Below the pieces are notes generated by a model. The model made no database searches. It was given only the letters and a program-made list of their open reading frames with translations, and was not told where the DNA came from. Positions 1-64,000 of a stretch of 64,000 nucleotides of DNA are shown one piece after another (the stretch's first letter is position 1; each line of letters starts with the position of its first letter). Both the position numbers and the translations under genes were made by a program. Source of the DNA: Eledone cirrhosa (Eukaryota); contig OZ024743.1 of NCBI GenBank assembly GCA_964016885.1, positions 65,782,001 to 65,846,000 of the forward strand. Reading direction: 5' to 3'.

Positions 1-3000
1 ACAACCACTACCACGTTAGTAACAGAACCACTACCACGTTAGTAACACAACCACTACTACAGAACCACTACCACCTTAGTAACACAACCACTACCACGTT
101 AGTAACACAACCACTACCACGTTAGTAACACAACTACTACTACAGAACCACTACCACCTTAGTAACACAACCACTACCACGTTAGTAACACAACCACTAC
201 CACGTTAGTAACACAACCACTACCACGTTAGTAACACAACCACTACCACGTTAGTAACACAACCACTACTACAGAACCACTACCACCTTAGTAACACAAC
301 CACTACCACATTAGTAACATAACCACTACCACGTTAGTAACAAAACCACTACTACAGAACCACTACCACCTTAGTAACACAACCACTACCACGTTAGTAA
401 CACAACCACTACTACAGAACCACTACCACCTTAGTAACACAACCACTACCACGTTAGTAACACAACCACTACCACGTTAGTACCACAACCACTACCACCT
501 TAGTAACACAAACACTACCACGTTAGTGACACAACCACTACCATGTTAGTAACACAACCACTACCACGTTAGTAAGACAACCACTACTATGTTAGTAACA
601 CAACCACTCCCACGTTAGTAACACAACCACTACCACATTAGTAACACAACCACTACCACATTAGTAACACAACCATTACCACGTTAGTAACACAACCACT
701 ACCACGTTAGTAACACAACCACTCCCACGTTAGTAACACAACCATTACCACGTTAGTAACACAACCACTACCACGTTAGTAACACAACCATTACCACGTT
801 AGTAACACAACCACTACCACGTTAGTAACACAAGCACTACCACGTTAGTAACACTACCACTACCACGTTAGTAACACAACCACTACCACGTTAGTAACAC
901 AACCACTACTATGTTAGTAACACAACCACTACCATGTTAGTAACACAACCACTACCACGTTAGTAACACAACCACTACCACGTTAGTAACACAACCACTA
1001 CCACGTTAGTAATACAACCACTACCACGTTAGTAACACAACCACTACCACGTTAGTAACACAACCACTACCACGTTAGTAACACAACCACTACCACCTTA
1101 GTAACACAACCACTACCACGTTAGTAAAACAACCACTACCACGTTAGTAACACAACCACTACTATGTTAGTAACACAACCACTACCACATTAGTAACACA
1201 ACCACTACCACGTTAGTAACACAACCACTACTATGTTAGTAACACAACCACTACCACGTTAGTAACACAACCATTACCACGTTAGTAACACAACCACTAC
1301 CACGTTAGTAACACAACCACTACCACGTTAGTAACACTACCACTACCTCGTTAGTAACACAACAACTACCACGTTAGTAACACAACCACTACTATGTTAG
1401 TAACACAACCACTACCATGTTAGTAACACAACCACTACCACGTTAGTAACACAACCACTACTATGTTAGTAACACAACCACTACCACGTTAGTAACACAA
1501 CCACTACCACGTTAGTAACACAACCACTACCACGTTAGTAATACAACCACTACCACGTTAGTAACACAACCACTACCACGTTAGTAACACAACCACTACC
1601 ACGTAAGTAACACAACCACTACCACCTTAGTAACACAACCACTACCACGTTAGTAAAACAACCACTACCACGTTAGTAACACAACCACTACCACGTTAGT
1701 AACACAACCACTACCACGTTAGTAACACAACCACTACCACGTTAGTAACACAACCACTACCACGTTAGTAACACAACCACTACCACGTTAGTAACACCAC
1801 CACTACCATGTTAGTAACACAACCACTACCACGTTAGTAACACAACCACTACCACGTTAGTAACACAACCACTACTATGTTAGTAACACAACCACTACCA
1901 CGTTAGTAACACAACCACTACCACGTTAGTAACACAACCACTACCACGTTAGTAACACAACCACTACCACGTTAGTAACACAACCACTACCACGTTAGTA
2001 ACACAACCACTACTACAGAACCACTACCACCTTAGTAACACAACCACTACCACGTTAGTAACACAACCACTACCACGTTAGTAACACAATCACTACCACG
2101 TTAGTAATAAAACCACTACCACGTTAGTAACACAACCACTACCACGTTAGTAACACAACCACTACCACGTTAGTAACACAACCACTACCACATTAGTAAC
2201 ACTACCACTACCTCGTTAGTAACACAACAACTACCGCGTTAGTAATACAACCACTACCACGTTAGTAACACAACCACTACCACGTTAGTAACACAACCAC
2301 TACCACGTTAGTAACACAACCACTACCACCTTAGTAACACAACCACTACCACGTTAGTAAAACAACCACTACCACGTTAGTAACACAACCACTACCACGT
2401 TAGTAACACAACCACTACCACGTTAGTAACACAACCACTACCACGTTAGTAACAGAACCACTACAACGTTAGTAACACAACCACTAACACGTTAGTAACA
2501 CAACCACTAACACATTAGTAACACAACCACTACCATGTTAGTAACACAACCACTACCATGTTAGTAACACAACCACTACCACGTTAGTAACACAACCACT
2601 ACCACATTAGTAACACAACCACTACCACGTTAGTAACACAACCACTACCACGTTAGTAACACAACCACTACCACATTAGTAACACAACCACTACCACGTT
2701 AGTAATACAACCATTACCACGTTAGTAACACAACCACTACCACGTTAGTAACACAACCACTACCACGTTAGTAACACAACTACTACCACGTTAGTAATAC
2801 AACCACTACCACGTTAGTAACACAACCACTACTATGTTAGTAACACAACCACTACCACGTTAGTAACACAACCACTACCACGTTAGTAACACAACCACTA
2901 CCAGGTTAGTAACACAACCACTACCACGTTAGTAACACAACCACTACCACGTTAGTAACACAACCACTACTACGTTAGTAAAACAACCACTACCACGTTA

Positions 3001-6000
3001 GTAACTCAACCACTACTATGTTAGTAACACAACCACTACCACGTTAGTAACACAACCACTACCACGTTAGTAACACAACCACTACTATGTTAGTAACACA
3101 ACCACTACCACGTTAGTAACACAACCATTACCACGTTAGTAACACAACCACTACCACGTTAGTAACACAACCACTACCACGTTAGTAACACAACCACTAC
3201 CATGTTAGTAACACAACCACTACCACGTTAGTAACACAACCACTACTATGTTAGTAACACAACCACTACCACGTTAGTAACACAACCACTACCACGTTAG
3301 TAACACAACCACTACCACGTTAGTAATACAACCACTACCACGTTAGTAACACAACCACTACCACGTTAGTAACACAACCACTACCACGTAAGTAACACAA
3401 CCACTACCACCTTAGTAACACAACCACTACCACGTTAGTAAAACAACCACTACCACGTTAGTAACACAACCACTACCACGTTAGTAACACAACCAATACC
3501 ACGTTAGTAACACAACCACTACCACGTTAGTAACACAACCACTACCACGTTAGTAACACAACCACTACCACGTTAGTAACACCACCACTACCATGTTAGT
3601 AACACAACCACTACCACGTTAGTAACACAACCACTACCACGTTAGTAACACAACCACTACCACGTTAGTAATACAACCACTACCACGTTAGTAACACAAC
3701 CACTACCACGTTAGTAACACAACCACTACCACGTAAGTAACACAACCACTACCACCTTAGTAACACAACCACTACCACGTTAGTAAAACAACCACTACCA
3801 CGTTAGTAACACAACCATTACCACTTTAGTAACACAACCACTACCACGTTAGTAACACAACCACTACCACGTTAGTAACACTACCACTACCTCGTTAGTA
3901 ACACAACAACTACCACGTTAGTAACACAACCACTACTATGTTAGTAACACAACCACTACCATGTTAGTAACACAACCACTACCACGTTAGTAACACAACC
4001 ACTACTATGTTAGTAACACAACCACTACCACGTTAGTAACACAACCACTACCACGTTAGTAACACAACCACTACCACGTTAGTAATACAACCACTACCAC
4101 GTTAGTAACACAACCACTACCACGTTAGTAACACAACCACTACCACGTAAGTAACACAACCACTACCACCTTAGTAACACAACCACTACCACGTTAGTAA
4201 AACAACCACTACCACGTTAGTAACACAACCACTACCACGTTAGTAACACAACCACTACCACGTTAGTAACACAACCACTACCACGTTAGTAACACAACCA
4301 CTACCACGTTAGTAACACCACCACTCCCATGTTAGTAACACAACCACTACCACGTTAGTAACACAACCACTACCACGTTAGTAACACAACCACTACTATG
4401 TTAGTAACACAACCACTACCACGTTAGTAACACAACCACTACCACGTTAGTAACACAACCACTACCACGTTAGTAACACAACCACTACCACGTTAGTAAC
4501 ACAACCACTACTACAGAACCACTACCACCTTAGTAACACAACCACTACCACGTTAGTAACACAACCACTACCACGTTAGTAACACAATCACTACCACGTT
4601 AGTAATAAAACCACTACCACGTTAGTAACACAACCACTACCACGTTAGTAACACAACCACTACCACGTTAGTAACACAACCACTACCACATTAGTAACAC
4701 TACCACTACCTCGTTAGTAACACAACAACTACCGCGTTAGTAATACAACCACTACCACGTTAGTAACACAACCACTACCACGTTAGTAACACAACCACTA
4801 CCACGTTAGTAACACAACCACTACCACCTTAGTAACACAACCACTACCACGTTAGTAAAACAACCACTACCACGTTAGTAACACAACCACTACCACGTTA
4901 GTAACACAACCACTACCACGTTAGTAACACAACCACTACCACGCTAGTAACAGAACCACTACAACGTTAGTAACACAACCACTAACACGTTAGTAACACA
5001 ACCACTACCACGTTAGTAACACAACCACTACCATGTTAGTAACACAACCACTACCATGTTAGTAACACAACCACTACCACGTTAGTAACACAACCACTAC
5101 CACATTAGTAACACAACCACTACCACGTTAGTAACACAACCACTACCACGTTAGTAACACAACCACTACCACATTAGTAACACAACCACTACCACGTTAG
5201 TAATACAACCATTACCACGTTAGTAACACAACCACTACCACGTTAGTAACACAACCACTACCACGTTAGTAACACAAGTAATACCACGTTAGTAATACAA
5301 CCACTACCACGTTAGTAACACAACCACTACTATGTTAGTAACACAACCACTACCACGTTAGTAACACAACCACTACCACGTTAGTAACACAACCACTACC
5401 AGGTTAGTAACACAACCACTACCACGTTAGTAACACAACCACTACCACGTTAGTAACACAACCACTACCACGTTAGTAAAACAACCACTACCACGTTAGT
5501 AACTCAACCACTACTATGTTAGTAACACAACCACTACCACGTTAGTAACACAACCACTACCACGTTAGTAACACAACCACTACTATGTTAGTAACACAAC
5601 CACTACCACGTTAGTAACACAACCATTACCACGTTAGTAACACAACCACTACCACGTTAGTAACACAACCACTACCACGTTAGTAACACAACCACTACTA
5701 TGTTAGTAACACAACCACTACCATGTTAGTAACACAACCACTACCACGTTAGTAACACAACCACTACTATGTTAGTAACACAACCACTACCATGTTAGTA
5801 ACACAACCACTACCACGTTAGTAACACAACCACTACTATGTTAGTAACACAACCACTACCACGTTAGTAACACAACTACTACCACGTTAGTAACACAACC
5901 ACTACCAGGTTAGTAATACAACCACTACCACGTTAGTAACACAACCACTACCACATTAGTAACACAACCACTACCACGTTAGTAACACAACCACTACCAC

Positions 6001-9000
6001 ATTAGTAAAACAACCACTACCCCGTTAGTAACACAACCACTACCACGTTAGTAACACAACCACTACTACGTTAGTAACACAACCACTACCACGTTAGTAA
6101 CACAACCACTACCACCTTAGTAACACAACCACTAACACGTTAGTAACACAACCACTACCACATAAGTAATACAACCACTACCACGTTAGTAACACAACCA
6201 CTACCACGTTAGTAACACAACCAGTACCATGTTAGTAACACAACCACTACCACGTTAGTAACACAACCACTACCACGTTAGTAAGGCAACCACTACCACG
6301 TTAGTAACACAACCCCTACCACGTTAGTAACACAACCACTACTACAGAACCACTACCACCTTAGTAACACAACCACTACCACGTTAGTAACACAACCACT
6401 ACCACGTTAGTAACACAACCACTACCACGTTAGTAATACAACCACTATCACGTTAGTAACACAACCACTACCACGTGAGTAACACAACCACTACCACGTT
6501 AGTAACACAACCACTACCACATTAGTAACACAACCACTACCACGTTAGTAACAGAACCACTACCACGTTAGTAACACAACCACTACCATGTTAGTAACAC
6601 AACCACTACCACGTTAGTAACACAACCACTACCACATTAGTAACACAACCACTACCACGCTAGTAACACAACCACTACCACATTAGTAACACAACCACTA
6701 CCACGTTAGTAACACAACCACTACCACGTTAGTAACACAACCACTACCACGTTAGTAACTCAACCACTACTATGTTAGTAACACAACCACTACCACGTTA
6801 GTAACACAACCACTACCACGTTAGTAACACAACCACTACTATGTTAGTAACACAACCACTACCACGTTAGTAACACAACCATTACCACGTTAGTAACACA
6901 ACCACTACCACGTTAGTAACACAACCACTACCACGTTAGTAACACTACCACTACTATGTTAGTAACACAACCACTACCATGTTAGTAACACAACCACTAC
7001 CACGTTAGTAACACAACCACTACCACGTTAGTAATACAACCACTACCACGTTAGTAACACAACCACTACCACGTTAGTAACACAACCACTACCACGTTAG
7101 TAACACAACCACTACCACCTTAGTAACACAATCACTACCACGTTAGTAAAACAACCAATACCACGTTAGTAACACAACCACTACTATGTTAGTAACACAA
7201 CCACTACCACGTTAGTAACACAACCACTACCACGTTAGTAACACAACCACTACTATGTTAGTAACACAACCACTACCACGTTAGTAACACAACCACTACC
7301 ACGTTAGCAACACAACCACTACCACGTTAGTAAGACAACCACTACCACGTTAGTAACACAACCACTACCACGTTAGTAACACAACCACTACTACAGAACC
7401 ACTACCACCTTAGTAACACAACCACTACCACGTTAGTAACACAACCACTACCACGTTAGTAATACAACCACTACCACGTTAGTAATACAACCACTACCAC
7501 GTTAGTAACACAACCACTACCACGTTAGTAACACAACCACTACCACGTTAGTAACACAACCACTACCACATTAGTAACACAACCACTACCACGCTAGTAA
7601 CACAACCACTACCACATTAGTAACACAACCACTACCACGTTAGTAACACAACCACTACCACGTTAGTAACACAACCACTACCACGTTAGTAACTCAACCA
7701 CTACTATGTTAGTAACACAACCACTACCACGTTAGTAACACAACCACTACCACGTTAGTAACACAACCACTACTATGTTAGTAACACAACCACTACCACG
7801 TTAGTAACACAACCATTACCACGTTAGTAACACAACCACTACCACGTTAGTAACACAACCACTACCACGTTAGTAACACTACCACTACTATGTTAGTAAC
7901 ACAACCACTACCATGTTAGTAACACAACCACTACCACGTTAGTAACACAACCACTACCACGTTAGTAATACAACCACTACCACGTTAGTAACACAACCAC
8001 TACCACGTTAGTAACACAACCACTACCACGTTAGTAACACAACCACTACCACCTTAGTAACACAACCACTACCACGTTAGTAAAACAACCAATACCACGT
8101 TAGTAACACAACCACTACTATGTTAGTAACACAACCACTACCACGTTAGTAACACAACCACTACCACGTTAGTAACACAACCACTACTATGTTAGTAACA
8201 CAACCACTACCACGTTAGTAACACAACCACTACCACGTTAGCAACACAACCACTACCACGTTAGTAAGACAACCACTACCACGTTAGTAACACAACCACT
8301 ACCACGTTAGTAACACAACCACTACTACAGAACCACTACCACCTTAGTAACACAACCACTACCACGTTAGTAACACAACCACTACCACGTTAGTAATACA
8401 ACCACTACCACGTTAGTAATACAACCACAACCACGTTAGTAACACAACCACTACCACGTTAGTAACACAACCACTACCACGTTAGTAACACAACCACTAC
8501 CACATTAGTAACACAACCACTACCACGTTAGTAACAGAACCACTACCACGTTAGTAACACAACCACTACCACGTTAGTAACACAACCACTACCACGTTAG
8601 TAACAAAACCACTACCACGTTAGTAACACAACCACTACCACGTTAGTAACAGAACCACTACCACGTTAGTAACACAACCACTACCACGTTAGTAACACAA
8701 CCACTGCCACGTTAGTAACACAACAACTACCATGTTAGTAACACAACCACTACCATGTTAGTAACACAACCACTACCACGTTAGTAACACAACCACTACC
8801 ACGTTAGTAACACAACCACTACCACGTTAGTAACACAACCACTACCACGTTAGTAATACAACCAATACCACGTTAGTAAAACAACCACTACTATGTTAGT
8901 AACACAACCACTACCACGTTAGTAACACAACCACTACCACGTTAGTAACGCAACCACTACCACGTTAGTAACACAACCACTACCACGTTAGTAACACAAC

Positions 9001-12000
9001 CACTACCACGTTAGTAACACAACCACTACCACGTTAGTAAAACAACCACTACCACGTTAGTAACACAACCACTACCACGTTAGTAACACAACCACTACCA
9101 CATTAGTAACACAACCACTACCACGTTAGTAACACAACCACTACTATGTTAGTAACACAGCCACTACTATGTTAGTAACACAACCACTACCACGTTAGTA
9201 ACACAACCACTACCACGTTAGTAACACACCCACTATCACGTTAGTAACACAACCACTACCACATTAGTAACACAACCACTACCACGTTAGTGACACAACC
9301 ACTACCACGTTAGTAATACAAACACTACCACCTTAGTAACACAACCACTACCACGTTAGTAACACAACCACTACCATGTTAGTAACACAACCACTACCAC
9401 GTTAGTAACACACCCACTATCACGTTAGTAACACAACCACTACCACATTAGTAACACAACCACTACCACGTTAGTAACACAACCACTACCACGTTAGTAA
9501 TACAACCTCTACCACGTTAGTAACACAACCACTACCACGTTAGTAACACAACCACTACCACGTTAGTAACACAACCACTACCACGTTAGTAACACAACCA
9601 CTACTACAAAACCACTACCATCTTAGTAACACTACCACTACCACGTTAGTAACACAACCACTACTATGTTAGTAACACAACCACTACCACGTTAGTAACA
9701 CAACCACTACCACGTTAGTAATAGAACCACTACCACGTTAGTAACACAACCACTACCACGTTAGTAACACAACCACTACGACGTTAGTAACACAACCACT
9801 ACTATGTTAGTAACACAACCACTACCGCGTTAGTAAAACAACCACTACCACGTTAGTAACCCAACCACTACCACGTTAGTAACACAACCACTACTATGTT
9901 AGTAACACAACCACTACCACGTTAGTAACACAACCACTACCACGTTAGTAACACAACCACTACCACGTTAGTAACACAACCACTATCACGTTAGTAACAC
10001 AACCACTACCACGTTAGTAACACAACCACTACCACGTTAGTAAGACAACCACTACCACGTTAGTAACACAACCACTGCCACGTTAGTAACACACCCACTA
10101 TCACGTTAGTAACACAACCACTACCACATTATTAACACAACCACTACCACGTTAGTAACACAACCACTACCACGTTAGTAATACAACCACTACCACGTTA
10201 GTAACACAACCACTACCACGTTAGTAACACAACCACTACCATGTTAGTAACACAACCACTACCACGTTAGTAACACACCCACTATCACGTTAGTAACACA
10301 ACCACTACCACATTAGTAACACAACCACTACCACGTTAGTAACACAACCACTACCACGTTAGTAATACAACCACTACCACGTTAGTAACACAACCACTAC
10401 CACGTTAGTAACACAACCACTACCACGTTAGTAACACAACCACTACCACGTTAGTAACACAACCACTACTACAAAACCACTACCATCTTAGTAACACAAC
10501 CACTACCACGTAAGTAACACAACCACTACTACGTTAGTAACACAACCACTACCACGTTAGTAACTCAACCACTACTATGTTAGTAACACAACCACTACCA
10601 CGTTAGTAACACAACCACCACCACGTTAGTAACACAACCACTACTATGTTAGTAACACAACCACTACCACGTTAGTAACACAACCATTACCACGTTAGTA
10701 ACACAACCACTACCACGTTAGTAACACAACCACCACCACGTTAGTAACACTACCACTACTATGTTAGTAACACAACCACTACCATGTTAGTAACACAACC
10801 ACTACCACGTTAGTAACACAACCACTACTATGTTAGTAACACAACCACTACCATGTTAGGAATACAACCACTACCACGTTAGTAACACAACCACTACTAT
10901 GTTAGTAACACAACCACTACCACGTTAGTAACACAACCACTACCACGTTAGTAACACAACCACTACCACGTTAGTAATACAACCACTACCACGTTAGTAA
11001 CACAACCACTACCACGTTAGTAACACAACCACTACCACGTTAGTAACACAACCACTACCACCTTAGTAAGACAACCACTACCACGTTAGTAAAACAACCA
11101 CTACCACGTTAGTAACACAACCACTACTATGTTAGTAACACAACCACTACCACGTTAGTAACACAACCACTACCACGTTAGTAACACAACCACTACTATG
11201 TTAGTAACACAACCACTACCACGTTAGTAACACAACCACTACCACGTTAGTAACACAACCACTACCACGTTAGTAAGACAACCACTACCACGTTAGTAAC
11301 ACAACCACTACCACGTTAGTAACACAACCACTACCACGTTAGTAACACAACCACTACTACAGAACCACTACCACCTTAGTAACACAACCACTACCACGTT
11401 AGTAACACAACCACTACCACGTTAGTAACACAACCACTACCACGTTAGTAATACAGCCACTACCACGTTAGTAACACAACCACTACCACGTTAGTAACAC
11501 AACCACTACCACGTTAGTAACACAACCACTACCACATTAGTAACACAACCACTACCACGTTAGTAACAGAACCACTTCCACGTTAGTAACACAACCACTA
11601 CCACGTTAGTAACACAACCACTACCACGTTAGTAACACAACCACTACCACGTTAGTAACTCAACCACTACCATGTTAGTAACACAACCACTACCATGTTA
11701 GTAACACAACCACTACCACGTTAGTAACACAACCACTACCACATTAGTAACACAACCACTACCACGTTAGTAACACAACCCCTACCACGTTAGTAACACA
11801 ACCACTACCACATTAGTAACACAACCACTACCACCTTATTAACACAATCATTACCACGTTAGTAACATAACCACTACCACGTTAGTAACACAACCACTAC
11901 CACGTTAGTAACACAACCACTGCCACGTTAGTAATACAACCACTACCACGTTAGTAAAACAACCACTACTATGTTAGTAACACAACCACTACCACGTTAG

Positions 12001-14870
12001 TAACACAACCACTACCACGTTAGTAACACAACCACTACCACGTTAGTAACACAACCACTACCACGTTAGTAACACAACCACTACCACGTTAGTAACACAA
12101 CCACTACCACGTTAGTAAAACAACCACTACCACGTTAGTAACACAACCACTACCACGTTAGTAACACAACCACTACCACATTAGTAACACAACCACTACC
12201 ACGTTAGTAACACAACCACTACTATGTTAGTAACACAACCACTACTATGTTAGTAACACAACCACTACCACGTTAGTAACACAACCACTACCACGTTAGT
12301 AACACAACCATTACCACGTTAGTAACACAACCACTACCACGTTAGTAACACAACCACTACCACGTTAGTAACACTACCACTACTATGTTAGTAACACAAC
12401 CACTACCATGTTAGTAACACAACCACTACCACGTTAGTAACACAACCACTACTATGTTAGAAACACAACCACTACCATGTTAGGAACACAACCACTACCA
12501 CGTTAGTAACACAACCACTACTATGTTAGTAACACAACCACTACCACGTTAGTAACACAACCACTACCACGTTAGTAACACAAACACTACCACGTTAGTA
12601 ATACAACCACTACCACGTTAGTAACACAACCACTACCACGTTAGTAACACAACCACTACCACGTTAGTAACACAACCACTACCACGTTAGTAAAACAACC
12701 ACTACCACGTTAGTAACACAACCACTACTATGTTAGTAACACAACCACTACCACGTTAGTAACACAACCGCTACCACGTTAGTAACACAACCACTACTAT
12801 GTTAGTAACACAACCACTACCACGTTAGTAACACAACCACTACCACGTTAGTAACACAACCACTACCACGTTAGTAAGATAACCACTACCACGTTAGTAA
12901 CACAACCACTACCACGTTAGTAACACAACCACTACCACGTTAGTAACACAACCACTTCTACAGAACCACTACCACCTTAGTAACACAACCACTACCACGT
13001 TAGTAACACAACCACTACCACGTTAGTAACACAACCACTACCACGTTAGTAATACAGCCACTACCACGTTAGTAACACAACCACTACCACGTTAGTAACA
13101 CAACCACTACCACGTTAGTAACACAACCACTACCACATTAGTAACACAACCACTACCACGTTAGTAACAGAACCACTTCCACGTTAGTAACACAACCACT
13201 ACCATGTTAGTAACACAACCACTACCACGTTAGTAACACAACCACTACCACGTTAGTAACTCAACCACTACCATGTTAGTAACACAACCACTACCATGTT
13301 AGTAACACAACCACTACCACGTTAGTAACACAACCACTACCACATTAGTAACACAACCACTACCACGTTAGTAACACAACCCCTACCACGTTAGTAACAC
13401 AACCACTACCACATTAGTAACACAACCACTACCACGTTAGTAACACAACCATTACCACGTTAGTAACACAACCACTACCACGTTAGTAACACAACCACTA
13501 CCACGTTAGTAACACAACCACTGCCACGTTAGTAATACAACCACTACCACGTTAGTAAAACAACCACTACTATGTTAGTAACACAACCACTACCACGTTA
13601 GTAACACAACCACTACCACGTTAGTAACACAACCACTACCACGTTAGTAACACAACCACTACCACGTTAGTAAAACAACCACTACCACGTTAGTAACACA
13701 ACCACTACCACGTTAGTAACACAACTACTACCACATTAGTAACACAACCACTACCACGTTAGTAACACAACCACTACTATGTTAGTAACACAACCACTAC
13801 TATGTTAGTAACACAACCACTACCACGTTAGTAACACAACCACTACCACGTTAGTAACACACCCACTATCACGTTAGTAACACAACCACTACCACATTAG
13901 TAACACAACCACTACCACGTTAGTAACACAACCACTACCACGTTAGTAATACAACCACTACCACGTTAGTAATACAACCACTACCACGTTAGTAACACAA
14001 CCACTACCATGTTAGTAACACAACCACTACCACGTTAGTAACACACCCACTATCACGTTAGTAACACAACCACTACCACATTACTAACACAACCACTACC
14101 GCGTTAGTAACACAACCACTACCACGTTAGTAATACAACCACTACCACGTTAGTAACACAACCACTACCACGTTAATAACACAACCACTACCACGTTAGT
14201 AACACAACCACTACCACGTTAGTAACACAACCACTACTACAAAACCACTTCCATCTTAGTAACACAACCACTACCACGTTAGTAACACAACCACTACCAC
14301 GTTAGTAACACAACCACTACTATGTTAGAAACACAACCACTACCACGTTAGTAACACAACCACTACCACGTTAGTAACACAACCACTACCACGTTAGTAA
14401 CACAACCATTACCACGTTAGTAACACAACCACTACCACGTTAGTAATAGAACCACTACCACGTTAGTAACACAACCACTACCACGTTAGTAACACAACCA
14501 CTACTATGTTAGTAACACAACCACTACCACGTTAGTAACACAACCACTACCACGTTAGTAATAGAACCACTACCACGTTAGTAACACAACCACTACCACG
14601 TTAGTAACACAACCACTACGACGTTAGTAACACAACCACTACTATGTTAGTAACACAACCACTACCACGTTAGTAAAACAACCACTACCACGTTAGTAAC
14701 ACAACCACTACCACGTTAGTAACACAACCACTACTATGTTAGTAACACAACCACTACCACGTTAGTAACACAACCACTACCACGTTAGTAACACAACCAC
14801 TACCACGTTAGTAACACAACCACTACCACGTTAGTAACACAACCACTACCACGTTAGTAACACAACCACT
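1..14870. repeat. 23-bp tandem satellite, consensus ACAACCACTACCACGTTAGTAAC, about 640 units, runs off the left edge
   Basis: Continuous 23-bp periodicity with point variants and a recurrent 14-bp short unit (AACCACTACTACAG). No ORF is listed in the track for this region. Confidence 0.99.
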
Positions 14871-15106
14871 TCCATCCTACTCGATACATCGATCTTCCAC
14901 GATCAATCGACTCTCTGACACGATAATAAAACAATAAACTAATTAACTACCAACCTCTGACTTCTGTCTTGTTTTCAGTGTTCTACACACACAAACAGAC
15001 ACACACATATGCGCACACACGAACCCACACACACACACACAGACACGCACGCACATGCATATACACGCACACATATACTAATACACACGCGCACGCACAT
15101 ACACTA

Positions 15107-15142
<36 letters not shown>

Positions 15143-15460
15143 CCTCACATAGACATATACACTTACACAAGCAAGCATACGCACACATATACTAATACGC
15201 CCCCCCCACACATACTAATAAACAGACACACACATACTATTACCCCCCCCCCCCAACACACACGCACACACACATATATAAAGCGCAGGATAAGCAAGTG
15301 GCTTATTGGTTTGATGTAATATAGCTCATGAAATGACTTATAGTAACAATAATTACTTGTGTAGTTGTCATAATCCCAATAGTGATAATCCCAGATAACT
15401 GAAAAATGTTTGATAAGCTTTTTCTCTTCTGCCTTTCTATAACGTCCTTATTACCACTTG

Positions 15461-15930
15461 GGGTGGTTTTCTGCTAGCATGTGTAGTGTGTTATTGATAT
15501 TTTATGCAAGTATATATGCATGTAGATATGATACATCAAATAAAATCGTAATTGACAATATACACAGATATTGAACTAAGACTGTGTTACACTGTCTTAT
15601 GTAATCAGTAACGTAATCCATGATACATTAAAAAAAGACGATATTATATATAAACTGCATTAGGAGAAAATTAGTGATGGAAACATACGAATGTTTATTT
15701 AAGCGATCGCTAACCGGAAGTGTTGACATTTGAAAAATTTAAAGAAGTGAATCTTTAAATAAACAATTAAATATATTTAATCAAAAGCTACAAAATTTAG
15801 CAGATAAATTATGTAATATGCATTCATTATTTAGCCTCGTTCCATCTTGGGACATGCATATTACGTAACTTGGAGTGTAACTTACGTATTCCCAGAAACC
15901 AATCGAAGATATTTATTATTATTATTTTAT
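15461..15930 (+). repeat. Non-coding segment duplicated in inverted orientation at 25928-26304 and 27420-27525
   Basis: 15461-15832 matches the reverse complement of 25928-26304 with scattered substitutions; 15832-15930 matches the reverse complement of 27420-27525. Confidence 0.9.
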
Positions 15931-15996
15931 TATTACTGTATTTTTTTAATTTTTCATTATATATATATATATATATACATGTATTACCATTGTTAT

Positions 15997-16445
15997 GAGC
16001 GCGGTAGATTAGCAGAATCGGTAGAGCGTTGGACACCATGCTTTATGGTACAGAGTTACGCCCCTTTACGATTTGAAATCAAATCCTGCCGAGGTTAGCT
16101 TTGCCTTTCATCCTTACGGGGTCGATAAATTAAAGTACCAGTAATGCACTGGAGTCAATTTAATCAACTTTCCCCTCCCCCAAAAATAGCTGGCCTTGGG
16201 CCTAAATAAGAAATTATTATTTAAGGGCGGCGGATTGGCAGTATCGGTAGAGGATCGTAATCCATGCTGTGCAGCATAGCGTTACGGCCCTCTATGGTCT
16301 GAATTCAAATGCCACCGAGGTTAACTTTGCCTTTCATCCTTACGGGGTCGATAAAATAAAGTACCTGTCACGCACTGAAGGTCGATTTAATCGACTTTCC
16401 CCTCACCCAAAATTGCTGGCCTTGTGCCTACATAAGAAACTATTA
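15997..16445 (+). mobile_element. Two tandem copies of tRNA-derived SINE family 1 (octopus-type)
   Basis: A-box-like TGGCAGTATCGGTAGAG, B-box-like (G)TTCAAAT, and body CCGAGGTTAACTTTGCCTTTCATCCTTACGGGGTCGATAAAATAAAGTACC, repeated throughout the window. Confidence 0.9.
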
Positions 16446-16454
16446 TTGCTATGA

Positions 16455-16755
16455 TCGCTGCCGTGAAATACCGTGGTTTCGGTATTAGGCTCAAGATCGT
16501 CAGTTCTATCCCCGGCAGCGTTTTGTTTCGTTGAGCAAGTCACTTCATTTCATGTTGTTTTCGTCCAATCAACTGGCAGTATTCGGAGGAGGACCACCCT
16601 TGTCACATTCTGTGTCACGCTGAATCTCCCCGAGAACTACGTTAGTAATGCACGTGTCTGTGGTATGCTCACCCGCTTGCACGTTAATCTCATGAGCAGT
16701 TTGATCTGTTGATCGTATCAACTGGAATTCTCACCATCGCCACCGACGAAGTGCC
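16455..16755 (+). mobile_element. SINE family 2 (tRNA-like head plus TTGAGCAAG-CACTT core); partial copies at 22046-22170 and 43058-43155
   Basis: Shared head GTGAGTTCAATTC..GGACCGGG and core (CC)TTGAGCAAG(A/T)CACTT-ATTTCA across the copies. Confidence 0.65.
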
Positions 16756-16999
16756 ATTTATGATCACTGTTAAGGATATTAGCGTGAAATGTAATATGAC
16801 ACTTTTTTCCTACTTTCTATGTTTTGTTAAATGTTATACATTTTTTTTATTTGGTTAAACATACTGAAAGAGAATTGGAAAGGACTATAAATGTTATAAA
16901 TGATAAGAAAAGGAGGGAAAGAGCAAGGACTATTAGACAAAGGAAGAAAGGAGGAAGGGGAGAGGATGACAGACACTACACCTAGTTCAGAGTGGTATT

Positions 17000-17394
17000 T
17001 TTGTTGGGCCCCACGGACAAAATAGCAAAGGTATTTCTGTGGATAATGGCCAGCGATACACGCTACAACAGCCACACACACTTCACGGGGTTCCTTCCTC
17101 AGACGGTCTGCTATCGATTCGATTTTACGGATGAGGAGGTCAGCCGTCCGAGGGTATGAGGACGGCTGAGGTATCGACGGTGATCGATGTAAGAGGAAGC
17201 AGCCGGAGAAGCTCTGGTATTTGCTTGTCTTCCTGTCCTCTGCATTGCGAGCAGCGGTACCGGGGTTTGTGACTGAAGTGACTAAGCTGGAGGCGGAGCA
17301 CATGTCACAGCATGTCGCGTCCCAGATGAGGGATTTACCACCTTCAAAAGGGAAGAGGGTAATACCAACGAGGCGAATACTGTCACCACGATCG
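17000..17394 (-). pseudogene. 3' fragment of a CRE-like non-LTR retrotransposon (restriction-like endonuclease domain)
   Basis: Minus strand reads DRGDSIRLVGITLFPFEGGKSLIWDATCCD...AARNAEDRKTSKY, resembling the RPDG-x-TL-x-PW-xx-GK-x-L-x-WD-x-T motif of CRE-clade endonucleases; degenerate. Confidence 0.75.
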
Positions 17395-17566
17395 AAGCTT
17401 ACTATTAATTATTGTTAAATTATATACAAAAGAAAGATGGTGGGTTGGCAGAACCTTTAAAAGAGTTTGGTAAATGCATAAGAGTATTTCTTATCGTTTT
17501 TAACGTTTTTAGTTAAAAAAACGGTGAGTTCAACTTTGCATTTTATCCTTTGAAGGTCGATAAAAT

Positions 17567-17650
<84 letters not shown>

Positions 17651-18564
17651 GTATATATAGAGATGTGTGCACACGCACGCGTGGATAAATGTATTTACAA
17701 TTTAGTATAGAAATATATATTTAGGTCACTTATAACGATTAAACAATAACACAATGGTCTCTTGTGATAGCTATCAATGGTTTCCTTCACACTCTATATA
17801 CCAATAGACTACCTGGATAATTTTGAAGCTCTGTTTCTGTTTTTGTTGCTGCTGTTGCTGTTATTGTTGTTCTCCTCGTTTTTAGCTTATTCTCTCTCTT
17901 CTCTGTTTTCAAATTTTTCTTCTTCCTTTTCTAGATACTATTTTCATTGCCATTATTGTTATTATTGTTGCTGTCGTTGTTGTTGTTGTTGTTGTTGTTG
18001 CTGCTGCTGTTGTTGTTGTTGTTCTCGTTTTAGCTTCTTCTTTCTCTTCTTCTCTGCTCTCATATTTGTCGTCTTCCTTTTCTAGACATTCTTATTTTTA
18101 TTGCTGTTATTGTTGTCTTTACTATTATTGTTGTCATATAATTCTTTGCTTTCTTCAGCTCCTCTCCCTTCTCTTCTCTTCTCTCTCCTCGCTCCTCGCT
18201 GCAGACGTTGTACGATCTACGAGAAATATCAACATTAATTCCATTAAATTACAGTCTGCCTCTATTAAAATAAACTGGTGTGACACTATTATGTAGCTCT
18301 CTTTCACGAAGCAGGTTGTCCGACGCTCTACCGATACTGCCAGTCTACCGCCATTTTTTATGAATAATGGGGGTGCTGTGGGGATCGTTCATCATAGGTT
18401 TGCTTGTTCAGTAATGACCTGGGGCTAAAAAACCAAACGCTTTCAAGTTGTTTATTGTGATGACTAAGTTTCCCATGTTTCAGAAAAATACAGTAACATA
18501 CGTAGTGTACATCTGTTCTTATATCTCACTACAGACGAAAGTGTACTTTCGTCTGTAGTGAGAT

Positions 18565-19515
18565 CCCGTGTTGGAGTCAGAGACACACCCCAAGCTTTCC
18601 AAAAGCAATACTTACTTTCTGAATTCTGAGATTCACTTCATCCTCCATGTTGTCAGATTCGTTGACAGTGCTTGTAACGCAAACAAACCCTTTTACCACC
18701 CAAGGCGCTTCCCATACACAACGATAGGCTCTTTGTATTGGTTTCTAGGTACAGATTGTATCATCACCACAGTTTTCTTGAGACTTATTGTGAGCTCCAA
18801 GGCAGTGCAAGCCTTCTAGAAAGCATCCATTAGGTGTTGCATATCCTTTCCTTTGTAAACCTCAAGGTCACAGTAATCGGAATAATGCAAATTCCTCACC
18901 AGTGTCAAAATACCTTTGTATTTACCTTAAAACATCTGATGTTGAAGGTATTTCCTGTTGCTCGCTAGCAGACATAAACACCATGCCTACATTCCCCAAA
19001 AGCCAGTTGAAATACTATTGCAAAGTACAGAGCAAACGTTTCAGGAGAAACAATATCTCCCAGCTTCACTCTATTCCTAACATAAATTGGTTCAGACAGC
19101 TTTCCACCCTCATTTACGTGAGCAAGTATGCCGTCATGAAATCTTTTCAAAATACTCAATATTTTTTCAGGGCACCTATACTTCTCCAAAGTTCTCCAGA
19201 AAGCCCCTCTGTTCGCTGTGTCAAAAGCCTTGGTAGATCAACAAAGACTTGGTACAAATTCATACCTTGTTCTAAGCAGTTTTCTTGCACTTGTTTGACA
19301 GAAAAGACCATGTCAGCGGTATCACGTCCCTCGTGAAAACCAGTTTGGGACTCTGGAAGAGCATCTCTGGCAATGTGCGTTATCCAACAAAATCTTCTCT
19401 GCCACAGAAGGCAAAGATATTCCCTGAGAGTTGCCACAATCATGTTTACTACTGTAACTCTTATCCAAGCCAGCCATCAGAGCAACACGCTAAAGGGTAA
19501 TAGAGGTATGCTTTA
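18565..19515 (-). pseudogene. Decayed RTE-clade LINE reverse transcriptase fragment
   Basis: ORF pieces PESQTGFHEGRDTADMVFSVKQVQENCLEQ..VFVDL and CPEKILSILKRFHDG..RVKLGDIVSPETFALYF; frameshifts and stops. Confidence 0.9.
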
Positions 19516-19676
19516 CAAGGTTGTCAGGTCTGCTGCTTATAGACACATACATCGTTTGTATACATACATACATACCTACATACATGCACACATACACACA
19601 CACATACATACACACATATATACATATATACATACATACATACATACATACATACATGCACACATACACACATACA

Positions 19677-19967
19677 TGATGGCTGCCCCCTCGCTATCGA
19701 GTATGGCCATTGCACAATATACCATTATTAATAATTATTAATTAATTCTATCGTGCAATGTCTGTGCGTGAAGATATTTTTTTAAAGTGAGGAAAGACTG
19801 TGCACTGAGCCATCCCACTCTCTGAGCGACAGTAGCTATAAACCGAAAAGAAGAAAAGATCAACACTATCGGTAACTACTGAGCCGCAGGTTTTATATCG
19901 GAGTTATCCCAGTTTCTTGAGTTCCCTTCTTCTAGACGAATGCATACACACATACATACACACATAC

Positions 19968-19998
<31 letters not shown>

Positions 19999-20000
19999 CA

Positions 20001-20032
<32 letters not shown>

Positions 20033-20522
20033 CATATATACATACATGATGGATGCAAACTCTGCTAAGAGTATTGAAATCGCTTGTCAGATGACAGAAA
20101 ATGGTACACCTTTAGGCTACGACCAGCCACATGAACCTGTAACAGATCTTGAACAAGCAATGCCTGTGCTTTGCAGGCTTTTTAAGTGGGGAAAGGCCTT
20201 GCACTCGACCATCCCACTCTCTGAGCATCGAAAACACTACCCGAAAAGGAGAACTGGTCAACATCATCAGATGCTTCCGAAGCCACAGGTTCATTTTCAG
20301 AGTTTGCCTCTCTAAGAAAGAAGTGACAATAACTGGGGACCTTTCACTCCCAGGTAAAAAAAAAAGGTGCTATTTGGATGGTCGTTGACTCTGCTGAGTT
20401 CCTTCGCTTTGCCGAGTCTTATATTTCATCCCCCAGAGTGTCCAAATATCACCCTCTTCACCAAACAAGTGGGTTTGCCGGTTTATTCGCCGACGACCCG
20501 ACCACGAGACAGGTTGTACTGT
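19677..20522 (-). mobile_element. Non-coding dispersed repeat with (ATGT)n tail, probably an RTE-dependent SINE; two related copies here, others at 22270-22850 (+) and 35908-36420 (-)
   Basis: 19677-19935 matches 35908-36165. 20370-20520 is related to the reverse complement of 22272-22430. Copies end GGCC(A/G)TACTCGA..CGAG..GGCAGCCA(T/C)C followed by (ATGT)n. Confidence 0.7.
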
Positions 20523-20955
20523 CATACATACATGCATGCATACATATATGCACCCTCAATTGCACTGGTGCATTCGATGCATTGAGGCACAAATGTATTT
20601 ATCCGAAGAAAAAAGGAGGCTAGAAAAAAATCCCGGTTGGTCATTACTGGAACGCCATTTTGCATATGTCTGTTAGACGGGACTAGACAAATTAACAACA
20701 ACAATAATAATAACACACACACATATACTGTATAGATACACAGACACTGCCGTCATGGCTGAATGGAGCAGTGTGAGAACTATGAAGTCTCAATGTCGAC
20801 ATTGACGCTACAACTCTACCGTCGTAACACCTGTGAAAACATAACTAGATTTTCAACAGCGACATCCGTAGAAGGCACCGTACATTTGATTTACACTTAT
20901 ATACATAACTATTGTATACAGTTGGTGGTGGTGGTGGGGAAATAGAACCTATGCT

Positions 20956-22040
<1,085 letters not shown>

Positions 22041-23103
22041 TTGTGAAGACGTGTGGCTGGGTAGTTAGAGAATTGGATTCACAATCTTGAGATTGTGAGT
22101 TCAATTCCTGGACCGGGTTATGCATTATCTCCTTGAGCAAGACACTTTATTTCACGCTGCTTCTTCTACCTGGAGTTGCGACTGATAGTTAGTATTGGCA
22201 ACTGGAAAAAGCAACGGAATGTATGTATGTAAATATGTATGTATGTATATATGTATCATGGTAACATGTATCCCAGTACAACCGGACCCATGGTCGGGTC
22301 GTTGGCGACTAAACTGGCAACCCCACCAAGGTTTCTTGGTGAGGAGAGTGACTTTGGACATCCTGCAGGACTAAAAACAAAACCTGTCAAAGGGCAAAGG
22401 AGCTCTTAAGAGTCAATGGCCATCCAAAATCACCGGGAGAGATGACCCCTTAGCCTTTGTCAAAGCAGAATTCTAGGAGAAGAAAAACTCTGATATAACA
22501 CCTGCAACCCTGTTGGTATCCAATGATGTTGACTTGTTCTTCTTTTTGGTAAATATCATCTTGGTTAAGAAAGTGGGACTGACTTTGCTCACTATAAAAG
22601 CTTCACGGCACAGGCATTGCTTTGTATCTGGAGATCTCTCTGCACTTGTCGTCACATGGTACCATGGGCCAAGCACTATGTGTCAGTAATTGTCACAAGT
22701 GTAGTGTTTGTATCAGAGATTTCAAGTCGCTGGCTGGACTAAAAAGTCACACTCGTTCAGCGCATCGGTAAGGGTCATCCTACATGGATATAAAGTAGTG
22801 GCCGTACTCGAAAACGAGTTGGCAGCCACCATGTATGTATGTATGCATGTGTGTATGTATGTGTATATTTATGTTCTTCTGGTTTTATAATTTCACAAAT
22901 TTTCGCCAACAGAGAGAGTCGATTTCTAACATAGACACAAGACTCTCTCATTTGAATTTACACAACATCAACTAGGTAGATATGTCTTCATGTCTGCATG
23001 CATGTGTAGATATGGATGATATTATATGTGTGGATGTGTATGTTTTGAGTTGTACGCGTGCATGTGTATATGCTTAGTATCTGTACATGTGTATATGCAG
23101 TTA

Positions 23104-25542
23104 TTAGATGCAACACTTTTGGAATGTTTTACATATTTTCACTGTTCCATTAATGGATTGACCTTGTAATTTCCTAACTAGTTGTGTTCTTTCTATTCTT
23201 GTGAAGCCCAGCTTCTCAAGATTTGTATTGAGGCAGTTACTAACATACCCCAGTGCCCCAATAATCACAAGCATAAATCTGAAGTCATAATCAGGGTGGA
23301 GTATCTGTAGATTTCTCATCAGTTCTGCATAAATATTCTCCTTTTCGCTAATCTTTGATATTATATTGGTATCTGCTGGGCAGCTAACTTCCACTACTGT
23401 GCTTGCCTTCTTTTCTATATCCCATATCATAATATCTGATCTGTTATGCCTGCATTTTATTGGGGGTTTTACTGGAACATTCCACCAGTACTCTTTCATA
23501 TTATGTACATGGATGTCTTCCCCATTGCTGTAGCTTTTAATGTGTTTATTACCGGGGCTATCTTTTCTACGGATTGCATTGTACAGTGTTTTGGACACTA
23601 CATCATGCCTCATAGGTAGATAGTACCGCGATGACATCTTTGGACAGCTGCTTATAGCATGGGTGACATCTTCGATGTTAATTCTGCAGAGTCTGCACTT
23701 GTTATCACATCTAGGTGTCTTGCCTGCGTCCCTAACTCTTTTCTGAATCAGGTATTTCGTGTTAATCTCCTGTTCTTGCATTGCAAAAGCGTATCTTTCA
23801 AAGAGGGAGACAATATAGCGGTTGTTGGTCCAAGATAGACTACATTATTTATCTATATTTATCTATATAAAGGGCGGTGGATTGGCAGTATCGGTAGAGG
23901 GTCGGACGCCATGCTTTGCAGCATAGTTACGTCCCTTTACGGACTGAGTTCAAATCCCGCCGAGGTTAACTTTGCCTTTCATCCTTACGGGGTCGATAAA
24001 ATAAAGTACCAGTAATGCACTGGGTAATTGCTGGCCTTGTGCCTAAAAGTAGAAACAATTATTTATCTATATTTCTCTCACTCTGGAGCTTCCTAGCAAA
24101 ATATCCATGCATGATTCTTTGCTGATAAGCATGCAGATTTTCATACATGGATTCACTGCGATACTGCTGAGCGACTTCCCTGGGTGTGAGTTTTTGATTA
24201 TCACACAGGGAATATCTCTCCAGGAGTTCCTTCCCAACTCTCATGATTTTATCTGTTTCATGCAGATAGACTTGCTCGAGAGACAGGCTCCTACGCTTTG
24301 AGGTTCGTAGATGTTGTCGGAGGGATATGATGCGACATTCAAATGCTGTCTGGACTGATGTTAGGCCTCTGCCTCCCTGCTTACGTTTCACGTAAAGGCG
24401 GTCTATGTCACTGTTGATGTGGAAGTTTCCGGTGTTGTTTAGTACTTTTCGAGTTCCAACATCAACTGCTCGGATTTCGTCTATCGTCCAATTGAGTATT
24501 CCAAACGTTGGTGTTAGGACAGGCACAGCAAACACATTGCGAGCCACTGTTTTGTTTTGCGTAGAGAGTTCCGATGACCAAATCTTTCTTAATCGGGTGT
24601 AGTATTCTCTGGTTAAGCGTTCCTTATTACAGATACCATTATAGGATATGTTCTCATCTATCCCCAGGTATCTGTAGCAGTCCCAAGCAGATATTGGTGA
24701 AACAGTTAGGCCATTGATACAAATGTTGCTAGATTGGGTTGTTTTCCCCTGCTTTACAGTCATATATGAGCATTTATCTTGGCCAAACTCCATTCCTATA
24801 TCCTTTGAGAATGTTGTAACCAGGTCAAGATTTTTCTTCATCCCATCCATGTTCTTGGCATCGAGTTTCAGATCATCCACAAAGAAATTATGGGTTAGGT
24901 TCGTATTTCTCTCCTCCTGTGAGCCATTAATGTATTCTTCACATTTCTTGAGCAGAAAAGAACAAGGGGTTTAATGACAGAATGAATAATATCACAGAGA
25001 GACTGTCTCCCTGAAAATATACCCCTGCAATATTTTATTTTATCAGTGAAAATAGAGTCCTCCTTCTCTGTCTTTAACTTTAGGATAGTAGCCCAAGAAG
25101 ACAGCTTCCCTATGGCTCTGATAATAATGTCTGGGACTGCAGGAGGTCGGAGGGCCTCTATCATCCAAGTGTGGGGAACAAAATCGAAAGCTTTCCTGTA
25201 GTACAGCCAGACTGTAGCCATATTCCTCCTAAGTTTTCGCACCTCCGATATCGCAGTTTTGTTGATTAGGAGTTGTTCAGCACATCCCCAAACCCCTTTC
25301 TTTCCAGCTGCTTGCTCATCTGTGATGATGTTATTATTTTCACAGTGATCTTGGAGGAATAGGTTCGGGCAGGCTGTATACATCTTATACATCAGTTTCT
25401 GACATGCAATGGGTTGGCAGTTTTTTGCCAGGTGGGTGTCTTTGTTCTTGGGGACCAGTAATGTTTGTGCTAATGTCAACCATTCTGGTATAAGTGTATC
25501 TCCCTTAAGCACTTGTTGGTAGAGCTCGATAAGATGACACAA
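23104..25542 (-). pseudogene. 5'-truncated R4/Dong-like non-LTR retrotransposon: RT, CCHC zinc knuckle and restriction-like endonuclease
   Basis: Motifs QLLINK, YRKAFDFVPHTW, MDDLKL, RLYVKRKQGGRGL, CRLC..EDVTHAISSC..RHD, HNRSDI..VVEVSCP; frameshifted and interrupted by a SINE. Confidence 0.92.
23871..24057 (+). mobile_element. SINE family 1 inserted in the R4-like LINE, with 17-bp target-site duplication
   Basis: ATTATTTATCTATATTT at 23844-23860 and 24058-24074 flanks the SINE. Confidence 0.92.
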
Positions 25543-25726
25543 TGAAAAATACGATCAGAGGCGTGCTGCCACCTTAATACTACAACAACGAAAATACAAA
25601 TAAGTTAAAGACGAAACTGGAGCTGATCGATAATCTAAACTATAATAAAGTAAGGAGTGCGGGACTGCGTCCAGAATATATATTTTTATCCAGTTTGTAA
25701 AATAAGTTGGATTACTTTGAATAAAT

Positions 25727-25915
25727 AATTGTTTCTACTTTAGGCATAAGGCCAGCAATTACCCAGTGCATTACTGGTACTTTATTTTATCGACCCCGTA
25801 AGGATGAAAGGAAAAGTCAACCTCGGCGGGATTTGAACTCAGATCGTAAAGGGACGTAACTATGCTGGAAAGCATGACGTCCGACCCTCTACCGATACTG
25901 CCAATTCACCGCCAT
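25727..25915 (-). mobile_element. SINE family 1
   Basis: Reverse complement of the SINE consensus; flanked by the direct repeat TTACTTTGAATAAATAAT. Confidence 0.92.
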
Positions 25916-26686
25916 TTACTTTGAATAAATAATGAATGAATATTACATAATTTATCTACTAAATTTTGTTATTCTTGATTAAATATAAATAATTTTGTGG
26001 CTTATTTTAAGATTCACTTCTTTAAAATTTTCAAATGTCAACACTTCCGGTTAGCGATCGCGTAAAGAAAAATTCATATATTTCCGTCACTAATTTTCTC
26101 TTAATGCAGTTTATATATAATATCGTCTTTTTTAATGTATCATGAATTACGCTACTGATTCCAAGACACAGTGTAACACAGTCTTCGATCAGTTTCTGTG
26201 TATATTGTCAATTACGATTTTATTTGATGTATCATATCTACGTGCATATATACTTGCGTATAATATCAATATGCACACTACACACGCTAGCAGAAAAACC
26301 ACCCTTCGGGTGGGGTTTCTGCTTGATAGTAATGATATTTTAGCAGTATTGATTATAGAGTAGTCGTTACTTTAACAGGATTGATGATTGAAGGTCGTTT
26401 GTTGCCAGTGTGGTAAGTGATAGTATCCTCATTGGATTATCTTGTCGACATAGACGTGAGGGAAGGTCCCTTGCTCTATTTACCATCTTAGTATTTTCAA
26501 TATTCCTTTCGTCAGGTCACCAATTCCAGCGGCATGGATTATAGATGTTATTGAGACGCGAGTAACATAATAATGATTTCAACAGCAGAAATTAGAGATG
26601 AAATGTATGTTTATTTTTGATGTAGCACAAACAATGTTTGTTAACTTATATGGTTGAAGTTACAGATAAAAAGAGGTTACAAAAGG

Positions 26687-26920
26687 GATGTGCCATTGCG
26701 CCGTTAAGCCGGCGAGGCTAGGGTGCAATATCTCACCGTTACATTATGCGTGTTGCTGGCTTGAAGTTTCCGGTACAAGAGAGAGATTCTTCAAATCTTC
26801 GCGGGGAATTTCTTCCTGAGGGCGCGTAGGGATACATCCTCTTCTACTGGCGCTGATTGGCTGAACTGAGCCAAATCACGCATAGAGAATGTATGTGAGC
26901 CCGCGGAATGTAGGTCACTA
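26687..26920. promoter_or_regulatory. CpG-rich patch with CCAAT box, E2F-like and ETS-like motifs (possible promoter or small RNA locus)
   Basis: CTGATTGGCTG at about 26853-26863, TTCGCGGG, TTTCCGG; locally high CpG against an AT-rich background. Confidence 0.3.
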
Positions 26921-26947
26921 CAATATAATTAGTTTTTCAGCTTGGTG

Positions 26948-27022
<75 letters not shown>

Positions 27023-27345
27023 ATAATATTAATAAATGGAAAATATCTTTATAAAATCATATTTATTTTATTATACATATTTCAAGAGTACCAGTATTTT
27101 TGGTACGCTTTTGGTAACAATATTTGGTTTACAGATAATGACATATCGACGTATGAACTTATTGTTATGAGTTCAATGTAGTCATATATATATATATATA
27201 TATACACACCCATACAACCCCCCCCCCCACACACACAGGAACTTAAATAAGCCAACTTTTCTGTGATATAACTACATATTTATCAATAAGACAAAAGTGA
27301 AACTATATTCCAGCTCTTTGGCACTGCAATTTCATTTGAGATTTG

Positions 27346-27407
<62 letters not shown>

Positions 27408-27775
27408 CAGTAATAATAAAATAATAATAATAAATATCTTCGATTGGTTTCTGGGAACCCATAAGTTACACTCCAAGTTACGTAACATGCATGTCAGTAA
27501 TGTATCCGAAGATGAAACGAGGCTATCCCTTTCTCAACAGACATTTCGTTCCGGTATCTACTAAGCACGGCTTATGAACCCGACTGCCAACTGCTCTAGC
27601 AGTACCTTTGGCAGTGGGGTCAGGTGTTCTTTCTCAAGAAAAAAGGAAGCACACATCCGGGTACATTCAAAAGTTTGAACAATGGAATGTTACGCAACTT
27701 GGAGTGTAGCTTACGTATTCCCAGAAAACTATCACTATTACCTAACTTATGTTATTACAGTGTCTTAAGTAATAC

Positions 27776-28172
27776 TTGTTTTTACTTTTGACACAAGGCC
27801 AGCTAATATCCTAGTGTATAGCTGGTACTTTTATTTTATCGACCCCGTAAGGATGAAAGGCAAAGTTAACCTCGGCGGGGTTTGAACTCAGACCATAAAT
27901 GGCCGTACCTCTACGCTGCAAAGCATGGCGTACGACCCTCTACCGATACTGCCACTCCACCGCCCTAGTGTCTTAAGTAATAATTGTTTCTACCTTTAGC
28001 ACAAGGCCAAGAATTATCCAGTTCATTACTGGTACTTTATTTCATCGACCCCGTAAGGATGAAAGGCAAAGTTAACCTCGGCGGGATTTGAACTCAGAAT
28101 GGCAAGGGCCGTAACTCTATGCGTCAAAGCATGGCGTCCGACCCTTTACCGATACTGCTAATCCACCGCCCT
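27776..28172 (-). mobile_element. Two tandem SINE family 1 copies at one target site
   Basis: AGTGTCTTAAGTAA occurs at 27759, 27967 and 28173, bounding both copies. Confidence 0.92.
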
Positions 28173-28407
28173 AGTGTCTTAAGTAACAATAAGATCGTAA
28201 ACCGACTATTCTACACACACACACACACACACACATACATGTGTGTATGTGGTCTTGATAAACGCCCACAAGCGAGAAACAGACTGTCGTCCGCCCTTTG
28301 TTGTTTTTGCCGAGAATAAGTGACATAGTCACTAATTTAAAACTCACAGCGAATGGTCTTCTAAATGTTTTTAATTAAACATACGGTATATTGCGAAATA
28401 TACTATA

Positions 28408-28446
<39 letters not shown>

Positions 28447-28449
28447 CAT

Positions 28450-28521
<72 letters not shown>

Positions 28522-28687
28522 CCAAATATACTATAATATACATATATATATATGCAGAGGTCTATGTAATTTGTTGGGATTCAACAAGCTTAAACATTTT
28601 TATAACTGATATAAAGCACTCAATAGTTTAGTGGAGTAAATACACAATATATTAATAAATGGAAACTATATTTATAAAACCATATTT

Positions 28688-28750
28688 ATTTTATTATACA
28701 TATTTCAAGGCAACCAAGGCAAATTATGGTGCGCTTTCATCAGATAAAAT
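28688..28750 (-). ncRNA. Type I minimal hammerhead ribozyme
   Basis: AUUUUAU-CUGAUGA-stem II-GAAA-U(AUGU)A-UA-AUAAAAU; 7-bp stem I and self-complementary mini stem III. Confidence 0.8.
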
Positions 28751-30123
28751 ACAGATTTGTTTTATAAATAAATATTGACATACCCGGAAAAAAGACAACC
28801 TTAACGGTTGGAGCTTCCTGGATAGTGGAGATAGTACATTTATTGAGGGTAATACAAAGTTATGAGTGAGTATGCAAATGAGTGTCCGAAAGGTTGAAAA
28901 GATAACGGTTTATTTAAATTAAACTGTTGGAAGAAGATGATATGTAAGGGACAGAGAAAAAAAGAAAAAAAAGAAAAAAAGAAAGGAGAAAGATAGAAGC
29001 GGAAAGAAAGAACGATTATACATATTGATAGTGAAGATAGAGTGAATGAAGAAATAAGTTTCAAAGGAGAAATATAGACAGCCTAAGTATATTTAATTGA
29101 AAGAAGAAATAAGATTAACGTGGAAGAATAATGCAGGGTTCATTACGTTTTGATTACAATACTTATAATGATAGGTTGAAAAATTAGATTAAAATTAAAA
29201 ATTAGAAATCAAAATTAAGGATTAAAATTTTCCTTAATATTAAAGATTTAATTTAATAATTTAATATTAATAATTATATTATATTAAGATGTATTAGTAA
29301 TAATATATTGGTTTAAATGTGTATGTTAGGGATTATAAATTATTTAAATAAATATATAGTATTTTACATTAGAGAAAATCTAGTATAGTTTATTTTATTA
29401 AAAGTTGTAAGTCAAAATTTAAACATCCAAACAATTCTAAATTCATGAAAAATTTACGAGACTTTAAAAAGGAATAACCACTTAATTATATTATAAAAAC
29501 AGTAAGGAAGTGTAAAGGAAGTTAGAAGTGATTTTTTAAGATCTTAGATGACTCCAAGGATTAAATGTTATTAAGTTAAAAATGTTATCTTAAGAATATA
29601 ATTAAAACATGAACCATATGTTATTTTATACGAAGTCATAAATTTACTTGCTATAAAGTTAAAAAATTTACTTGCTATAAAGTTAAAAAATTAAAAAAAA
29701 TTTATCGGAAGAAAATATTTAAAGCATAAACCATAGGTTATTCCACATATATATAAAAAAACCTATATATAAAAATCATATGTTTTTCCACATATATATA
29801 AACATTTGGATATATATATTAAAAACGTTTGAAGATATAAAAATATTGGAAGATATGAAAATAATAGTTTTTCTATATCTTTCAAAGGAACTTTCAAAAA
29901 TTTTTTTCCAAAAACCTTCCGTAAGTTTTTCAAGAAAAACTTTTCTTAAAGGAGTTTCAAGCAGTCATATAAAAAATTTATAATCTATCGATAAGTGTAA
30001 TAATATAAAGTATATAGTATATATATATGAGGTAGAGATAATAGAAAGTAAATTAAATATATATGAATCATATATAGATATAGAAAACATTATGTAAAGG
30101 AGATAAATCATATATTACATTTT

Positions 30124-31722
30124 ATATATATATTTAAAAGTTGAGTTTAAACGATGTTTACAGGAACTAAATAAATTATTTCGCAAATTAATAGAGTTCT
30201 TACTTTTTAGTATAAAGAATATCTCTTCAAAGCAAAGTGAGCAATTTTTGGATAAAGCAGTGTATGAAGGAGCCTTGGAGATAATTTTCCACAGTAAAGA
30301 ATAGTTAATATTCTTGGATTTTAAGTCCCATAATAAGTTAGATAGAGAAGTTGAAGATTTTTTTTACCAATATTCGTAAAGGAACATTTATGGTTATTAA
30401 AACAAGATTTGAAGTCTGTGGAAGTAGAGCCGACATAGTTAAAGGAGTTTTCATTTGTTTTGACATTACAATTGTATACTATATTTTTAACTAAACAATT
30501 ATTATTTAGAGGACAGTTACATTTATTTCTACAATTACATTTATCTGAATTTATATTATTGGGAGCCGTAACATTATATTGGATATTGCTAGGGGTATTA
30601 ATGCTATTCTGGTTAGGTTTTAAGTTTCTATTATTAATTCTATTAATATTCTGCGCTAAATTCATAGTGGTGGAATATGAGAGTTTAATAGTATGTCTAT
30701 TAAAGATTGAGTAATACCTGTGTGTCTTAGGAAAGCACTTATCTAGAGCTTTAAAAAATAATTTAGCTATAGGAGTTTTAATACTTAATGAGAAAGGGGG
30801 AGCGAACCATAATATATTTCTAGTTCTATTTTTTCTTTTGATTTTCGAGTTAGTGCAAGGTTTCCTATTATAATTATATTTATAGTTATGGTTAATTGGC
30901 ACATCCTTAGTGTCAATGTATTTAATTTCATTACTATAGCCTGCTCTACCTAACGCTTATAATATTGTGCCTTATCTTCAAATATATTTTTATTCGCTGA
31001 AATTCTAGAAATACGTTGCTGCACAGAATTTACAATAGTGTTTTTAACGGATCTGGGGTGATTGGAATTAAAGTTAACATAGTTTAAATTCTCATTTATT
31101 TTATGAAATGGATAATAAAGACCAGTATTAAGGTTTAAAGTTACATCTATTACTTTAAGATTAACGCTATTAAAAAATTGTATAATTTCTTTTTTTTTCC
31201 TATTTATTTCACAATTGTTATTATTTTCAATAAGTAATAGCATATTGTCACGATATAAACCACCGGTCATCTCCGGTATTTTCCTATGTAAAGTATTGTT
31301 AATAAAACGCCCCACAAGATCCGTTAATTGCGCCGAGTCTGATGACCCCATAGTGATATCGAAATTGTTATTCCTATCGGCTCTAGTCCAAAGGTGGTTG
31401 CTAAATTTAATTAATGTTTTACGTGCAGTTAAGATAATGTGCACTGCTAGTAAAATCTGTATATTAAATGCATATTAAGTAGATTAGGAGTGATAGATGA
31501 GTAATAATTAGCAATATCCAATTGAATGAATTTATTATTATAGTTATATTTAATGTCCTTAAACCAGTCAATAACTTCATTAGTCCCATTCCATAATTTT
31601 AAATAAGATATTTCCTTAAGTTGTGGTATGATTCTATCTAAAATATTCTTGCTAAGTATGCCAAGGTACGATTTAGATGGTGCAATCAATCTAACTGGTA
31701 ATTCAATTTCAAAATTTCTTTT
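30124..31722 (-). pseudogene. PLE RT plus GIY-YIG endonuclease, frameshifted
   Basis: IQLDIANYYSSI, DITMGSSDSAQLTDLVG, GLYRDN (YRDD decayed), WFAPPFS, CNCRNKCNCPLNNNCLVKNIVY..NYVGST, CSLC..SCKHR. Confidence 0.93.
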
Positions 31723-31785
31723 GAATTTCCGTTAAAGTTATCTTTTTTCCGGGTATGTCAATATTTATTTATAAAACAAATCTGT

Positions 31786-31849
31786 ATTTTATTTGATGAA
31801 AGCGCACCATAATTTGCCTTGATTGTCATTGAAATATGTATAATAAAAT
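31786..31849 (+). ncRNA. Hammerhead copy in the inverted pseudo-LTR, core mutated (UUGAUGA)
   Basis: Same motif as 28688-28750, with C3U and no compensating change at G8. Confidence 0.6.
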
Positions 31850-31888
31850 AACTATGGTTTTATATATATAGTTTCCATTTATTAATAT

Positions 31889-31957
<69 letters not shown>

Positions 31958-31973
31958 CCAAATATAATATAAT

Positions 31974-32012
<39 letters not shown>

Positions 32013-32017
<5 letters not shown>

Positions 32018-33107
32018 CTTGGGGAGGGTCATATTTGCGTAATATTGCCAGAATTAATAACAGAACACACTCACTGTTTGGTTGGTTTTCGCTTCTCGCT
32101 GTCTTTTATATCTGCGATCTAACTTACTCGGTCCTCAATCTTGCCATTGACTGACCGACGGTCAAAAATAATACAGATACAATATAGACACAAACACATA
32201 TATATAGTTTACATAATTTACATAAATCTTTCGTTGCACATCTGCAACATCGTCAGTGGTGTTATATTCTTTGTTCCTCCTGTTGTGTTGTATGTCTACG
32301 CCATTTTTTATTCAGTCTGTCTATATATTTATTTATTTATTTGCTTGTTTGTTTATCTTATTTTATTTTGTCTTCTTTGCGCATGCGTTTGCGTGTGTGT
32401 ATAGTGTTATGTGTGCTGTGTGACTAGTGTGTATAGTGTTGTGTCTGCTGGGTGACTAGTGTGTGTTTATGTGCTTGTTGTTATTGTGCTTGTGTATGTA
32501 TTTATTTATCTTATTTTATTTTATTTTATTTACTTATTTATACTTCTCTTAGGTCAGTGTTGTTTGTTTGGGTGTTGTTGTTGTTCCACTCATTCTTTCT
32601 GTTTAGCTTTGGTCTTCTAATTTCTATTTCACTGGCCTCTCTGATTTGCCTATCTGCTGGGTCATTCCTATGTTTAGATATTATTCTAATTTCCATGTTG
32701 TCTATGTTACCGTCATGTTGTTGTCTAGCATGTTCGTATAGTACTGACCCGTTTTTTCGTCCTTTTAGTTCCCCCCAGTGTTGGTCTATCCTTTCACCTA
32801 TGCTACGAGCTGTCTCACCTATGTATGTTGTTGTCATGTTTCTGCAAGTACCCTCTGTACATCTTATGCTATAGACTACGTTTCTAGTTTTACAGTTTAT
32901 CCGGGGGTTCACCTTACATATGATACATTTCCTATTGGTACAGTGGGTTTTCTTAAAAGGGTAGGTTTTGCTGATCAGGGATTTCATGGTGGTTCCTGGC
33001 TTTTCTACCACCTTTATTTTTAAGTGGGTCTTTCTCAGGGCCTTACTACACTGGTTAGCTACACTGGTTAGCTACACTGGTTTTCATATAAAAAACCTCG
33101 CTAAACT
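32013..33107 (-). mobile_element. 3' fragment of a PLE (Nematis-like, clade tentative) with GIY-YIG ORF 32538-33011
   Basis: CTNRKCIIC..NCKTRNVVYSIRC..TYIGETARSIGERIDQH..LYEHARQQH..RQIREA..LNRKNEW. The 3' end is shared with 40926-41420. HHR-like CUGACGA-U-GUUGCA..UGCAAC-GAAA at 32193-32263. Confidence 0.85.
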
Positions 33108-33295
33108 AATATATATATACACACATGCATATTTACCTACCCACATTCATATATACACACATACATACACATATACATGCATGCATATAATTATATATAC
33201 ACATATACATGCATGCATATAATTATATATAGGTTCATAGGCTGACTCTCATGGAATGATCAACTGTGGTTTACTTTTCAACATAGTCAATAATA

Positions 33296-33714
33296 ATGGT
33301 TTCTTATTTAGGCACAAGGCCAGCAATTTTGGAGGAGGTGAAAGTCGATTAAATCGAGCTTAGTCCGTGACTGGTACTTTATTTTATCGACCCCATAAGG
33401 ATGAATGGCAAAGCTAACCTAGGCGGGATTTGAACTCAGATTATAAAGGGCCTTAATTCTATGCTGCAAAGCATGGTGTCCGACCCTCTACCGATACGGC
33501 CAATCCACCACCCTCAGTCAATAATAATTGTTTCTACTTCTGGCACAAGGCCAGCAATTATCCCAGTACATTACTGGTACTTTATTTTATTGACCCCGTA
33601 AGGATGAAAGGCAAAGTTAACCTCGGCGGGACTTGAACTCAGACTGTAAAGGGATGTAACTATGTTAGAAGGCATGGCATCGAACCCTCTACCGATACTG
33701 GCAATTCACCGCCC
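33296..33714 (-). mobile_element. Two tandem SINE family 1 copies
   Basis: Reverse complement of the consensus twice, with AGTCAATAATAAT repeated at the boundaries. Confidence 0.9.
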
Positions 33715-33859
33715 TATAATAATAAAAGTTGATATTAATTTAGGCTAAGTTTCACAGCAATAGCATAACTCCTTCAGCCGACCCTCATACGTAAATACAT
33801 ACATATATACATACGTACGGACATACACACATATACATTCTTGAGAAAACTTACGCAGT

Positions 33860-34290
33860 GCACTGTATATGTGAGTAGAATTACACTGAATCAAGCGGAA
33901 AGGTTCAAGCATCTCGGCGCCGGCTCCATGAGTGATGGTAAGCAGGAGGCTGAATTAAATGAAAGAATTGTTGGAGTTGCTGGAGTTTGTGCAATAATGC
34001 GCCAGCTTCAGCATTCGTCCATCAAAAGAAAGGAGGCATGTGTAAAAACCAAACTCACAATCTTCAATTCTATGTTCGTGCCAACCCTTACGTGTTGTCA
34101 TGAATGTTGGGCAATGACTGAAGTAATACGATCTGGAATACAAGTGACCATATTAGGGTTCCAACGAAAGGTCTATCGTGTAACCTTATTTGATAGGGTG
34201 TGTAGCTCAGAGATGAGGGTGTCGCCCACTTTAGAGCTGCTACTTTTCGGCAAAGAGAGATCACTGAGTGTTTCATTTCTCATGATTACA
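33860..34290 (+). pseudogene. RTE-like LINE fragment (region downstream of the RT core)
   Basis: ERFKHLG..ELNERI..TKLTIFNSMFVPTLTCCHECW..VTLFDRV. Confidence 0.75.
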
Positions 34291-34348
34291 AAGGAATGAA
34301 ACAGTTCTAGTCCTATAGAGTCAATTTCTATCTCTCTCTCCTTCTCCC

Positions 34349-34506
<158 letters not shown>

Positions 34507-34839
34507 TTATTTTAATATAAATTATATATTTTATATACATACGGACAACATGCTTGCTGCATAGAGTTACATTCCTTTAAGTTCTGAGTTCAAATACTTC
34601 CAAGGTTAACTTTGCCTTTCATCCTTACGGGGTCGATAAAATAAGGTACTAGTAATGCACTGGGGTCGGTTTAATTGGTTCACCTTGTGCCTATAGTAGA
34701 AATCATTTTTATTAAAAAAAAAACATTGTGGAAACAAGTTAACCGCCAGGGCTCACCGTAGAGGTTCTACCTTTTCAATATATATAAAGCGTGATTGGAA
34801 AATTGCTTTGGCTTGTGTGTTTCTGCTATTAAATCGATT

Positions 34840-34994
<155 letters not shown>

Positions 34995-35145
34995 TATATA
35001 CACACACATATATACACACACATATATACACACACATATATACACACACACATATATATACACACACATATATATACACACACATATATATACACACACA
35101 TATATATACACACACATATATATACACACACATATATATACACAC

Positions 35146-35260
<115 letters not shown>

Positions 35261-35300
35261 TGTGTTCCTGTATACATATTATATGTATATAAGTATATAT

Positions 35301-35900
35301 AGGTATCTAGTCTTTAATGCGAAGATATACCAACGATAATCAGCAGAATACTGATGAAGGACATTCTTGTTTCTTGGTCTATTTTTATTCATATGTTCAT
35401 AATCGCAACAACGCAGCACGCCATTTTTCATTCACATACATTTTTTCCCTTCGCTGTGGTTTGTATTTTTTCTGTCACCTTACTGCTTTCCTCTTTCTCT
35501 CTCTCCCCTTCTCTCTCCTTCACCTCTTGCTTTCCCCCACTCCCGCTGCTGGTCACTCACTCTCGGCTGGCCCCTTCCTCACACTTTCACTCACTCACTC
35601 TCTGCTACTCCTTCTCTCTCACTTCCTCCCGCCTGACCTGCTTGAATTTCTTTCCTCTCTCCGTCTATTTCTTCTCGTCATTTGATTTGTCGGACTTAAA
35701 CCCACAAGATTCATTGACTTGTCTCTCTTTTCCTCTCTTTACGTTGCATTACTACCATGTTGTTTGTTTCCTTTCCTCTGTCCCGATAACTTAATTTAGT
35801 TATCGCTCGCACTAATTTTAGGTATCTAGTCTTTAATGCGAAGAAATACCAACGATAATCAGCAGACTACTGATGAAGGACATTCTTGTTTCTTGGTCTA
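35301..35900 (+). mobile_element. Non-coding 519-bp unit with about 80-bp terminal direct repeat, in (TA)n; related circularly permuted copy at 38500-39085
   Basis: 35301-35380 is repeated at 35820-35900. The pyrimidine-rich body and the CTGATGAAGGAC motif are shared with 38500-39085. Confidence 0.75.
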
Positions 35901-36463
35901 TATATACATGATTGCTGCCCCTCGTTATCGAGTATGGCCACTGCACGATATAACATTATAAATAATTATCAGTTAATGCTATCGTGCAATGCTTGTGCGT
36001 GAAGATATTTTTAAAAGTGAGGAAAGACTGTGCACTTAGCCAATCCCACTCTCTGAGTGACAATAGCTATAACCAGAAAAGAGGAAAAGACCAACATCAT
36101 CGGTAACTACTGAGCCGCAGCTTTTATGTCGGAGTTATCCCAGTTTCCTGAGTTGCCTTCTAGAAGAATACCATAACAAAGGCTAGGGATCCTTTACTCC
36201 CAGCGGTTTAACCGCATGATCGGGTGTCCAGCCCGACTATTTCTATGTCCCTGCGCATATACATACATATGCACACATGTATATACATATTTACACAATT
36301 TTGGATGGCCATTGACTCTCATGAGTTCTTCCGCCCTTTGTGTACAAGTGTATATGCAGTTATTAGATACATACATACAAGCTGGCTGCCCCCTCGTTAT
36401 CGAGTATGGCCATTGCACAAAAAAAAACATAATAATAACAATAACGACAATAATAATAATAAA

Positions 36464-36645
36464 TGTTTCTACTTTTGGCACAAGGCCAGCAAATACCCAG
36501 TACATTACTGGTACTTTATTTTATCGACCCCGTAAGGATGAAAGGAAAAGTTAACTTCGGTGGGATTTGAAATCAGACCGTAAAAAGACGTAACTATGCT
36601 AGAAAGCATGGCGTCCGACCCTCTACCGATTTTGCCAATTCACCA
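36464..36645 (-). mobile_element. SINE family 1 (head partly duplicated at 36944-37000)
   Basis: Consensus match on the minus strand. Confidence 0.88.
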
Positions 36646-36679
36646 CAATAATAATAATTATTTTTTTATTTTATATACA

Positions 36680-36713
<34 letters not shown>

Positions 36714-36803
36714 CGAGGTGTGTCAGAAAAGTTCTAGGACCGATGTCACAAAAGATTTATTTCAAACCCAAACTTCGCACTAAGAGTTTTCTGACAACAC
36801 CTC

Positions 36804-36804
<1 letters not shown>
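36714..36804. mobile_element. 91-bp Tc1/mariner-type MITE with TA target duplication
   Basis: TA-CGAGGTGTGTCAGAAAAG ... GTTTTCTGACAACACCTCG-TA terminal inverted repeats. Confidence 0.8.
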
Positions 36805-36890
<86 letters not shown>

Positions 36891-36891
36891 C

Positions 36892-36944
<53 letters not shown>

Positions 36945-37160
36945 ACTATGCTGAAAAGCATGGCGTCCGACCCTCTACTGATTCTGCCAATTCACCGCAA
37001 TAATTATTATTATTTTTTTATTTTACATACATACATACATGCATATATATATATTGTTATTTTTTTTATTTTATATACATACATACATACATACATACAG
37101 ATATATATGTATATATATATATATCCACCAGGGATGGTATTCTGTCATTACAACAGCAGA

Positions 37161-37249
37161 GGTCCGACGAGCTTTTGATTACAGAGTCGGGCCTGACCGA
37201 TATAGAAAGATCGAACCTTGAGCTGATCAATAGCGAAACGTGCGTCACC
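37161..37249 (+). ncRNA. PLE-type hammerhead motif with long stem II, core variant CCGACGA
   Basis: GGU-CCGACGA-GCUUUUGAUUA...UGAUCAAUAGC-GAAAC-GUGC-GUC-ACC, followed by AATAAA. Confidence 0.65.
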
Positions 37250-37291
37250 AATGAATAAACGTAATGAGGGCTTAACATTTCGTCCTTGTAT

Positions 37292-37327
<36 letters not shown>

Positions 37328-37847
37328 AGGTTTATATTTATATATATATATATACATAAATATAAACCTACAAATATGTGTGTGTATATTTGTACATATG
37401 TGTGTGTGTGTATATGTATGTACATATGTGTGTATGTGTGTATGTATATATATATGTACATATGCGTGTGTGTAGTTTCTATCTATCTGTCTATCTATCC
37501 ATCTATCTATCCATTTATCTATCAACCTACCTATATACGTATATATGTATAAGTACATGTATGTATGCGTATGCGTGTGTAACATCTAATAGCGAGAGAG
37601 GGAGAGAGAAAGAGGGGGGACGTGGAGAGAGGGGAAGAAAGGGAAGAGCAAGACATGATTTTGAATAATAAATAATTAAATAACTATCAAAGAAACACCA
37701 ACACAGTGATACTAAGAACTAAAGTGTATGTGAAAATAAGTTGAAACAGAGAAAGAAGGGGAGAGAATACAGGATGTTTACCTGAATATATTGGATATTA
37801 GAAAGGAGCTCTGTCACGTGTTGTCAATCAGCTGACTTTCTTCATTG

Positions 37848-37930
37848 TATTTTAATTTCCTGTATATTCTGAGAAATTGAAACTCGTTTTAGTAAGAAAA
37901 TGGCGCTATTTGGGTCGAAAAAATAAAGTA

Positions 37931-38000
<70 letters not shown>

Positions 38001-38001
38001 G

Positions 38002-38071
<70 letters not shown>

Positions 38072-38079
38072 ATCCATAC

Positions 38080-38113
<34 letters not shown>

Positions 38114-38188
38114 TGATACTTTATTTTTTCGACCCAAATAGCGCCATTTTCTTACTAAAACGAGTTTCAATTTCTCAGAATATACAGG

Positions 38189-38199
<11 letters not shown>
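37848..38199. repeat. Near-perfect inverted repeat centred on a (TA)n tract
   Basis: About 90 bp of unique arm plus CT/GA and TA microsatellite, mirrored on both sides. Confidence 0.95.
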
Positions 38200-38227
<28 letters not shown>

Positions 38228-38256
38228 AAAGAATAGAGGTGTAACACACAAGTTAT

Positions 38257-38488
38257 TATATATTGGTAAACGGAATAGAAAATGCTGACAAATTGTTCAC
38301 AGTTGAAAAATGGTTTAATTAGGAATAAAAAAGTATTAGTGATTGTATGGGTTAGTATTCAGTTGTGGTTTTAAAACCACAACTGAATACTAACCCATAC
38401 AATCACTAATACTCTTTTATTCCTAATTAAACCATTTTTCAACTGTGAACAATTTGTCAGCATTTTCTATTCCGTTTACCAATATATA
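38257..38488. repeat. Spacer-less 232-bp palindrome
   Basis: Centre GTGGTTTT|AAAACCAC at 38372/38373; one visible mismatch between arms. Confidence 0.95.
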
Positions 38489-39120
38489 TATATATATATC
38501 TGTTTCGTTCTTTGTATCTTTACCCTTTCTAGCAGTCTCTCTCTCTGTTAGCCTCTTCCTCAACTTTCACTCACTCATACCCTGTCACTACCTCTCCTCC
38601 TCTCCTCTTTCTTCCCGCTTGACCTGTCCGATTTCTTTTCTCGCGCACTCTTGGCCAAGCCGGTATGAAATTTTTTTTCTCTCTCTCTCTCGTCTGCGTC
38701 TTCACAGAACTTATGTTTACCGAATTCGCAGACCAGACCCCTTCTTCTTCCTCCCGTTAGACCTGTGCGAAATTCCTTCCTTGCTCACATTTCAACCAGG
38801 TCTGATGGTCTTTATTCTCTAGTTCACGATTTTATCGAGTTTATATTCATAGAAATCTGGGACTTGTCTCTTTCTTCTCACTTTCTGTTGCTTAAACCAT
38901 TTTGTTTGTTCACCCTAACGTTCTCTTTATTTACGTGTCCCAACGACTTTTTTTAGCCGTTGTTCGCACCAACCTGAGGTATATGGCCCTTAAAGCGATG
39001 AAATGCCTAGGACGGTTGGAGGGTCACTGATGAAGGACTCACTTTTTTATATGTAACCCATTTGCAACGCCGCAGCTCCATTATTATCATATATATGTAT
39101 ATATATATATATATATATGT

Positions 39121-39240
<120 letters not shown>

Positions 39241-39370
39241 ACATATATATATACATACATACATATATATGTATATATATATATACATATATATATATAT
39301 GCTGAAATCTATCAAATTTATCAAAGTTAAGTTATGTATATATATATATATATAGTTGTATGTAAGTGTG

Positions 39371-39493
<123 letters not shown>

Positions 39494-39665
39494 ATATACA
39501 CATATATACATATATATTTATATACATATATATACGTATGTATACTTAAATACATATATATATGTATATATATATATATATATATGTGTGTGTTTATGTT
39601 TAAATGTATATGTATTTATGTATACATATGTATATACATATATATATTCAAATATATATATATAC

Positions 39666-39696
<31 letters not shown>

Positions 39697-39719
39697 CATA
39701 TATTTAGTTGTATGTAAGT

Positions 39720-39760
<41 letters not shown>

Positions 39761-39985
39761 AATATACATGTATATACGTATATGCACATATATATATATA
39801 TATATGCATACACACATATATATATGTGTGTATGCAAACGTTGGTGTGTATACCTGATAATATATTCTATACTATTGATTAATTTTCAGTAACTTAGTAG
39901 AAGGTAATCCCATATAAATCTCTAAGTACTTATGTAATCCAAAATTATTATTAATATTAGATTACATGTACCTGAGTTACACATA

Positions 39986-40030
<45 letters not shown>

Positions 40031-40172
40031 GATAAATCTACCAAGAGTTTACGGTAATGTCCAATCCGTATGAAGAACTCAATGTAATCCGGGTATCATG
40101 GAAAGAAGAGATGCATTCAAAAATCACTTTCGGTGAAAGATAAACGGAATACAGAGTCAAGATAAAGTAATA

Positions 40173-40226
<54 letters not shown>

Positions 40227-40257
40227 TATAGTATATATATATATATATATATATATA

Positions 40258-40314
<57 letters not shown>

Positions 40315-40375
40315 TAAATATAAATATATAAATATATATATAAATATATATATATACATATATAAATATATATAT

Positions 40376-40517
40376 AGGAACAAGTATGACCCCGACGGCA
40401 GAGCTCAAGCCTTTTCGACGGCTATTTCTGGACTAAGTAAGAATTTTTTTCTTACATAGTGCAGAAATGGCCGTCGGAACGGCTTGAGTTCTGCCCTCGG
40501 CGTCATACTTGTTCCTA
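40376..40517. repeat. Imperfect palindrome of about 140 bp; related sequence at 46309-46410
   Basis: TAGGAACAAGTATGAC..GGCAGAGCTCAAGCC mirrored by GGCTTGAGTTCTGCC..GTCATACTTGTTCCTA. Confidence 0.85.
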
Positions 40518-40808
40518 TTACCCACTCAACTACACTAAGTATTGAATTATTTGGTGCGTTATGGTCCATCTGGTTCCTTACCACAAATCCTTCGATATAT
40601 ATGTATATATCTATGTATATATATAACTTTGAATAATTTTGAAATGCTTTGGCCAGTATTGGCCCAGGCCATGTCTAACTTAATAGCACCACCTGGCGAA
40701 GTCTTTCAATTCAGGATTTGGGCACCATGATTCCATATGTATATATGTATATATGTATATATATATATTTATAGATATAAATATCTATATCTATATATAT
40801 ATATATGT

Positions 40809-40910
<102 letters not shown>

Positions 40911-40925
40911 GTATATATATATATG

Positions 40926-41420
40926 TACAGTTTTGCGAGGTTTTTGATATGAAATCGTGTGTCGAAACAAATATTGTTATACTTGGGGACGGTCATATTT
41001 GTATAATATTGCCAGAATTAATAACAGAACACACTCACTGTTTGGTTGGTTTTAGCTTTTCGCTTCTGTGTCCTTTATATCGGTAATTTAATTTATTCGG
41101 TCCTCAATGTTGCTATTGTATTTTCTACGCCATCTTTCAGATGGCATAGAAAATATAATGCAACGGGAGGAAACAATAGCACCACTGACGCGGTTGCAGA
41201 TGTGCAACGAAAGAACTTTGATAAACTATATATATGTGTTGTGTCTATATTATATCTGTGTTTTTGACCGTTGGTCAGTCAATAGCAACATTGAAAACCG
41301 AATAAATTCAATTGCCGATATAAAGGATACAGAAGCGAAAAGCGAAAACCAATCAAACAGTGAGTGTGTTCTGTTATTAATTCTGGCAATATTACACAAA
41401 TATGACCCTCCCCAAATATA
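40926..41420. mobile_element. Non-coding fold-back derivative of the PLE at 32013-33107
   Basis: Arms 40976-41119 and 41280-41421 are inverted and homologous to 32013-32150; degenerate HHR CTGACGC-GGTTGCAGATGTGCAAC-GAAA at about 41185-41212. Confidence 0.85.
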
Positions 41421-41530
41421 ACTGTGTATGTACATATATACATATATATACATCTATATATATATATGTATGTATATATATATATATATGTACATATATA
41501 TACATATATATATATACATATATATATATT

Positions 41531-41564
<34 letters not shown>

Positions 41565-41565
41565 C

Positions 41566-41657
<92 letters not shown>

Positions 41658-42103
41658 ATATGTATATGTATATATATATGTATATATGTATATGTAGATA
41701 TTTTAAAATATGTATATGAGTTATATATGTATATAAATGAAACATTTCCGTAGGAAAGGTAAAGGAAAACAGAGTGCTCTATGTAGGCTACAGAGATTTT
41801 TAGTTATATATTAAACAACATAAGATAATTAATTCATTTACCAGTGGTTTCTTGAAGAAAGATATTAATATCTGTCTTCAATCGTCAGAATGAATAACCG
41901 AATGTTTATTGAATATGGATTTGAAAGCAAAATTTAGGAACTATGAAAGTGAGGCTGAAATCAAATAACGGGCAAAAAATTGAGGGGAAAAGAAAATATA
42001 TAAATAAAAATCCAGATCATACACACACTCAAACACACGCTTATATGTAATAGTACGTAAACGTATACATTCTCACAATATCGCTCCATACCCATATACA
42101 CAA

Positions 42104-42168
<65 letters not shown>

Positions 42169-42171
<3 letters not shown>

Positions 42172-42544
42172 CTTCAAAATATTAATAAATATACACATTC
42201 ATGTGATCAAATATATTTTACTATACATATTTCAGAGGTACTGAACTATTTCAACAGTACGTCCTCATCAGATAAAATAAGTTGATGCTTGACATACCTT
42301 GACTATGTTGATGGTTATAATTCAGTCATGGCATCAACTTCTTTTATCTGATGAGGACGTACTGTTGAAATACCTCAGAACCTCTGAAATATGTATAATA
42401 AAATGTATTTGATCACAAGAATGTCTATATTTATTAATATTTTGAAGTAATATTAACAACTCCAGAAACCCAATGTGGAGTGCTTATAATCTATTATGAA
42501 ACTTTATTCATTAATTTATTCATTGAACCTTGTTTAACCTTTAG

Positions 42545-42545
<1 letters not shown>
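42169..42545. mobile_element. Miniature fold-back PLE derivative with two divergent hammerheads (42216-42277 minus, 42342-42403 plus)
   Basis: UUUUAU-CUGAUGA-GGACGUACUG...CUCU-GAAA-UAUGUA-UA-(A/G)UAAAA in both arms; same terminal family as 28560-28807. Confidence 0.85.
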
Positions 42546-42591
<46 letters not shown>

Positions 42592-43003
42592 CATATATAT
42601 ATATATATATGTATGTAAAAGGTAACCAGAAATAACAACACATTCGGTACAGTATATGGAAGGTATATTATATATATATATATATACTTTAACCACTAAG
42701 CCATGCTTATACACATACATACAAATATCTATACACATACATACAAACAAACACAAAAGTCTATATACATACACGCATTTATATATACATACACACATAT
42801 ATATACATACACATATCAATATATATATGTATATATATATACATATATATATATATATGTATGTATATATATATATATACATATACGTGTATGTATATGT
42901 GTATATATATATATGTATGTATATATATATACATATACGTGTATGTATATGTGTATATATATATGTATGTATATATATATACATATACGTGTATGTATAT
43001 GTG

Positions 43004-43057
<54 letters not shown>

Positions 43058-43996
43058 AAGGCGCATGTCTCAGTGGTTAAAGCATTGGACTTGCAATCGA
43101 AAGGTTGTGAGTTCAATTCTCGGACCGGGTGATATGTTGTTTCCTTGAGTGTTAAAAAATTTATCATTTAATGTTATAATATAATATTATAATATCATGA
43201 GATGGTAGAGCCAGTAAGTTCTTTGTTAACTTCGGCGGGAAGAATTTTAGAGATTCTTGGTTAACTTGGGTTGGAGAACTTTCTCGCATTCGTCTGTCAG
43301 TGGCGATTGTCAAACTGAGATCAGAAATGTGTATAAGAGAGATTTGGATGTGTCTGGGGTATGGCGTGTGGTGTTAATGAGTGTTGATGATGATGAAGGT
43401 CCAGAGGAATTAAAGTATACATACACACACACACATACACATACACACACACACATATATACACTCAGAAAATGGTGAGGTTGTAAGATAAGAGTGTTTG
43501 AGAAGGTGGTCGTAAACCTACCCTCCTGCTGGTTTTATTTCATTAGCTGACCTTTGATGAGTATATAATGGCATAGCTGAAACAACTCTTCCAAATCCAT
43601 AAAGAATATCTTCTACAAATTTCTATATCAAAGATGAATTTAGGTCTGGGTTTTAATGAGGTGTAAGATTTTGATAAGAATGGGATGACAGGAAAAAGAG
43701 AAAAGAAGGACAGTTTGGGAGAGGAAGCGTGGACCTTCTTCATCATCAACACTCATTAACACCACACGCCACATCTGAGACACATCCAAACCATTTATGC
43801 ATAGTTTAGATTATATTATGAATATAATGCTGTGTTTATAAACAGAAAATGCCAATATTTTGATTGTGTATATTTTATTAAAAGCTGTATATTCATAGAT
43901 CAAATTTAACTAGTTTCTCGTTACCATTCACCCAAACACCTAAAGTAAAGAAGCATTGGGAATATATAATATTGTCGTATAATATTTACTGGTGAA

Positions 43997-44215
43997 AGGG
44001 CGGTGGGTTGGCAGTATCGGTAGAGGGTCGGACGCCATGCTTTGCAGTATAGAATTACGGCCCTTTATGATCTGAGTTCAAATCCCACCGGGGCTAACTT
44101 TCCCTTTCATCCTTAAGGGGTCGATAAAATAAAGTACCAGTCACGCACTGGGGTCGATTTAATCGACTTTCCCCTCACCCAAAATTGCTGGCCTTGTGCC
44201 TATATAATAAACCAA
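43997..44215 (+). mobile_element. SINE family 1, full length
   Basis: Consensus match; flanked by the direct repeat AATATTTACTGGTG. Confidence 0.92.
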
Positions 44216-45078
44216 TATTTACTGGTGGAATACTGGCCAAATTGTTAGAGTGTAGGACGCGATGCCTTGCATTACTAGTTCTACTTGCGAGGACGGGTCA
44301 GGGTGGTTATGTAGGCTTCAAACCAGCACAGCTACGTTGGTAACGGCACGTTGAGGCCTTCATCTAGCTGCGGACCAACAACGTGGAAATGGAAACTTAG
44401 GAGCCTCCACACTGTCATTTATCCCTCCTAGAAATATCAGCAAAATCTCTAACAATGTTGTAAAATCCTCTAGAAATAGAAGTAAAATCCACACTCGTAA
44501 AATCTAGAAATAGGAGAGAAATCTCTTTCACGGTATTAAAGTTTAGATATAGTTCTAGCCATCCTAAAAATAAAAAGCCCAGTTGAGAGCACAAATAAAT
44601 TGCTACGGCCGTCACTGGTGGGACCTACCACTGCAGGGGTCCGGGGAAATTGCCCCATTTGCCCCTCCCATTAAATCCGACCCTGTATGTGTGGAGAGGA
44701 GATAGGTGGCTTTTAAAATACCCTAGAAATGCTGTAGGTCAATACGGTGCCACTATGACACTCTCAGTGGTGGTGGTGGACCTGACTGCTATTTCTTGCA
44801 GATTAAGTGACCATGTGCAGGCTCTTCCTTCGATGACTCAACTTTAAGTTTGTACACGTGCTCTCCAGGGAATCTATTAAAGGCAGATCAACCACCACAC
44901 GAAGCAGGTCGTGCGACTACATATAACATTTATAGTACTTTTGTATTGTCAACTTGTATTGTTTATATTACAGTGAGATAAAGGGTTACAATGTTTTATA
45001 GTTAAATTCCAGTTCTTTCTTTATGAAAACAATTCTAAAGAATACAAAGGGGAACAATATACAAATACCAAATATATG

Positions 45079-45179
<101 letters not shown>

Positions 45180-45326
45180 ATATATATATATAATATATGT
45201 ATATACATATATATATCCAAAATTAAATTAAGGGTACATATATATATATCTCTCTCTATATATATATACAAATATATATAGATAGATAAAAAAGAAAATT
45301 TTCGTTCTACAATAAATACAATAAAA

Positions 45327-45798
45327 GTAATCTGAGTTTTTCGAATATTAATAATTACATTCGATTCGTTTGCAATTATGAAAACAAGCCTCAATTTTAT
45401 AGTCATGTCAGTAGAATGAACCCTTCATTCTTGCTCTTGTGTTGGCATGTGAACAGAACTGCAGACACTAATGTTTCTGGGTATCACCCTTCATCAGTAC
45501 AGCTCACTGTTCACCTGCCAAACTGTCTGCTAATATGCAAATCAGGCCGATCAGTCACTGTGTATATTTGAAAATAGTAAATATTTTCACTAGCTCTGAC
45601 AGTTTGGCAGGTGAACAGTGAGCTGTACTGATGAAGAGTGATTCCCAGAAACATTAGTGTCTGCAGTACTGTTCCCATGCCAACACAAGAGCAAGAATGA
45701 AGGGTTCATTCTACTGACATGGCTATAAAATTGAAGCTTGTTTACATAATTGCAAACGAATCGAATGTTATTATTAATATTCGAAAAACTCAGATTAC
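45327..45798. mobile_element. Fold-back element with two divergent hammerheads (45458-45503 minus, 45622-45667 plus)
   Basis: About 200-bp inverted arms; minus copy reads GCUGUA-CUGAUGA-AGGGUGAUACCCA-GAAA-CAUUAGUG-UC-UGCAGU. Confidence 0.88.
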
Positions 45799-45883
45799 AT
45801 TTATAGATAGATATGTATACAAATATACAAATATATATACTGTACCGATTGTGTTGTTATTTCTGTTTACCTTTTACAGACAT

Positions 45884-45932
<49 letters not shown>

Positions 45933-46262
45933 CACATTTGTATATTTGTGCACGTGTTTTACGGGATCTTTTGATGTTCATATTGGAATACATGTACCTG
46001 AAATGGTGTTGTTTGGTCTCTTTAAGAAGATAAATGGTTTAGATTTAAAAACAAATCTTAATGAAAACTGTAATTTTAGAAAGTATACAATTTGATTTGG
46101 TGAGGAAATACCTATGGATAGAATAGAAAGACGCACACATAACCAGACACAGACAGACACATACGTACATACGTATGGATTGTATATACACACATTGGCT
46201 GAAATAGGTAAGATACATATATACAAATACACACACAGACCCGCTCACCTCCATACACACAC

Positions 46263-46308
<46 letters not shown>

Positions 46309-46414
46309 GGGAAAATGTTTAACCCCGACGGCAGAGCTCATTTTCCTATTACCCACTCTACTACCCTAAGTATTGAGTACTCTGGTGCGTTATGGTCTTA
46401 CCACACTTCCTTCG

Positions 46415-46460
<46 letters not shown>

Positions 46461-46463
<3 letters not shown>

Positions 46464-47431
46464 ATATGTTGAAAAGGTAACACACTAGAGAGAGAGAGAT
46501 AGTGCGCCATCAATCAAACGGAAAAACAACCAGTGTATGGAATCTATAACCCATGGAAGGCAGAGTAGACACACGATAATTAAAAGTATAAATTAAAGTA
46601 TAAATACATACCTCGATAACTATCCAACACACACGTACAAATCCAAAGAGATCTGTTTCGCCAATAAGTTGTTGACAGAAATGAATAGCCCATGGTTCAT
46701 CAGCGTGTGTAAGGCTATACATTTCAGACAACTCTAAGAGAATCTAAACCGACCGTTTCATTGATGGCGTACTATTTCTCTCTCTAGTGTGTTACCTTTT
46801 CAACATATTGTATTATAAGGAGCTCGGGATTCCTTCTCCTTTGAGCATATTACTGACAGGGAATAGCGAGAGTCTATGGATCCGTTAATTTATCGTGATA
46901 TTTCGCTCCTTATAACAGTCTTTCCTCTCTCTCTGTTTGGTTGAGCACACTTCTCTGAATGGTTTGGGCTGCCCTTTCTAGCAGCTCGTCCCTCAGAGGC
47001 CACTGGTTACTGCCCTAGGCACGCTGTGTCTTCTCTCTCCCACGTGTGGCTGGACGGTCGCTTTAGATTCTCTTAGAGTTGTCTGAAATGTATAGCCGTA
47101 CACACGCTGATGAACCATGGGCTATTCATTTCTGTCAACAACTTATTGGCGAAACAGATCTCTTTAGATTTGTACGTGTGTGTTAGATAGTTATCGAGGT
47201 ATGTATTTACACTTTAATTTATACTTTTAATTATCGTGTGTCTACTCTGCCTTCCATGGGTTATAGATTCCATACACTGGTGGTTTTTTCCTGTTTCATT
47301 GATGGCGCACTATCTCTCTCTAGTGTGTTACCTTTTCAACGTATTGTATTATAAAGATCTCGGGATTCCTTCTCCTTTGAGCTCATTAATGACAGGGAAT
47401 AGCGAGAGTCTATGGCTCCGTTAATTTATCG
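46461..47431 (+). mobile_element. Retrozyme-like unit: 538-bp monomer with terminal redundancy plus inverted 3' copy; hammerheads at 47100-47181 (+) and 46629-46710 (-)
   Basis: Direct repeat 46755-46895 / 47293-47431; inverted repeat 46461-46756 / 47055-47345; ACACACG-CUGAUGA..GAAA-CAGAUCU..AGAUUUG-UA-CGUGUGU. Confidence 0.88.
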
Positions 47432-47541
47432 ATAAAATAAAGTACCAGTAATGCACTGGTTGATTGCTGGCCTTGTGCCAAAAGTAGAAACAATTATATA
47501 TATATATTTCATTATATATATATAATATATATATATATATA

Positions 47542-47888
47542 TTAATTTCATTTTAAATATAACTTCCTTGCTACCTTGTATATATTTATAATAGAAACCG
47601 AAAGGTGTGCCCTGTTTATAAAATAAAAGGCAGTGTTTCTTTTCTTAAATAGAGATTTAATTTTTGTAAAAATTACGTTGTTAGCTCGCTTGATATATAA
47701 TTGTTATATACATATAAATATATAACAATTATATATCAAGCGAGCTAACAACGTAATTTTTACATAAATTAAATCTCTATTAAAGAAAAGAAACACTGCC
47801 TTTTATTTTATAAACAGGGCACACCTTTCGGTTTCTATTATAAATATATACAAGGAAGAAAGGAAGTTATATTTAAAATGAAATTAAC
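47542..47888. repeat. Inverted repeat with about 170-bp arms and an 8-bp spacer
   Basis: Arms 47542-47710 and 47719-47888 with a few mismatches. Confidence 0.95.
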
Positions 47889-48099
47889 CATGTCTATGGC
47901 GCCAGTAATATTCCAAGCCATTCATATGCAGTATTTGTAGCCTATTAAAAACATAATTTAAATGGCAATCGGAAATAAAATGGAAAAAAAGACGAATTTA
48001 ATGTACATTTAATATCCATTAAAATTTACACTGGAAACATCACAAGGATCGAAATGGCACATCTGAGGGTGATAAATATATTGATTTTCAACATAAGTA

Positions 48100-48392
48100 G
48101 AAGGCCGTTACTTCTCCGAATTGAGAGGTCTCAGCTACGATACTACGAGAATGGGGTTAGAACGTTTCAGGAAAGAATCGCCGGACAGATTTTACGGGCA
48201 AAAACCAGCCGGCAGGTGTCCCAGGGGTAGACCCCGAGCAAGATGGTTGGATAACATCCATGAGCTTGGTTGGTCTCACCTGGGGATCCAGACGGATCAT
48301 TTGGAGATGGTAGCTTCTGAGAGGACCCGCTGGAAGGAGTGTTTGAGAACTCTGCTTCCACAGCCTCTCAGGAATAAGTGGGTGAAGAAGAA
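48100..48392 (+). pseudogene. 3' end of an RTE-like LINE; related copy at 52705-52942 (-)
   Basis: KPAGRCPRGRPRARWLDNI..ASERTRWKE, a typical RTE C-terminus; the two copies align. Confidence 0.8.
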
Positions 48393-49655
48393 AATTACTC
48401 GGTTGGCTTGTTATATTATGTAGATTAGCGCCCAATTTACTAATTGTTTTCCATGCAGCAGGTGGTCCCTGGTTCTTTTTTCCCAGTCATACTTCTGTAG
48501 AAATATATTGTGCCAACTCCCAAAATATCATCTTCCTCGTCGCCCTTCTTATTACAGACTCATCATGCTAACTGCTAGAATTTCGAATAGAATGTTTATC
48601 TTACTTTCAATATGGATTGAGCTATGATGGTTAAAACGGACAAACGAATTTAAATATAATTGAAGGGAGTTGGAAGAGCGAAATCAGTAGTGTTGGACTA
48701 AAATATTTTACTTTCGTGTTTTCGACTCTCTGGATTTAAATCTCGTAAATATCAACTTTGCCTTTCATCTTTTCGAAGTCGGTAAAATAAAGTACCAATC
48801 CATGTCTGAAGATTGACGTAATTATTACAGCGTCTGACGAGGTACCTTGCGATATTTGTCCCGGCACTATACGTGTTAAATTACTGAGTGGTAGATTTAA
48901 TATATAATCATCCGGTTTAACACTACCACTTGATCATTGGCTGCCTTTAGAGTTCACTCTGTGGCAAGAATAGGCGATGTTTACATGATGCGGATAATGA
49001 CCTCTTTCTCTCCCACTAACTTCAAATGCCCTACAAATATAAAGGGACATTGGCACTTCTCTCCACTCACTAATTAAACAGTAAAATACCAAGTGGCCCT
49101 CATTTTCTAATGATGTCATAGAGGCATCGTCATGTTACACGACGTGTCTTGGGCATTTAAAATCTGGCGAACCCCGTCTTTCTTTCCATGTCTGAACACA
49201 GCCGATTTCTTCTAGAGAAAGAAAGCGAAGAAGTTCACACCAGTAATTAACTGGTACTTTATTTATCGACCTCAAAAGGAATAATGCAAAGTTGACCTCG
49301 GTATAATTTTAAACTCAGAAAGCACAAAGAATCAATTTCGTGCGGCTAGAAAATCTAATTTTCCTGTCCCGGATAAATAAATTAGTTTCTGCGACTCCAT
49401 CTGCTCGCAGCAGTTCAAATGAAATTACCGTGCATAGAAATTAATGTCAGTAAACATTACGTAATTGACTCGAGTCATGTCTTCAGCGGGGATTAGCCTC
49501 CCTGGAACGGAGAGTTCCGATTAACGTATAATGGTGTCTTAATGATACAGACTTAATTAAATTATTGAGTGACAAAACGACCGGAGTTGTGTCAGTCCTA
49601 TGCGATAGCTTCTTTTCATTAATATATATACTGTAGACACACACACACACACACC

Positions 49656-49721
<66 letters not shown>

Positions 49722-50090
49722 TTTATCCCGAGTTCAATCGGGGGTAATCACAGTAAGTAAGGTACTCAATACAGAGCAGAGTATAAATATTTAATATAGA
49801 AATGGCTTCTTTCTCTCTTTGTATACAAAGCACATATATCAAACAAAAATATACATTTTAGATGGAAAAAATATAATTCCTAAAAGCGCTGTTTTATGAG
49901 TCAAAGTACCAGAACTTAAAATGAATCTAAGTAATCGATCATCGATAACCAGTTCTCTGGACGAACGTCCATAGAGTTTTTCTATCGAGAAGCACAAATT
50001 TCAGCCTACTAATTTAACCCTCACTTTTTAGTAATGTATTGAGTACCTTACTGTGTTTACCCTCGATTGAACCCGGGACTCACCTCCCCC

Positions 50091-50175
<85 letters not shown>

Positions 50176-50558
50176 TTATTGTTATACGTATCTATAATAA
50201 TATATTTGGGCTCTGTACTTAACATAAAGCACTCTTTTTCCATTATCCATTCTATTTAAACTTTTGACACTACACACGCACAAACACATGCACTCACATA
50301 CACACACACACATACACACACGCGCGCGCGCACGCATACACCATCCATATATATATATGTGTGAGTGTGTGTGTGAGAGAGAGAGTATATGTGTGTATGT
50401 GTGCGTTTGTCTAATTATAGATATAAATACGTATGTAATAGATATGTTTGAGAGAGAGAGAGAGTGAATGAGAGAGAGAGATGCAGAGTGATAAAGAGAG
50501 GGAGAAGGGGTAGGGACAGAGAGATAGAGAGAAAGAGAACGAGAAAGCGAAAGAGAAA

Positions 50559-50613
<55 letters not shown>

Positions 50614-50752
50614 GGAGAGAGAGAGAAAGAGAGAAAGATGGGGAAATGGTGAGAGGGAGAGAGACAAAGAGAAGGAGACAGAAAATACAAAATGAAATAA
50701 AAAACATAAAGAGATGGAAAGAGCGATGGAGAGAAAGCGAATGACAGAGAGA

Positions 50753-50800
<48 letters not shown>

Positions 50801-50815
50801 TAGAGAGAAAGAGAC

Positions 50816-50848
<33 letters not shown>

Positions 50849-50905
50849 TAGATAGAGAGAGAGGGAGAGAGAGAGAGAGAGAGAACGAGAAAGCGAAAGA
50901 AAAAG

Positions 50906-50939
<34 letters not shown>

Positions 50940-50946
50940 GGGGGAG

Positions 50947-51024
<78 letters not shown>

Positions 51025-51379
51025 GAGGGAGAGAGAGAAAGAGAACGAGATAGAGAGAGCGAAGGAGAGAGCTAGATAGAGAGAGAGAGAGGGCAGTAGC
51101 GGTGTAGAGCATGATTGAAGTAAAATATATAAATATAGTTTTTATTATAATTTAGTTAAAATGTTTCCCATCAGCAGCGAATCGTATTAAGATTAGTTAC
51201 ACGGCATTGTTCACGTGTCAGTATGACACAGATTCACAGAGAAGTTTATAGTTAAATTGTGAGATTCCTGTGTCAGTGTGACTGTGAGAAAACTCTTCTA
51301 AAGGTAGAACAATCAGATATATGTACTCAGACACATATATACAAACGTATATATATGTATTATTTAAATATAACTTTCC

Positions 51380-51417
<38 letters not shown>

Positions 51418-51537
51418 CATATATATATGTTTGTATATATGTGTCTGAGTACATATATATATATATGTATATGTGCGTATGTATGTATTCATGTATAAGT
51501 ATGTATGTATTCGTGTATAAGTATGTATGTATATATA

Positions 51538-51589
<52 letters not shown>

Positions 51590-51796
51590 TATATATACAT
51601 ACATACTTATACACGAATACATACATACTTATACATGAATACATACATACATACGCACACATCTATATACACATATACACATACATACAAACTTATATAG
51701 GAATATATACATACAAACACACACACACGCATATATACACATACACATACACATATACATACACACATATACACACGCACACATATATATACACAT

Positions 51797-52407
<611 letters not shown>

Positions 52408-52416
52408 ATAGATAGA

Positions 52417-52449
<33 letters not shown>

Positions 52450-52616
52450 TTGTGTATGTGTGTATGTATGGGTGTTTATTTAAACATATGAATGCATGAG
52501 TGTAAGTGCAAGATTGTTGGATAGCATCCATAAACTCGGTTGGTTCGTTTGAGGACGGTTACCTTTGATAGGACCCTCTGGAAAACTCTGCAATTTATGT
52601 ATTTTCCTTTAAATTG

Positions 52617-52649
<33 letters not shown>

Positions 52650-52995
52650 GAAACAAAAAAAACAATGATGAATATTCTTTATCTATTTCCCGCTCTAATT
52701 AGGTTCTTCTTCTTTGGCTACTTATTCCTCAGACAGTCATGTGGGCAGAATCCTCAAACACTTCTTCCAGCGGGTCCTATCAGAAGCAACCATCTCCAAC
52801 TGATCCGGTTAGATCCCCAAGCAAGACTCTCCAAACTCATGGAAGTTATCCAACCATCTTGCCCGAGGTTTACCCTTGGGTTTCCTGTCGGTTGGTTTTT
52901 GACTGTAACATCTGTCCAGCGATTCTTTCCTGAGACATTCTAATTAGGTTTTTTCATTAGAGAATATGTACATGAAACAATATATATTAAAATTA

Positions 52996-53142
52996 CCGGC
53001 GAATTGGTAGAGTCGTTAGAACGTCAGATAGAATGAGTTGCGGTATTCATTTCTGCTCTCTAAATTCAAATTCCGTCGAGGTCAACTTTGCCTTTCATAC
53101 ATTCAAGGTTGATAAAAAAGTACCAGTAAAGTACTGAGGTCG
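52996..53142 (+). mobile_element. Degenerate SINE family 1 (other fragments 34545-34705, 47428-47495, 48680-48800, 49240-49320)
   Basis: GAGGTCAACTTTGCCTTTCAT..GATAAAA..AGTACCAGT core. Confidence 0.75.
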
Positions 53143-53519
53143 GTCCTATCTCTATATCTCTTTCTCATTACCATCCTTTCACTCTCTCTTTCCTTATCTG
53201 GAAGAAATCTTCTGTGTTCAAACATCGGGAAGTATGGGCTCTGCCAGCTTAAAAACGGATGTCCTATCAATATGGTGTCCCTACGACTCCCTCGGGAGTT
53301 ACGGGACCATACCTGCATGCACCAATTAATTATATGGAGGGTCTACGGTGCGAAAGCCTCGTTGATAATGAATCAGAGCAGTTCGTGAAATATGATAAGA
53401 TATTAATGAGGTAAAGTGCCAACCACGACCTCTGAGATTTCACCTAGGGTTCTCTCCAAGCTCCTTCCCCGTACACACACATACACACACACATATATAT
53501 GTATATATATGTATATATG

Positions 53520-53614
<95 letters not shown>

Positions 53615-53881
53615 ATATATACATATATAAGCATATATATATGTATGTATATATATTTATATATATATATATATATATATTCGAATTTCTGATGACCCTG
53701 TGAGAAGCAGGTGAATCTCCAGAGTAAAGAGACTCATTATTGTATATATATATATGTATATTTATATATACATATATAGATATATATACATATATACATG
53801 TGTATGCGTGTACGTGTATATGTATACACGTGTAGAGACAGGGAGAGAGAGGTTGATATCGAAATAGTGAAAACGATTGAG

Positions 53882-53956
<75 letters not shown>

Positions 53957-54199
53957 ATTATAGGAAGTGATAGGCCATCTTCCATTTTGAAAAAAAAAAG
54001 CATCTCATTATATACAGAAATATATTCTCAACGGATGTCCATATTTGAGGACTAAATGCATAATTAACAATCCTTTTTATGTGGACATAATGACTGTCTA
54101 TCTATTCTATTTAGTGACATACATCTTTACACCCCTCCATATACACAAACACATACACACACAGACACACACAGACACACACACACACACACACACACC

Positions 54200-54375
<176 letters not shown>

Positions 54376-54400
54376 GTATATATATATATGTATATATATA

Positions 54401-54524
<124 letters not shown>

Positions 54525-55568
54525 GGTAAATCTACCAAAAATTTACGGCATTGTCCAATCCGTATGAAGAACTCAATGTAATCCGGATATCATGAAAAGA
54601 GAAGATGCATTCAAAAACTATTTTCGGTGAAAATTAACAGAAAACAGAGTCAAGATAAATTAATAAAGTAATGAATAATCAAAGAAACAGTTCTTTATAT
54701 TAAAAAAATTCATCATTTTACGATCGTTTCTAGGATATATATGTGTTAGTGTTGGTATGCATATTCTATAGATATATGTAAAATATTTATACAAACTATC
54801 AGAGGGAATATACATACCTACACATATATATGCTGTCTTCAGAAATAATGATATTTGTTTATTGAAAAAAAACAAAGATTCAAAACAACAGGTCTGTTTG
54901 GGAACAGGTTTTGAATTGACCAATAGAAAGATAGTGAAGGTCAAGATAGTAATATAGTAGTAAAAGAACCTTAATTTATGGGTAGAGGGAGGTAGATTAC
55001 AGTTTTGGATGGAAAAGAATATTATGAATGAAAGATTATTTTAAGGATGAAAATAGGTCGTATGCTGACCTCAGAAATAATTATATTTGTTCATTGAATA
55101 AAACCAACAAAGATTTAATATAGTCTGTCTGTTTGGTAACAGGTTTAGAATTAACCAATAGAAAGTTAATAATTGGCCAAATGGTAAAATAGTAGTAATT
55201 GAAGTTTATTTTAGGGGTAGAAGAAGGTAGATTTCAGTTTTGAATGGAGTGTGAAGAATGAGAAGGTTATTTTAGGGGTAAACATAGGTTAGGTCAGTAA
55301 AAGATATACGAACAGTTGCTGTTATAAAATAGTAATACCAATGCAAATATCCAAGAGGACTAAAATTTTACGATAAGAGTGTTAGTGAAAAAAATACATC
55401 CATGAAAAGAATATAAATTAATTTAATTGATGGGTATATTTATATTGATAAAATTATACTAATGCATATAGATATGATAAATAAGAGTTAGATGTGGTTG
55501 AAGAGTGCTGTTAAAGATGAGGGGAAATTAAAAGAATATAAAAATAATATATATATATATATATACAT

Positions 55569-55601
<33 letters not shown>

Positions 55602-57010
55602 CACATATATACCCATATGTACACACATACACATACATACACATACATATAATTATTTGGGGGGGGGGGAGTTAAATTTATTAGCGAGAAATAATAAATA
55701 TATAGAGATTTCAAGGAACATAGAGTCATAACCTGAAATTAAAGCATTATATATGTTTACTTAATGGTATCAGTTTTAGGAAATGATAGTTGTAAGAAGG
55801 AAAGTAAAATTATGCAGTTTATCAGTAGTAGAATATTAATTATAGGTTAACTAAATTAAAAACAGTTTATATATTAATTTCTAAAATGTATATTAATTAG
55901 GTTTATAATATTTAAAGGTTTTTCTCAGTTTATGATTACACGATATTATTAATTCCTGTCGCTTATTTAATAGGATATCCTTAGATTTCATTATTTCAAA
56001 AAGTTCTTGGGAACATAATCTACATTCATATCTATTATTTTGATAAGGGGTGGCCCTTTTGAGCACACTCCAGGTCAGGTCATAATCTATATTCCTCTTT
56101 CTATAATTATTAATTATTTCAGCTAGAGATGTTGTATTAGCTAGTGCGGCATTTTTAAAACTATGTTTGTGGGTATTAAATCTTACCTTAAATTTGTTAG
56201 AGTGCCTACAATGCATATAAATGTAAAAAAACCATGAGTATACCACCAGTACATCAAACTAACCATAATATCTCCTCGGATACAGGATTCACGAAAAGTT
56301 GTAACTGTAGAAACAAGGCAAACTGCCCATTAAAAGGAAATTGCCTTGTTAATAACATAGCATATAAATGTAAAGTTAACACTAAGGACTCAATTTATTC
56401 ATATATAGGAGCTACCTCTAACAAATTTAAGGTAAGATTTAATACCCACAAACATAGTTTTTAAAATGCCGCACTAGCTAATACAACATCTCTAGCTGAA
56501 ATAATTAATAATTATAGAAAGAGGAATATAGATTATGACCTGACCTGGAGTGTGCTCAAAAGGGCCACCCCTTATCAAAATAATAGATATGAATGTAGCT
56601 TATGTTCCCAAGAACTTTTTGAAATAATGAAATCTAAGGATATCCTATTAAATAAGCGACAGGAATTAATAATATCGTGTAATCATAAACTGAGAAAAAC
56701 CTTTAAATATTATAAACCTAATTAATATACAATTTAGAAATTAATATATAAACTGTTTTTAATTTAGTTAACCTATAATTAATATTCTACTACTGATAAA
56801 CTACATAATTTTACTTTCCTTCTTACAACTATCATTTCCTAAAACTGATACCATTAAGTAAACATACATTATGCTTTAATTTCAGGTTATGGCTCTATGT
56901 TCCTTGAAATCTCTATATATTTATTATTTCTCACTAATAAATTTAACCCCCCCCCCCAAATAATTATATGTATGTGTATGTATGCGTATGTGTGTACATA
57001 TGGGTATATA

Positions 57011-57051
<41 letters not shown>

Positions 57052-57977
57052 ATGTGTGTGTGTATGTATATGTATATATATATATATTATTTTTATATTC
57101 TTTTAATTTCCCCTCATCTTTAACAGCACTCTTCAACCACATCTAACTCTTATTTATCATATCTATATGCATTAGTATAATTTTATCAATATAAATATAC
57201 CCATCAATTAAATTAATTTATATTCTTTTCATGGATGTATTTTTTTCACTAACACTCTTATCGTAAAATTTTAGTTCCCTTGGATATTTGCATTGGCATT
57301 GCTATTTTATAACAGCAACTCTTCGTATATCTTTTACTGACCTGACCTATTTTTACCCCTAAAATAACCTTCTCATTCTTCACACTCCATTCAAAACTGA
57401 AATCTACCTTCTTCTACCCCTAAAATAAACTTCAATTACTACTATTTTACCATTTGGCCAATTATTAACTTTCTATTGGTTAATTCTAAACCTGTTACCA
57501 AACAGACAGACTATATTAAATCTTTGTTGGTTTTATTCAATGAACAAATATAATTATTTCTGAGGTCAGCATACGACCTATTTTCATCCTTAAAATAATC
57601 TTTCATTCATAATATTATTTTCCATCCAAAACTGTAATCTACCTTCCTCTACCCATAAATTAAGGTTCTTTTACTACTATATTACTATCTTGACCTTCAC
57701 TATCTTTCTATTGGTCAATTCAAAACCTGTTCCCAAACAGACCTATTTTATTGAATCTTTGTTTTTTTCAATAAACAAATATCATTATTTCTGAAGACAG
57801 CATATATATGTGTAGGTATGTATATTCCCTCTGATAGTTTGTATAAATATTTTACATATATCTATAGAATATGCATACCAACACTAACACATATATATCC
57901 TAGAAACGATCGTAAAATGATGAATTTTTTAATATAAGGAACTGTTTCTTTGTTTATTCATTACTTTATTAATTTAT
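54525..57977. mobile_element. Giant fold-back Naiad-like PLE remnant: about 1.55-kb inverted arms (54655-56202 / 56416-57977) carrying GIY-YIG and 3' UTR
   Basis: CNCRNKANCPLKGNCLVNNIAY..SYIGATSNKFKVRFNTHKHSF..CRLCSQE..LNKRQELIISCNH, with the C-terminal part encoded on both arms; the terminus is shared with 40030-40172. Confidence 0.93.
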
Positions 57978-57992
57978 ATATATATGTATATA

Positions 57993-58995
57993 TCATAATC
58001 TATAAAGCTCAGTGTGTGGTCATGCTCCTTCGTTATAGAAATCTACGATATAGAATTTCTTCAATTGAAATTTACAATTCATCATTCGAAATAGTTTCGA
58101 TTGCGTCTTGACGCAGATAATTTTTTCAATTTCACCCACAATTACGCAAAAAATAGATAAAACTCAATATTTTACGATTTTTCTCTCTCATTTAAACTGC
58201 TGAACTCTTTCTTCTACCATTCAAAATCTATACAACTTCATACTTCCTGCTACTTTCTCTTTCCAAGCTTGATGGTGATACTGTCCGTTCACACCACTCC
58301 CTACTGTCTTAAATTTAGAAAACACATATCCTCTATGAGGTTACTAAACCTGCTAGAAACAGCAGCTACCTCTCCCCCATATCACACCCCTCCCCACACC
58401 ACTCACTACTGTCTTAAATTGTGAAAACACATATCCTCTATGAGGTTACTAAACCTGCTAGAAACAGCAGCTAAATCTCCCCCATATCACACCCCTCCCT
58501 ACTGTCTTAAATTTAGAAAACATATCTCTCTATGAGGTCACTAAACCTGTTAGAAACAGCAGCTAACTCTCCCCCGTATCACACCACTCCCTACTGTCTT
58601 AAATTTAGAAAACACATATCCTCTATGAGGTCACTAAACCTGCTAGAAACAACAGCTAACTCTCCCTCATATCACAACCCTCCCTACTGTCTTATATTTA
58701 GAAAACACACAGACAACCATGCAGAACAACCCAATCGCAGCTCTGTTGTTCGGCTGGCATCGTCTACGCGCGTGTTGCGCAAGTACTGTGAAACAATAAA
58801 TTTCAATACTTTTTTGCACAGAGATAATATCCATAGGCGAAACTACAACTGTCACTGCTGGCGCAGCTCATGCTCCCAGGTCTGCAATTCATTCATCCAG
58901 TGCCTGGCAGACAAAAAAGTGCTGCCATAAAATTGGTGGTGCAACCTAACTTTGGTAATTTAATGACCCCGAGCAACGCCGGGCTTTAATGCTAG
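57993..58995 (+). mobile_element. Non-autonomous Helitron-like element with internal tandem repeats of about 90 bp (58290-58710)
   Basis: 5' TC after A; 3' GC-rich hairpin CCCGAGCAACGCCGGG (58968-58983), then CTAG followed by T; lies in (AT)n. Confidence 0.8.
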
Positions 58996-59008
58996 TATAT
59001 ATATATAC

Positions 59009-59186
<178 letters not shown>

Positions 59187-59199
59187 ATATATATATATG

Positions 59200-60470
<1,271 letters not shown>

Positions 60471-60515
60471 ATATATATATATATATATACAGATATATAT
60501 ATATGTGTATCTATA

Positions 60516-60595
<80 letters not shown>

Positions 60596-60801
60596 CAAAC
60601 ACCAGGTGCCCCATAAACAAGTCTTTGACATTTTCTTCATTGCTCTCAAACACGATATATATACACATACATGTATACGTATATACATTCACACACATAC
60701 ACACACACACACAAATATATATACATATATATACACATATATATATACATAAAGATATATATGTATGCATGTGTATATATATATATGTGTGTGTATGCAT
60801 G

Positions 60802-60840
<39 letters not shown>

Positions 60841-60899
60841 ATGCATATATATATACATATATATACATAATATATATATTCATTATACTAAAGCTAAAT

Positions 60900-61075
60900 A
60901 ATTGTTTCTACTTTAGGCACAAGGCCAGCAATTACCCAGTGCATTACTGGTACTTTATTTTATCGACCCTGTAAGGATGAAAGGCAAAGTCAACCTCGGC
61001 GGGATTTGAACTCAGATCATAAAGGGACGTAACTATGCTGGAAAGCATGGCGTCCGACCCTCTACCGATACTGCC
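60900..61075 (-). mobile_element. SINE family 1
   Basis: Consensus match on the minus strand. Confidence 0.9.
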
Positions 61076-61179
61076 CAGTGAGAAGCAGGCAAAACTCCAG
61101 AGTAGACTATTTAGTCTTAATAAAATGAATACTTAAAATCTACTTCGGTATTGAGTACTCTTTTCTCTCGGCTGTCAAT

Positions 61180-61308
<129 letters not shown>

Positions 61309-61409
61309 AGCCAACCTCAGTCTCCTCTGTGTCACTTTTGAGCTGACTTTTGGGATGCTCCCATACAGCTCTGAGTTTTTCATATATGTTTTCATATATG
61401 TTTTCATAT

Positions 61410-64000
61410 ATATTTTAGAAAGTGAGGTTTTTTTTAAAAAACTACACGAGTGAAAGTATAAGGAAAAATATCAAATCGAGTCTTTTTTAAAAAAATATAT
61501 ATATTTATTTGGTTCCTTTACCGGTTTCGCAGTTATTCTGCTTTTCAAAAGTAGAGTTGAGATGGAGGGTCTGTGGTTTTTCTCACATCTGGTTGGTCTT
61601 TGAGTGTTACTTGTTTTATATGTAAAAAAGTGGCTCGAAATGTCAGGTTTTTAGAGAAGTAATTTGATTGGTTGGTGAATAAGCACATCAGCTTTCGCGC
61701 CAGTTTGTGTTTGAATTTCTTTTTACTTAAAAATTTGATTGATATAATTTGATTGGTTATAAATGAAATTATGACTGTCACGTGAACTGTCACATTAAAT
61801 TTTGCGCCCATATTTTTGAATTTTTTTTTATAGCCATTTAGGGAATTTTATGCCAAACAAAAGATATTGGTCAAGAAAAAAGGGATGGAGAGAGTTGTTC
61901 TAAGTATGACTGATGTGCTGAAATGTAATTTGATTGAGAAATATCCCAATGAGATACCTGACAGAATAGAAAAAAGCTTCATCACCGAGGGATTAAAATT
62001 TATTTTACAGAACAACTTTTTTGATTTCAATGGCAGTACTTACAAGCAAATATCGGCGACTGCGATAGGTACAAAAGCCGTTCCAACTTATGCCAACTTA
62101 GTCATGGCATACTTGGAAATCCAGATATTTGAACAGTCCAAATCAAAATACGGATTGAACTTCCACAAATATTTATCAGAGAATTGGAAACGCTACTTGG
62201 ATGATTGTCTCATCCTTTGGTCTCACACACTCGACCAACTAAATGATTTCAAAAATTTAATTAACGGCATCAATAACCACATCCAATTCACAATGGAATA
62301 GAGACAAGATCAACTCCCATTTCTGGACATTTTAATCTTAAAAAAAGATACAAATATTGAAACTGACATACATTACAAACCAACAGATTCCAAACAATAC
62401 CTGCTATTCACCTCCAACCATCCAAAGCACACGAAGACGAACATCCCTTTTAACCTAGCAAGAAGAATTTGCACAATTGTCTCCAATTATGAAACGCTAA
62501 ATAAAAGACTTCAAGAATTAAAGGAAATTCTACTCGAAAGACAGTACCCACCATGACTAATAAATAATGGAATAGAAAGGGCTAAAGCAATAGGCATCGA
62601 TGAATTATGAAAACAGAAACAAATTCAATGTACGTCCAATATTCTATCATATATCTCAACACACAAAACCCAAGAAATGCGGAAGCTTACAACACTATTC
62701 ACAAGAACATCCCACTATTGAAAGAAGACCCAATATTGAAAAAAGCCCTTGAAATACGCAAAATAATCAAAAGCAAAAGACAACCGAAATCACTAAAAAC
62801 ATTACTCACCAATGTCAAATTAACTACCACAAACCCACAACCAACTGTCAAAAAATGTGGTCGCTCTAATTGTAGAACCTGCACTCACCTCATTGAAGGC
62901 AACACGTATACATTTCAATCAGGACAACATTTTTCTGTAAAAAATCACTTCACTTGCTCATCAAAAATCTAATTTATGCCATTAAATGTAAAGGATGCAA
63001 TGAAGATTATATAGGACAAACTAAACTCACACTCAGAGACAGAATGACAGTTCATCGCCAACAATTACGAGATCCAACCACGAGATAGATACCACTAAGT
63101 GCATATCTAGACATATGCGCAAGTAATTAGACACTCAAATTCCAAGTCTTCTCATTTTATCTTTGCGCTGACAATACAACAGGACAAATACGAATAAATA
63201 AGGAAAATATGTTTATTAAAAAATATAGACTAGCATTAAATATAGTTTAATATACATTATGTCAACACCATTAATTGCTAACCATCCAAACAGACACATA
63301 CATAACACCTTTTCCTTTAGAAAATAAAAATCAGGACTAAATAAACCTTAAAATACGTTAATACTCTAACACCTTAGCATGCTAACCACACACCCCATAC
63401 ACACATAACTCCCTCCCCCATTTCTACTAACGGAATCATTTTCCTACACACACACACACAAAATATTCTCTCCATCTTAACATGCTAACCATACTCACAC
63501 ACACACAAACACATAAGACCCATACACACACACATAACACCCCCACACACACAACTCATTCCCCCATTTCTACTAATAGAATCACTTTCCTACACACACA
63601 CACAAACACAAAATATATATATTCTCTCCAACTTAACATGCTAACCATACTCCCACACACACATACACACACACACATATAACACCCATACACACACACA
63701 CACACAACTCTCTCCCAATTTCTATTAATAGGATCATCTTCCTAAACACACACACGTACACAAATAAACATACTTATCTCTACTTTCTTTATTTCAATAG
63801 AAAGTCTGAATTCTGACACCCCAGCACACCAGCCATATTCACTGAACCAGAACAATTCTCCCCATCCCATTTATCTTGATCATTATCTTTTGTTTGGCAC
63901 ATCTCTAAAAGACTACAATATGAATTCCCAAATACGGGCACGAAATTTAATGAACTTGTTCACGTGACAGTCATAATTTCATTTATAACCAATCAAATTA
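61410..64000 (+). mobile_element. Neptune-like PLE, 5'-truncated, with inverted 3' segment at its 5' side; runs off the right edge
   Basis: 61745-61822 is the reverse complement of 63922-64000; hammerhead at 61516-61551 (-); three degenerate 105-155 bp tandem repeats in the 3' UTR (63374-63790). Confidence 0.88.
61915..63250 (+). pseudogene. PLE RT plus GIY-YIG, with stops and frameshifts
   Basis: ILQNNFFDFNG..YKQISATAIGTKAVPTYANL, WKRYLDDC, IQFTME*..LPFLD..YKPTD..SNHPKH, KCGRSNCRTC, FTCSSK, IYAIKCKGC..YIGQT..RMTVH. Confidence 0.93.

Follow-up and report, generated by a model that had tools for sequence, protein, structure and literature searches.

A dispersed tandem repeat of Eledone cirrhosa carries a candidate SGC-order hammerhead in which a predicted four-way junction replaces stem II

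A conserved 102-nt motif with a hammerhead core in the non-circular SGC order was recognized within a tandem repeat that is abundant in the genome of Eledone cirrhosa. The repeat is probably a non-autonomous Penelope-like element, and its motif probably folds as a self-cleaving ribozyme from the strands of a single copy. By analogy with known hammerheads, self-cleavage of the repeat RNA is likely.

The analysis began from a 64,000-nt stretch of contig OZ024743.1 (the window), in which a first-pass annotation had pointed to two sites, copies A and B, with hammerhead strands in the order UH, GAAA, CUGAUGA. Every strand was found where it had been placed. Searching the window with a descriptor of the UH, GAAA, CUGAUGA order, in which stems I and III have at least 4 bp and stem II is left out, gave exactly these 2 sites; 200 first-order Markov copies gave 0.005 on average and never more than 1, which speaks against chance. 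Rfam at the gathering threshold returned 0 matches in the whole window, and copy B searched at E up to 10 gave one chance match only. The interpretation attached to the two sites holds in part. Copies A and B, taken as two diverged elements, are subfamilies within one large repeat family. The conserved fold begins about 40 nt upstream of the motif starts that had been proposed (35821 and 38977), at 35780 and 38937. A third copy at 35302 is decayed, as had been said, but it belongs to the 519-bp tandem of copy A, as its 5'-truncated first unit. The features in the window are:

35301..35898, + strand: insertion of a subfamily A repeat, flanked by (TA)n tracts and holding roughly 1.15 units of its 519-bp tandem
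35301..35362, +: first motif copy of the subfamily A tandem, truncated at the 5' end; it lacks the upstream strand, reads GATA in place of GAAA, has one mismatch in stem I and is predicted to be inactive
35780..35881, +: copy A, whole predicted fold
35780-35783 with 35878-35881, +: copy A, Pa
35784-35805, +: copy A, hairpin Pb
35807-35810 with 35838-35841, +: copy A, Pc
35812-35817 with 35857-35862, +: copy A, Pd
35821-35825 with 35846-35850, +: copy A, stem III (GGTA-TC 35821-35826; TACC 35847-35850)
35826..35827, +: copy A, predicted cleavage site, after AUC, by analogy with the hammerhead core
35827-35832 with 35864-35869, +: copy A, stem I
35843-35846 and 35870-35876, +: copy A, GAAA and CTGATGA
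35877 and 35842, +: copy A, positions 10.1/11.1, A.A (kink-turn position 2n is U in this copy)
38500..39088, +: repeat insertion flanked by (TA)n tracts, covering 589 nt of the 623-627-bp unit of the young subfamily B
38937..39038, +: copy B, full predicted fold, with exact matches in many other genomic copies
38937..38967, +: copy B, upstream strand, covarying, with a predicted four-way junction replacing stem II; Pa 38937-38940 (partner 39035-39038), hairpin Pb 38941-38962, Pc 38964-38967 (partner 38995-38998)
38969..39019, +: copy B, extended stem III; Pd 38969-38974 with 39014-39019, stem III 38978-38982 with 39003-39007
38976-38977, 39008-39010 and 39011-39012, +: copy B, kink-turn signature (GA, 3-nt bulge, GA)
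38978-38983 and 39004-39007, +: copy B, GGTA-TA and TGCC
38983..38984, +: copy B, predicted cleavage site, after AUA, by analogy with the hammerhead core
38984-38990 with 39020-39026, +: copy B, stem I
39000..39033, +: copy B, core strands (GAAA 39000-39003; CTGATGA 39027-39033)
39034 and 38999, +: copy B, A10.1-U11.1 pair

The family has CUGAnGA, GAAA and an NUH site with a U16.1-A15.1 pair, and stems I and III lie around the cleavage site. Of 11 core positions, 10 do not vary among 18 natural representatives, and the remaining one is retained in 17, with one private change; position 17 is solely C or A and position 7 solely U or C. The blocks run S, G, C from 5' to 3' in one molecule. This order had been presented as lying outside types I, II and III; it is indeed non-circular, but it is already published as type SGC, with the order site-GAAA-CUGAnGA (Eckert et al. 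2023, PMC10085705), all examples coming from metatranscriptomes and having an ordinary stem II. The published ribozymes (HRIMA-1 and variants) have the same block order and full catalytic core, and they cleave in vitro at 0.007-0.19 per min. The linker from stem I to the stem II side is about 3 nt there and 4-5 nt here. Further differences here are an extra 5' strand with its predicted four-way junction, a stem III with a kink-turn extension, and high copy number in an animal genome. The published SGC descriptor (CUGAUGA(U)G, stem II of 2-6 bp, CGAAA) does not fit the repeat, in which 11.1 is U, A or C and the demanded duplex stem II with G10.1-C11.1 is absent.

More generally, a duplex stem II of at least 2 bp closed by R10.1-Y11.1 is lacking, with at most one direct pair (15 of the 18). 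Positions 10.1 and 11.1 are paired in 15 of 18 representatives in one set and 12 of 17 in another, and they are A.A in 29 of 33 subfamily A copies, including copy A of the window. The first-pass annotation had correctly seen a stem II that is absent or about 1 bp long, but it overlooked the upstream strand that accounts for the absence: both strands that would otherwise form stem II pair with this strand instead. The upstream 40 nt or so are thus modeled as a strand replacing stem II with a four-way junction, while stem III is predicted to be extended via a kink-turn signature. In this model, the upstream strand would pair with both would-be stem II strands through helices Pa and Pc, on either side of hairpin Pb, building the junction on the core. 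Stem III would run via the kink turn into Pd, which would be bent back toward the tip of stem I and substitute for the contact between loops I and II. The linker from which a further feature of type SGC would have to form is taken up by Pd in the alignment, which was scanned to 8 nt past the core.

Genome-wide copies were aligned, as originally proposed, and the pairs of the fold were scored. Over 33 model pairs in the 18 natural representatives (594 cells), 96.6% of cells are paired and 18 of the 33 pairs change on both sides. Covariation in stem I (98% of cells paired, 4 of 6 pairs changed on both sides) and stem III (100%, 2 of 5) bears out the pseudoknotted, non-circular order, and the assembly between tandem or circular copies that had been offered as another option is unnecessary for explaining this covariation. 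None of 500 shuffles reached the observed pairing and covariation, in a control that ignores kinship and with a fold model derived from the same sequences; slid registers were 30-49% paired. In a blind scan of all helices of at least 4 bp, the six model helices were the top 6 of 16. For Pa and Pc the tree contains only 1-2 independent changes each, a number that rises once families K and M are added. A scan of single column pairs was too permissive to discriminate (162 passed, 18 of them in the model), and nested folding of the short motifs with ViennaRNA, which gave z of 0.17 and -1.03 and no unusual stability, is uninformative for a pseudoknotted fold. A TCAC/GTGA double change in Pc, found in 18 scattered copies across subfamilies, was taken to be CpG decay and was not counted as support.

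Families H, K and M were found after the model had been written, and each fits it. Pc, Pd and stem III are changed on both sides in family H. A U-A pair of Pc has become A-U in all 4 copies of family K; Pa is less regular in these decayed copies (91% paired). Family M retains each model pair in 18-24 of 24 copies, each core position in 19-24, and GUC as the cleavage-site triplet in 23; a clean kink-turn signature is absent from this family.

A kink turn consists of a canonical and a non-canonical helix separated by a 3-nt bulge, after which come G.A and A.G pairs (Lilley 2014, PMC4316175). The extension of stem III has this form, with G1b.A1n and A2b.G2n following the bulge between two helices. 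G1b, A2b and A1n are found in all 18 representatives, while 2n is G in 16 and U in 2, the latter as in Kt-23 (PMC4316175). The kink turn is known here from this sequence signature, and the bend of about 50 degrees and the binding of L7Ae-family proteins that characterize kink turns are predictions. A literature search found no report of a kink turn inside a natural hammerhead.

The genome contains 12,255 exact core matches (control 0), and the family comprises more than 10 subfamilies. Natural tandem units (n = 89) are 476-672 bp long with one CUGAnGA per unit, and they form arrays of 2 to about 57 units that are dispersed in many copies. A microsatellite lies 11-84 nt past CUGAnGA in 140 of 186 copies, being (TA)n in 135 of those 140, and many insertions stop 11-17 nt past CUGAnGA. 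Units of A, B and H hardly align outside the 102-nt motif. Subfamilies B and H are very young, with 100% identity in 40 of 40 scored matches of H. No reverse transcriptase frame was seen within the repeat unit, and stop-free frames across the pyrimidine-rich unit seem to be of low complexity. Contigs from sequencing runs contain the family in 3 of 4 runs, their ends and strand not being readable. In a metagenome scan (116 loci, 10 of 64 parts) and a viral scan (7 loci), stems I and III were formed in 0 of 123 pattern matches.

These properties resemble those of animal non-LTR retrozymes, which are likewise dispersed in thousands of copies as low-GC tandem units a few hundred bp long, each with a single ribozyme, and for which a Penelope-like partner has been proposed (Cervera and de la Pena 2020, PMC7229834; Li et al. 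2026, 10.64898/2026.07.22.740005). Retrozymes of that class are defined by a type I hammerhead, have no protein-coding capacity and yield unit-length linear and circular RNAs in tissue; this family, known here from genomic DNA, has no type I hammerhead; because its order is SGC, the type I descriptors of both studies would miss it.

A relationship also appears to exist with Naiads, Penelope-like elements that are reported to be without canonical hammerheads (Craig et al. 2021, PMC8557442), some being flagged only as HHR_core or HHR_half_core. Permuted hammerheads can be read by eye in 15 of 54 Naiad consensus sequences of that paper; a literature search found no paper pointing them out. Consensus 3' ends in its File S5, compared by eye, show the same helices with unrelated letters. 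The same architecture is visible there in entries from three corals and two octopuses and in two further entries, and nematode entries have the CSG permutation in 8 of 8. The 3' ends of Naiad_Obim and Naiad_Ovul share the fold, kink-turn letters and Pb loop with repeat subfamilies D and F, again by eye. As described in that paper, Naiads have (TA)n targets, partial tandems and inverted 5'-truncated copies, as does the repeat. A common 3'-end RNA structure and a (TA)n target bias, the marks of a Naiad derivative, are thus both present (File S5 by eye, with metadata). In contrast to Naiads, the repeat unit shows no reverse transcriptase frame, and no Naiad frame was seen beside any copy. A Naiad-like core pattern found 2 decayed matches and 2 further relatives in the Eledone genome, with no Naiad-type frame within 1.5 kb and no active Naiad. 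Craig et al. 2021 describe cephalopod Naiads as long inactive; subfamilies B and H are very young nonetheless. In the flanks of six loci, Penelope-like reading frames lie apart from the repeat, mostly behind microsatellites. Two elements of this kind (L109 and L133) were rejected as the parent, as by eye they carry ordinary minimal type I hammerheads.

We propose that tandem transcripts would be cut after AUH into unit-length RNAs, which are likely circularised. A Penelope-like reverse transcriptase would then start at a (TA)n target shortly past the 3' side of the ribozyme and continue across the cleavage site, and this copying could generate partial tandems, inversions and long arrays. The ribozyme itself likely has its origin in a Naiad 3' end. 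Of 59 5' ends, 14 lie no more than about 30 nt upstream of GCGA, versus 6 in the next 40 nt; counted by eye in the first 26 loci, 7 start at the predicted site, 16 just downstream and 1 upstream, with 2 unassignable. Such clustering near the predicted cleavage site is suggestive only, since TA microhomology or ordinary 5' truncation would give the same.

It is possible, though unlikely, that the fold is real and catalysis has been lost, the hammerhead-derived structure being retained for recognition by the reverse transcriptase or by a kink-turn-binding protein. The non-standard stem II would fit, as would the multiplication of subfamily A despite A.A at 10.1/11.1 and U at 2n, and array 3' ends lie directly downstream of the motif, as expected from a recognition site. 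However, a separate 10.1-11.1 pair is likewise missing, by eye in File S5, from coral-type Naiads, and hence a mismatch at these positions may be tolerable. Moreover, all catalytic positions are conserved, free variation is confined to 7 and 17 as in active hammerheads, and 17 is never G among the representatives. Dimeric Penelope hammerheads assemble between copies, and an active ribozyme formed only by tandem neighbours or by two RNAs would suit a tandem repeat whose single-copy fold demands several crossing helices and whose short motif has no unusual stability in ViennaRNA (nested folds only). This is quite improbable, as the order remains non-canonical on a circle, every helix closes inside the 102 nt of a single copy, families A-K have no palindromic loop, and published SGC forms are described as cis-cleaving.

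The kink turn of D-type copies resembles a box C'/D' pair, and both box-like words lie within CUGAUGA, but a box C/D-like or other kink-turn RNA with coincidental hammerhead letters is hardly credible. An Rfam match is absent, the unit has no upstream box C partner, stems I and III are in exact hammerhead register around UH, GAAA and CUGAnGA in every family, and the core is kept in Naiad forms (File S5, by eye) that have no kink turn. The chance of an ordinary truncated type III hammerhead, or of mere coincidence, is negligible. A weak hairpin can be drawn after CUGAUGA in subfamily A alone, but intact tandem units already refute this explanation: GAAA at stem II distance after CUGAUGA, which the first-pass annotation had named as the telling sign, is absent from all families examined, while the upstream GAAA-stem III is conserved across the family and covaries. 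A resemblance to twister and pistol ribozymes was considered and dropped, as subfamily A is without the required letters.

Returning to the single-copy SGC ribozyme, it is fairly probable that non-circular hammerheads are the standard ribozyme of a major Naiad branch and its non-autonomous derivatives across animals, as SGC with a four-way junction (and, in cephalopods, a kink turn, the first in a natural hammerhead) and as CSG in nematodes. If so, few ribozymes would outnumber permuted hammerheads in some animal genomes, and the reported lack of ribozymes in Naiads would be explained; why Naiads spread without a canonical hammerhead is a question left by Craig et al. 2021 (PMC8557442), to which the 15 permuted readings among their consensus sequences offer a direct test. 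The non-circular hammerhead, so far a rare RNA of environmental samples, would be encoded more than 12,000 times in the genome of one animal. Its core would be seen to function with no duplex stem II, which is treated as a defining feature and is demanded by the published search descriptors compared here. A kink turn would also offer a handle for protein control of cleavage. The constructs suggested earlier for in vitro cleavage (35810-35900 and 38965-39050) could give a false negative because they leave out the upstream strand; the many covarying subfamilies and identical young copies make for a simple bench test.

The core and stem strands that the first-pass annotation had named as parts of a permuted hammerhead ribozyme were all found at both copies, and a descriptor made of the cleavage site (UH), GAAA and CUGAnGA in that order, together with stems I and III, matches the window at copies A and B and nowhere else. 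Chance matches to this descriptor average 0.005 over 200 Markov copies of the window, and Rfam searches with the whole window and with copy B gave no match. The third, decayed copy of the same annotation belongs with copy A: it is a truncated unit, the first of the 519-bp tandem in which copy A comes last. A covariance model built later finds three matches in the window, namely copies A and B and the truncated one. The motif copies and other repeats of the window are as follows.

35780-35881, plus strand: copy A (subfamily A), whole predicted fold
38937-39038, plus strand: copy B (subfamily B), whole predicted fold
1-14874: 23-bp satellite, 652 copies, 92% match, strong strand skew
27759-28190, 33370-33745, 34590-34680 and 36470-36650: SINE-like repeat of ~200 bp, several copies, some tandem
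38020-38200 and 38330-38470: a pair of inverted duplications with their centers at (TA)n tracts or next to them, typical of the genome's inverted insertions

The block order of copies A and B is already known: it is type SGC of Eckert et al. 2023, who defined six hammerhead block orders and showed that five SGC RNAs cleave (PMC10085705). Apart from one bacterial GCS candidate, that paper reports finding no RNA with a permuted order of this kind in any known organism's genome. The published SGC descriptor demands CUGAUGA(U)G and CGAAA together with 2-6 bp of stem II (PMC10085705) and would therefore miss the repeat family of the window. A search of the literature outside subscription journals found no other source on type SGC, which a 2026 paper mentions merely in passing in its available text (PMC13725137), and no report that places SGC in an animal genome or a retroelement or combines it with a four-way junction or a kink turn. 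The motif likely works like a type-SGC hammerhead, but without a duplex stem II it falls outside plain type SGC; it is a new variant of the SGC hammerhead, in a setting that is also new.

Besides stems I and III, four further helices emerged when the copies were parsed. The upstream strand holds, 5' to 3', Pa, the hairpin Pb and Pc; Pa pairs with the bases 3' of both CUGAnGA and position 10.1, and Pc with the bases ahead of position 11.1 and GAAA. These helices join with 0-1 unpaired bases, so that stem II is predicted to be replaced by a four-way junction. The six bases that come next form Pd by pairing with the linker that joins stems III and I. At the boundary of stem III and Pd, one strand has a 3-nt bulge and then GA, and the opposite strand has GA; this is the kink-turn signature defined in PMC4316175, where U at position 2n is described as a folding variant. 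Such a kink would swing Pd back toward the tips of stem I and Pc.

The predicted pairs were checked for covariation among natural copies. Eighteen natural representatives, either cluster medoids or clean-looking copies, were hand-picked from 178 clustered copies. They pair in 96.6% of 594 cells, and 18 of the 33 pairs change on both sides, which 0 of 500 shuffles equaled in a control that ignores kinship and with a model derived from the same 18 sequences. Pairing falls to 30-49% in slid registers, and the six model helices take the first 6 of 16 places when every possible helix is scanned blind. Against the model, several of the changes in Pa and Pc trace to one event each on the tree, a single-pair covariation scan did not discriminate the model pairs, and the kink turn of family M (below) is not clean.

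Families found once the model was noted obey it. Pc, Pd and stem III are all altered on both sides in subfamily H, a real young family (40/40 matches identical, 31 in one array and 9 dispersed). Pa is altered in family F, and the first Pc pair in all four copies of family K, with which 20 of 33 pairs are two-sided and 95.9% of cells paired. In the distant family M, with site GUC, every model pair is kept in 18-24 of the 24 indel-free copies (of 27). Family M (L323, L324, L330-L354) has ~630-bp units, an 11-bp Pb hairpin and C at 11.1; an altered bend replaces the kink turn, a clean one being absent.

Within the core, 10 of 11 positions do not vary among the 18 representatives; C or A occupies position 17, and U or C position 7. 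Positions 10.1 and 11.1 pair in 30 of 31 copies whose loci were picked irrespective of that pair. In subfamily A, however, 29 of 33 copies have A.A there, making copy A the weaker ribozyme candidate.

The motif belongs to an abundant repeat of a 3.0-Gb animal genome. Queries with copies A and B each gave >1,200 first-look candidates; among 40 scored matches each, those to copy A are mostly 96-98% identical and 33 of those to copy B are 100% identical. The common core pattern at one spacing has 12,255 genome matches (reversed control, 0), and other spacings add 133 and 594. Each tandem unit carries one motif and measures 476-672 bp (89 natural units), and inverted or 5'-truncated neighbors are common. 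A microsatellite starts 11-84 nt downstream of CUGAnGA in 140 of 186 copies, (TA)n in 135; the remaining copies are mostly inner units of tandems. Outside the motif, units of A, B and H align over short stretches only. One subfamily H array (G000:C3:67677363-67705445, L303-L322) has ~57 near-identical 499-bp units, a satellite-like expansion.

This layout agrees with that of non-LTR retrozymes and Penelope-like insertions (PMC7229834; 10.64898/2026.07.22.740005; PMC8557442). Most likely, the motif would cut in cis after AUH, unit-length RNAs from tandem transcripts would circularize, and a Penelope-like enzyme would prime at (TA)n just 3' of the ribozyme and copy through the cleavage site. Insertions routinely run across the predicted site and repeat, as would be expected if the template were circular or an uncut tandem; 5' ends are also more frequent close to the site, which is weak support at best.

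Among Penelope-like retrotransposons, Naiads proved to have no canonical hammerhead in the analysis of Craig et al. 2021, who flagged eight of them as half cores, the other half lying to either side (PMC8557442). The 54 consensus sequences of its File S5 were read by eye around two search strings. Seven entries (three from Acropora, Naiad_Obim, Naiad_Ovul and two more) read as SGC in order, and in them Pa, Pb, Pc and Pd accompany stems I and III; their letters are unrelated outside the core save within a genus. The octopus entries, Naiad_Obim and Naiad_Ovul, share kink-turn letters and Pb loop with subfamilies D and F. In the non-cephalopod SGC entries Pa lies directly 3' of CUGAnGA and Pc directly 5' of GAAA, so that a separate 10.1-11.1 pair seems dispensable. 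The ctenophore Naiad_Bfor (2-bp stem I) and one decayed entry fit in part. All eight nematode entries (four named from file order) have, on this reading, the CSG order and a normal stem II. Type CSG was known in Eckert et al. 2023 from two metagenomic sequences only (PMC10085705). As for the nematode entries, they have canonical stems and an extra helix around the CUGAnGA block. The other 37, among them bivalve, hemichordate and fish entries, have no such motif near the search strings.

In the host genome the Naiad-like core pattern occurs in decayed remnants only, with no matching reading frame nearby. According to Craig et al. 2021 (PMC8557442), cephalopod Naiads are long inactive; a candidate for the enzyme that moves the young B and H copies is that of a different Penelope-like element with (TA)n targets. 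One more family, represented by old and decayed copies (L355, L356, L358, L359), has a core whose closest resemblance is to the octopus Naiad ribozyme.

L109:840-1150, L010 and L133:1-800 hold Penelope-like elements whose C-terminal frame is GIY-YIG. They share the (TA)n targets of the repeat, and minimal type I hammerheads of the ordinary kind appear to lie at their 3' ends. In bivalve and hemichordate Naiads, the ends seem to hold other conserved, structured-looking motifs that lack CUGAnGA (PMC8557442 File S5); these may represent some other ribozyme or RNA element.
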